DNA of 55,032 nucleotides from an uncultured Candidatus Saccharibacteria bacterium (GTDB lineage: Bacteria > Patescibacteriota > Doudnabacteria > UBA920), in assembly GCA_964561085.1 (NCBI GenBank), contig CAZLNP010000002.1:1-55032 (forward strand), in the 5' to 3' direction. Position numbers and translations under genes: made by a program. The notes under the pieces were generated by a model. The model searched no databases. It was given only the letters and a program-made list of their open reading frames with translations, and had not been told where the DNA came from. Shown here piece after piece: positions 1 through 55,032 of the stretch. Numbering within the stretch: position 1 is the stretch's first letter; every line of letters starts with the position of its first letter.

Positions 1-1944
1 TATGTTGGTTTTGTAATGGATGAAACGCAGAAATACGCCAAACAGTGGTGGGATGAGTTCATCAAGTACGCAATCATGACTCCTGTGTTGGTGTTCTTCT
101 TGAACATTGCGGCGTTAATGGCGACCGTGTTTTCTAGCGGAGGAGACAAAGGTTTGTTCGTGTTCAGCGATGGTTCCTTGAGCGCAGACATAGTCGTAGG
201 TTCTTTGACCATTCTTACCCACTTCATTGTTTTGATATTTATTTATGCAGGCATGAAGTTTGCCATGGGTTCAGGAACAGCTGGCGCTAAATCAATCGTT
301 AAATATGCCAAGAAAGGTTTCGACGCCGTTACTACTGGTGCCGCAAAAGCGATCTTGCCAGGCGCAAAAGATTTTGTTGGTGACCAAGCTTCTACTGGTA
401 TGGGTAAACTATTTGGTAGCCGCGCAGAAAATATTACTCAAGCCCTCTTCAAGCCTATGGAAGCTGCTAAAAACCTTAAGAAAGGAGCTTGGGATAGGCC
501 AGGTGAAGATCGTAAAAAACGTTCTGATAAACGTTTGAAAACTATTGATGACCAGTCATATAAGATTATGACAAACAAAGTCCAGGCTCTTAAGTATGCA
601 GCTACTACAGCTGTTGGTAGGGGTCCAAAACGAATGTATGCAGAGGGTGGAAGATTAAACGATGAAGCTCAAATCTTGACTGACAAAGAGCGAGATGAGG
701 CAGAAAAAAGTTTGGCTACAGCTAAATCAGAAACAGCAGGAGTAGAAGCGCAACAAGCTTTATTTGGCGAGCGTCAGTTTGATAAAGAAAAAGGGGACGG
801 CTTAGTTAAGGGTATTGATAAAGAACTTGCTGTTTTAAGTGCAGAAGAAGCTCGTCTTATTCAAGAGCGTGACGATGCTATCGCTAATAATGATGGTGAC
901 GGAATTGACTCAGCCCAAAATGGATTAGTTGATTTAAATAAAAAGAAATCTAATCTAGAAGCTGTTAAGATAGGAATTAATGACCAGTTGAGTATTGATG
1001 GTCATGTTAATTTCGATAAGCTAGAGGAAGATCTAAAATCCCAAAATGGAGATTTTTCAATGAAGGCGGTGTTCAAACCTGAGGAATTTAAGGTTGAGCT
1101 TGAGAATAAACTGAAAGACGCTAAAGATGAAGAGAATCGCCTAGATAGCGGTATTAAAGAAGATGATCGTCGTAGAAAAGATTATGGCTATGGGGGAGCT
1201 CATGCTGTAGTTCGCGAAGTGATGACCGATGAAAAGCGCTCAGACTTGCAAGCTAAAGGCGCAGAGATTCAAGAGGCAGCAACTAAACGATTTTTGCCCC
1301 CATCTTTGGCTGACCGTGAAGGTCGTCTATCTGCAGAGAGAGATGAGAATAAGAAGTTGGAAGATATTGATGATGCCGATGAACTGATTGAAATGTTTGA
1401 TGGCGCTATGAAGAAAAATAATATGCCTCTCGCTACTGCGATTAGTAAAAAATTAGCTAAAGAGGGTAATTTTGACAAGCTGCTCAACGCTAAGGGTTAT
1501 GAGAATAACCTAAAGTCTTATCAAGCTTTTATGGAAAAACACCTTAAAGGTATGATTCCGCAAGTTAAATTCCAAATTGCCTCAGAAGTTGCCCATGTGG
1601 CCAATCAAAATGGTAATTCTACTTTTGCGAGCCCTACCAAAGTTAGCGGTGGAACAATGCGATGGGCTACAGAAGCAGAATCTGCTAAATCTAAGGCAGG
1701 GAGTATTGAGAAAGCTTCCAGTTATGATTTGGCTAAAAAAAAGAAGTATCAGTATGCATACCAGCAGAACGGACAAACTCATTTTGAGCCAAGTGCAATA
1801 AACAATTTAAACTCGATGGGCTCAGATAAGTTGAAGAAATTCGTGGAAAGAAAATCTGCTAAGGAATTGAAAGATATGACAAAGTTCGCTAATTACAATG
1901 ATTTAAATCCAGATGTACGTAGGGCACTTCAGGAAAAAGTATAG
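1..1944 (+). CDS. VirB6/TrbL-like membrane protein with long charged coiled-coil C-terminus (5' partial)
   Basis: Frame is open from base 1 (YVGFVM...), so the true start is probably upstream of the window. N-terminal hydrophobic helices (WWDEFIKYAIMTPVLVFFL) and a G/A-rich segment precede a K/E/D-rich helical tail; it lies upstream of prgI/virB4. Confidence 0.5.
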   Translation, partial: YVGFVMDETQKYAKQWWDEFIKYAIMTPVLVFFLNIAALMATVFSSGGDKGLFVFSDGSLSADIVVGSLTILTHFIVLIFIYAGMKFAMGSGTAGAKSIVKYAKKGFDAVTTGAAKAILPGAKDFVGDQASTGMGKLFGSRAENITQALFKPMEAAKNLKKGAWDRPGEDRKKRSDKRLKTIDDQSYKIMTNKVQALKYAATTAVGRGPKRMYAEGGRLNDEAQILTDKERDEAEKSLATAKSETAGVEAQQALFGERQFDKEKGDGLVKGIDKELAVLSAEEARLIQERDDAIANNDGDGIDSAQNGLVDLNKKKSNLEAVKIGINDQLSIDGHVNFDKLEEDLKSQNGDFSMKAVFKPEEFKVELENKLKDAKDEENRLDSGIKEDDRRRKDYGYGGAHAVVREVMTDEKRSDLQAKGAEIQEAATKRFLPPSLADREGRLSAERDENKKLEDIDDADELIEMFDGAMKKNNMPLATAISKKLAKEGNFDKLLNAKGYENNLKSYQAFMEKHLKGMIPQVKFQIASEVAHVANQNGNSTFASPTKVSGGTMRWATEAESAKSKAGSIEKASSYDLAKKKKYQYAYQQNGQTHFEPSAINNLNSMGSDKLKKFVERKSAKELKDMTKFANYNDLNPDVRRALQEKV

Positions 1945-1952
1945 TATAAAGA

Positions 1953-3092
1953 ATGGATCCAAAAATACAAAACCAAATAACAGAAGCTATTAGTTATCAA
2001 GACTCGGTAGAAGCTATCGCAGTTTTGAATATGGCCAGAAAGAACCCGGAAGTAAAGCTTGATCACCAAACGTATTTACGTTTACAGTATGTTCGAATGA
2101 ATTCATTAACTGAATATCAGCTTCTGGGATTAATGAAACAATCTGTATTGGCGGCCTACACTATTCCTGAATTTACATTGGATGAAAAGATTAAAAGCTA
2201 CGTTAACCAAATGGATGACACTTTGGGAGAAGTAAAATTCGTTCGTGATATTTCAGCCTTGCTTCAAAGTAGCGAAGAAGTGCTGGGTCAAAAAAATATT
2301 GTTGTAAGTGGTGTTTCTCTAAGTCCAACCATTGGCCATTGGATGAATGACTACTTAGGCATTGCAACCCCAGACGGTATTAAGAGCGCTTTTACTCAGT
2401 TGCAATACATCAACACGTCGCCTAATGTAAAAACTCTCTCAGTAGAAAATAAAGAGATCCTAAAGGACCTGATTAAGCTTAATGACCATTGTTTAGAAAT
2501 GGTAGACATGTGGAATTCAGTTCCCACACCAAAAACAGAAGCAGAGGCGTTTAAAGATTATGACTTGTATCAATTCATTCCAGGTTTAGATTTAGAAGAT
2601 GATGAGCCTGAATCTACTTCACCGCAATCTACCTCACCACAAGCTGAAGCAGCTACTACGCCACCAGTCATTAAGTATGAAGAGCCTGTTGTACCTGCGC
2701 CAGTTCCAACACCTGCAAATCCTGTACAGCAAGAGGCTCCGCAACCGGTGACCCCTGTTCCATCCCAGCCCGCCCCACAACAACAACCTACTGAAGAACA
2801 ACTTAGAACCATAGAAGGAATAAGGTTGGCCAAAAGAACCCCTGGGCATTATAAAGATAATAACCCTGCAGTATCTGGACCGCTCACCTCTGCTGATTCA
2901 GCAAAGATTCATGACCTAATTAACAAAAGCTCTGCAGCTAATTCAGCTTCTAAGCGCGGTGTTACAATGGATCCAACAAACATCAAGATAGATGAAGAAC
3001 AGAAGCGCCTTGATTCAGAGAGAAATAAAAAATCTTTAGAGATACAAAAGAAGTTATCGGAATTACGAACACGAAACAACAACCCAAAATAA
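1953..3092 (+). CDS. Hypothetical protein: helical N-domain, Pro/Gln-rich linker, short C-terminal coiled coil
   Basis: 379-aa ORF 8 nt after the previous stop; P/Q/T-rich tract at about aa 215-285. Confidence 0.75.
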   Translation: MDPKIQNQITEAISYQDSVEAIAVLNMARKNPEVKLDHQTYLRLQYVRMNSLTEYQLLGLMKQSVLAAYTIPEFTLDEKIKSYVNQMDDTLGEVKFVRDISALLQSSEEVLGQKNIVVSGVSLSPTIGHWMNDYLGIATPDGIKSAFTQLQYINTSPNVKTLSVENKEILKDLIKLNDHCLEMVDMWNSVPTPKTEAEAFKDYDLYQFIPGLDLEDDEPESTSPQSTSPQAEAATTPPVIKYEEPVVPAPVPTPANPVQQEAPQPVTPVPSQPAPQQQPTEEQLRTIEGIRLAKRTPGHYKDNNPAVSGPLTSADSAKIHDLINKSSAANSASKRGVTMDPTNIKIDEEQKRLDSERNKKSLEIQKKLSELRTRNNNPK

Positions 3093-3093
3093 A

Positions 3094-3912
3094 ATGTTTA
3101 ACTCCAACAGAGTCGAGACAATTAAAAAAGATATTCAAACCAGCACGCTTCTTTCCGATAGTGAAAAAAGTGACTGGTTAAGTTTGCTTGAGTTGATGAA
3201 CGACAAGCAGCTAGGGGAGTTGGAAGAAATTCTGTCAGCTAGTCCTCCTCAGACTTCAAAGACAGCGCAGCCTCAACAACCTACAACTCCTGCGCCAGTT
3301 AAAACTCCTCCAGTCCAAACCATGCCTCCTTTGAGCCATATTGCCAATGTACCATCAGGTGTAGATATGAATAGGTCTCAGATTGCTAATCCCATTAGGC
3401 CTCAGGCACCAGCTCCAACCCCATCTCCAGCTCCAATTTCTGCGAGGCCAACACCTTCACCAACGCTGTCTAATATGCCGCCTCGAAGCGCGCCTCCAAA
3501 ACCACAGCCATCTGCGTCTGCAAACAATCCGGTTAGCCCCGCCCTTGCACCAAGCGCACCGACTCCTGCCCAGGCAGTAACTGCACCTGCATCAACACCA
3601 GCCCCAGCAACTCAACAATCACAATCTGTGTTCGCAATTAGACAGGTAGAGGACTTGCAGCAAATGAGTGTAGACACTATTCGCAATTTTAGCTTCCAAT
3701 CGATTTTTAATGTAGTTAGAAGTGCTATTCAAGAAAACGGATATTTCGCAATTTTACAGCTAGTAGAATCTAGTCCGTTGTTCTCCAGCTATCTAAGTTC
3801 TGGCAATAAACGGCTTGGTGGCACCAGTTCTGCTACTGAACCAGAACTAACCCAAGCTGAATTCGAATTTATGACAGACCTACTGCGCAACATGCGGTTT
3901 AATCGCTGGTAG
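3094..3912 (+). CDS. Hypothetical protein: small N- and C-terminal helical domains joined by a Pro/Ala/Ser/Thr-rich linker
   Basis: 272-aa ORF starting 1 nt after the previous stop (TAAAATG). Confidence 0.75.
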   Translation: MFNSNRVETIKKDIQTSTLLSDSEKSDWLSLLELMNDKQLGELEEILSASPPQTSKTAQPQQPTTPAPVKTPPVQTMPPLSHIANVPSGVDMNRSQIANPIRPQAPAPTPSPAPISARPTPSPTLSNMPPRSAPPKPQPSASANNPVSPALAPSAPTPAQAVTAPASTPAPATQQSQSVFAIRQVEDLQQMSVDTIRNFSFQSIFNVVRSAIQENGYFAILQLVESSPLFSSYLSSGNKRLGGTSSATEPELTQAEFEFMTDLLRNMRFNRW

Positions 3913-3914
3913 TG

Positions 3915-3923
3915 TGGTATAAT
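3915..3923 (+). promoter_or_regulatory. Extended -10 promoter (TGgTATAAT) for prgI, near-leaderless
   Basis: TGGTATAAT 9 nt upstream of ATG 3933. Confidence 0.65.
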
Positions 3924-3932
3924 ATAGATATA

Positions 3933-4394
3933 ATGCAGTTTCCAGTCCCACAATTTACAGACGTTGAAGATAGAATCATTGGTGCGCTGACATTTAAACA
4001 ATTCGGCATTGTTTTTGTTGCAGCATTAATTACTTTTGCTGTATATGCCGTTAGTAAAAATATTCCAGCAACAGTTATTGTAGGAATATTCCTCGGAATT
4101 CCGGCATTGGCATTAACTTTTGGCAGATTGAACGGTAGACCTCTGTATTCTAGTGCTGGAAACTTTGTCAGATTCCTATTCGGCGCTAAAGTATACGTTT
4201 TTCATAAGCAAGCACAAAGCGCAGCCGAACAGCAGATCCCTATGACCGTTAAAGAAGAAAAGGCTCCGAAAGATAGACAGGCAACAGCCGTTAAAATAAA
4301 AGAACTGAATTATTTACTCCAGCAGCAGGCATCAGAAGAAAGTACTTTGCTTGAAAGAATAAAAGAAAATAAATTAGCTCAGACAAAAAAGTAG
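3933..4394 (+). CDS. PrgI-family membrane protein (VirB3-like T4SS component)
   Basis: N-terminus MQFPVPQFTDVEDRIIGALTFKQF, two TM helices, then NGRPL. ATG 3933 is preferred over the track's GTG 3912, which overlaps the promoter. Confidence 0.8.
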   Translation: MQFPVPQFTDVEDRIIGALTFKQFGIVFVAALITFAVYAVSKNIPATVIVGIFLGIPALALTFGRLNGRPLYSSAGNFVRFLFGAKVYVFHKQAQSAAEQQIPMTVKEEKAPKDRQATAVKIKELNYLLQQQASEESTLLERIKENKLAQTKK

Positions 4395-4415
4395 AACAGA
4401 AACAAACTTTTCAAA

Positions 4416-5111
4416 ATGGCAGATACAAAAATAAAGAAAAAACCTCCAATCGGTAATCCTACTCAAAGCTTTTTGAAGGTTTCTGAAATTAGGGATAGTA
4501 CTATAGTTATGCAGGACGGCACTCTCCGTGCTGTTTTAGTTGTTTCTAGTACTAATTTCGATTTGAAAAGTGAAGAAGAGCAAAATGCTTTAATCTATGG
4601 GTATCAACGTTTTCTAAACTCTCTTGAACACCATGTGCAAATTTTGTTGCAAAGCAGAAAAATGGACATCGCTGAGTACACTGGCAAACTTAAAGGAATG
4701 ATGGAGCGTCAGACTAATGAATTGCTTAGGATGCAAACTAGCGAGTACATCGAATTTATCAACCGCCTAGTTGAATCCGCTAACGTAATGAACAAGAGTT
4801 TCTACGTAATCGTTCCTTACGAGATGAGTATTAAACCTAGCGGCGGCGGTTTGTTTAGTAAGATTTTTGGAACCGGCAAAACTCAGCAAATTAGCTCACG
4901 AGAGAAATCATATTTAGAGTACCGCAAACAACTAGATGAACGAGCTAATACCGTAGCTTCAAACTTGGGCAGCTCTGGAATGCGCGTAGTAAGATTAAAT
5001 ACAGATCAACTAATCGAATTAGTATACAACTCCTACAACTTTGGCGCAGGGCCATCAATTGATGCGAGCCAATTACCTAACGTAACAATCACTCCTGAAC
5101 AAGAAAAGTAA
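4416..5111 (+). CDS. VirB4-associated protein (TraC/TrsD-like, conserved upstream partner of VirB4)
   Basis: TQSFLKVSEIRD...SSTNFDLKSEEEQ...FLNSL pattern; sits between prgI and virB4. Confidence 0.6.
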   Translation: MADTKIKKKPPIGNPTQSFLKVSEIRDSTIVMQDGTLRAVLVVSSTNFDLKSEEEQNALIYGYQRFLNSLEHHVQILLQSRKMDIAEYTGKLKGMMERQTNELLRMQTSEYIEFINRLVESANVMNKSFYVIVPYEMSIKPSGGGLFSKIFGTGKTQQISSREKSYLEYRKQLDERANTVASNLGSSGMRVVRLNTDQLIELVYNSYNFGAGPSIDASQLPNVTITPEQEK

Positions 5112-5132
5112 AAGCAAACATAAAAAACCATA

Positions 5133-6977
5133 ATGGGACTATTTAGTTTAAAAAAATCAGAACTCGACAAAAAACGTGATGAGCTTGAGCACCTGAAAGG
5201 TCAGATCTCAGCAGATTCAAGATTGGCAGAAGTCGAGAAAGAACTTAGCGAAGGCTTAACCACATTGAAAGATTTGTTGGCGCCTTCAAGCTTGAGTTTT
5301 ACTAACTCTTACTTTGAAATCAACGGTAAGTTTGCACGCACCTTTTTTGCATTGGCTTATCCTCGTTTCTTGTCCTCCAACTGGCTATCTTTCATTATCA
5401 ATTCTGAAAGCGCTTTAGACGTTTCTATGTTTATTTACCCTGTAGATTCAGGGGTTGTGCTAAAGAAACTGAAGTCAAAGGTAGGGGAAATTGGTTCTCA
5501 GATTATGGTTGAGCAGGAAAAGGGCTTGGTTCGCAATCCGCTTTTGGAAACTGCGTATCATGACGTAGAAGAACTGCGTGATTCTTTGCAGCAAGGCACG
5601 GAACGATACTTCCGTTTTGCTCTGTACTTCACTCTTTACTCAGACACTCTAGAAGAACTAGATAAAAACTCTGGGATTTTAGAAAGTGCATTGGGCGCTA
5701 AGTTAGTAGTTACCAAGCGCGCTATGCTGGCTACTGAACCTGGTTTCAATTCAACACTCCCTCTTGGCCTTGATGAGTTGGATATTGCTAACAATTTAAA
5801 TACTTCTCCGCTATCTAGTACGTTTCCATTCGTCTCCTCTGACTTAACAGGGAATGATGGAATTCTGTATGGTATTAACAGACATAACAACAGTCTAATT
5901 TTGTTCGATCGTTTTCAGATGGAAAATGCTAACTATGTTGTGTTCGCAAAGTCCGGTGCAGGAAAGTCTTATGCGGTTAAATTAGAAATCCTTCGTTCAC
6001 TAATGGTAGGCATTGAAGTAATTGTTATCGACCCTGAAAATGAGTATCAGCATTTAGCAGAAGCCGTTGGGGGAACATATTTAAATATTTCTCTTAACTC
6101 TGACTTCCGTATTAACCCATTTGATTTACCAACCAGCGTGGCGGATGAAGAGCCTGCGGATGTTTTGCGTAGCGCGGTAATTAGTTTGCTCGGCTTAATG
6201 GGCTTAATTTTAGGCGATATTGATCCGACTGAAGAAGCGTATTTAGATAAAGCTATCTGGGCAACTTATGCTAAGAAAGATATTTCTGAAACCACAGACT
6301 TCCGTACAGCAGAAATGCCAGTCATGTCAGACTTAATTGAAGTCTTGAATGGTATTGTTGGGGCTGAAAGTTTGGCTCAGCGCTTAGAAAAGTTCACTAG
6401 CGGAACATTTGCTGGTCTTTTGAACCAACCTACAAACGTTCAACTTAATAACCAGCTATTAGTTTTCTCTATTAGAGATTTGGAAGATCAGCTTAGACCA
6501 ATAGCGATGTATATTATTTTGGGTCACATTTGGAATTTAGTACGCAGCGAGTTAAAGAAACGTATTCTGGTACTAGATGAAGCCTGGATTATGATGCAGC
6601 ACGAAGACTCTGCTAAATTCGTATTCGGCATAGCTAAGCGTGCTCGTAAGTACTATCTTGGATTAACAACTATTACGCAGGATGTTGCAGATTTCATGGC
6701 TAGCCCATACGGTAAGCCGATTGTGACCAACTCATCAATTCAACTTTTGCTTAAGCAAAGCCCAGCTGCTATTAACATTGTGGCAGAAACTTTCTTCCTA
6801 ACTGAAGGTGAAAAATATTTACTACTAGAAAGTGATGTAGGCGAAGGTATTTTCTTCGCTGGCCTTAAACATGCAGCAATCAAAATTTATGCTTCGTATG
6901 TGGAAGATCAAATCATCACAACAGATCCAAAGCAATTGCTCGAAATTGAACAGAGCAAAGATGAATTAGCAGTTTAG
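5133..6977 (+). CDS. virB4: VirB4/TraC-family ATPase
   Basis: Walker A AKSGAGKS, IDPENEY, INPFDL, Walker B LVLDEAW, KRARKY, ITQD motifs. Confidence 0.88.
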   Translation: MGLFSLKKSELDKKRDELEHLKGQISADSRLAEVEKELSEGLTTLKDLLAPSSLSFTNSYFEINGKFARTFFALAYPRFLSSNWLSFIINSESALDVSMFIYPVDSGVVLKKLKSKVGEIGSQIMVEQEKGLVRNPLLETAYHDVEELRDSLQQGTERYFRFALYFTLYSDTLEELDKNSGILESALGAKLVVTKRAMLATEPGFNSTLPLGLDELDIANNLNTSPLSSTFPFVSSDLTGNDGILYGINRHNNSLILFDRFQMENANYVVFAKSGAGKSYAVKLEILRSLMVGIEVIVIDPENEYQHLAEAVGGTYLNISLNSDFRINPFDLPTSVADEEPADVLRSAVISLLGLMGLILGDIDPTEEAYLDKAIWATYAKKDISETTDFRTAEMPVMSDLIEVLNGIVGAESLAQRLEKFTSGTFAGLLNQPTNVQLNNQLLVFSIRDLEDQLRPIAMYIILGHIWNLVRSELKKRILVLDEAWIMMQHEDSAKFVFGIAKRARKYYLGLTTITQDVADFMASPYGKPIVTNSSIQLLLKQSPAAINIVAETFFLTEGEKYLLLESDVGEGIFFAGLKHAAIKIYASYVEDQIITTDPKQLLEIEQSKDELAV

Positions 6978-6979
6978 TC

Positions 6980-8140
6980 ATGAGGCTTCTTTTCGACGAC
7001 GATAGCAATAGAGGCTCCGACTCGATATCAAATACCGATCGAGAGCTTTTTAGCGACGATTACAATTCCATGAATGCGGGCCAGGAGATAGACCCACAAA
7101 CTGAAAGTTACAAATCTAACAATAGATCTGGAGGTGCGCCATCGGACTTTGAAGATTCTGGCTACGATTCTCCAAACAGTGGAAATTATTCAGATCCAGA
7201 TTTTCAAGCTGCCTATAAAGCTAAGAAGCGCGGCAGTTTAATTGAGCAAGCTAAGAAAGGAATGAAGCAAGGTCAAGCCTACGCCCAACGCTCAATCCCA
7301 AAGAAAATCGGCGGAGCAATAGGTGATAAAGATATGTTTGGTGACGACAGCTCAAAAGGCCGTGAGAAAGCGAAAAAACTTGCTAGAGAAAAAGCTCGCA
7401 AACTAGCTACAGATAAGATCGGTAAGAAAATTGGTAACGAAGGTTTAAAGAAAGGATTTGAAAAAGGGTTAAGCAAGGGAGCTAGTAGTCTTGCTAAGAG
7501 CGGTGCAAAAAAAGCGGCACAGGGCGCAGCTAAAGGGGCCGCTAAGGGCGGTGCTAAAGCAGCCACAAAGGGAGCGACCGCAGCTGTTGATTTATTGGGT
7601 GCTGCTACTGGAGTTGAAACTTTCGGTTTGGGGTTCCTTTTAGCCTTTCTTTTAAATATCGCCATCAGTTTAGGTGTTAATGATGCCGTTGATGCCGTTT
7701 TCGAATTAAAGAGTGGAGATTTTAAAAAAGCTTATTTCTTAGCAGTTAGGGCTGCATCAAAAATCGGAATCTTTATTTACATTTTGATTACCATTCTCAC
7801 AATGGCTTCTATAGCTGGAATTTTCATCGCAGTACCTCTATTGGTCATATTGAACATATACATGATCGCAGGTATGGTGTTCAAAAAGAACCCAACTTTA
7901 CAAGGTATGGTGTGGTGGGAAAAAATTGGTTTAATAGTTATAGATGTTTTTGCTTTCCTAATCCTTGCTGCTTTCTTAGGTGCGCTTGGTTGGTATCTTT
8001 GTACTGAGAGTGGACTTGGCGCTGGCGGTGTTCAAGGCACAGCAGTGGGGGCTATCGTATCGATTTATGATTGGTGGAATAAAACTAACGCTGGATCGGT
8101 AGCGGAAGACTTCTGTAAATATGTTCAGCAACCAGTTTAA
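6980..8140 (+). CDS. Hypothetical membrane protein: acidic disordered N-terminus, K/G/A-rich helix, C-terminal TM bundle
   Basis: 386-aa ORF 2 nt after virB4; several hydrophobic segments in the C-terminal half. Confidence 0.75.
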   Translation: MRLLFDDDSNRGSDSISNTDRELFSDDYNSMNAGQEIDPQTESYKSNNRSGGAPSDFEDSGYDSPNSGNYSDPDFQAAYKAKKRGSLIEQAKKGMKQGQAYAQRSIPKKIGGAIGDKDMFGDDSSKGREKAKKLAREKARKLATDKIGKKIGNEGLKKGFEKGLSKGASSLAKSGAKKAAQGAAKGAAKGGAKAATKGATAAVDLLGAATGVETFGLGFLLAFLLNIAISLGVNDAVDAVFELKSGDFKKAYFLAVRAASKIGIFIYILITILTMASIAGIFIAVPLLVILNIYMIAGMVFKKNPTLQGMVWWEKIGLIVIDVFAFLILAAFLGALGWYLCTESGLGAGGVQGTAVGAIVSIYDWWNKTNAGSVAEDFCKYVQQPV

Positions 8141-8221
8141 TTTTCTAGCAAAAAGTGGTATACTATAAAAAAGATAAGGCACACCTAAAGTGCAACTATT
8201 TGAAATTAAAAGAAAAATGCA

Positions 8222-9355
8222 GTGAATAAACGAGCCATTGCCATTCTGGGCGCAATTTTTATCCTAATTGTTGGAACTTTAGGGTTTTTGATCTATTCTC
8301 GAAGCAAATCTAATGATGAACCTGTGGCTGAGGAAACCGTTGTGGAAACCCCAGTTGTGGAAGAAACTCTTCCAGAGACTGTTGAACCAGAAGAACCGTC
8401 TGGTGCAGCTGTGCGTTTAACTGATGACGCTGTCCTTGCTCCAATCCTATTCTACACTGGAGCCGGAATTTCTTACTTTAATGGACAGGGCCAGCTTTTC
8501 CAGACCGATTTAGATGTAAGCAGTGGCGCAGCCTTACTTAGTAATAAGCGCGAGCTATCAATTGCTTTAAAACCAAGTATTACAAATATTCTATGGCCAC
8601 GAGCAGGGAACAGTTTCATTGCTCAGTTTGGTAGTGAAAGCAAGCCTACTTGGAGTTACTATGATAGTTCTAATGCAGCCTACAAAGATATTCCATCTCA
8701 GGTCTATAGTCTCGATTGGATGCCAAGCGGAGACAAGATTATGTTTGTTTGGGTAGACGCAAATGGCAAGGCCACTCTAAATATTTCCGACCCAGATACT
8801 ACTGGCTACATCACTCTTACTGACTTGTATGAACCTGATAACGTAATCAGTATTGCACCTGATGGACAGAACATTCTGTTTTATAGAAAGCAAACTATCG
8901 ATAGCACAAAAAATACTATTAATATGGTTTCTGCTGATGGAAAGGTTTTCAGTTCAATTGTTAAAGATGGTTATAACATGGGCGTGTTATGGAGTCCAGA
9001 TAGCAAGAAATTCTTATTTAACAAACGAGATTCCAGTACGCAGAAGTATGGTTTATGGATAGCAGATATCGCTACCGGTGAAATTCGCAACTTGAATGTT
9101 TACACGACTGTTAATAAAGTTGTTTGGTCAAAAGATGGTTCTGCTATATACGCAGGAGTTCCTACTACAGGAGTTGCCGGACAAGGATTGACTCAGGATT
9201 CGATTGTAAAGATATTAACTATCAATGGACAAAGCAGTGAGTTCGCCCCAGGAATAGATGTAGACGTTCAAAATCTGTTCTTAAGCAATGATGAAGACAT
9301 ATTGTTCTTCCGCAATGCTCAAGATAGCGCCCTATACTACATCCCAGTTCAATAA
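8222..9355 (+). CDS. Membrane-anchored TolB-like beta-propeller protein
   Basis: GTG start, N-terminal TM, E/V/T/P linker, repeated WxP/SPDG(K) blade motifs (WMPSGDK, IAPDGQN, WSPDSKK, WSKDGS). Confidence 0.7.
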   Translation: MNKRAIAILGAIFILIVGTLGFLIYSRSKSNDEPVAEETVVETPVVEETLPETVEPEEPSGAAVRLTDDAVLAPILFYTGAGISYFNGQGQLFQTDLDVSSGAALLSNKRELSIALKPSITNILWPRAGNSFIAQFGSESKPTWSYYDSSNAAYKDIPSQVYSLDWMPSGDKIMFVWVDANGKATLNISDPDTTGYITLTDLYEPDNVISIAPDGQNILFYRKQTIDSTKNTINMVSADGKVFSSIVKDGYNMGVLWSPDSKKFLFNKRDSSTQKYGLWIADIATGEIRNLNVYTTVNKVVWSKDGSAIYAGVPTTGVAGQGLTQDSIVKILTINGQSSEFAPGIDVDVQNLFLSNDEDILFFRNAQDSALYYIPVQ

Positions 9356-9366
9356 TATTTATATAT

Positions 9367-9461
9367 AAAATCTTCAACCTTTATCGAGCGAGCGCCTCGG
9401 AGTCGAGCCACTGGATGGCGAAGACGACGCCTAAGCGAGCTGATAAATGGTTGGAGATTTT
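9367..9461 (+). repeat. Long intergenic hairpin/cruciform with GAG...CGA core
   Basis: AAAATCTTCAACC-TTTATC (9367-9385) pairs with GATAAA-T-GGTTGGAGATTTT (9442-9461); GC-rich core; followed by a T-run. Confidence 0.65.
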
Positions 9462-9494
9462 TTTAATGAATTTATATTTTCTTGAACTGTAATA

Positions 9495-9503
9495 TGGTAA
9501 GAT
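9495..9503 (+). promoter_or_regulatory. Extended -10 promoter (TGgTAAGAT) for leaderless radA
   Basis: 7 nt upstream of ATG 9511. Confidence 0.55.
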
Positions 9504-9510
9504 AAATATT

Positions 9511-10842
9511 ATGGCAGGACTAAAGAAACAATTTGTATGCACTAATTGCGGCAACACCACGCCTAAATGGCAGGGTAGGTGCCCTCAGTGTGGAGAATGG
9601 AATACTCTGGCTGAACAGCTTGTTAAGGGTACTTCTGGTTCATCGTCAGCAGGGTTTAAACTTTCTAATTCTGGCTTATCAGGTCAGGTTCAACAGCTTT
9701 CTGAGGTCGTAGAACACTCTCAGAGCAGATTTATGTCTGGTCTAGGGGAATTCGATAATGTGCTTGGCGGGGGCTTAGTACAAGGCAGTTTGGTGCTTCT
9801 TGGCGGAGATCCAGGAATTGGTAAAAGTACTTTAGCCCTACAATTGGCTAGTAATATTAGTATTGGCAAAGAATCTGGCGGTAAAAGTGTTTTATATATA
9901 TCTGGCGAAGAATCAGCCCAGCAAATAAAAATGCGAGCTGCTCGTTTGGCAGCAGGTTCCGATATATCAGTAATGACCGAAACTGACCTTGATTTAGTAA
10001 TAGCCACCATTGCTAACGCTCAGCCGAATTTAGTTATTATCGATTCTATTCAAACTTTAAACTCTCAATCTGTGAATGGGGTAGTTGGTGGAGTCTCCCA
10101 ACTTTCTTATGCTACAAACGCTTTGATGCGTTTAGCAAAAGAAAACAACGTAGCAATTATTCTAATTGGTCATGTGACAAAAGAAGGAATGCTTGCTGGT
10201 CCAAAAACTATTGAGCATATGGTAGATGTAGTGCTATATCTTGAAGGTGATCGCTTCGGAGCCCTTCGCTTGCTTCGTAGCAGCAAGAACCGCTTTGGTA
10301 GTGTAGGCGAAGTAGGAATTTTTGAGATGCAGGAATCTGGTCTGGTAGAAGTGCCAAACCCATCTGCTATGTTTTTAGAACATCGCGATAAACCTCTGCC
10401 TGGCAGTTGTGTTACAGCGACCGTAGAAGGAAACAAAGTGTTGCTTATAGAAATCCAGGCGTTAACTAACACTACAACATTAAGTTACCCGAGGCGCGTG
10501 GCTTCTGGTTTCGATGCAAACCGTTTGCAATTGCTGTTAGCAATCATGCAAAAGTCTTTAGGAGTAAATTTGTCTAATCAAGATGTTTATGTAAACGTTG
10601 CTGGGGGATATAAAGTGCAAGAGCGCGCTGCGGATTTGCCAGTGGTGATGGCAATTTTATCTTCTTACTATGGAAAGGCCATCCCGGCTGGAACAATTGC
10701 TTTTGGTGAAGTTGGTTTGTTAGGAGAGGTGCGTGGTGTATCTCAACTTGAAAAACGTTCCAAAGAAGCAAAAAAACTTGGCTTCGACAAATTAGTGAGT
10801 TCTAAAGATACTAAGACTTTGAAAGACATTAAAGTAAAGTAG
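9511..10842 (+). CDS. radA: DNA repair protein RadA/Sms
   Basis: CxxC...CxxC zinc finger, GGDPGIGKST, KNRFG motif, Lon-like C-terminal domain. Confidence 0.97.
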   Translation: MAGLKKQFVCTNCGNTTPKWQGRCPQCGEWNTLAEQLVKGTSGSSSAGFKLSNSGLSGQVQQLSEVVEHSQSRFMSGLGEFDNVLGGGLVQGSLVLLGGDPGIGKSTLALQLASNISIGKESGGKSVLYISGEESAQQIKMRAARLAAGSDISVMTETDLDLVIATIANAQPNLVIIDSIQTLNSQSVNGVVGGVSQLSYATNALMRLAKENNVAIILIGHVTKEGMLAGPKTIEHMVDVVLYLEGDRFGALRLLRSSKNRFGSVGEVGIFEMQESGLVEVPNPSAMFLEHRDKPLPGSCVTATVEGNKVLLIEIQALTNTTTLSYPRRVASGFDANRLQLLLAIMQKSLGVNLSNQDVYVNVAGGYKVQERAADLPVVMAILSSYYGKAIPAGTIAFGEVGLLGEVRGVSQLEKRSKEAKKLGFDKLVSSKDTKTLKDIKVK

Positions 10843-10863
10843 TCAGGACTATTCTCCGCGCCG

Positions 10864-12957
10864 TCACTCAACGTGAATTTCTTCTAAATATTCTTCAGCT
10901 AAAGTCTTCAATTGTGAGGACTTTTTAATTTTTGGATCAGTTTCATGGATTTGCTCTGCAATATCACGTGCCGCAGTAAGAGCTTTAACAGTAATGAATT
11001 TAGGGAATCTAAACATAAATCCACTTTGTTCTTTTCCAAACAGGTCTCCAAAGCCCCGTTCTTCTAAGTCCATTTGCGCTAGAAGGAAGCCATCATTAGT
11101 TTTTGCCAGTGCGCTCAACCTTTTCGTATATTGCTGGCTATCTAGAGTGGTAAACAGGAAGCACTGACAATCAAAATCGTTTCGGCCGATTCTACCTCGA
11201 AGTTGATGCAACTGAGCTAGCCCAAATCTTTCGCTACCTTCTATGATCATTGCGGTAGCATTAGGAATATCTATTCCAATTTCGATTACAGATGTAGATA
11301 CTAGAATGTCTAATTGCCCTTCAGCAAATTCTCTCATGACCGACTCTTTTTCTACGCCCTTCATTTTTCCATATAACAAGCCGATGCGTAATTTGGGAAA
11401 AACTTCCTTTTGTAAACGAGCAAACTCTTTTTTCACTGATCTCACTTCGCTGGTTTCAGTGTCTTCAACTCTAGGTGTAACAATGAAAGCCTGATGGCCA
11501 GATTTAACTTCGTCCTTAATAAAGTCATAAGCCATTTGCCTTTTGCTTTCTGGAACCACTGTGGTGAGGACAGGTTTACGACCCGTTGGTACATGGTTTA
11601 GAGTAGAAACTTTCAAGTTAGCGTACAATGACATCGCTAAAGTTCTTGGGATAGGAGTTGCGGACATAGAGAGTAGGTGAGGGCGGGTTTGTTTTTTAGT
11701 CTCACTAAAAAGAAAACTTCTTTGACTGACTCCAAAGCGATGCTGTTCGTCGATTATAACTAAACCTAGTTTGTTAAATTCTGTTTTTCCTTGAAGAAGC
11801 GCGTGAGTCCCAATGCAAATTTTGATCTTTCCAGATTTAACCAGTTTTGCTAATTCAAGCTTGCTAACTTCCTTCCCATTTGTATTAGCAAAGGTTCTAG
11901 TAAGTAAAGCGATACCTTCGCCGGAACCCAATACATCTCTAAACGTATCGTAGTGTTGCTTGGCTAGAATTTCCGTAGGGGCGAGTAACGCTGTTTGTAG
12001 TTTAGATCCTGCAGTTTGTAATGCAGCTAAAATGGCCACGATTGTTTTTCCGCTGCCAACATCACCTTGCAAAAGCCTGTTCATCGGTGCGCCTGTTTCC
12101 ATATCTTGAAAAATGTCCCAGGCCGCTCGTTTCTGAGAAGGAGTTAAAGTGAATGGTAAAATTCCTAAGAACGTTTTAACTTGAGCAATGTTAGTTTTTA
12201 CATTTAAACCTTTTTCTTTGGCCTCTACATCTTTTCTGAGTAGAACCGCTAGCTGTTGCGGGAGGACATCATCAATTGCTACTCTATACCTCGCTAGTTC
12301 TATCTGCTCATCGGTGTCTGGAAAATGCAAAGTCTGTACAGCCTCTGCAATTGGCATAAGCTTCATCTTTTTGGAAATTGATTTGGGGATAAAATCATCT
12401 AGCTCATCTGCAGCTGGTAAACACTGTTTAATTAGTTTCCTCAGTGTCCTTAAAGGCACAAGGTCGCTACGACGGTATATGGGAACCAATCTACCTGTGT
12501 GCAGATTCTCTCCATCGAGTTTTGAAATCAATTCGTATGCTGGATTTGAAAGCTGTAATTGCTTGTAGCGAGTGACTTGGCCAGAAACAATTAATTCATC
12601 CCCAACATTGATTTGCTTAGCGATCCAAGTTTGATTAAACCAGACAAGCTTAATTGTTCCAGTGCCATCCTCGATTGTCGCTTCAGAGTATGCAACGCGG
12701 GCCCTAAAAAAGTTGTTGGCTTTAACGCTCTTCACTCGCCCTACTATTGTGACTACATCACCTTCCGCGGCTTGGCCAATATTTACCTTTGTCCGGTAGT
12801 CCATGTATCTAGTAGGGAAGTTGTATAGCAAATCGGCTACTGTAAACACTCCTAAAGTAGCGAAGGATTTAGTCAGCGCTTCTCCTACTGCTGGAAGATC
12901 TTTGACCTTAGTGCCGAGGTTTATGGAATTATTATCTAAAATTTCTGCTTTAGTCAT
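10864..12957 (-). CDS. recG: ATP-dependent DNA helicase RecG
   Basis: OB wedge domain, RLLQGDVGSGKT, DEQHRFG, SATPIPRT, QLHQLRGRIGR, DLEERG.G. Confidence 0.96.
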   Translation of the reverse strand: MTKAEILDNNSINLGTKVKDLPAVGEALTKSFATLGVFTVADLLYNFPTRYMDYRTKVNIGQAAEGDVVTIVGRVKSVKANNFFRARVAYSEATIEDGTGTIKLVWFNQTWIAKQINVGDELIVSGQVTRYKQLQLSNPAYELISKLDGENLHTGRLVPIYRRSDLVPLRTLRKLIKQCLPAADELDDFIPKSISKKMKLMPIAEAVQTLHFPDTDEQIELARYRVAIDDVLPQQLAVLLRKDVEAKEKGLNVKTNIAQVKTFLGILPFTLTPSQKRAAWDIFQDMETGAPMNRLLQGDVGSGKTIVAILAALQTAGSKLQTALLAPTEILAKQHYDTFRDVLGSGEGIALLTRTFANTNGKEVSKLELAKLVKSGKIKICIGTHALLQGKTEFNKLGLVIIDEQHRFGVSQRSFLFSETKKQTRPHLLSMSATPIPRTLAMSLYANLKVSTLNHVPTGRKPVLTTVVPESKRQMAYDFIKDEVKSGHQAFIVTPRVEDTETSEVRSVKKEFARLQKEVFPKLRIGLLYGKMKGVEKESVMREFAEGQLDILVSTSVIEIGIDIPNATAMIIEGSERFGLAQLHQLRGRIGRNDFDCQCFLFTTLDSQQYTKRLSALAKTNDGFLLAQMDLEERGFGDLFGKEQSGFMFRFPKFITVKALTAARDIAEQIHETDPKIKKSSQLKTLAEEYLEEIHVE

Positions 12958-12970
12958 TTCTGTATTAATT

Positions 12971-12998
12971 AAAAAGCCCGCGCTACAAGCGGGGCTTT
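12971..12998 (-). terminator. Probable intrinsic terminator after the 13007-13483 gene
   Basis: Minus strand AAAGCCC-CGCT-tgt-AGCG-c-GGGCTTTTT. Confidence 0.5.
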
Positions 12999-13006
12999 AG
13001 GGAACT

Positions 13007-13483
13007 TTAAAACTTTAGCTTGTGGGAAATTCTCTGCGCTATGGTTTCAGCTTGCTCTTCTTTCTCAGGTAACAGTTCAGAAAGAATCTCTTGCACCTCG
13101 TCTGAATCTTGATCTTCCAATTCTATAGACAGTTGATGGTTTAAATATGCAGTAGTCTCAATGTTCAACGTTTTATGGTTTGGATTATCAACAATCCAAT
13201 ACTGCTTGATATTGTTGAAGGGGATGGTGGTGTCATCTATGTGCAACCCTAGAGTGCTAATGCGAACGGTAACTATCCCTGGTCTGTGCAACGCAAATAT
13301 TCCAAAGAATATAGAAATTACCAAAACGCTAATTCCACCAAACCAATCCCTTTGGAATAGTTGGTAGAAAACTAGAATAGCAGCAATAATTATATAAGTG
13401 ATGAACCATGCTGCGTTTTTTGGGTAGTGCCTAAACTCTGGGGCACGCCATTCGATAATTGTCTCTGGAGCGTTTTTAGCCAT
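13007..13483 (-). CDS. Conserved hypothetical membrane protein (2 TM plus small soluble domain; DUF5673-like)
   Basis: WRAPEF...K...WF motif followed by two TM helices. Confidence 0.7.
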   Translation of the reverse strand: MAKNAPETIIEWRAPEFRHYPKNAAWFITYIIIAAILVFYQLFQRDWFGGISVLVISIFFGIFALHRPGIVTVRISTLGLHIDDTTIPFNNIKQYWIVDNPNHKTLNIETTAYLNHQLSIELEDQDSDEVQEILSELLPEKEEQAETIAQRISHKLKF

Positions 13484-13553
13484 TTGTTTTGTTTTTCAGC
13501 TTCCTCAAGCTTTATATCTATGATTGTATTATAACAGGTTTAAACTCACTATC

Positions 13554-13582
13554 AAAAAAGAACGACATTAGTCGTTCTTTTT
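13554..13582. terminator. Symmetric intrinsic terminator directly after tRNA-Ser(TGA)
   Basis: AAAAAAGAACGAC-atta-GTCGTTCTTTTT. Confidence 0.8.
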
Positions 13583-13671
<89 letters not shown>

Positions 13672-13714
13672 TCGTCGCAATGACTAGAGAATTATAGCAC
13701 TTTTTTTAAAAAAC

Positions 13715-13749
13715 AAAAACAGGCCATACTCTAGATAAGGCCTGTTTTT
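13715..13749. terminator. Bidirectional terminator-like hairpin after the anti-sigma gene
   Basis: AAAAACAGGCC...GGCCTGTTTTT. Confidence 0.65.
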
Positions 13750-13828
13750 TTGTAATTTCTGTTTCTGTCAGTACTATCGTTTCGGGGCAAGTGACCAGTA
13801 ATTTTACCGGTCGAATGTCCCAGAGCGA

Positions 13829-15019
13829 TTAAGGAGCATATTGCTGAGAGCTTGGCTCAGTGATGTAGCTGCCAGTCGCCTTGGTAGGTGTTTCTGGCTC
13901 AGTCACTGGGGGAGTTGTGTTAGTGTTGGTAGGTTCTACTGGTTTAACTATTGGCTTCACGATTGGTTTAATTGTACTATCACCTTTAACAGTGCCATCT
14001 TGAGAGCCTTCTGTTTCCGCTGCCACAAGAACTACTTGCTTTGCGACTAAAGTTCCATTCTCGATCCGTGTACCAATGACAGTTACTCGGCCATAGATAG
14101 TCTTCGCCGCAATTTCTGATGTTGGTATATCTAAACCATTAATCCCTGTGAAAGTAGTGTTATCGTTTATTGCGAATACATTCTTCTCAACAGTTATTCT
14201 AACTCCATTGTAGAAAGTGATATCTCCAGTCACAGAAACTTTATTTGGCAGGTCAGCCATAGTTTGATCGTTAACAGTAGCGATAATCTTAGCTAGAGTG
14301 ACATCATTCTTTTTGTTCTCTTCTAAGGCTGTGACTGCAACGATTTTAGCACTGTCGCTCTCGCTGCTTGTGCTTAGTTCAGCAAGAACATCTTTTTGCT
14401 GTTTGTTAATTGCGACAAGGTTTTCTAGAAGAGTGGAGTCTTGCTTAGAAATAGCGTTAGCTGTTGCAACTGGACCAGCTTCAGCAAAAGTTTTTTCTGT
14501 TTGAGATTTCAGTTCAGCAATGGCTAGCTTCTCGCTATTTTCATCACCTTCGTCAGCTGCTTTTTTAACTTCATCAATACGGTTTTGCATGAATTCAACG
14601 TGCAAGTCAGCAACTTTATCTTGGTCGCGAGTTAGGCTTAGGCGAGCTTGCTCGCTAGCGCGTTTTAAGCTGTATAGTTTTTGTCCAGGCAAACTTCCTT
14701 CAACGCCATTTGCAAACTTGTTACCACCAACAAGGACTATTACTAACACAATAGGAATAACAGCTACTCGGAAATATGCTAACCATTCTGTGAATCCTTT
14801 AGTAGCCGCTACTGTATCTGTAAATCGGTATGCTTTGTAAGGAGTAGGAGGAGTAATCTTCGGGATTGCCATACCCATTTGAGCAACAAAAAGCAGGCTA
14901 GTCAGCTCGTGCTGATAACCTTCATAATTTGCTGCAATAGCCTCAATGGATTCGCCATTCTGTAGGCGAGCTAAGGCTTGTGCAAATATTTCGTCTGGAA
15001 TTTGATTGTGGGTTGTCAT
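13829..15019 (-). CDS. Putative anti-sigma factor (single TM, DUF5667-like and DUF5666-like domains)
   Basis: Start overlaps the ECF stop (TAATG); TM at about aa 82-97; SLPGQKLYSLKRASEQARLSLT motif; OB-like C-terminal domain and Pro/Thr tail. Confidence 0.7.
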   Translation of the reverse strand: MTTHNQIPDEIFAQALARLQNGESIEAIAANYEGYQHELTSLLFVAQMGMAIPKITPPTPYKAYRFTDTVAATKGFTEWLAYFRVAVIPIVLVIVLVGGNKFANGVEGSLPGQKLYSLKRASEQARLSLTRDQDKVADLHVEFMQNRIDEVKKAADEGDENSEKLAIAELKSQTEKTFAEAGPVATANAISKQDSTLLENLVAINKQQKDVLAELSTSSESDSAKIVAVTALEENKKNDVTLAKIIATVNDQTMADLPNKVSVTGDITFYNGVRITVEKNVFAINDNTTFTGINGLDIPTSEIAAKTIYGRVTVIGTRIENGTLVAKQVVLVAAETEGSQDGTVKGDSTIKPIVKPIVKPVEPTNTNTTPPVTEPETPTKATGSYITEPSSQQYAP

Positions 15020-15621
15020 TATGGTTGGAGATTTGAGTTATTGCGCTCGGCAACTTCATCAATTAATTCTTTCAGCTTTGCAATTGCTCGGTGCTGGATT
15101 ACTCTAATTGCGCCTTCTGTCTTGTTCATCATTTCTGCGATGATATCGTTGTCTATATCTTCTAAGAATTTTAACTTGATGACTTGCTGTTGTTCCGGTG
15201 TAAGCTCTTTGAGAAGTTTGATGAATACTGTCTGCTCAGTTTTTAGATTCACTGTATCGACAAGATTCGTTTCATACTCTAAAGTGTTCTCAATTTCTTC
15301 GAGAGGGACTAGCTGTTTTTTCCGACGGTAGTAATCAATAACTTGGTTACGAGCTATCTGGAACAGCCAACCTTCGAATGCTCCGAGCTGCTCAAGATTT
15401 TTTAGTTTCTTAAACAACTTTACGAAAATATCTTCAGTTAGATCTTCAGCAGTTTCTTTGTGAGAAACTCGATAGAAAACAAATCGATAGATTCGTTCGA
15501 AGTAAGCATTATAAATTTGAGTTAAAGCAGCCTCAGAACCGGCTTGCGCCTGTCGGAGAATTTGCTCTAAATCTTTAAGAGCTTCTGGATTTATATTGTT
15601 GGAATGAGCTGTGTCATTCAT
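15019..15621 (-). CDS. ECF sigma-70 family RNA polymerase sigma factor
   Basis: Region 2 (IYRFVFYRV...AEDLTEDIF...WLFQIARN...D) and region 4 (LTPEQQQVIKLKF...EIAEMM...RVIQHRA-like); no regions 1 or 3. Confidence 0.93.
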   Translation of the reverse strand: MNDTAHSNNINPEALKDLEQILRQAQAGSEAALTQIYNAYFERIYRFVFYRVSHKETAEDLTEDIFVKLFKKLKNLEQLGAFEGWLFQIARNQVIDYYRRKKQLVPLEEIENTLEYETNLVDTVNLKTEQTVFIKLLKELTPEQQQVIKLKFLEDIDNDIIAEMMNKTEGAIRVIQHRAIAKLKELIDEVAERNNSNLQP

Positions 15622-15701
15622 ATAGACGGCAGTATTCTGGCTTTGTTACAGTTGATTTTAAAGGATTAAACAAGCCTAAAGTCTTTATATTGTAGCATAT
15701 T

Positions 15702-15721
15702 AAAAAAGCCCTTGCGGGCTT
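15702..15721 (-). terminator. Intrinsic terminator after tRNA-Ser(GCT)
   Basis: Minus strand AAGCCC-GCAA-GGGCTT-TTTT. Confidence 0.75.
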
Positions 15722-15736
15722 AATCCAATTTTTCTC

Positions 15737-15830
<94 letters not shown>

Positions 15831-15937
15831 ATATATTGGTCGTGGACTGGGTAAACCCATCCACTCCTAGTTCGTGTCGGCAAAGCCGCCACTCACTCAC
15901 TAAAGATATTCGTCTAAATTGACTCTTTAACTTATCT

Positions 15938-15966
15938 ATTTTAACGAAAAAAGTGGGTTTGGTCAA
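15938..15966 (-). promoter_or_regulatory. Sigma70 promoter for tRNA-Ser(GCT)
   Basis: TTGACC-17 nt-TAAAAT on the minus strand, about 100 nt upstream of the tRNA. Confidence 0.7.
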
Positions 15967-15979
15967 TTTAAGTATTTTC

Positions 15980-16738
15980 TTAGTCTTTTGCCAGAGTAAT
16001 GCATATGACTTGCTTGGCTCCATTTTGTTTGAGAACCTTTGATGCTTCCATGAGGGTTTGGCCAGTTGTACAAACGTCATCTATTAATATGACTTTTTCT
16101 GGAATTTCTTGAGTTGTTGTAAATGCGTTGCGCATGTTAATTTTGCGTTGTTCTGAGTTCAAATCTTTTTGAGTTTTAGTATTTTTCTTGCGAGTGAGTA
16201 AATCCACACGAGGGATGTGTAAGCTATGTTCAAATGCGCTAGCAATTAATTCAGATTGATTAAAACCACGCCAGCGTTTTTTAGCGGGATGAAGCGGTAG
16301 AGGACATATTACAAAATCTTTAAAGTGAGAAATTCCATAACTGTTTTTAATTTGTTCGGCAGCCATCATCCCTAATATGACAAAAGTCTCGGAGACAAAA
16401 TAGTATTTCCCGGTGATGATCATATCTGAGATGACTTGGTACTTATATGGAAAAGCACTAATTAGTTGGTCAGGTGCAAATTCCTTTCTGCAAGATGGAT
16501 GCGTTGTACCCTGAGAGCTGGGGAGATTGCAGCAAATGCAAAAACTTTGCGCGTTCATTGGCACTTGGGTGGCGCAGAAATTGCATAAGTATTTCCCGGC
16601 GCGTCTGCAGCCGAAGCAGTATTTTGGGTAGAATACGTCGGCTAGTATATTAAGACCGAATGAAAGTAGTTTAGGCATGCTTTCACTATACATATGGCCA
16701 GATAAAGTCCTGTTAAAGTCTAAAGAATCAGCCTGCAT
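15980..16738 (-). CDS. comF: ComF-family competence protein (zinc ribbon plus PRTase-like domain)
   Basis: CxxC zinc motifs, PLH...RGFNQS, ILIDDVCTTGQTL. Confidence 0.9.
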   Translation of the reverse strand: MQADSLDFNRTLSGHMYSESMPKLLSFGLNILADVFYPKYCFGCRRAGKYLCNFCATQVPMNAQSFCICCNLPSSQGTTHPSCRKEFAPDQLISAFPYKYQVISDMIITGKYYFVSETFVILGMMAAEQIKNSYGISHFKDFVICPLPLHPAKKRWRGFNQSELIASAFEHSLHIPRVDLLTRKKNTKTQKDLNSEQRKINMRNAFTTTQEIPEKVILIDDVCTTGQTLMEASKVLKQNGAKQVICITLAKD

Positions 16739-16834
16739 GGGCTAGTTGCATTTTTTATGTGTTTACTCTATATTATGCTTGTAGTATCTAATTTTTGTTA
16801 CTAAACTGCACAAGCTGCAGGAGGGAAAATAATT

Positions 16835-17209
16835 ATGGCAAATTTGAGTGGAAACTATGTGGAAGACCATCGGTTAATTGATGAGACATACTCATTAATA
16901 ATGAGAAGTCTTCGAAAGAAGAAATATCCAGATCTGTTGGCTATGGTTGGAAGGCGGGTGAAATTCGTGATACGGCGGAATGCTCCTAAGCCTGATTACA
17001 GAATTATTGCTGTTGAAGGAGTTTTATCTCCGTTCAGTCCTAGTAATAGCCCCCAGCATGACTTCGGTCTTTGCTTGAAGGCGGTTAAATACCATTTATT
17101 AGAAAACCGCTCGCACAACCTTCCGGATGAATATGACTTGCAGATCGACGCGGTCGAGTCATTCGAGGAAGTGACCGAAGAAGCGGCTGAAAGTGCGGCA
17201 TCCGGTTAA
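16835..17209 (+). CDS. Hypothetical protein, 124 aa
   Basis: AGGAGG 10 nt upstream; TTGCAT-17-TATATT promoter candidate at 16746-16774; terminator downstream. Confidence 0.65.
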   Translation: MANLSGNYVEDHRLIDETYSLIMRSLRKKKYPDLLAMVGRRVKFVIRRNAPKPDYRIIAVEGVLSPFSPSNSPQHDFGLCLKAVKYHLLENRSHNLPDEYDLQIDAVESFEEVTEEAAESAASG

Positions 17210-17244
17210 GCTCTTGTGATCTATAGATTGTCATCTGACAAAAC

Positions 17245-17282
17245 AAAAAGGCATCGGACGTAACAACGTTCAATGCCTTTTT
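17245..17282. terminator. Bidirectional terminator between convergent genes
   Basis: AAAAAGGCAT...ATGCCTTTTT with inner pairing. Confidence 0.7.
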
Positions 17283-17301
17283 TCTTTTGCTTTGTTTTAA
17301 A

Positions 17302-19869
17302 TTAAGCTGGGACCGCGATCTGAGCTTGTTCGACTTGGAAAGTAACTTCTTCACCTTTAATGTCTGCGGTAATTGTTGAGCCAACCATCGCTCCTGAGTT
17401 TGATTGTAGAATAATCTTCTCGGCTAAAGGATCACTTACAAAGTCTTGGATATTCTTACGAATGTATCTAGCACCTTGTAATGGATCGAAACTCTTTTCT
17501 GAAATAAACTTAATTAAAGCAGGAGTTGCTTTTAGAGTAATACCTTGTTGAACTAAACGTTTTTGGACATCACCAAAATTTATGGTGGTAATTTTGCGCA
17601 ACTGCTGCATTCCAAGAGGACGGAAGATTAGTACTTTATCTATGCGGTTAATGAACTCTGGACGAAGATCTCGCTTCAGCTGTTCCATTAAACCAACTTT
17701 AATTCGATCATAGTCGGCTTCTAGTTTCTCTTTTTGATCTGCTCGTTCTTCTCTATCTGCAAAACCAATTTTCTTAGCTTGAGCGTTTAGTTCTTGCATA
17801 CCTAAGTTAGAGGTCATAATTATGACCGTATTTGCAAAGTTTACACGCTTACCTTGAGCGTCTGTTAATTGGCCATCTTCTAATACTTGCAAGAGAATAT
17901 TGAATACATCTGGATGAGCTTTTTCAATTTCATCGAATAGTACAACAGAGTAAGGCTTGCGGCGAACTGCCTCTGTTAAGCGGCCACCATCTTCGTAGCC
18001 AACGTATCCAGCTGGTGCGCCAATTAAACGGGAAGTGTTGTGACGTTCCATGAACTCGGACATATCTACACGAATAAGTGCATCGGAATCTTCGAACACT
18101 TCTTGCGCGATCATCTTCGCAGTTTCTGTTTTACCAACGCCGGTTGGTCCGAGGAACATGAAAGAGCCAATTGGGCGTTGTGGGTCTGCTAAACCTGCGC
18201 GTGAGCGGCGAATAGTGCGAGCAATTTCCACAACTGCTTCATCTTGGCCAACTATGCGAGTTTTCAGAAGTTTTTCTAGGTTATTTAATTTGCCGATTTC
18301 AGTTTGAGCTAACTTCTTCAATGGAATTTTGGTCATTAAGGAAACCGTTGCTGCAATATCTTCTGCGGTAATGGAGTAGACTGGTTCGGTTTCTTCTTTT
18401 TCTTGAGATTCAAGAACCTTCTTTTGGTGCATCAACTTCTCTTCCTGGCTACGCAAATGTAGGGCAGTAGTAAAGTCTTGAGATAGCACGGCTTTGGTCT
18501 TTTCTTCTTCTAAGTCGCTGAGCTCATTCTCTACTTTCTTTCGGTTCTTTGCGATTTTAGAATTACCATGGATACTGCGAAGAGCAGCAGCTGTTTCGTC
18601 TACTAAGTCTACTGCTTTGTCTGGAAGGAAATGATCTTGAATGTAGCGGTCGGAAAGTTCGACGGCAGCTAAAATGGCTTCATCTGTAATGGTTACGCGA
18701 TGATGTTTCTCGTAGTTAGGGCGAAGACCTTTAAGAATCGCAATAGATTCTTCCTTGCTTGGCTCTTCTACTAAAATAGATTGGAAGCGACGTTCAAGCG
18801 CGGCATCATGTTCTATGTATTTCTTATATTCCGATAGGGTAGTAGCTCCGATTGTACGAATCTCCCCGCGTGCCAAAGCTGGTTTTAGAATGTTAGCGGC
18901 ATCTAGACTTCCTGAAGTAGCGCCTGCGCCTACCATTGTATGAAGTTCATCAATAAACAAGATTAGATCTGTATCAGCTTTAACTTCGTCTATGATTTGC
19001 TTCAAGCGGTTTTCGAATTCACCGCGGAACATAGAGCCTGCAACAACAAGTGCTAAGTCTAAGGAGAGAATTCTTTTATCTAATAAAATGTCTGGGACTT
19101 CGCGATTGGCAATTGCTAATGCAAGACCTTCAACGATGGCAGTTTTACCAACACCAGCCTCACCAATTAACACTGGATTATTTTTTGTGCGACGACCAAG
19201 AATGCTGACCAAGCGATCAATTTCTTTCTTACGACCAATCACTGGATCTATAGAACCTGTAGCTGCTTTTTTAGTTAAGTCAGTTGTATAGAATTCAAGC
19301 ACACTACCTTTGCGTCCATCTTGGCCGCCAGGCATTTGTTGATTATGTGGATGATCATGTGGGCCAATGTTGCCGTTGCCATTCATAGGGGATTCATTCG
19401 GCATTTCTGGGAACTTAGAAATGTTCTCAAACACCGCTACTAAGTTATGTTCAAGTTCGCCAATATCAATTCCAAGTTTGGAAAGAATGACTTTTGATTT
19501 ATTTGCTTGAGTTGTAAGTAATCCGTAAAGAAAATGCTCAGTACCAATAAACTGATATCCGTACTGGCTCGCTACTATTGCTGAACGCTCAATGGCTTGC
19601 TTTAAGTTTTCAGAAAGAATCGGCTTCCAGGTATCTGTTTCGCGATTCTTATTTACCAAAATAAGTTCAGCCTTTACTATTTCAGGGCTTATTTTAGCTT
19701 TGATTAAGATCTCTGCTGCAAAAGAGCTCTTCTCAGCCACAATACCGAACAACAAATGTTCAGTACCAATATGGTCATGATGAAGCTCTTCAGAAGCCAT
19801 TTGAGCCGCAATAAGGGCGTTTTTGGCTCTGCTAGAGAGACGTTCTAATATAAATGAGAAATTATCCAT
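17302..19869 (-). CDS. clpC: ATP-dependent Clp protease ATPase subunit ClpC
   Basis: Clp-N repeats, NBD1 [11 protein letters not shown]-like coiled coil, NBD2 [11 protein letters not shown] ClpP-docking loop (KKIGFAD). Confidence 0.9.
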
Positions 19870-19912
19870 AATAAGGTTGGGTTTGTATTAATTTGCTACT
19901 TCGGCAGTAGCT

Positions 19913-19939
19913 TTAGCACTCTCTTCCTGAGACTGCTAA
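19913..19939. promoter_or_regulatory. CIRCE operator (HrcA binding site) upstream of clpC
   Basis: TTAGCACTC-N9-GACTGCTAA, one mismatch to the consensus TTAGCACTC-N9-GAGTGCTAA. Confidence 0.85.
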
Positions 19940-19943
19940 TTTA

Positions 19944-19972
19944 TTTATATCAATGTTTAGAATTGATGTCAA
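19944..19972 (-). promoter_or_regulatory. Sigma70 promoter of clpC
   Basis: TTGACA-17 nt-TATAAA with extended TG, ending 4 nt before CIRCE. Confidence 0.75.
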
Positions 19973-20032
19973 CTTTATTATAGCGTGCTAAGATAAAATT
20001 AACTTAAAATAAAGTGCATAACTACCTAAAAA

Positions 20033-20524
20033 ATGCTGTTTAAAAAAAGTAAGCCATTAAAAAAACCTGACGACGAAAATCATGCTTATGATTATGCGCT
20101 TTTTTTGCTAAACATCAGTATGCGGACAGAAGCTGAATTGCGGGAGAAAATGGAAAAGCGTGGTTATTTTCCGGATATAATTACAAAAGTTGTTGAAAGA
20201 TTATTCAAAGACCGCTATTTAGATGATGCGCGTTACGCGGAAGTATATATAGAGAGCATGAAGAGATCAAAGTACTACGGCGCTTACATGATGAAGAAAA
20301 AGCTCTATGAGAAAAAAGTTCCTAAAGAAATCATGGAAGAGAAGTTGGTCGAATTATTGACCGAAGAGGATGAGCGCGAGATTGCCACTCGCTATGTGGA
20401 AAAGAATTTTGGCAAGCTAAAGGATGTAGCGAAGTTTGAGTACGATGAAAAGCAAAAAGTGATGCGTCGTCTCATGGCGCGAGGATTTGGATTAGACCTG
20501 GCAAAGAGTTTGGTAGGAATTTAA
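20033..20524 (+). CDS. recX: Regulatory protein RecX
   Basis: A...LL...RTEAELREK...YLDDARYA...RRLMARGF; TGcTAAGAT at 19986-19994. Confidence 0.85.
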   Translation: MLFKKSKPLKKPDDENHAYDYALFLLNISMRTEAELREKMEKRGYFPDIITKVVERLFKDRYLDDARYAEVYIESMKRSKYYGAYMMKKKLYEKKVPKEIMEEKLVELLTEEDEREIATRYVEKNFGKLKDVAKFEYDEKQKVMRRLMARGFGLDLAKSLVGI

Positions 20525-20549
20525 AAACACGGCGAGTGCCGTGTTTTTT
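20523..20549. terminator. Bidirectional intrinsic terminator
   Basis: AAAAACACGGC-gagt-GCCGTGTTTTTT. Confidence 0.85.
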
Positions 20550-20551
20550 GT

Positions 20552-20893
20552 TTAGTGAACCCCGTCTAGTTCTTGTGCGCTATCTTTTTCTACTGCGGGA
20601 GAACCATTAACACCTAAGATGCTTTCCAATTCGGTCTGCATTAATTCGTAGGTCGGTATTTCATTCTCTAATTCTACTATTTTACTAATCTCCGAATCTC
20701 CGTAATTGACTGAATCCCCAGCGCTTAAGTTTTTCTTTTCCTCACGCATTCGCTCAAGAGAAGCTTTAACATAACGAAGCTTTTCTTCATCGTCTGTTCC
20801 AAAATCACGATCGAGCAGAGTTCTTAATTCTGCACCTAAACTTTCCTTGGACTCATTTTCGTAGATAGAACCTATATTCCCATATTCTGACAT
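20552..20893 (-). CDS. Hypothetical acidic helical protein
   Basis: 113-aa ORF co-oriented downstream of htpX and ending at a terminator. Confidence 0.55.
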   Translation of the reverse strand: MSEYGNIGSIYENESKESLGAELRTLLDRDFGTDDEEKLRYVKASLERMREEKKNLSAGDSVNYGDSEISKIVELENEIPTYELMQTELESILGVNGSPAVEKDSAQELDGVH

Positions 20894-20917
20894 TTTTATA
20901 AAATTAATTGTTAAAAT

Positions 20918-21823
20918 TTATTTCCCCATCTCTCGAAGGCGTTTGATGCGTTCTTCGATTGGGGGATGAGTGTTAAATAAGTTTGCTAGCCATCCTGTTG
21001 AATTACCATCTTTATCTTTTAACGGATTTGCAATGTACAAATGGGCAGTAGCTTTGTTGGCAGCCTCTAGAGGTTCTTTGTCGCCAGCAATTTTTTCTAA
21101 AGCTGATGCTAAGCCTTCTGGGTATCGAGTAAGTAGAGCACCTGATGCATCTGCTAAAAACTCACGTTTACGCGATACAGCCAACTGAATTAAGGTGGCC
21201 ACAATAGGAGAAAGAATAGCTAGAACAATACCAACTACTAAGAAGATACCGTTGTTGCCACCGTTGTCGTTATCACGCTTGCCACCACCAAAAATAGAAG
21301 CGCGGAGCATCCAGTCTGCTAAGAGAGTTATGGTGCCAACAAGTACAACTACCAAAGTCATAAAGCGGATGTCGTAATTGCCGATGTGTGAAAGTTCGTG
21401 AGCAAGCACACCTTCTAATTCGGTTTGATCTAGTCTGGAAAGTAGTCCAGTTGTAACACACACTACTGCATTCTTAGGATTACGGCCAGTTGCGAATGCA
21501 TTCATGGCGGTGTCATCAATTACATACACACGAGGCATTGGTAAGCCGCCGGCGATAGTTAAGTTTTCTACTATACGGTAAAGCTGTGGTTGAGTTTTTA
21601 GATCTATCTCTTGTGCTTGAGAAAGCGCTAAAGTAATTTGGGCAGAAAAGAAATATGAGATGAGTGCTGAGACAGAACTAAACAGGACAGCAATGAACAG
21701 AAAAGCCGGGGAGCCGTAGTACTGAGACACTATGAAACCAACGCCAATAATGACTAGTAGGAATGCGAATATAAGTAAAACCGAATAGGTTTTATTTTTA
21801 CTAACTTCGGTGTAGGTGAGCAT
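20918..21823 (-). CDS. htpX: M48 zinc metalloprotease HtpX
   Basis: NAFATG, HELSH, SRKREFLAD, THPP..ERI. Confidence 0.93.
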   Translation of the reverse strand: MLTYTEVSKNKTYSVLLIFAFLLVIIGVGFIVSQYYGSPAFLFIAVLFSSVSALISYFFSAQITLALSQAQEIDLKTQPQLYRIVENLTIAGGLPMPRVYVIDDTAMNAFATGRNPKNAVVCVTTGLLSRLDQTELEGVLAHELSHIGNYDIRFMTLVVVLVGTITLLADWMLRASIFGGGKRDNDNGGNNGIFLVVGIVLAILSPIVATLIQLAVSRKREFLADASGALLTRYPEGLASALEKIAGDKEPLEAANKATAHLYIANPLKDKDGNSTGWLANLFNTHPPIEERIKRLREMGK

Positions 21824-21835
21824 AGTAGTGTGAAA

Positions 21836-21910
21836 GTTTTAAAGTATTTCTTTCTCGCTAGTCCTCGTCGCTTTGCTCCTCCGGAGACGCTCTAAAGAAA
21901 TCTTTAAAAC
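21836..21910 (-). repeat. Long intergenic hairpin with GAG...CGA core between lemA and htpX
   Basis: GTTTTAAAG-t-ATTTCTTT (21836-21853) is the inverted complement of AAAGAAAT-CTTTAAAAC (21894-21910); minus-strand core GAGCG...GAGCAAAGCGA...AGCGAG. Confidence 0.6.
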
Positions 21911-22452
21911 TTTACCTCAACAGGCTGTTGTTCTGGGCCGTTGTCATCAATGTCGAAGAATGCTTTCTTAGCAAAGCCAAGCATCGAAGCAAAAAGGTTT
22001 GTTGGGAATACTTCAATCTTTGTGTTGAAGTCACGAACATTACCGTTGTAGAAACGGCGAGCAGCTTGAATCTTGTTTTCTGTATCAGTAAGATCTGTTT
22101 GCAATTGCATGAAGTTAGTATTGCTCTTCAAGTCAGGGTAAGCTTCGGAAACAGCAAACAAACTTTTTAGAGTATCGCTTAGCATGTTTTCGTCTTTAGC
22201 TCTTTCCGATGTGCTAGTTGCACCCATAGCAGCAGCACGGGCTTGAGTAACACGTTCTAGTACACCTGATTCCTGAGTAGCAAAACCCTTTACGGTATTT
22301 ACCAGGTTTGGAATTAGGTCGTAGCGACGCTTAAGCTGTACTTCGATATCAGCCCAGCTTTCTTCTACTCGGTTCTTGGAACGAATCAGAGAGTTGTAGA
22401 TTAGAACCACTACTATAACAATAGCGACTATAATCAATGCAAAAATCCACAT
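21904..22452 (-). CDS. lemA: LemA family protein
   Basis: N-terminal TM, YNSL, QLKRRYDLIPNLV, EAYPDLKSN, RRFYN; TGaTATACT at 22488-22480. Confidence 0.95.
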   Translation of the reverse strand: MWIFALIIVAIVIVVVLIYNSLIRSKNRVEESWADIEVQLKRRYDLIPNLVNTVKGFATQESGVLERVTQARAAAMGATSTSERAKDENMLSDTLKSLFAVSEAYPDLKSNTNFMQLQTDLTDTENKIQAARRFYNGNVRDFNTKIEVFPTNLFASMLGFAKKAFFDIDDNGPEQQPVEVKF

Positions 22453-22527
22453 AGTTTTATATATTTAATGCTTTTCTTTAGTATATCACTTGATGAATTA
22501 AACATCTATATCTGTGGAAAAATAAGT

Positions 22528-22556
22528 TTGACACTCTATTTATAGAGGAATATAAT
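22528..22556 (+). promoter_or_regulatory. Perfect-consensus sigma70 promoter
   Basis: TTGACA-17 nt-TATAAT; the spacer contains the palindrome CTCTAT-tt-ATAGAG. Confidence 0.88.
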
Positions 22557-22565
22557 TAATCACAT

Positions 22566-22658
22566 ATGAAATCTATCTGGAACAACATTTCCTGCACAAT
22601 CACTAAGGCAATTCGCATTGCCTTTTTACTGTTGGAAAATTCCAGATTGAGAGCATAG
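22566..22658 (+). CDS. Putative 30-aa leader peptide MKSIWNNISCTITKAIRIAFLLLENSRLRA
   Basis: ATG 9 nt after the -10 box (near-leaderless), TAG at 22656-22658; overlaps alternative RNA pairings. Below the ORF-track size cutoff. Confidence 0.55.
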   Translation: MKSIWNNISCTITKAIRIAFLLLENSRLRA

Positions 22659-22678
22659 ATTTTTTCTTAGAAAATTTT

Positions 22679-22718
22679 ACTCGCTATCTGGAATTCACCA
22701 GGTAGCGAGTTTTGTTTT
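22679..22718 (+). terminator. Attenuator-type intrinsic terminator in the 5' leader
   Basis: ACTCGCTATCTGG-aattca-CCAGGTAGCGAGT (13 bp, one G.U) followed by TTTGTTTT. Confidence 0.8.
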
Positions 22719-22763
22719 GTAGGAATAGGTAGCTAGTCAACATTTTAGGAGGATGTGAATAGG

Positions 22764-22979
22764 ATGAGCAATTCGCTAAAGAGTGCTTCGAATTTGGGAC
22801 CTGACGGTCTCGTGTTACAACATAATTTTGTCCCTGATCCCATTAGGGATTTTAAGGGGAACAAACGGTTTCGTATTTCTTGCACTAATGAGGGCTGTAA
22901 AAAAAAGCATGTCCCTGTTGAAGTAAGAGGTTTGAGTAAGATATGCAAAGGCGGTGCCAAGATGGTGGCCGCTGCGTAA
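22764..22979 (+). CDS. Small basic Cys-containing hypothetical protein, 71 aa
   Basis: AGGAGG at 22747-22752, ATG at 22764 (the track's GTG 22755 is too close to the SD); own promoter and terminator. Confidence 0.65.
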   Translation: MSNSLKSASNLGPDGLVLQHNFVPDPIRDFKGNKRFRISCTNEGCKKKHVPVEVRGLSKICKGGAKMVAAA

Positions 22980-23005
22980 AAAATGTCTTATTCAAAAATA
23001 ATTTT

Positions 23006-23044
23006 AGGGTGCGTCATGAATTATCATGATCGCCCTTTCTTTTT
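23006..23044 (+). terminator. Terminator after the 71-aa gene
   Basis: AGGG-t-GCG-TCATGA-atta-TCATGA-t-CGC-CCT followed by a T-rich run. Confidence 0.6.
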
Positions 23045-23066
23045 CTCTATATATAAATATAATCAT

Positions 23067-23095
23067 TTGGCAGGAGGCCAAATTTTCTCTATAAT
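23067..23095 (+). promoter_or_regulatory. Sigma70 promoter for leaderless gatCAB
   Basis: TTGGCA-17-TATAAT, 6 nt before ATG 23102. Confidence 0.75.
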
Positions 23096-23101
23096 TAACC
23101 T

Positions 23102-23383
23102 ATGTTAAGCGAAGAAGAAGTCAGAAAAGTAGCCGAAATGGCTCGAATTGCATTGACCGATGAAGAAGTGGCGAAGTTCCAGAAGGATCTTTCGTCTGTT
23201 TTGGATTATGTTGATGTTTTAAAAGAAGTTGATACAGAAGGCTTGGAGATTGTTTCTTCGGTAACAGGCTTAGAAAATGTTGATCGTCCTGACGTTGCAA
23301 AGGTTATAGACTATCAGGAAGAGATTATGGCGAACGCTCCGGAACGTAAAGAAAGATATTACAAAGTTAAATCTATTTTATAA
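23102..23383 (+). CDS. gatC: Asp/Glu-tRNA amidotransferase subunit C
   Basis: EVRKVAEMARIAL...L..VDT; first gene of gatCAB. Confidence 0.93.
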   Translation: MLSEEEVRKVAEMARIALTDEEVAKFQKDLSSVLDYVDVLKEVDTEGLEIVSSVTGLENVDRPDVAKVIDYQEEIMANAPERKERYYKVKSIL

Positions 23384-23389
23384 ACCGTT

Positions 23390-24877
23390 ATGAGTGTTAA
23401 TTGGGAACAACTAGAATTACATGAACTTCGCGAGAAGTTAGATGCTAAAGAGATTTCGTCAGTAGAACTGACGAAGTATTTTTTGGCGCGCACAAAAGAA
23501 CAAAATCCTGAGTTGAATGCGTTCATTACCATTGCTGAAGAAGAAGCTTTGAAGCAGGCTGCTGAAGCTGATGAATACATGGCTGCTGGTGGTGGCGAGA
23601 ATCCTGCACTTTGTGGAATTCCATTTGCCGCAAAAGATTTGTTCATGACTCGCGGAATTCTAACAACAGCCGCATCAAAAATTTTAAGCAACTACATTCC
23701 TCCTTACGACGCAACTGTAATTGAAAAGTTGAAAGAACAAAAAGCAGTTTTGATTGGTAAAACTAACATGGATCAGTTCGCGCACGGTAGCAGTGGCGAA
23801 ACCAGCTTTTACGGTGCAACAAAAAACCCTTGGGATGTTTCCAGAATGCCTGGCGGTTCTTCTAGTGGAAGTGCAGCTGCGGTTGCAGCAGGCTTAGCGC
23901 CGTGGGCTTTAGCAACTGAAACTGGTGGTTCAATTCGTCAGCCTGCTTCTTTAACTGGTGTGTCTGGATGGAAACCAACTTATGGACGAGTTTCTAGGTA
24001 TGGTGCGGCTGCGATGTCATCCAGTTTAGATTCAATGGGTGCAATGGCACGCAGTGTGAAAGATTTGGCGATGATTGCGGAAGTGCTTTCCGGACAAGAT
24101 GAAAAGGATTCTACAACAGGGCCCGTGGAAGTGCCTGAATATTCAAAACAACTGAACTCAAGTTTAGTCGGTGTTAAGGTTGGCGTACCAAAAGAATATT
24201 TTGTCGATGGAATGGAAGAAGATGTTAAGGCCCGCATTCTAGAAGCGATTGAAGTTTTGCGTGCGCAAGGCGCAGAAATTATTGATGTTAGCTTGCCAAA
24301 CACAAAGTATGGTTCGATGGTTTACGCAATTGTTTGTCCAAGCGAAGTATCTTCTAACCTAGCTCGTTATGACGGCATCCGTTATGGCCACTCTACATCT
24401 GAAGGTAAAAGTTTGTTGGAAGTTTATGAAAAGTCTCGCGCAGAAGGTTTTGGTGATGAAGCAAAGCGCCGCATTATGACTGGTACGTATGTTTTATCTG
24501 CCGGTTACTACGATGCGTATTACAAAAAAGCGCAGCGAGTGCGTCGTGTAATTATGAATGAGTTCGAAGAAATTTTTAAACAAGTTGATGTACTAGTAGC
24601 GCCAAGTTCGCCGAACGTTGCTTTACCTCTAGGCAAAGCTGCTAATGATCCGTTATTCGGATACATCGCTGACCAATTAAACATTCCAGGCTCCTTGGCA
24701 GGGACGCCAGGACTTTCGATTCCTTGTGGTTTTGCAAAACCAAGTGACGGAGGAGCTATTGAAATGCCAGTAGGCCTGCAAATCATTGGTCCACAATGGG
24801 GCGAGCAAAAAGTCTTTAATGTTGGGTTTGCGTATCAGTCTGTGACTGATTGGCACACGAAATTAGCAAATGAATAA
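23390..24877 (+). CDS. gatA: Asp/Glu-tRNA amidotransferase subunit A
   Basis: Amidase signature GKTNMDQFA.GSS, PGGSSSGS, ETGGSIRQPA, RYDGIRYG. Confidence 0.96.
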   Translation: MSVNWEQLELHELREKLDAKEISSVELTKYFLARTKEQNPELNAFITIAEEEALKQAAEADEYMAAGGGENPALCGIPFAAKDLFMTRGILTTAASKILSNYIPPYDATVIEKLKEQKAVLIGKTNMDQFAHGSSGETSFYGATKNPWDVSRMPGGSSSGSAAAVAAGLAPWALATETGGSIRQPASLTGVSGWKPTYGRVSRYGAAAMSSSLDSMGAMARSVKDLAMIAEVLSGQDEKDSTTGPVEVPEYSKQLNSSLVGVKVGVPKEYFVDGMEEDVKARILEAIEVLRAQGAEIIDVSLPNTKYGSMVYAIVCPSEVSSNLARYDGIRYGHSTSEGKSLLEVYEKSRAEGFGDEAKRRIMTGTYVLSAGYYDAYYKKAQRVRRVIMNEFEEIFKQVDVLVAPSSPNVALPLGKAANDPLFGYIADQLNIPGSLAGTPGLSIPCGFAKPSDGGAIEMPVGLQIIGPQWGEQKVFNVGFAYQSVTDWHTKLANE

Positions 24878-25217
24878 ATTCATTAAAACAGTTAATTGGA
24901 TTAAAGTAGTAATCTATGGTTTCGGGTTTATTATTTTATGGTTTTTGTCTGATTCGTTAGGTAATTATATAGACGAAAAATATTTTCCAAACCATTCACT
25001 AATAATGGAAAACAAAATGAGTTTATTGACTTATCCGATTTGGTTAGTTCTTACTTCAATTTTGTATTTTTTATTTCCAATATCAACATTAGATGCGATT
25101 TCAAAGCTAAATGAATCAAGGCCATTGTACAGCCGATTGGCTTATTGCATACTAGCTTTAATTATTTTATCAATATTAACTTTCATTATCATTTCAGTAA
25201 TTTATTCATATCAATAA
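24870..25217 (+). CDS. AT-rich hypothetical membrane protein (about 3 TM) inserted between gatA and gatB
   Basis: 115-aa ORF overlapping the gatA stop by 8 nt and ending 1 nt before gatB; visibly more AT-rich than its flanks. Confidence 0.6.
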   Translation: MNKFIKTVNWIKVVIYGFGFIILWFLSDSLGNYIDEKYFPNHSLIMENKMSLLTYPIWLVLTSILYFLFPISTLDAISKLNESRPLYSRLAYCILALIILSILTFIIISVIYSYQ

Positions 25218-25218
25218 A

Positions 25219-26745
25219 ATGCAGATTAAGTCAGGATACAAACCAGTTATCGGATTAGAGATTCACGTACAACTTGCTACTAAGAGCAAGATGTTTTCGA
25301 GTGCGCCATGTAATCCTGATGAAAAAGAACCTAACACTAATTTAGACGAAGTCGTAACTGGCGAGCCTGGGACACTTCCAGTTATTAATAGAGAAGCTGT
25401 GCGCTTAGGCGTGATGGCTGGTTTAGCAATGAACTGTGAAATACCTGAATTTTCAAAATTCGATCGTAAGCACTATTTCTATCCTGATTTGCCGAAGGGA
25501 TATCAGATCTCACAGTTGGATCATCCTGTTGCAGGACCTGGCTATGTAGATATTTTTGTTCCTGCTGACGCTACACGCGAAGAAAAACCGGAAAGCTACA
25601 CAAAACGCATTCGCATTACTCGCGCGCACTTAGAAGAAGACGCTGGGAAGAATACTCATCCGGATGGTTTGCCATATTCATTAGTAGACTATAACCGTGC
25701 TGGTTGCCCGTTGTTAGAAATTGTAACTGAACCAGATGTTGAAACCGCTGAAGAAGCACGTATCTTTTTAACTGAACTTAGAAATATTGTTCGCTATGTT
25801 GGTGCAAGTTCTGCTGATATGGAAAAGGGAACAATGCGCTGTGAGCCAAACATTTCTGTACGTAAACCTGGTGAAGAATCTTTACCTAAATACAAAGTTG
25901 AAGTGAAGAACATCAACAGCTTCCGATTCGCTGAAGCTGCGATTAACTATGAAATTCCTCGTCACATTGCAATGCTAGAAGCCGGCGAAATGCCGAAGCA
26001 AGTAACAATGGGTTGGAATGAAAAAACTAACTCCACAGTGGAACAGCGCACTAAAGGCGAAGCGAATGACTATCGCTACATGCCTGAGCCAGATTTGCCT
26101 GAACTACATTTCACAAAAGAATATATAGATGAACTTCGTGGCGAACTTCCTGAAATGCCTGCTCAAAAGCGCGTGCGTTTTGCAGAAGAGTTTGGTTTGG
26201 ATGCTGCGACCATAGATAACTTAGTTTCTTGGAAAGAACTTAACTACTACTTTGAAAATGTTGTTAGCGAATTAGACGCTTGGTTAGAAGCAGATGGTAA
26301 GTTAGGCGACGCTACACTTCGAGCTAAACTAATTAAGCAAGCAGCGAATTGGTGTTTGCAAGATTTTTCTGCCCTGTTGAATACTATCTATGCGAATCCC
26401 TTAGAATCAAAAGTAACTGCAGAAAATTTTGCTGAGCTTATTAAGTTAATTGATTCGGGAAAAATTTCTAGTTCTGCTGCAAAACCCGTTTTCAAAACTA
26501 TGTTTGAAAAGGGCGGGGAACCAGATGCAATTGTAGAAGAGCTTGGTCTAGCTCAAGTTAGCGATGAAGGCGCTATCGACGCTATGGTAGATAAAGTGTT
26601 TGCTGAACAAGAAAAAGCTGTTGCAGATTACAAAGCAGGAAACCAAAAAGCGTTCGGCTCACTTGTTGGCGCAGTGATGAAAGAATCTGCTGGCAAAGCA
26701 AATCCTCAAGTTGTTAATGAGTTGTTAAAGAAAAAATTAAGCTAA
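25219..26745 (+). CDS. gatB: Asp/Glu-tRNA amidotransferase subunit B
   Basis: IGLEIHVQL, YFYPDLPKGYQISQ, HLEEDAGK, DYRYMPEPDL, YqeY-like tail. Confidence 0.97.
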   Translation: MQIKSGYKPVIGLEIHVQLATKSKMFSSAPCNPDEKEPNTNLDEVVTGEPGTLPVINREAVRLGVMAGLAMNCEIPEFSKFDRKHYFYPDLPKGYQISQLDHPVAGPGYVDIFVPADATREEKPESYTKRIRITRAHLEEDAGKNTHPDGLPYSLVDYNRAGCPLLEIVTEPDVETAEEARIFLTELRNIVRYVGASSADMEKGTMRCEPNISVRKPGEESLPKYKVEVKNINSFRFAEAAINYEIPRHIAMLEAGEMPKQVTMGWNEKTNSTVEQRTKGEANDYRYMPEPDLPELHFTKEYIDELRGELPEMPAQKRVRFAEEFGLDAATIDNLVSWKELNYYFENVVSELDAWLEADGKLGDATLRAKLIKQAANWCLQDFSALLNTIYANPLESKVTAENFAELIKLIDSGKISSSAAKPVFKTMFEKGGEPDAIVEELGLAQVSDEGAIDAMVDKVFAEQEKAVADYKAGNQKAFGSLVGAVMKESAGKANPQVVNELLKKKLS

Positions 26746-26750
26746 ATAAT

Positions 26751-27353
26751 ATGGATAAAGATCAGAATAAATCAATCGTCAACTTTTTTTACGAAGTTGG
26801 AACTATGCGCAAACTACCGCGCATGCACAGACAAGTTTTGCTGAATGATGATTTTTCTGACACTATTGCATCGCACAGCTACAGAGTTTCTGTAATTGCT
26901 TGGTTTTTAGCAAAGATTGAAGGTGCTGATTTATACAAAACTATGGCTATGGGAATTTTCCATGACATTGCTGAGGCTCGCACTGGCGACCATAACTGGC
27001 TTCACAAAAGATACGTGCAGACTAACGAAAATGAAGTCTTAGAAGAACAACTCGGCACTTTACCTTTTCCTGACTTGAAAGAATTGATGGATGAATATGA
27101 GAAGAGAGAAAGTAAGGAAGCTATAATCGCGAAGCAGGCAGATATTTTGGATCAGATTTTACTTTTGCGTGAATACGAATGGCAGGGGAATAAAGAAGCA
27201 GCGATTTGGTTGCATGGTAAAGAAGGTTCCGATAAAGGAAAGCAACAATTAGCAAAATTAACTTTACAAAGCGCCCTAGATTTAGGGAATATGATTTACG
27301 AAGTTCCTCCTTCTGAGTGGTGGGATTTTTTATGGACCAGCAATAACCGATAA
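26751..27353 (+). CDS. HD-domain hydrolase (YfbR/5'-deoxynucleotidase-like)
   Basis: IASHSYRV, FHDIAEARTGD, ADILD. Confidence 0.85.
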   Translation: MDKDQNKSIVNFFYEVGTMRKLPRMHRQVLLNDDFSDTIASHSYRVSVIAWFLAKIEGADLYKTMAMGIFHDIAEARTGDHNWLHKRYVQTNENEVLEEQLGTLPFPDLKELMDEYEKRESKEAIIAKQADILDQILLLREYEWQGNKEAAIWLHGKEGSDKGKQQLAKLTLQSALDLGNMIYEVPPSEWWDFLWTSNNR

Positions 27354-28508
27354 ATGAAATTTCCAGAAAATTTCTTATTGGGCGCGGCAACAGCCGGGCA
27401 TCAGGTTGAGGGGCAAAACATACATAGTAATTGGTGGGCTGCCGAGGCTCAAGGTAAAGTTACAGCTTCTGGTTTAGGGGCTGACCATTTCAATAAGTTT
27501 GATAGCGATTTTGCTTTGGCTAAAAGTTTGGGTTTAAACGCAATGCGTATTTCGATTGAGTGGAGTCGTATTGAACCACAAGAAGGCAAATTGAATGCAG
27601 AAGCAATAGCGCATTACCATGACGTGTTTAAAAGTTTGCGCGCGCATGGCTTAACTCCAATGGTAACCTTGTTTCACTGGACCATGCCTCAATGGCTAGC
27701 AGAAAAAGGTGGATTTGAAAGCAGTTTCGGCGTGCGTGCTTTTGAAAAATACGTAGAGCTCATCGCATGCGAATACGGTAGTGAATGTAACTTGTGGCTA
27801 ACAATCAACGAGCCAGAAGTTTTTGCATTTGAAGGGTATTGGACAGCTAAGCATGTCCCTTTCCGCAAAAACATTTACCTAACACTAAAAGTTTATTTGA
27901 ATTTGATCCGCGCACACAAAGCTGCGTATAAAGCTATTAAGAAAGTTCTGCCTGGAGCTAAAGTAGGTTTAGCAAAAAATGTTGCGTATCATGAACCTTT
28001 CAGGCCAGGGAATTGGGGAGATGAGCTTATAGTGAAAATTGGCAGATATTTTGGCAACGAGTTTTTTATGAACAGACTTAAGAGGCAACTAGACTTCATT
28101 GGCTTGAATTACTATTTTACTCACACATTAAAATTTAGTTGGCGAAAAGGTTTTGAAGAGATGAATAAGAAATTCCCAAAAAGTGACATGGGGTTAAAAA
28201 CATATCCAAAAGGCCTGTATCATCTTTTAAAAAGATTTGCGAAGTATAATAAACCTTTGTACGTTACCGAGAATGGAATTGCGAACGCAACTGATGAAAT
28301 GCGGGAAAGTTTTATTGCTGAACATCTCGAAGAAACAAAACGCGCCTTAAATGAAGGCGCGCAGGTAAAAGGTTATTTCTATTGGTCTTTGCTAGACACA
28401 TATGAATGGCACATGGGTTATGGGTTAAAGTTTGGTTTAGCAGAAGTAAACTATGAAACTCTTGAAAGAAAACCCCGAGTACAAGAAAACTTTTTTAAAA
28501 CTTTTTAA
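27354..28508 (+). CDS. Glycoside hydrolase family 1 (beta-glucosidase-like)
   Basis: FLLGAATAGHQVEG, catalytic TINEP and VTENG, WSLLDTYEW. Confidence 0.93.
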   Translation: MKFPENFLLGAATAGHQVEGQNIHSNWWAAEAQGKVTASGLGADHFNKFDSDFALAKSLGLNAMRISIEWSRIEPQEGKLNAEAIAHYHDVFKSLRAHGLTPMVTLFHWTMPQWLAEKGGFESSFGVRAFEKYVELIACEYGSECNLWLTINEPEVFAFEGYWTAKHVPFRKNIYLTLKVYLNLIRAHKAAYKAIKKVLPGAKVGLAKNVAYHEPFRPGNWGDELIVKIGRYFGNEFFMNRLKRQLDFIGLNYYFTHTLKFSWRKGFEEMNKKFPKSDMGLKTYPKGLYHLLKRFAKYNKPLYVTENGIANATDEMRESFIAEHLEETKRALNEGAQVKGYFYWSLLDTYEWHMGYGLKFGLAEVNYETLERKPRVQENFFKTF

Positions 28509-36941: not shown

Positions 36942-37745
36942 ATGATCAGATTTATTTATACAAAAACTTTTTTAGCCATTGCCATAGCACTTGTAATCGT
37001 ATTGCTCGGATTAGTGATGCAAGTAAAAGGGTGGCTCCAACCTATTGAATACGCACTTCTGCAAGCACCTAGACCGGTATCTAATGTAGTGAAAAGTATT
37101 GCTGAGCCAGTAAGAGTATTTTTTACAACCATTGGTTCTCTTCGTTCAGTAGTGAAAGAAAATGCAAGCTTACAAGCACAAGTAATTTCTCTACAACAGC
37201 AGCAAGTTCAGCTGGATAAACTAAAAACTGATAACGATATTCTTCGCGAAGAGTTAAAGTTTAAGAATCAATCAAAATTAGCCTTAGAGAGTTGCACAGT
37301 ACTTTCTATAGATCCTCAGGAATTAAGTGATGCAATGGTTCTATCTTGTGGTAAAGAGCAAGGAATTCAAGAAGGGCAAGCGGTCATAAGCCAAGGTTAT
37401 TTAGTAGCTAAAATTGCTTACGTCGGTAGCTATACTAGTACAGCGCTATTAATTTCCAACGCGCAGTCATCAATTGATGCGAGGATTTCTAAGAACAACA
37501 TTGAAGGTGTAGTTAAAGGTTCGTTCGGCTCAGGAATGGTATTCGATTTAGTCTCGCAAAACGCCGACATTAATTCTGGTGACTTAGTTGTAACAGCTGG
37601 AATCAATTCACGTATCCCGAAAGATATTCTTATTGGCCAGGTTGGTTCAGTTCTTTCTGCACCAAACGATTTATTCAAAAAAATGAGTGTGACCTCACCT
37701 GTAAGACAACGCTCAGTAGAATTTGTGTATGTAGTGAAGCAATAG
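36942..37745 (+). CDS. mreC: Rod shape-determining protein MreC
   Basis: TM, coiled coil (ENASLQAQV...LREEL), beta domain (G.VIS.G.LV.KI, GDLVVTAG). ATG 36942 is preferred over the track's TTG start inside the hairpin. Confidence 0.88.
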   Translation: MIRFIYTKTFLAIAIALVIVLLGLVMQVKGWLQPIEYALLQAPRPVSNVVKSIAEPVRVFFTTIGSLRSVVKENASLQAQVISLQQQQVQLDKLKTDNDILREELKFKNQSKLALESCTVLSIDPQELSDAMVLSCGKEQGIQEGQAVISQGYLVAKIAYVGSYTSTALLISNAQSSIDARISKNNIEGVVKGSFGSGMVFDLVSQNADINSGDLVVTAGINSRIPKDILIGQVGSVLSAPNDLFKKMSVTSPVRQRSVEFVYVVKQ

Positions 37746-37766
37746 AAAATCAATAACTTTTCAGTT

Positions 37767-38297
37767 ATGAAGTATATAATTTACATTATCATCATTGGTG
37801 CAATCATCGGAGTAACATTCGGGTTATTTACTTCTTGGGGTTGGAACGGACTAGTCCCAGATCTGATACTGTTAATTGTAATTGCGTTGTCCCTAGTGTT
37901 TGATGGCTATGACTATTTATTCTTTGGGATGCTCGGTGGGTTTTGGTTAGATATTGTTTACGGATTGCCCAATGGCAGCTTTACAATCCCATTACTATTT
38001 TGCGGTGCCATCAGTAGTTTATTGATACGTAAGTGGCTATTCTCAGAGGTTAAATGGTATCATTTTGTGGGGTCCATTATAGCTGCAACCGTTTTGTTAA
38101 AATTCTGGATTTGGCTTTATGGAAATATGCTATTTGCTTTAGACTGGTATCCAGTTCCTATCTCTGGTGGTCAAATTGTAAGAAACTTGATTTGGGCAAT
38201 TATCGCCAATGTAATACTGGCTTATCCTGTTTATGTAATTGTGGAGATGTTTGCGCGCAGCCAACTTAGATGGCAAAAAAATCGCATTAGATTGTAG
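37767..38297 (+). CDS. mreD: Rod shape-determining protein MreD
   Basis: Polytopic; PDLILL, G...LD...G; position between mreC and mrdA. Confidence 0.75.
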   Translation: MKYIIYIIIIGAIIGVTFGLFTSWGWNGLVPDLILLIVIALSLVFDGYDYLFFGMLGGFWLDIVYGLPNGSFTIPLLFCGAISSLLIRKWLFSEVKWYHFVGSIIAATVLLKFWIWLYGNMLFALDWYPVPISGGQIVRNLIWAIIANVILAYPVYVIVEMFARSQLRWQKNRIRL

Positions 38298-38322
38298 ATT
38301 GTAGATTAAGATATAAAAATAA

Positions 38323-40296
38323 ATGTTAAGAGTTCCAAAAAATCCATTTGATATAAATGCATCTGACCCAGATGTAGAAACTGGCCGTAACAAGGACCAG
38401 CGTCATTTGGATTGGGATGAAAGCGCTTTAGATACACAGACAGACATGGAAGGATTTGCTGATGAGACCCGTACCCGCTTTTCTGCAAAATGGCTTCAAT
38501 CAGCGATTGCTTTTGCGTGTGTGGGTTTGCTGATTCAATTGTTTAATCTGCAAATAATGCAAGGCAGCGATTTAAAAGCTTTGGCTGAAGGAAACAGACT
38601 ACGCATTCAAACTATCATTGCTCCTCGTGGGTATATTGTAGATCGTAATGGAGATCAATTGGCTCGCAACACAGCTAGCTTTAGTTTGGTTGTCACTCCT
38701 GTTGATGTCCCAAAAGATGGTTTGGATTCTATTGTTGAACAGCTTAGCGCTCTTTTAAATATTCCGAAGGAAGATATTAATTCAAAGTTAACAGATTTAA
38801 ATAGAAACTCATTACAACAGATTACTATCAAGCGAGGTATTTCTCAGCAGGAAAGTATTCTTTTCGAAACTAAAGCTGCTCAGTTCGCAGGTTTTTCTAT
38901 TAAGAGTATTCCAATTCGTGAATACTTAAACCCGGAAATGTTTTCGCACGCGCTTGGCTACACTGGAGTAGTTTCTGACGTAGATTTAACAGATGGAAAA
39001 TATGCAGATTACGATCCGAACGATTTCGTGGGTAAGTCGGGCATTGAGCTGTCGTATGAAAAATATCTACGTGGTACAAATGGAAACACTCAAGTAGAGG
39101 TAGACGCCAGCGGTCGTCCAATCAAAGTTCTTGGTAATGTAGAGCCTCAGCCTGGCAACATCGTAAAACTTAGTATCGATAACGGATTGCAACAGGAATT
39201 GTACAAAAGTTTTCCAGCTGGCTCTAAAGGTGCAGCGGTCGCTATGAATCCAAAGACTGGCGAAATTTTAGCATTGGTTTCTGTCCCAGGTTTTAATAAT
39301 AATTTGTTTGCTCCAGGAATATCTCAAAAAGATTACTCCGATTTACTGAACAATAAAAACCTCCCTCTGTTTAATAGATCTATCGGTGGTACATTCCCGC
39401 CTGGTTCGACAATTAAAATGGTGACTTCAGCGGCAGCTTTGCAAGAAAACGTTGTAACCAAAGATACAATTATTAACGATAACGGCGTTTTAGTTATTAA
39501 TAATCAATTCAACCCAAGCATTAAGTATAATTTCTATGGCTGGAAACGTGATGGACTAGGACCTATGAATGTTAAATCTGCGATTGCAGAAAGTAGCGAC
39601 ATCTATTTTTACACAGTTTCGGGTGGTCATCCTAATTCTAAAATTGAAGGGTTGGGCGCAGATAAACTAGCATCTTACTATAGAAAATTTGGTATGGGTG
39701 CCCTAACTGGAATTGATATTCAAGGTGAAAAGCCTGGTGTGGTTGCTGATCCGGCATGGAAGGCAAAATATTTTGAGAACGATCCGATTTCAAGCAAGTG
39801 GTATTTAGGTGATACCTACCATATTTCCATTGGACAAGGGGATATGCTCTCTACGCCTTTGCAGGTTGCCGTGTGGACTGCGGCTTTTGCAAACAATGGC
39901 ACAGTTTATAAGCCCCGTTTACTTAAAGAAGTTTTAAGCCAATCAGGTGAGAAGATATTTGAACCAAAACTAGAAGAGTTAATCAACGCATCAATTGATC
40001 CTGAGCACATGGTAGCAATTCAGGAAGGGATGCGTGAAAATGTAATTGGCGCAAATGGTAGCGGTCGTCAATTGGCTACTTTGCCAATTACTTCGGCTGG
40101 TAAAACTGGTACATCTCAGTTCGATGGCTCGGATCCATCTAGAACTCACGCTTGGTTTACTTCGTATGCTCCATACGAAAATCCTGAAATAGTGATTGTG
40201 GTTCTAGTTGAAGCCGGTGGTGAAGGCCATGCTGCAGCTGTACCAATTGCAAGGAATGCTTTAAAATGGTGGGCAGATAACCGTTACAATAAATAA
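38323..40296 (+). CDS. mrdA: Penicillin-binding protein 2
   Basis: APRGYIVDRNG, PGSTIK (SxxK), SSD (SxN variant), KTGTSQ. Confidence 0.93.
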   Translation: MLRVPKNPFDINASDPDVETGRNKDQRHLDWDESALDTQTDMEGFADETRTRFSAKWLQSAIAFACVGLLIQLFNLQIMQGSDLKALAEGNRLRIQTIIAPRGYIVDRNGDQLARNTASFSLVVTPVDVPKDGLDSIVEQLSALLNIPKEDINSKLTDLNRNSLQQITIKRGISQQESILFETKAAQFAGFSIKSIPIREYLNPEMFSHALGYTGVVSDVDLTDGKYADYDPNDFVGKSGIELSYEKYLRGTNGNTQVEVDASGRPIKVLGNVEPQPGNIVKLSIDNGLQQELYKSFPAGSKGAAVAMNPKTGEILALVSVPGFNNNLFAPGISQKDYSDLLNNKNLPLFNRSIGGTFPPGSTIKMVTSAAALQENVVTKDTIINDNGVLVINNQFNPSIKYNFYGWKRDGLGPMNVKSAIAESSDIYFYTVSGGHPNSKIEGLGADKLASYYRKFGMGALTGIDIQGEKPGVVADPAWKAKYFENDPISSKWYLGDTYHISIGQGDMLSTPLQVAVWTAAFANNGTVYKPRLLKEVLSQSGEKIFEPKLEELINASIDPEHMVAIQEGMRENVIGANGSGRQLATLPITSAGKTGTSQFDGSDPSRTHAWFTSYAPYENPEIVIVVLVEAGGEGHAAAVPIARNALKWWADNRYNK

Positions 40297-40302
40297 TTTG
40301 AA

Positions 40303-41166
40303 ATGAACGACGATTTAATCGCTCAAGTAAATAAAATAATAGATAGTAAAATAATTAACGGCCGTGGAATCGCGGCCCAATTATTTTTTGATATTACTAG
40401 AAAAGTTGCCAGGCTTCCTTTCAAGCCAGTGCTGTGTGATGTAGTAGTTGGCAATGATCCTGTTTCGCTTTCTTATGTAAAAATTAAAGGGAAGCGAGCT
40501 AAAGAGTGTGGCATCGAATTTTCTTTAGTTCAGCTACCGGAAAGCGCTACTGAGGAAGAAGTTATTTCAGCTATTAAAAGTCAGCAAGAGAATAAGAATC
40601 TCTGCGGTTTAATAGTGCAATTGCCTTTGCCGAAAAACTTAGATACTGAAAGAATTTTGCAAAGCATAGATTTAAAAGTTGATGTTGATGGATTAAACCC
40701 ACAAACCGCTCAAGCAGGATCAACTATTATCCCGCCAACACCAGGAGCTATCATGCATATTTTGGACAGTCTGCAAATTGATTTGTCTAAAGAAAAGTTT
40801 GTAGTTTTGGGGCAAGGTCACTTGGTGGGGAAACCAGTCGCTGAACTTTTAAAAGCCGAAGGCTATGATGTAAAAACCGTTTTAGCAGATACTGAAAATC
40901 GTGCAGAAATTTTAAAGTCTGCCACTGCGATTATTTCTGGCGTAGGAAAATCTGGCGTATTAAAAGGTGATGAGGTCGGGGATAATGTAATTGTTATTGA
41001 CGCTGGTACTTCTGAAGAAGGTGGTTCGATTTCAGGTGATGTAGACTTCGAAACAGTCGCTCCCAAAGCGAGAATGATTACGCCTTCACCAGGTGGTGTT
41101 GGGCCTGTCACAGTAGCTAAGCTACTAGAAAATGTTTTAATAGTAGCTAAAGATAAACCAAGATAA
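40303..41166 (+). CDS. folD: Bifunctional methylenetetrahydrofolate dehydrogenase/cyclohydrolase
   Basis: VQLPLP, KVDVDGL, P.TP.AI, VG.P, PGGVGPVTVA.L. Confidence 0.9.
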   Translation: MNDDLIAQVNKIIDSKIINGRGIAAQLFFDITRKVARLPFKPVLCDVVVGNDPVSLSYVKIKGKRAKECGIEFSLVQLPESATEEEVISAIKSQQENKNLCGLIVQLPLPKNLDTERILQSIDLKVDVDGLNPQTAQAGSTIIPPTPGAIMHILDSLQIDLSKEKFVVLGQGHLVGKPVAELLKAEGYDVKTVLADTENRAEILKSATAIISGVGKSGVLKGDEVGDNVIVIDAGTSEEGGSISGDVDFETVAPKARMITPSPGGVGPVTVAKLLENVLIVAKDKPR

Positions 41167-41480
41167 TGTGGATTTTATTTTTAGGTTTGTTAATTGTTTC
41201 TGAAGCAATTGCTGATATTATTGCAAAAGAGTATCAACTGAAAGCTGGAGCTGTTAGATTTGGAGGTGCAATACTTGCATATATAATACCAACCATATTT
41301 TGGCTAGTTGCTTTGCGCTACGGCGCGGGTTTAACGAAAGGTGCTATTTATTTCTCGGTTGCAAGTGCAATTTTAGCAATTGTAATTGGACTAGTGCTGT
41401 ACAAAGAAACTTTAACTACCCTCCAAGTCATTGGAGTAGCCCTTGGATTTATCGCCATAATATTATTGTCTTGGGAGTAG
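41166..41480 (+). CDS. SMR/DMT-family small membrane protein
   Basis: 104 aa, four TM helices, Glu in TM1 (IVSEAIAD). Confidence 0.7.
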   Translation: MWILFLGLLIVSEAIADIIAKEYQLKAGAVRFGGAILAYIIPTIFWLVALRYGAGLTKGAIYFSVASAILAIVIGLVLYKETLTTLQVIGVALGFIAIILLSWE

Positions 41481-41498
41481 GGTGTGGATACTAAAGCC

Positions 41499-41527
41499 TT
41501 GACATCAAGCTCAAATTTCTGTAAACT
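41499..41527 (+). promoter_or_regulatory. Sigma70 promoter for greA
   Basis: TTGACA-17-TAAACT. Confidence 0.75.
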
Positions 41528-41554
41528 AGGGCAAGCAATTAGTAAAATCTCTTA

Positions 41555-42016
41555 ATGTCTAAAAAATATTTATTGACCCAAGAGGGTCTATTAAAACTTA
41601 ATGAAGAGCTAAAGCATTTGATTAACGATAAGCGTAAAGAAATTATCGAACGCATTCGTGAAGCAGCTGCTCATGGTGATTTGAGTGAAAACGCTGATTA
41701 CGCGCAAGCTCGTGAAGAGCAGTCTTTCATCGAAGGACGCATCATGGAAATCGAAGACATGATCAAGAACGCGGAAATCATCACTGCTTCAACTCAGCAC
41801 AATACTGTAACTATTGGATCTACAATCAAATTAAAAGTTGATGGTGTGGAAAAGACTTACACAATTGTTGGAAGCAACGAAGCTAATCCACTTGAAGGAA
41901 AGATTTCTAACGAGTCTAATGTTGGTAGTTCACTACTTAACAAAAAGATTGGCGATAAAATTGTGATTGAAACTCCTGCTGGCAACAAAGAATACGAGAT
42001 CATCGGTATTAACTAG
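41555..42016 (+). CDS. greA: Transcription elongation factor GreA
   Basis: HGDLSENADY..A...Q...EGRI; ISNES.VG..L. Confidence 0.96.
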   Translation: MSKKYLLTQEGLLKLNEELKHLINDKRKEIIERIREAAAHGDLSENADYAQAREEQSFIEGRIMEIEDMIKNAEIITASTQHNTVTIGSTIKLKVDGVEKTYTIVGSNEANPLEGKISNESNVGSSLLNKKIGDKIVIETPAGNKEYEIIGIN

Positions 42017-42029
42017 TTTATAAAAAAAC

Positions 42030-42062
42030 AGCGGCGACAGTCTATATGACTGCGCCGCTTTT
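42030..42062 (+). terminator. Terminator after greA (A-run upstream suggests it is bidirectional)
   Basis: AGCGGCG-a-CAGTC-tatat-GACTG-CGCCGCT-TTT. Confidence 0.75.
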
Positions 42063-42066
42063 AAGT

Positions 42067-42726
42067 TTATGTTGCTGGTTCGTTTCGGAATATTGCTCTA
42101 AGGGAAGTAGATCCTAATCTAGCTATCCCGATCAGAAGAATTATTACAATGACAGAGCTCCCAATTATGTCGGCCCATGCTGATGCTTCGGCTGAGAGAA
42201 TACTGATCACTCCTGCTATTATCGCGGCGATTGAGCCGAGAAGATCCCCGATAATATGCAGTTTTACACCATCAACACTCAGGTGATTATGATTGTGAGA
42301 GTGGTTATTTTTGCCATGTAGTAAGAACATGCATATCGAGTTTACAATCAACCCCAGCATGGCTACGGAAATGAGACGATTGGCATCCAACATGCTTTGA
42401 GTCTCCCACTTGTCTATAACTCTTTCAATAATTTCCCAGCAAGGGAGTAGTAACAGCAGGCAACACAGAAGTGCTGCAACAGCCTCAGTTCTTATTCGGT
42501 CGAACCAAATTTTCATTAGTAGCCATGGAACTGTAAGTGCAATCAGCATGCTAGCTGAATCTGTTATCATGTGCCACGCATCTGCAACTAATACAGTTGC
42601 GTTGCCAATGATGCCGTTATACATTTCTACTATCGCAAAACTGATTGTCAAAATAAAAGCCCATACTAACTTCTTGGTGGGCTTGTGATTGTGGCTATGC
42701 GCGCCACTTTCCTTGCAACTATTCAT
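42067..42726 (-). CDS. Cation diffusion facilitator (CzcD-like) lacking the C-terminal domain
   Basis: His-rich N-terminus and loop, ADAWHMITD (TM2), LHIIGD (TM5); TAAGGAGG SD 4 nt upstream. Confidence 0.85.
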   Translation of the reverse strand: MNSCKESGAHSHNHKPTKKLVWAFILTISFAIVEMYNGIIGNATVLVADAWHMITDSASMLIALTVPWLLMKIWFDRIRTEAVAALLCCLLLLLPCWEIIERVIDKWETQSMLDANRLISVAMLGLIVNSICMFLLHGKNNHSHNHNHLSVDGVKLHIIGDLLGSIAAIIAGVISILSAEASAWADIIGSSVIVIILLIGIARLGSTSLRAIFRNEPAT

Positions 42727-42859
42727 AAGCCCTCCTTAGCTTTGTAGCCTATTAACCCATAAACTATGCTTAATTTTTGGGTTATTGTCAAGTACCGCCC
42801 AATCATGAAATTTGGTATAATTTAAGGACTAATTTAAGCTAAACGAACACATAACTCCC

Positions 42860-44335
42860 ATGAACGAAAGACTGGAAGACATTATTAATCACCGCAAGCG
42901 TAAGCTCGAAAATATCATTGCAGCTGGCTTTGATCCGTATCCGAGCACATCTGAACGAACTCACTCAAACACAGACGCCTTGGCTCAATATGAGGCCCTA
43001 GAGGGCAAGTCTATTGTTTTGGTTGGCCGAGTTCGTAGTATGCGTGGAATGGGTAAATTGTTGTTTTTGCATATTGATGATGGCTCTGGTCAGTCTACTG
43101 GCGGCAAAATTCAAGTTTTAATAAAATCTGATGACATTGGTGCAGAAAAGTTTGCTTTCTTCGTGGACAACTATGACTTAGGAGACTTCATCCAAGTTAC
43201 AGGTAAATTGTTCACAACAAAAACTGAAGAAAAAACTTTGGAAGCATATGATTACAAGATGCTGGCAAAGTCCTTGCGCCCATTGCCAAGTGAGCACTAC
43301 GGCATTGAAGATACAGAAATTAAACTTCGCCAACGCTACTTAGATATTTTGCTTGATTCCGAAACTAAAGAGCTTTTCGTAAAGAAGAATAAGTTTTGGT
43401 CAAGCATGCGTCGCTTCCTTGTAGATAATTCTTTCTTGGAATTAGAGATGCCAATTCTAGAAGCAACACCAGGTGGTGCAGAAGCAGAACCATTCACTAC
43501 GCATCACAATGCACTCGACAGAGATTTCTATTTACGAATTTCACTAGAGCTACCTTTGAAAAAAATGTTAGTTGCTGGTTACGAAAAAGTTTTTGAAATC
43601 GGTCGCATCTTCCGCAACGAAGGAATCTCTACAACTCATTTGCAAGATTACACTCAAATGGAATTCTATTGGGCTTACGGTGACTTCGAAGGAATGATGA
43701 AGTTTTGTCAGAAGATGTACCAGCAGATTATTCAAGATTCGTTTGGTACTTTGCAAATTACTTCTGGTGGCATAACTTGCGATTGGTCCGGTGACTGGGC
43801 GAAAGTTGATTACATGGCTTTGTTCAAAGAACACACTGGAATTGATTTAGAAACTGTTTCAGATGATGATCTAAAATCTTATGCAAAAGAACAGCACATT
43901 AAGTTTGAAGATTTTGCACAACGTGGCCGCATCATCGATTTAATTTTCAAAAAGATCCGTGGGAATATTCCGTCAGACAAACCAGTGTTCTTGGTGAATC
44001 AACCGATTGAACTAGAACCACTTGCAAAACGTGATCCAGAAAATCAAAAAGCAGTACAGCGTATGCAGATTGTGGCTTACGGTACGGAGCTCGGAAAAGG
44101 TTTTGGTGAATTGAATGATCCAATCGATCAGCGTAAGCGTTTTGAAGATCAGTTAAAACTTCGTGAGCTAGGGGACAACGAAGCACAAATGTTAGACGAA
44201 GATTATATGGAAGCAATGGAATATGGAATGCCTCCAGCTGCAGGATTCGGTGTTTCCGAACGACTATTCTCAGTTCTTGTAGATCGTTCCATTCGCGAAA
44301 CTGTGATCTTCCCTCCAATGAAAGCAAAGGAATAA
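42860..44335 (+). CDS. lysS: Lysine--tRNA ligase (class II)
   Basis: OB anticodon domain, [30 protein letters not shown]. Confidence 0.96.
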
Positions 44336-44336
44336 T

Positions 44337-44870
44337 ATGTCTTTGTACTTCATAACAGGAAATAAAAATAAGTTGGCAGAAATCCAGGCGATTATTCCTG
44401 ATATCGAACAACTTGAAATTGATTTACCAGAAATTCAAGACATAGACCCGCACGAAATTATTAGAGCTAAGTTACAAGAAGCTTTAAAGCATCATTCTGG
44501 GCCGTTTATTGTTGAAGATACATCATTAGTAATAAAAAGCATGAATGGTTTGCCTGGACCCTTTATTAAATGGTTTTTGCAAGCACTTGGTATCGATGGT
44601 ATTTGGAAAACAGCTTCTGCGTTTGGTAATGCTGACGCCCAGGTTATGGCGTTGTTGGGTTATGCTAAAAGCATAGATGATATTCAATTTTTCGAAGGAG
44701 TTGTTGAAGGAGAGATTGTTAAACCTCGTGGAGAAGCAAGGTTTGGCTGGGATCCAATCTTCCAGCCAAAAGGGTTCGATAAAACTTTTGCTGAGATGAC
44801 ACCAGAAGAAAAGAATGAAATCAGTCATCGTCGTATGGCGGCAAATAAACTCAAAGAATTTTTAAGTTAA
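44337..44870 (+). CDS. rdgB: Non-canonical purine NTP pyrophosphatase (HAM1/ITPase)
   Basis: TGNKNK..E, VEDTSL, LPGPFIK, FGWDPIF, SHR. Confidence 0.92.
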
Positions 44871-44874
44871 AAAC

Positions 44875-46230
44875 ATGTTAGACATCAAATATATTCGTGA
44901 AAACGTAGACCAGTTAAGAAAAGCAATTACAGATAAGCGTGTGGATTTAAATCTAGACGCTCTTTTGGAGTTAGATGAACAACGCCGCACTTTACTTCAA
45001 GAAACAGAAAGTTTTCAAGCTACCAAGAAAGCTTTCTCAAAAGAGATGCCGAATCTAAGTGAAGAAGAAAAAGCTGTGAAGCTTTTAGAGATGCAGGAAA
45101 TCGACAAGCATCACACTGAGGCAACAGAAAAATTGCGCGGTGTAGAAGCTGAATATAACAACTTGATGTTGCTTGTGCCGAACATTCCATCACCTGAAAC
45201 TCCGATTGGAAAAGATGATAGCGAAAATGTGCCGTGGAGTTATTGGTCTCCTGAGCTTGGAAAAGTTGATCCGACAGATACAGATAAAGTGCAGCAAATC
45301 CCACCGGTGTTCACTTTCGAAGTTAAAGATCACGCTACTTTAGGAAAAGATTTAGATTTGATTGATACTGAACGTGGCACAGAAGTTTCTGGTTTCCGTG
45401 GCTACTTTTTAAAGAATGAACTAGTGTTGATGCACCAAGGTCTCATGGCTTACGCGATGGAAAAACTTCGTACTAAAGGTTTTACTTTAATGCAAACCCC
45501 AACTTTAGTTCGTGAATTTGCTTTAACTGGAAGTGGTCATTTTCCAACTGGCCGTGCAGAAATCTATCAAGTTGGAAATGCGGCTAACTTAGAAGCAACT
45601 GAAGAAAATGCAGATAAAGAAAAGCAATATTTGGCTGGTACATCTGAACCTGCTTTGATTGGATATTACGCAAATCAAATTTTAGATGAAAAACAATTAC
45701 CGATTCAGGTTTCTGGAATTTCTGCTTGCTACCGAAGTGAAGTTGGTAGCTATGGGAAAGATACAAAAGGGTTGTATCGTGTAAAAGAATTTTTAAAAGT
45801 TGAGCAAGTTATTATTTGTAAAGCTGACATGAATGAAGGAGAGGCTTGGCTAGAAAAACTTCGCGAAATTTCTGAAGAGATTTTGCAAGAATTAAAATTG
45901 CCATACCGCGTGTTAAATATTTGTACCGGTGATATGGGTGCTGGTAAATACAAAATGTATGACATAGAAACTTGGATGCCAGGCCGCAAAGCGTATGGTG
46001 AAACTCACAGCGACTCTAACTTCACAGATTGGCAAGCACGCCGTTTAGATATCCGCTACAAAGATGCTGAAGGAAAAATAAAGTATGCATACACTTTGAA
46101 CAATACAGCAGTGGCTAGCCCTCGAATTCTAATCGCTTTGCTAGAAAACTACCAACAAGCAGATGGAAGTGTAAAAGTACCAGAAGTACTTCAGAAGTAT
46201 GTAGGTACTGATGTTATAACTAAGAAATAA
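44875..46230 (+). CDS. serS: Serine--tRNA ligase
   Basis: MLDIKYIREN, GTSE, YRSEVGS.GKDTKGL.RV.EF.KVE, TLNNTA. Confidence 0.96.
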   Translation: MLDIKYIRENVDQLRKAITDKRVDLNLDALLELDEQRRTLLQETESFQATKKAFSKEMPNLSEEEKAVKLLEMQEIDKHHTEATEKLRGVEAEYNNLMLLVPNIPSPETPIGKDDSENVPWSYWSPELGKVDPTDTDKVQQIPPVFTFEVKDHATLGKDLDLIDTERGTEVSGFRGYFLKNELVLMHQGLMAYAMEKLRTKGFTLMQTPTLVREFALTGSGHFPTGRAEIYQVGNAANLEATEENADKEKQYLAGTSEPALIGYYANQILDEKQLPIQVSGISACYRSEVGSYGKDTKGLYRVKEFLKVEQVIICKADMNEGEAWLEKLREISEEILQELKLPYRVLNICTGDMGAGKYKMYDIETWMPGRKAYGETHSDSNFTDWQARRLDIRYKDAEGKIKYAYTLNNTAVASPRILIALLENYQQADGSVKVPEVLQKYVGTDVITKK

Positions 46231-46238
46231 ATTTCATC

Positions 46239-47516
46239 GTGACTAAACAAGAAAGAATCAATCAACTACTAGCTTATTTTGCGCGCAAAATTATTGCTAA
46301 ATATAATCCGCTGGTGATCGGGATTACCGGTAGCGTTGGTAAAACTTCTACACGTCACGCTATCGCAGCGGCTCTTTCGGCAAAATATAATTACCGTGAA
46401 CCCGAAAAAAATTATAATAATGAAATAGGTATCCCGTTAACTGTTATTGGAGCGCGAGGATTAGATGAAGGCGGCAGTAGCTATTTAGGGTGGCTTCGAA
46501 TTTTTACTAAGGCCTTAACTGTTTGGTTGCTACCTCAGAATTACCCACAGGTATTGGTTTTGGAATATGGAATCGATCGTCCTGGAGATATGGATGCGTA
46601 CTTGAAAATAGTTAAGCCTCAACTTGCCGTGTTAACCACAATTGGCATGTCCCACAGAGAATTTTTTTCTTCAGAAGAAGAAATCGCGTTCGAAAAAGGG
46701 AAGATGGCCGAGAGTTTACCAAAGAACGGCGCGTTTATTTTTAATTTGGATGATGCTCTTGTGACTGATCAGACTAAAAGGACAGTAGGCCATTTAATTT
46801 CTTTTGGAACTGATCCTAATGCAAAAGTTTCTTTACTATCTGTTGAAGAGAAATTGCAACTACAGCCATCAACTACTTTGACTATCAAAACTTCAACTAG
46901 AGAGATTAAGGTTACTGTGCCTGTAATCGGTAAAGCTCATGTTAGTGCTGTGCTTGCGGCCGTAGCGACCGCAGAGGCAATGGAAGTAGAAACAGATTTA
47001 ATTATCAAAGGCCTAAGTTCGTATAGAGCTATGCCAGGACGGTTGAATATTATTGCAGGAATTAAGCGCTCAATTTTAATTGATGATACATATAATGCAG
47101 CGCCACTATCTACCTTGGAGGCTCTAAAGTTATTAGGAAGGTTTCCTGGAGATAATAAGACCGCTGTGCTTGGTGACATGCTAGAGCTTGGCGATTCAAG
47201 CGACTCAGCTCATAAAGAAGTTGGAAATTTCGCTGCTAGTTTAAATTTGAAACATTTGATAACAGTTGGAGAATTAGGAAAAAAGATTGCTGCGGCAGCT
47301 AAAGAGTCAGGCATGGAGGAAAGTAAAATTATATCGTTTAATACCAGTGAAGAAGCTAAGAGGAATGTGCTAGAAATGCTAGAGCCAGATAGCGTGGTTT
47401 TAGTAAAAGGTTCTCAAGGCGCTCGCATGGAAAAAATTACGAAAGAGTTATTAGCTGAGCCGACCGCCGCAGCTCACTTTTTAGTTAGACAATATGGAAA
47501 GTGGCTCAACAGCTAA
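46239..47516 (+). CDS. murF: UDP-MurNAc-tripeptide--D-Ala-D-Ala ligase
   Basis: GITGSVGKTST, NNEIGIP, DDTYNAAP, LGDMLELG, LVKGSQG. Confidence 0.9.
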   Translation: MTKQERINQLLAYFARKIIAKYNPLVIGITGSVGKTSTRHAIAAALSAKYNYREPEKNYNNEIGIPLTVIGARGLDEGGSSYLGWLRIFTKALTVWLLPQNYPQVLVLEYGIDRPGDMDAYLKIVKPQLAVLTTIGMSHREFFSSEEEIAFEKGKMAESLPKNGAFIFNLDDALVTDQTKRTVGHLISFGTDPNAKVSLLSVEEKLQLQPSTTLTIKTSTREIKVTVPVIGKAHVSAVLAAVATAEAMEVETDLIIKGLSSYRAMPGRLNIIAGIKRSILIDDTYNAAPLSTLEALKLLGRFPGDNKTAVLGDMLELGDSSDSAHKEVGNFAASLNLKHLITVGELGKKIAAAAKESGMEESKIISFNTSEEAKRNVLEMLEPDSVVLVKGSQGARMEKITKELLAEPTAAAHFLVRQYGKWLNS

Positions 47517-47526
47517 TTGAAATAAA

Positions 47527-48678
47527 ATGTTTTTCAACAAAAAGAAAAAACCAAAAATAGATCCTAAAGTTCGCTTCCAGAATAGGCAGTTTAATCAGAA
47601 GCTTCATGAAGCTAGAACTTTCAAGCGAACTGCCCGCCCGGTGCCTGAAGGTGGCTTTGAAAAGTTTTTACGAAAAATTGGCTTAGGTAGTCGTTGGACG
47701 CAAGTTTTTGTAGCGCTTATTTTCCTTGGAGCAGTTTATTTGGTTTATGCGCCAAACTTTTTATCTGTGCAAGCCATAAAAGTTGAAGGGCTTTCAGATG
47801 TAGAACGGGCTAAAGTTGAAACTGCCATTCAAGATGAATTGAATAAAACACCATTCTATAACCCCCAGCGGAATTTATTGTTCTTGAGCAAAAATCGAGT
47901 AATGGAAGTTATTTCTGCATTGCCTGGAATAGAAGCGATAGAAAACATCGACAAGCAATTTAAAGAAAAAACTTTAGTTGTCACTTTAAAACCAAAGTAC
48001 GAACTATTCTTGGTTAGAAGTAGTGACACAGTTTTCGATATATACAATGACGGTTTACTTAAGGGTCAGGCTGGCTTAAGTTATGACTCATGGTTAGGCG
48101 TTCAGAATCCCGGTATGATTAAGGTGGATTTAGGGGCAAAGTTATCTGGATTACCTCAAGATAATACTGAGTTTAAAAAATTTCTTACAGATGACACAGT
48201 AATCTACTTAAAGAGGGTTAACGAAGCCCTTAAAGGAATTGTTGGCTCCCCATTAGCGTATTTTAGCGTGCGCATTCCTGAGTTAAAAGAACAGCAAGAG
48301 TTTATAGAAGCGGCTCCTCCAACTACACCCGAAGAAGATTTAACTATTGAAGATGTGCCAGATGAATCATTGCCTGAGACTGAAATAGATCAACCTTTGC
48401 CCGATGTTGCAGAACAAGAGTCTCCGACATCAAACATAGAAGTTAGTTTACCAATCAATGCTGATGAATTAAATATTGTTTTGCAAAAAGGAACTAATCA
48501 AAGACGAACTTTCAATGTAATCGTGGATACAAAAGAAAACCCGGAACAGTTGGTACAGCGTTTAAATTTGCTGTTATCTCAAACTGCTCCGGATCGGTAT
48601 AATAATTTATTTTATATTGATTTGCGAATACAAACTCGAGCGTTTGTATGTCTAACTAGTTCACCTTGTATTCGGTAA
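47527..48678 (+). CDS. FtsQ/DivIB-like cell division protein with acidic insertion
   Basis: Basic N-terminus, single TM, POTRA-like (VQAIKVEG), C-terminal YIDLR. Confidence 0.65.
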   Translation: MFFNKKKKPKIDPKVRFQNRQFNQKLHEARTFKRTARPVPEGGFEKFLRKIGLGSRWTQVFVALIFLGAVYLVYAPNFLSVQAIKVEGLSDVERAKVETAIQDELNKTPFYNPQRNLLFLSKNRVMEVISALPGIEAIENIDKQFKEKTLVVTLKPKYELFLVRSSDTVFDIYNDGLLKGQAGLSYDSWLGVQNPGMIKVDLGAKLSGLPQDNTEFKKFLTDDTVIYLKRVNEALKGIVGSPLAYFSVRIPELKEQQEFIEAAPPTTPEEDLTIEDVPDESLPETEIDQPLPDVAEQESPTSNIEVSLPINADELNIVLQKGTNQRRTFNVIVDTKENPEQLVQRLNLLLSQTAPDRYNNLFYIDLRIQTRAFVCLTSSPCIR

Positions 48679-50224
48679 CAATAATCCAAGTTCCAACGTA
48701 AGGTCTTACGTCGGCAAAACCTTTTTCATCAATTTGAATCCAATTACTAGGAACTTCTGGCTTTGATCCACCAAAGCCATTTGTCCAAAGAAGCCAGACT
48801 GTATCTCCTTGTTTGGTGACATCAGAGAAATTTAACACCAAATCTTCATCAGTTAGAATTGCTGTGCCTGCAAAGTGAGGCAAGTCTTTAACGTAATTAT
48901 TATTTGTATATAGAAGTGGCTTAACAGAAGTGCGGTTATAGTACTTGTAATTAAAGAATTCAAAGCTGCTACCGACGTATAGTTTGTGCTGGGGTTCTAC
49001 GTTGGCTGTTAAGAACTCTGAAGCCTTAGCCATCCCTGGTTTAGTTTGAACTTGTAACTCATCCCAGTAATTCCAGATAGAGAAAATATTAGCTAGTAGA
49101 AGAATCGCCAATAGCAACATACCTATTTGGCGAATTTTAATTTTGCTTAAAAATAGAGCGACAATGATTAAGTAGAAGGAAGAGCAGAAGATGAAATAGC
49201 GTACTAAATAGACTGAGCTTGAATCACCTTGGATTTTAGCAATGATTGCAAAAAGAATAGCTCCAACGAAAGGTGCCAAAAATCCGGCTATTATGAGCCA
49301 CTTTTCAGTCTCTTGGTACTTCCAGATAACTCTGATGATTGCGTAAATAGTGAATAATGCAACCAATACAAACATCCACTGAGCAGGGTTAGGAAGACGT
49401 AGCAACAGGTCCCAAAGAGTGCTTGGGATGCTCCATCTATCCATTGGTGGAATCCAGTAGCCTGCACCAACTTGTTTAAACTGGAAAATAAATACTTTTA
49501 GCCATGGTAAGAATGAAACTAGAATCAGGATTCCCGAAAGAATAACCCAACCATATTTTTTAAATTCACTGCGGAAGTGAATGATGCAATACAAAACTGC
49601 ATAAGCACCCAAAGCCGCCACCATGAACAATAGGTAGTAGTGAGTGTAAATTAGAATCGCACTACAAATTACAAATAGCGCATAGTACTTGATAAATCGC
49701 TTCTTAAGCTCAGCGCGCAAGACTTCATTAGCGACTGTTGCATAGTGAAGTGTTTGAGTTCGTAGGGCTGCGCTTAGTGCAAATGCTGCAGCAATAGCAA
49801 AGAATGCCCCCATCGTGTACATACGCGCTTCAGTGACGTACTGTACTTGAAAAGGATTAACAGCGATTAATGCCGCTGCCATCAATGCTGTAGCTCTATT
49901 CTGGAAAACATATTTAACAAAATAGTATGTTACTACGATGGCACCGACTCCAAATAATACAGACATCCCACGTAGAGAGAACAACGAGTGACCAAAGACA
50001 TATGACCAAATTCTCAAGAAGACGTAGTACAACGGTGGGTGAACATCTAAACCGATGCGCGTTATCATCTCACTCCATGAGTATTTAATTAGTAAAGCGG
50101 AGAATGCTTCGTCATGCCAAAGTGAAATTGAGGTTAGGTGCCATAATCGAAATAGCAATCCGGCGATAGCTATTCCAACAAGCGCGAGATTACTTGAGAT
50201 ATGTAGTTTTATTTTCTGGAACAT
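48656..50224 (-). CDS. GT-C fold glycosyltransferase (GT39/ArnT/PMT-like)
   Basis: SLWHDE, DVHPPLYY, LR..SVLFG, EARMY, YTHYY; polytopic. Confidence 0.85.
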   Translation of the reverse strand: MFQKIKLHISSNLALVGIAIAGLLFRLWHLTSISLWHDEAFSALLIKYSWSEMITRIGLDVHPPLYYVFLRIWSYVFGHSLFSLRGMSVLFGVGAIVVTYYFVKYVFQNRATALMAAALIAVNPFQVQYVTEARMYTMGAFFAIAAAFALSAALRTQTLHYATVANEVLRAELKKRFIKYYALFVICSAILIYTHYYLLFMVAALGAYAVLYCIIHFRSEFKKYGWVILSGILILVSFLPWLKVFIFQFKQVGAGYWIPPMDRWSIPSTLWDLLLRLPNPAQWMFVLVALFTIYAIIRVIWKYQETEKWLIIAGFLAPFVGAILFAIIAKIQGDSSSVYLVRYFIFCSSFYLIIVALFLSKIKIRQIGMLLLAILLLANIFSIWNYWDELQVQTKPGMAKASEFLTANVEPQHKLYVGSSFEFFNYKYYNRTSVKPLLYTNNNYVKDLPHFAGTAILTDEDLVLNFSDVTKQGDTVWLLWTNGFGGSKPEVPSNWIQIDEKGFADVRPYVGTWIIVTEYKVN

Positions 50225-50225
50225 C

Positions 50226-51920
50226 TTATTCTTCTATGACATAAACTGCCATGATTGTTTGGTTAAATTTATTTCTTTGTTCAAAGCTCAAACGTGCTTC
50301 TGGGTGATATTGTTTAAACTTGTCGATATCAAATACACTTGTCTGTGTGAAAATGATTCTATCTCCAGGTTTTAATCCTTGTAGTTTCCAAGAATCTTCA
50401 GGATCTACTTGGGTGTAAGGATTGTTTCTTGGGTCCTCCGGGTTCCTTGCATCAAATGTAGTGAAGTATTCAACTGTTAGGAGAGAGAACTTGTCTAGAA
50501 CTAAGTAGGTATTTGATTTGTCACCTTTTTCTTTTAGGTATTCGCTAACAGGAGTTAGATCAGAACGGAACGCGAAGAAGTTTTCCGGACTTTGAGACGC
50601 GTATATAAAATAAACGATGTAGCTTTGTAGAATTAATGCAACAATGAACGCTACAGTTTTTAACCCAAATGAGAAGTTTAGGATTCTCTGCTGGGTTTCA
50701 GACAAAGTTGGCCAGTATTTGTTCACCACTTTAGACGCTGCGATCATCACCCAAGCTAAACCAACAACAGTAATGATAAATACAACAGGGATTGTACCGA
50801 TGGCACGAAGTCCATGGGGAATTCCTTCAGCAGTAGTGACTACTGGGATAAGCATTGCCCAGAACCAGCCAGCAAGTAAAAAGTACTTCCAATCCAGTTT
50901 GTTTTTTATAGGAGTGAAGATATATCTTGCAGCGAAATAGGTTACTCCTACTAATCCAACTGCAAAGAAAGGGGATACTATTAGAGAGACAAATGGCTCT
51001 CCTGAAACATTGTGACGCCAGTTTAGGTCGCCATCCCAGAAGTAGGCTCTAATGCTAGTTAAAGTTACTTCTATGAATGTGCCTATTAGGTTACCGTTGT
51101 TTAGGTCTGGGTTAAAGATTGAAACTTGGCCACTTCTTCCAATGAATGTTCCTGGGTGAGTGTAGAAATAGTAGATTAATGGGCTAATGAAAGCTGTGAA
51201 AGATAGTCCTGCTAATAGAGTTGGACCACAGAACTTTTTAATGTTTTGGAAGCGTGGGGTTTGCCAAATATCTACTAAGATTGGCCAAAGTACTGCCACA
51301 ATAACAAGCGGGACCATTATGCGGTATGCAATGTAGGAGTAGAATCCTAAAGCGAATAACGCGCCACTAACTGCCGCCCATAGATACCTTTTGCCGCGGG
51401 TCGTTGCCGATATAGCAAGGATTAAGAAGTAAAAAGTAAATGCTGTGAAGAGAGGAATTAGGTTGGCTCGAAAAGCTGTACGTGAAAGCACTGTGTGCCA
51501 ACTAGATACAGCCATAAAGAAGGCTGCCCATAAACCCATATTTGTCGGACTCATCATTTTTAATCCGCTGTTTGGATCGTCACTCTCTTTTCTGCGGAAG
51601 ACTTGGAAGAGTTTTCTTGTAACTAAGTAACAACCTAATACTGATAACACACCAACTAATGCAGAAACAATATGGTGTTGCCATGGACCTCGGCCAAATA
51701 TTTCAACGCTTGGCCAAAGCATATAGAAGAAGAGTGCTTCACGACCGTTATTGCCTTCGTAGAAGGGCTGTAAGTCGCCGCGCATCATTGAATTTACATC
51801 AATGCCGTTAGCCGCTTCGTCGGGGAAAAGTCCACCCGGCATTGCTGTAATTTGATAGAATCTAAAACCGATTGCCAGCAACATTATGCCGGCTAGTAGC
51901 CATTTTTGTTTTGGTGTCAT
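50226..51920 (-). CDS. GT-C fold glycosyltransferase (GT39/ArnT-like)
   Basis: GLFPDEA, SRTAFRA, YSYIAYR, PHGLR; polytopic. Confidence 0.82.
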   Translation of the reverse strand: MTPKQKWLLAGIMLLAIGFRFYQITAMPGGLFPDEAANGIDVNSMMRGDLQPFYEGNNGREALFFYMLWPSVEIFGRGPWQHHIVSALVGVLSVLGCYLVTRKLFQVFRRKESDDPNSGLKMMSPTNMGLWAAFFMAVSSWHTVLSRTAFRANLIPLFTAFTFYFLILAISATTRGKRYLWAAVSGALFALGFYSYIAYRIMVPLVIVAVLWPILVDIWQTPRFQNIKKFCGPTLLAGLSFTAFISPLIYYFYTHPGTFIGRSGQVSIFNPDLNNGNLIGTFIEVTLTSIRAYFWDGDLNWRHNVSGEPFVSLIVSPFFAVGLVGVTYFAARYIFTPIKNKLDWKYFLLAGWFWAMLIPVVTTAEGIPHGLRAIGTIPVVFIITVVGLAWVMIAASKVVNKYWPTLSETQQRILNFSFGLKTVAFIVALILQSYIVYFIYASQSPENFFAFRSDLTPVSEYLKEKGDKSNTYLVLDKFSLLTVEYFTTFDARNPEDPRNNPYTQVDPEDSWKLQGLKPGDRIIFTQTSVFDIDKFKQYHPEARLSFEQRNKFNQTIMAVYVIEE

Positions 51921-51954
51921 TTTTGTTATAATTGGTTTCTAACCGCTTTTAATT

Positions 51955-52284
51955 ATGCAATACGAAAGCCTAACTAAAAAGACTTGGATAGTTGCATTTG
52001 TTCTCTTTATTATAACACTTGTAGCTGTCTATTTCAAAATGCGCGGCGCTCCAGATAGCGTTGCTTTGCGTTATAATGTTATTGTTGGGGTTAACGAAAT
52101 TGGCAACAAGTATGAATTGTTAAAAATCCCTTTAACTGGACTTTTAATTGGCGGAGTTAACTTTGCCTTAACTAGATTACAAAAGTTTGATCGAAACCTT
52201 CTTCCTTTCCTGGCCGCATTGGTCTCTGTTCTAATAAATGTTTTTTTGTTTATCGCTGTTCTATTTCTCTTCAGGGTAAACTAA
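51955..52284 (+). CDS. Small hypothetical membrane protein (3 TM)
   Basis: P..VALRYN...GVN..G motif between TM1 and TM2. Confidence 0.65.
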   Translation: MQYESLTKKTWIVAFVLFIITLVAVYFKMRGAPDSVALRYNVIVGVNEIGNKYELLKIPLTGLLIGGVNFALTRLQKFDRNLLPFLAALVSVLINVFLFIAVLFLFRVN

Positions 52285-52300
52285 ATCCTTAATACTAACT

Positions 52301-53986
52301 ATGTTCCGCAAACGCACTAAGACAGAAAGATTTTGGGAAATATTACCGGGCTTATCAATTTGGTCGGTTTTTTTAGGTGCCATAATTTTATCTTTTACTA
52401 AGCCGGTATGGGCAGCAGTGTTCATCATTTGTTTTGATTTGTATTGGCTGTTGAAAGCCATGAACACATCTCTACACTTAATTTCTAGTTATAGAAGGTT
52501 TAGATCCTATGTAAAAATGGACTGGTTATTACTTGTGGAAATGTTGCACGATCGCGATAAGCTTTTTGATCACTATAAACACGCAGCTGCGCATTCGAAA
52601 AATTCTATTGAGCGCAAGTTCTATTCTACAGAAAAACAAAGAATTGAATCTTTGGTAGATAATAATGTTTTAGATAAACCATACACCGATTTCTACCATG
52701 TGATTGTAATTCCTTTTGTTGATGAATCTGAAGAGGTTTTAACTTCCACAGTGAACGCTTTAACAAACTCGCAGTATCCTCATGACAGGATGATTTTACT
52801 CTTGGCTTCCGAAGAAAGAGTAGGCGAGCCAGCCCAAGTTGTTGCCAGAAATATGCTTGCGAAGTTTGAGAGCAAGTTCCATAAAATGCTAATCACTGTT
52901 CACCCTGATGGGCTTCCAGGTGAGATTAAAGGTAAAAGTGCGAATGCTAGTTATGCCGTTGCCTCTATTTTGCCAGAGCTAGAAAGAATGGGTATTGCCG
53001 AAGAACAAGTGCTAATTTCTAACTTAGATAGCGACACCATTGTACATCCACAGTATTTTGCTCGAGTAATGTATGCGTTTTTAACTGCGGAAAAGCCATA
53101 CCGACATAGTTATCAGCCTATTGCTGTTTACAATAATAATATTTGGGATAGCCCTGCGTTCATTCGAGTTGTCTCTGTATCGAACTCTTTCTGGCAGTTC
53201 ACAGAGAGTTCACGCCCAGACCGTCTTCGCACTTTTGCATCACACACCATGACTCTAAAAGCGCTTCGTGAAGTTGGTTTCTGGAAAAAAGATATCATTA
53301 ACGAAGATGGTTATATTTTCTGGCAGTGCTATTTGCATTACAAAGGTGATTACGAAGTCGTTCCGTTGTTCATTCCAGTATCTTTAGATACTTGTTTGGC
53401 AGATACTTTCTGGCAGACTTTGAAAAATCAGTATAAGCAGAAGAAGCGTTGGGCATACAATGTTGAGTACTATCCAACTTTAGTTCCGGCATTACTTAAG
53501 AGTAAGGCACCGTTTTGGGATAGAATGTATAAGTTGTGGCAGTATGTAGAAGGGGACTTTAACTGGGCTGCAGCGAGTGTGCTAATTACTTTACTTGGTT
53601 GGCTTCCGTTGTTTATTGGTGGACCTGAATTTAAAGAAACGGTTATTGCTTACAACTTACCTCATGCAACTCGCACCTTGATGACTATTGCAACAGGTTT
53701 CTTAATTTTCAGCGTGTACATCAATTTAATTTTACTACCACCTCGTCCTAAGAAATACAGTGTTTGGCGTAGCGTTATGATGTATTTGCAATGGGTGTTG
53801 GTGCCGATTACTTCATTAGTATTCGGTAGTTTGCCTGCTATTGAAGCGCAAACCAGATTAATGTTTGGTTGGTACCTAGAATTCTTCGTGACCCCTAAGT
53901 CTCGTAAAGGTGCTGTGACCGCTATGGATATGGATGAAATGCAGGGATCCAAAAGAGTTCAAGATCATTCCACGAACAAGCTATAA
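52301..53986 (+). CDS. Family 2 glycosyltransferase, polytopic, processive-type motifs
   Basis: GKSAN, DSDT (DxD), QP, ED, QKKRW (QxxRW); TM helices at both ends. Confidence 0.85.
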   Translation: MFRKRTKTERFWEILPGLSIWSVFLGAIILSFTKPVWAAVFIICFDLYWLLKAMNTSLHLISSYRRFRSYVKMDWLLLVEMLHDRDKLFDHYKHAAAHSKNSIERKFYSTEKQRIESLVDNNVLDKPYTDFYHVIVIPFVDESEEVLTSTVNALTNSQYPHDRMILLLASEERVGEPAQVVARNMLAKFESKFHKMLITVHPDGLPGEIKGKSANASYAVASILPELERMGIAEEQVLISNLDSDTIVHPQYFARVMYAFLTAEKPYRHSYQPIAVYNNNIWDSPAFIRVVSVSNSFWQFTESSRPDRLRTFASHTMTLKALREVGFWKKDIINEDGYIFWQCYLHYKGDYEVVPLFIPVSLDTCLADTFWQTLKNQYKQKKRWAYNVEYYPTLVPALLKSKAPFWDRMYKLWQYVEGDFNWAAASVLITLLGWLPLFIGGPEFKETVIAYNLPHATRTLMTIATGFLIFSVYINLILLPPRPKKYSVWRSVMMYLQWVLVPITSLVFGSLPAIEAQTRLMFGWYLEFFVTPKSRKGAVTAMDMDEMQGSKRVQDHSTNKL

Positions 53987-53995
53987 AATAAAAAA

Positions 53996-55032
53996 ATGAC
54001 CTACGTTTTATATACACTTTTAGCTGTCGCGCTATCTTTACTGCTAACTCCTTTGATAAGAAAGTTTGCGTTTCGAGTTGGTGCAGTTGATGTACCACGC
54101 CCGCCACGTAATTTACACTCAAAGACTGTTGCTAAACTTGGTGGACTAGCTGTGTTCTTGGCTTTTGCTATTACGACTTTATTTTACGTAGGTACAAGTA
54201 ATCATTTCGATCCAAACATTATTCCTCTAAAGTTTATTTTAGCTTTGTTAGGTGGGGGAGCTGTGTTAATGCTTGGTGGTTTCTTGGATGATAAATACGA
54301 ACTACCACCTTACTTGCTTTGGATTTTCCCTGCCCTCGCTGCTTTGATTGTAGTTTTCTCTGGCATAGGAGTGGGCATTACATTTTTAAGCAATCCATTT
54401 GGAGGCACAATTAGTTTGGCTTTTAAAGTTATAGGTATTCCTGCGTCAGGTATATTTATTTTCTTGTGGCTAAATGGAATGATGTTCACTACAAAATTCT
54501 TAGATGGTCTCGATGGATTGGTTGCGGGAATTGGCGTAATTGCTGGATTAACTTTATTCGCTCTATCGCTTGGCGAAACTGTCAGCCAGCCTATTACTGC
54601 GAGCTTGGCAATAATTTTAGCGGGAAGCTTAATCGGGTATTTAGCTTATTCTTTTCATCCCGCGTCTATTTTCTTTGGAGAAGGCGGCAGTACTTTTGTT
54701 GGGTTTGTTTTAGGGACTCTGTCTGTAATTCTCGGTGGGAAAATTGCTACTGCATTGTTGGTAATGGGAATCCCTATTCTAGATGTAGCTTGGGTAATTG
54801 CTCAGAGATTGCTTTCTGGGAAGAGCCCTTTCAGGGGGGATAGATTACATATTCACTTTAAACTTTTAGACTTAGGCTTTACTCAAAAACAAACCGCTTT
54901 AATTCTGTACGGATTGTCAGCCGTCTTTGGGTTTACTGCAGTGTTCCTGCAGAGCATGGGCAAGTTAGTGGCTTTAGGAATTCTGTTTGGCATGATGGTG
55001 TTAATTATTTCTATTGTCTTAAGGCAATTTAG
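53996..55032 (+). CDS. WecA/TagO/MraY-family polyprenyl-phosphate sugar-1-phosphate transferase (3' partial, absent from the ORF track)
   Basis: ATG 53996; hand translation of segments gives MTYVLY...VDVP.P.RNLH...KLGGLA, GFLDDKY, KFLDGLDGL, IFFGEGGS, GDRLHIHF in one frame that is still open at the window end. Confidence 0.88.
   Translation, partial: MTYVLYTLLAVALSLLLTPLIRKFAFRVGAVDVPRPPRNLHSKTVAKLGGLAVFLAFAITTLFYVGTSNHFDPNIIPLKFILALLGGGAVLMLGGFLDDKYELPPYLLWIFPALAALIVVFSGIGVGITFLSNPFGGTISLAFKVIGIPASGIFIFLWLNGMMFTTKFLDGLDGLVAGIGVIAGLTLFALSLGETVSQPITASLAIILAGSLIGYLAYSFHPASIFFGEGGSTFVGFVLGTLSVILGGKIATALLVMGIPILDVAWVIAQRLLSGKSPFRGDRLHIHFKLLDLGFTQKQTALILYGLSAVFGFTAVFLQSMGKLVALGILFGMMVLIISIVLRQF

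Follow-up and report, generated by a model that had tools for sequence, protein, structure and literature searches.

Introduction

Among the described systems closest to the element reported here from Candidatus Saccharibacteria are the attenuators of amino-acid operons, exemplified by the Escherichia coli leaders trpL, hisL, leuL, thrL, and ilvL and by the Rfam families Trp_leader, His_leader, Leu_leader, and Thr_leader. The element shares with these leaders a short leader ORF (for which translation is predicted here) and a set of 1:2, 2:3, and 3:4 hairpins that exclude one another; also common to both are an intrinsic terminator ahead of the first structural gene and, probably, a pause hairpin. 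Unlike them, it has an ORF that is free of codon runs for a single amino acid, is leaderless, and is about twice as long (30-35 codons); furthermore, its start codon pairs with the last codon, and its cargo is a swappable orphan cassette and not a biosynthetic operon. Neither a codon cluster, nor a biosynthesis or aminoacyl-tRNA cargo gene, nor an Rfam match was found that would place the element among the amino-acid-operon leaders.

Leaderless leaders have been described in Actinobacteria. The ilvBNC attenuator of Corynebacterium glutamicum has a leaderless leader ORF and a three-hairpin model in which the state is set by the ribosome (PMC11857589, PMC10272879), and the polycysteine leaderless sORFs of mycobacteria start at the transcript 5' end (bioRxiv 10.1101/834739). 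The Saccharibacteria ORF likewise lies at the transcript 5' end and has no Shine-Dalgarno site. Runs of Ile/Val/Leu or Cys codons occur in the actinobacterial leaders, which control the matching pathway; neither feature occurs here, and the phylum is a different one (Patescibacteria/CPR).

Other attenuators respond to translation inhibitors, namely bmrB-bmrCD of Bacillus subtilis (PMC4191407) and mef(E)/mel of Streptococcus pneumoniae (PMC4335068). A longer leader peptide without codon runs is common to these systems and to the Saccharibacteria element, and so, according to our predictions, is antitermination upon early slowing of the ribosome. Their cargo serves efflux or ribosome protection and their uORFs are led by Shine-Dalgarno sites, whereas the Saccharibacteria element has a leaderless ORF and small orphan proteins as cargo. 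No downstream resistance determinant of the kind that accompanies antibiotic-inducible leaders (erm, bmrB, mef/mel, or vmlR type) was found, the cargo being unrelated to known resistance families.

To our knowledge, gene regulation in Saccharibacteria and in the wider candidate phyla radiation is almost unknown, and full-text literature searches returned no report of a leader-peptide attenuator in Saccharibacteria. Based on a comparison of sequences and predicted structures, we consider it likely that the element is a ribosome-dependent transcription attenuator representing a previously unannotated family in Candidatus Saccharibacteria. The mechanism would be that of classical leader-peptide attenuation; what appears to be new, and is well supported by the sequence comparison, is an unannotated Saccharibacteria family that lacks a sensor codon run and gates swappable orphan genes. 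Such a family would indicate that reduced, host-dependent bacteria use ribosome-read transcription switches on leaderless mRNAs, one such switch staying the same as its downstream genes are replaced, even from strain to strain. It may help to establish when these epibionts produce their many small orphan proteins, and it may serve as a compact and testable model for attenuators that do without runs of regulatory codons.

Organization of the Element in the Window

The window, i.e., the whole 55,032-nt stretch of DNA that was analysed, contains the element between lemA and gatC, in a gap of 650 bp. The features of this region are as follows.

22452, minus strand: start of lemA (Pfam LemA, 1e-59)
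22528-22556, plus strand: sigma-70-type promoter, TTGACA (22528-22533), 17-nt spacer, TATAAT (22551-22556), 12/12 matches
22565-22582, plus strand: segment 1, with the start codon and with CTATCTGGAA (22573-22582), which repeats part of the terminator 5' arm in direct orientation
22566-22658, plus strand: leader ORF of 30 codons, ATG to TAG (22656-22658), peptide MKSIWNNISCTITKAIRIAFLLLENSRLRA, without Shine-Dalgarno site
22605-22629, plus strand: central hairpin AAGGCAAT-TCGC-ATTGCCTT followed by TTTTT, inside the ORF (-8.3 kcal/mol, z -3.1)
22633-22662, plus strand: segment 2, comprising the ORF 3' end, the stop codon, and 4 bases beyond, available for pairing with either segment 1 or the terminator 5' arm
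22657-22677, plus strand: small A/U spacer hairpin capping the antiterminator helix, predicted in the fold of 22633-22700
22679-22691, plus strand: segment 3, the terminator 5' arm ACTCGCTATCTGG
22698-22720, plus strand: segment 4, the terminator 3' arm CCAGGTAGCGAGT (22698-22710) and the U-run TTTTGTTTTG (22711-22720)
22733-23030, plus strand: variable cargo cassette with AGGAGG (22749-22754) and a 71-aa orphan ORF (22764-22979)
23006-23046, plus strand: terminator hairpin and U-run closing the cargo unit (-16.5 kcal/mol, z -5.1)
23067-23104, plus strand: gatCAB promoter TTGGCA-17-TATAAT (23067-23095), 11/12 matches, a separate unit
23102, plus strand: start of gatC (Pfam GatC, 8e-21)

An earlier note on this DNA had claimed a TTGACA-17-TATAAT promoter, a near-leaderless 30-codon ORF, an exact repeat, two alternative pairings of segment 2, and a 13-bp terminator with a U-run, and each of these was recovered in our analysis. 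The ATG of the leader ORF is located 9 nt past the -10 box, and from this distance the leader RNA would be leaderless or would have a leader of at most 3 nt. The decamer CTATCTGGAA occurs exactly twice, at 22573-22582 and at 22684-22693, with no third copy. In the 1:2 pairing, positions 22565-22582 pair with 22640-22657, and AAATCTAT/ATAGATTT pair in addition. In the 2:3 pairing, 22633-22662 pairs with 22671-22700, including a perfect 10-bp match AATTCCAGAT/ATCTGGAATT; the terminator 3' arm CCAGGTAGCGAG is mimicked here by the segment 2 stretch CCAGATTGAGAG. The 3:4 inverted repeat joins 22664-22691 with 22698-22725, and the terminator proper is a 13-bp stem at 22679-22710 followed by TTTTGTTTTG. 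The antiterminator and the intrinsic terminator are mutually exclusive, and the ORF overlaps the segments that control the antiterminator.

The fold of the 170-nt leader has a predicted energy of -59.5 kcal/mol (z = -7.8), and none of 200 shuffles was as good. Taken separately, the antiterminator (-21.6 kcal/mol, z -5.2) and the terminator (-22.0 kcal/mol, z -7.05) of the window are predicted to be nearly isoenergetic, as a switch requires. A scan of the 55-kb window revealed no further modules of the same design.

Proposed Mechanism

Transcription from the consensus promoter would yield an RNA beginning at, or at most 3 nt from, the AUG of the 30-codon leader ORF. Segment 2, at the 3' end of the ORF, could pair with segment 1 at its 5' end, including the start codon, or alternatively with segment 3, forming an antiterminator that is predicted to be isoenergetic with the terminator (3:4). 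In the OFF state, the first ribosome would keep up and cover segment 2 at the stop codon, and the terminator would form about 60 nt past the ORF. In the ON state, a ribosome delayed in approximately the first two thirds of the ORF would leave segment 1 masked or sterically unavailable and segment 2 free; the antiterminator would then form, and the polymerase would continue into the Shine-Dalgarno-led cargo gene 45 nt downstream. The hairpin and U5 inside the ORF probably pause the polymerase, letting the ribosome catch up. After release, the pairing of the AUG with the CAU of the last codon should prevent re-initiation on the terminated leader.

Distribution of the Element Within Saccharibacteria

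The window derives from a metagenome-assembled genome (MAG) of Candidatus Saccharibacteria (TM7); a search for RNA runs containing the stretch returned none. Its GatC protein is 100% identical to that of one Saccharibacteria MAG contig, and the 20 next-best GatC loci belong to Saccharibacteria/Patescibacteria. The element was found in 12 further Saccharibacteria loci, each time upstream of gatC in the lemA-gatC interval. The earlier note had named the presence of the upstream ORF and of the pairings in relatives as a check on its reading, and the whole arrangement is indeed conserved in these 12 loci. Searches with nhmmer gave matches upstream of gatC in L002, L004, L008, L009, L012, L013, L015, and L016, and these eight loci together with the window constitute the nine sequences referred to below as group A. 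A covariance model built from the group-A element was used to seek divergent versions, which were found in L017, L018, L019, and L020. As delineated here, the family includes 13 loci from approximately 10 lineages, all at one genomic position.

A pattern scan of metagenomes added only two more loci, of which one duplicates L009 and the other, L028, is related at the strain level. Among 1.84 billion predicted proteins, a profile search with the leader peptides returned two called ORFs, of which one was new (MSQTWHQICAVIIKANLFVFLYFAQAKTRA); with only two called ORFs carrying the peptide, the family is essentially unannotated.

The leader ORF is absent from 8 of 21 Saccharibacteria/Patescibacteria-type loci, and in seven of these eight no such leader was found. 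In L005 and L007, lemA abuts gatC. The promoter and a terminator-like hairpin are retained in L003 and the leader ORF is lost, which indicates that the switch is dispensable.

Conservation of the Competing Helices

The terminated structure was defined as the AUG paired with the CAU of the last codon, the 1:2 helix, the central hairpin, and the terminator. In the nine-sequence alignment, 95.6% of the cells of this structure are paired and six pairs show compensatory change; none of 500 shuffles equalled it, and slid controls gave 30-49%. Four pairs of the terminator stem have compensatory changes. Single-sequence folds at full length recovered the terminated structure in 9/9 members of group A, and the 2:3 antiterminator was likewise recovered in 9/9 when the transcript was cut before the terminator 3' arm and the first 30 nt were masked. 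Measured against dinucleotide shuffles of segment 2, duplex z values lay between -1.8 and -3.8 for 1:2 and between about 0 and -4.4 for 2:3. The 1:2 duplex is significant in every leader and the 2:3 duplex in most, and the two use the same 11-19 nt of segment 2.

In the divergent members, segment 1 copies the 5' arm of the leader's own terminator (CTCGCTACC in L017/L020, TTGCTACTC in L018, and ATAGCTACTC in L019), and segment 2 copies the 3' arm of that terminator (GGGTAGC, AGAGTAGCGA, and GAAGTAGC, respectively). In the divergent lineages, segments 1 and 2 have thus changed along with the terminator arms, and the logic has been retained.

Counted column by column on the MAFFT alignment, the antiterminator shows 71.9% pairing (31-52% in slid controls) but no covariation above that of shuffles, because the register of the helix shifts between lineages. 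The antiterminator is supported instead by the per-sequence duplex and partition-function tests and by the divergent lineages, and we regard the column-wise result as the weakest link.

The stem and the U-run of the central hairpin are constant in 9/9 group-A members, with a variable loop, and changes in strain variants preserve the pairing as G-U. This hairpin with its U5 is a candidate RNA polymerase pause site or weak first terminator, the simplest reading being a pause that would synchronise the polymerase with the ribosome. An equivalent of the A/U hairpin capping the antiterminator (22657-22677) is predicted in most homologues.

Open Reading Frame and Leader Peptide

The leader ORF is open and in frame in 13/13 loci, with a length of 30-35 codons (30, 30, 32, 33, 31, 32, 32, 32, and 32 codons in group A; 32, 32, 34, and 35 codons in the divergent members). 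Indels within it are of 3, 6, or 9 nt, all multiples of three, and no stop ever occurs in frame 0. In nearly all group-A sequences, frames +1 and +2 are interrupted by one to three stops; L004 has frame +1 open. The TTGACA and TATAAT boxes are present in 9/9 group-A homologues, and in all nine the ATG is found 6-9 nt past TATAAT without a Shine-Dalgarno site, so that the RNA would start at or beside the AUG. We infer from this conserved organization that the leader ORF is translated.

The peptide itself shows a different pattern. Pairwise differences at codon positions 1, 2, and 3 amount to 0.365, 0.402, and 0.430, i.e., they lack codon periodicity, and the synonymous share of single-base codon differences is 28%, compared with 23% expected without selection. 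Since the codon positions are equal and the synonymous share is near the expected value, the peptide shows no selection at the amino-acid level. The sequence comparison argues that translation of the leader ORF matters and that its product does not. K14-A15, F20-L21, R-A-stop, and W5, which are invariant in the peptide, map to the helices or motifs AAGGC/GCCUU, the U-run, GAGCAUA, and CUGG, and a conserved ATTTCC is read in a shifted frame in L008. A functional small protein and a long arrest motif were both rejected as candidates, given the lack of amino-acid-level selection.

These observations bear on an alternative in which the leader is an attenuator dependent on a factor or a ligand, i.e., a riboswitch or a protein-binding leader. 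The 1:2 hairpin with its apical hairpin would then be the sensor and the ORF would be incidental; the bound ligand or protein would stabilise 1:2 and free segment 3, leading to termination. The alternation of a P1 3' strand with the terminator 5' arm is typical of OFF riboswitch architecture, and the coincidence of all seemingly conserved peptide residues with RNA helices, as well as the conservation of ATTTCC in L008 despite the shifted frame, also speak for this reading. However, the frame running from the 5'-terminal AUG to the stop codon is open in 13/13 loci with indels in multiples of three, the other frames being stopped in nearly all of group A, and the spacing between promoter and AUG is fixed at the leaderless distance. 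The apical and internal loops are variable, hence there is no conserved pocket, and autoregulation by the cargo is excluded because the cargo differs between strains. A cmscan search against all Rfam families at E <= 10 gave only spurious microRNA-hairpin matches; membership in the T-box or riboswitch classes was dropped on the lack of an Rfam match and the variation of loops and internal loops among homologues. We consider this alternative improbable.

A second alternative, which we find very improbable, is that the unit is a stand-alone small-protein gene or small RNA, in which the 5'-3' pairing only adds stability to the RNA or restricts its translation, like that of type I toxin mRNAs, and the cargo is expressed by leak. 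A consensus promoter with a strong terminator would yield an abundant RNA of about 150 nt, and folding at full length sequesters the start codon. Although KAIRIAFLLL forms a hydrophobic core in the peptide, this stretch of about 9 residues is too short for a membrane helix, and the synonymous share (0.28 vs. 0.23 expected) gives no sign of purifying selection at the amino-acid level, so that the features of a type I toxin or small-protein gene were not found. Furthermore, a plain terminator needs no 2:3 complementarity, yet this complementarity is kept and co-changes with the terminator in the divergent lineages, and the cargo ORFs have strong Shine-Dalgarno sites and no promoter of their own. 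The ribosome-dependent attenuator remains the preferred reading.

Predicted Direction of the Switch

The outcome of different ribosome positions was predicted by partition-function calculations on transcripts ending at the terminator loop, for 13 leaders and with the ribosome footprint masked. The predicted probability of the terminator 5' arm pairing with segment 2 was as follows.

Ribosome on nt 1-30: 0.59-0.91 in 13/13 leaders
Ribosome on nt 31-60: 0.37-0.91
Ribosome at the stop codon: about 0 in 11/13 leaders, 0.37-0.39 in the remaining two
No ribosome: 0.06-0.90

It is a robust prediction of this model that a ribosome pacing the polymerase to the stop codon would lead to termination and that a delayed ribosome would lead to read-through. 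The trp/erm-type logic that the earlier note had claimed is supported by the open frame and the three competing helices conserved in 13 loci and by the leaderless start in group A. Its proposal that stalling in the first codons antiterminates holds insofar as masking of nt 1-30 favours the antiterminator in 13/13 leaders, but the effective range is predicted to extend over approximately codons 1-19 and not over the first codons alone. Full translation is predicted to terminate, as had been proposed, with a ribosome at the stop codon abolishing the antiterminator in 11 of the 13 leaders. The accompanying claim that an untranslated leader also terminates did not prove robust: at equilibrium without a ribosome, the antiterminator is favoured in many members, and termination of the untranslated leader would need kinetic trapping of the 1:2 helix.

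Possible Input Signal

The leader ORFs of the family contain no series of regulatory codons for one particular amino acid, and no single sensor codon is conserved across the leaders. The only TGG in the leader is situated inside the CUGG/CCAG helix, is replaced by CTG in L009, and is absent from L017-L020; sensing of Trp was rejected, since the single codon is explained by the helix, lost in L009, and missing in L017-L020. Limitation for Trp or Asn at the first codons, which had been suggested as the signal, is not supported: the TGG is kept through the helix, and a regulatory codon run is lacking.

Some bias in codon usage was nevertheless detected among the ten lineages. Asn occurs 12 times in codons 2-10, compared with 4.1 expected, with Trp, Cys, His, and Gln enriched too, and Ile is enriched in codons 11-20 (20/100 vs. 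6.9 expected), these counts being not phylogenetically independent and A-rich early codons being common anyway. At least one Asn or Gln codon is present in codons 2-9 of 13/13 leaders.

The most likely input would be slow elongation caused by a shortage of charged tRNA in an amino-acid auxotroph. We propose a multivalent or general sensor of elongation speed; translation inhibitors would be an alternative input, as for bmrB-bmrCD (PMC4191407). In a more specific form, which we put forward tentatively and hold to be possible but doubtful, the element would be a general sensor of translation pace in an auxotrophic epibiont, where one co-transcriptionally loaded ribosome reads the supply of charged tRNA and a stop in feeding by the host switches ON the strain-specific exchangeable cassette. 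Since all 13 leaders have Asn or Gln among codons 2-9, the sensed supply could include the Asn-tRNA and Gln-tRNA made by the neighbouring GatCAB. If this were true, the small hydrophilic cassette proteins might be effectors of host interaction or stress, the abundant terminated leader RNA from the perfect promoter could also act in trans, and Saccharibacteria would hold a conserved "expression socket" for swapped orphan genes.

The least probable of the alternatives is a nascent-peptide arrest sensor of the TnaC, ErmCL, SecM, or SpeFL type, in which a small molecule or an antibiotic of the actinobacterial host stalls the ribosome and causes antitermination: recurring residues (W5-H6, I8, K14-A15, F20-L21, and R-A before the stop), the AGA/CGA Arg codons in group A, an AGC/TCC Ser switch between L017 and L020, and the role of ribosome-targeting antibiotics as known inputs of leader-peptide attenuators (PMC4191407, PMC4335068) could be cited for it. 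Against it, synonymous and nonsynonymous changes occur overall at nearly neutral rates, the residues that recur fall on RNA helices, and group A and L017-L020 do not have these motifs in common. Furthermore, a ribosome stalled at the R-A-stop end would cover segment 2, favouring termination rather than induction, and the cargo is not a resistance gene. A sequence-specific form of the nascent-peptide arrest that the earlier note had listed among the possible signals is not supported, as the leader peptide lacks amino-acid-level selection. A ribosome slowed by a shortage of charged tRNA is still the input that we favour for the attenuator.

Exchangeable Cargo and the Neighbouring gatCAB Operon

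In the window, the U-run of the terminator is separated by 45 nt from the ATG of the cargo gene at 22764, and this interval contains AGGAGG and no promoter match. The first ORF is led by GGAGG and begins 30-45 nt past the terminator U-run in every locus, and such a gap leaves no room for a second promoter before the cargo gene. The terminator is located upstream of the gene that it would regulate and in the same transcription unit.

The cargo of the window is a 71-aa basic orphan protein. No homologue other than itself was found among 5.8 billion protein clusters, and it matched no Pfam, PHROG, or NCBIfam family. The cargo proteins of the other loci are without family too, with the exception of an EgtC-like class-II amidotransferase in L004. 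Between species, the cargo is mosaic-like: it consists of one to four small, hydrophilic ORFs that resemble one another only in patches.

The regulated operon is not gatCAB: this candidate was rejected, since the terminator closing the cargo unit and gatC's own promoter (11/12 matches) at leaderless distance intervene. The ATG of gatC (23102) is 6 nt past the -10 box, i.e., in a leaderless layout. Overall, the switch stays constant, its cargo can be exchanged between strains, and gatCAB is a neighbour and not the target; the earlier note had recognised neither the regulated gene as a strain-variable orphan cassette nor gatCAB as a leaderless unit of its own. The exchange is seen most directly among close relatives of the window. 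L028 and contigs of the runs X9 and X10 have a conserved gatC and a leader with an identity of 99% or more, and in them 414 unrelated bases encoding a 114-aa acidic protein replace positions 22733-23030 of the window. The stretch itself is present in DNA runs from wastewater, activated-sludge, freshwater, and sediment metagenomes.

Exchange of the gene behind the attenuator

According to our comparison of homologous loci, the gene downstream of the attenuator is a swappable cassette. In L028, the locus of a strain-level relative, 298 bases of the window (22733-23030) are replaced by 414 unrelated bases (reverse complement 137-550) that code for an acidic protein of 114 aa, and the same 414-base replacement was found in contigs from two other metagenome runs. 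The flanking sequences of L028 and the window remain similar, with 99% identity in the leader and 92% in the gatC region. One breakpoint lies a short way 3' of the U-run of the attenuator and the other within the terminator that closes the cargo, i.e., the small ORF behind the attenuator.

Among the cargo ORFs situated between the leader and gatC in the related loci L008, L012, L013, and L016, several share the short motif EIRTP-x-Y-x-EQ...GTD, and others end C-terminally in LF-x-(L)PGG-x-W or FEQGPAI. The motif-bearing ORFs represent small, fast-evolving protein families specific to the lemA-gatC locus, with no assigned function.

Variation of the leader and its upstream flank

In L003 (3470-3545), the locus of a relative whose GatC is 86% identical, the promoter of the switch is retained along with a terminator-like hairpin, but the leader ORF has been lost completely. 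There the promoter leads into a cargo ORF of 110 aa, and L003 thus represents a naturally occurring deletion form of the attenuator switch.

Upstream, a 1913-bp insertion/deletion polymorphism lies between lemA and the attenuator promoter (window 22500/22512; L001 1497-3410). The long form, which occurs in L001 and in the X9 and X10 metagenome contigs, brings along a TTGACA-type promoter of its own and an ORF of 325 aa. No family match was found for this ORF; its homologue in L004 is a 336-aa ORF that lies downstream of the attenuator and adjoins a class-II glutamine amidotransferase resembling EgtC.

The terminator 3' arm AGGTAGCTAGT (22700-22710) recurs 27 nt downstream as AGGTAGCGAGT (22727-22737), and CAACATTT is found both at 22738-22745, after this second copy, and at 22583-22590, after segment 1 at the 5' end of the leader ORF. 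The first part of the second copy is also present in L028. In RNA that reads past the terminator, the copy could offer segment 3, the terminator 5' arm, an extra alternative partner, unless its presence is due to chance.

The gatCAB promoter

Downstream of the cargo, gatC has its own promoter:

Window 23067-23104: near-consensus gatC promoter (TTGGCA-17-TATAAT), ATG 6 nt past the -10 box

Due to this short distance, the gatCAB mRNA is probably leaderless, which speaks for leaderless initiation being a normal mode in the organism of the window. A hydrophobic 115-aa ORF lies between gatA and gatB (window 24870-25217).
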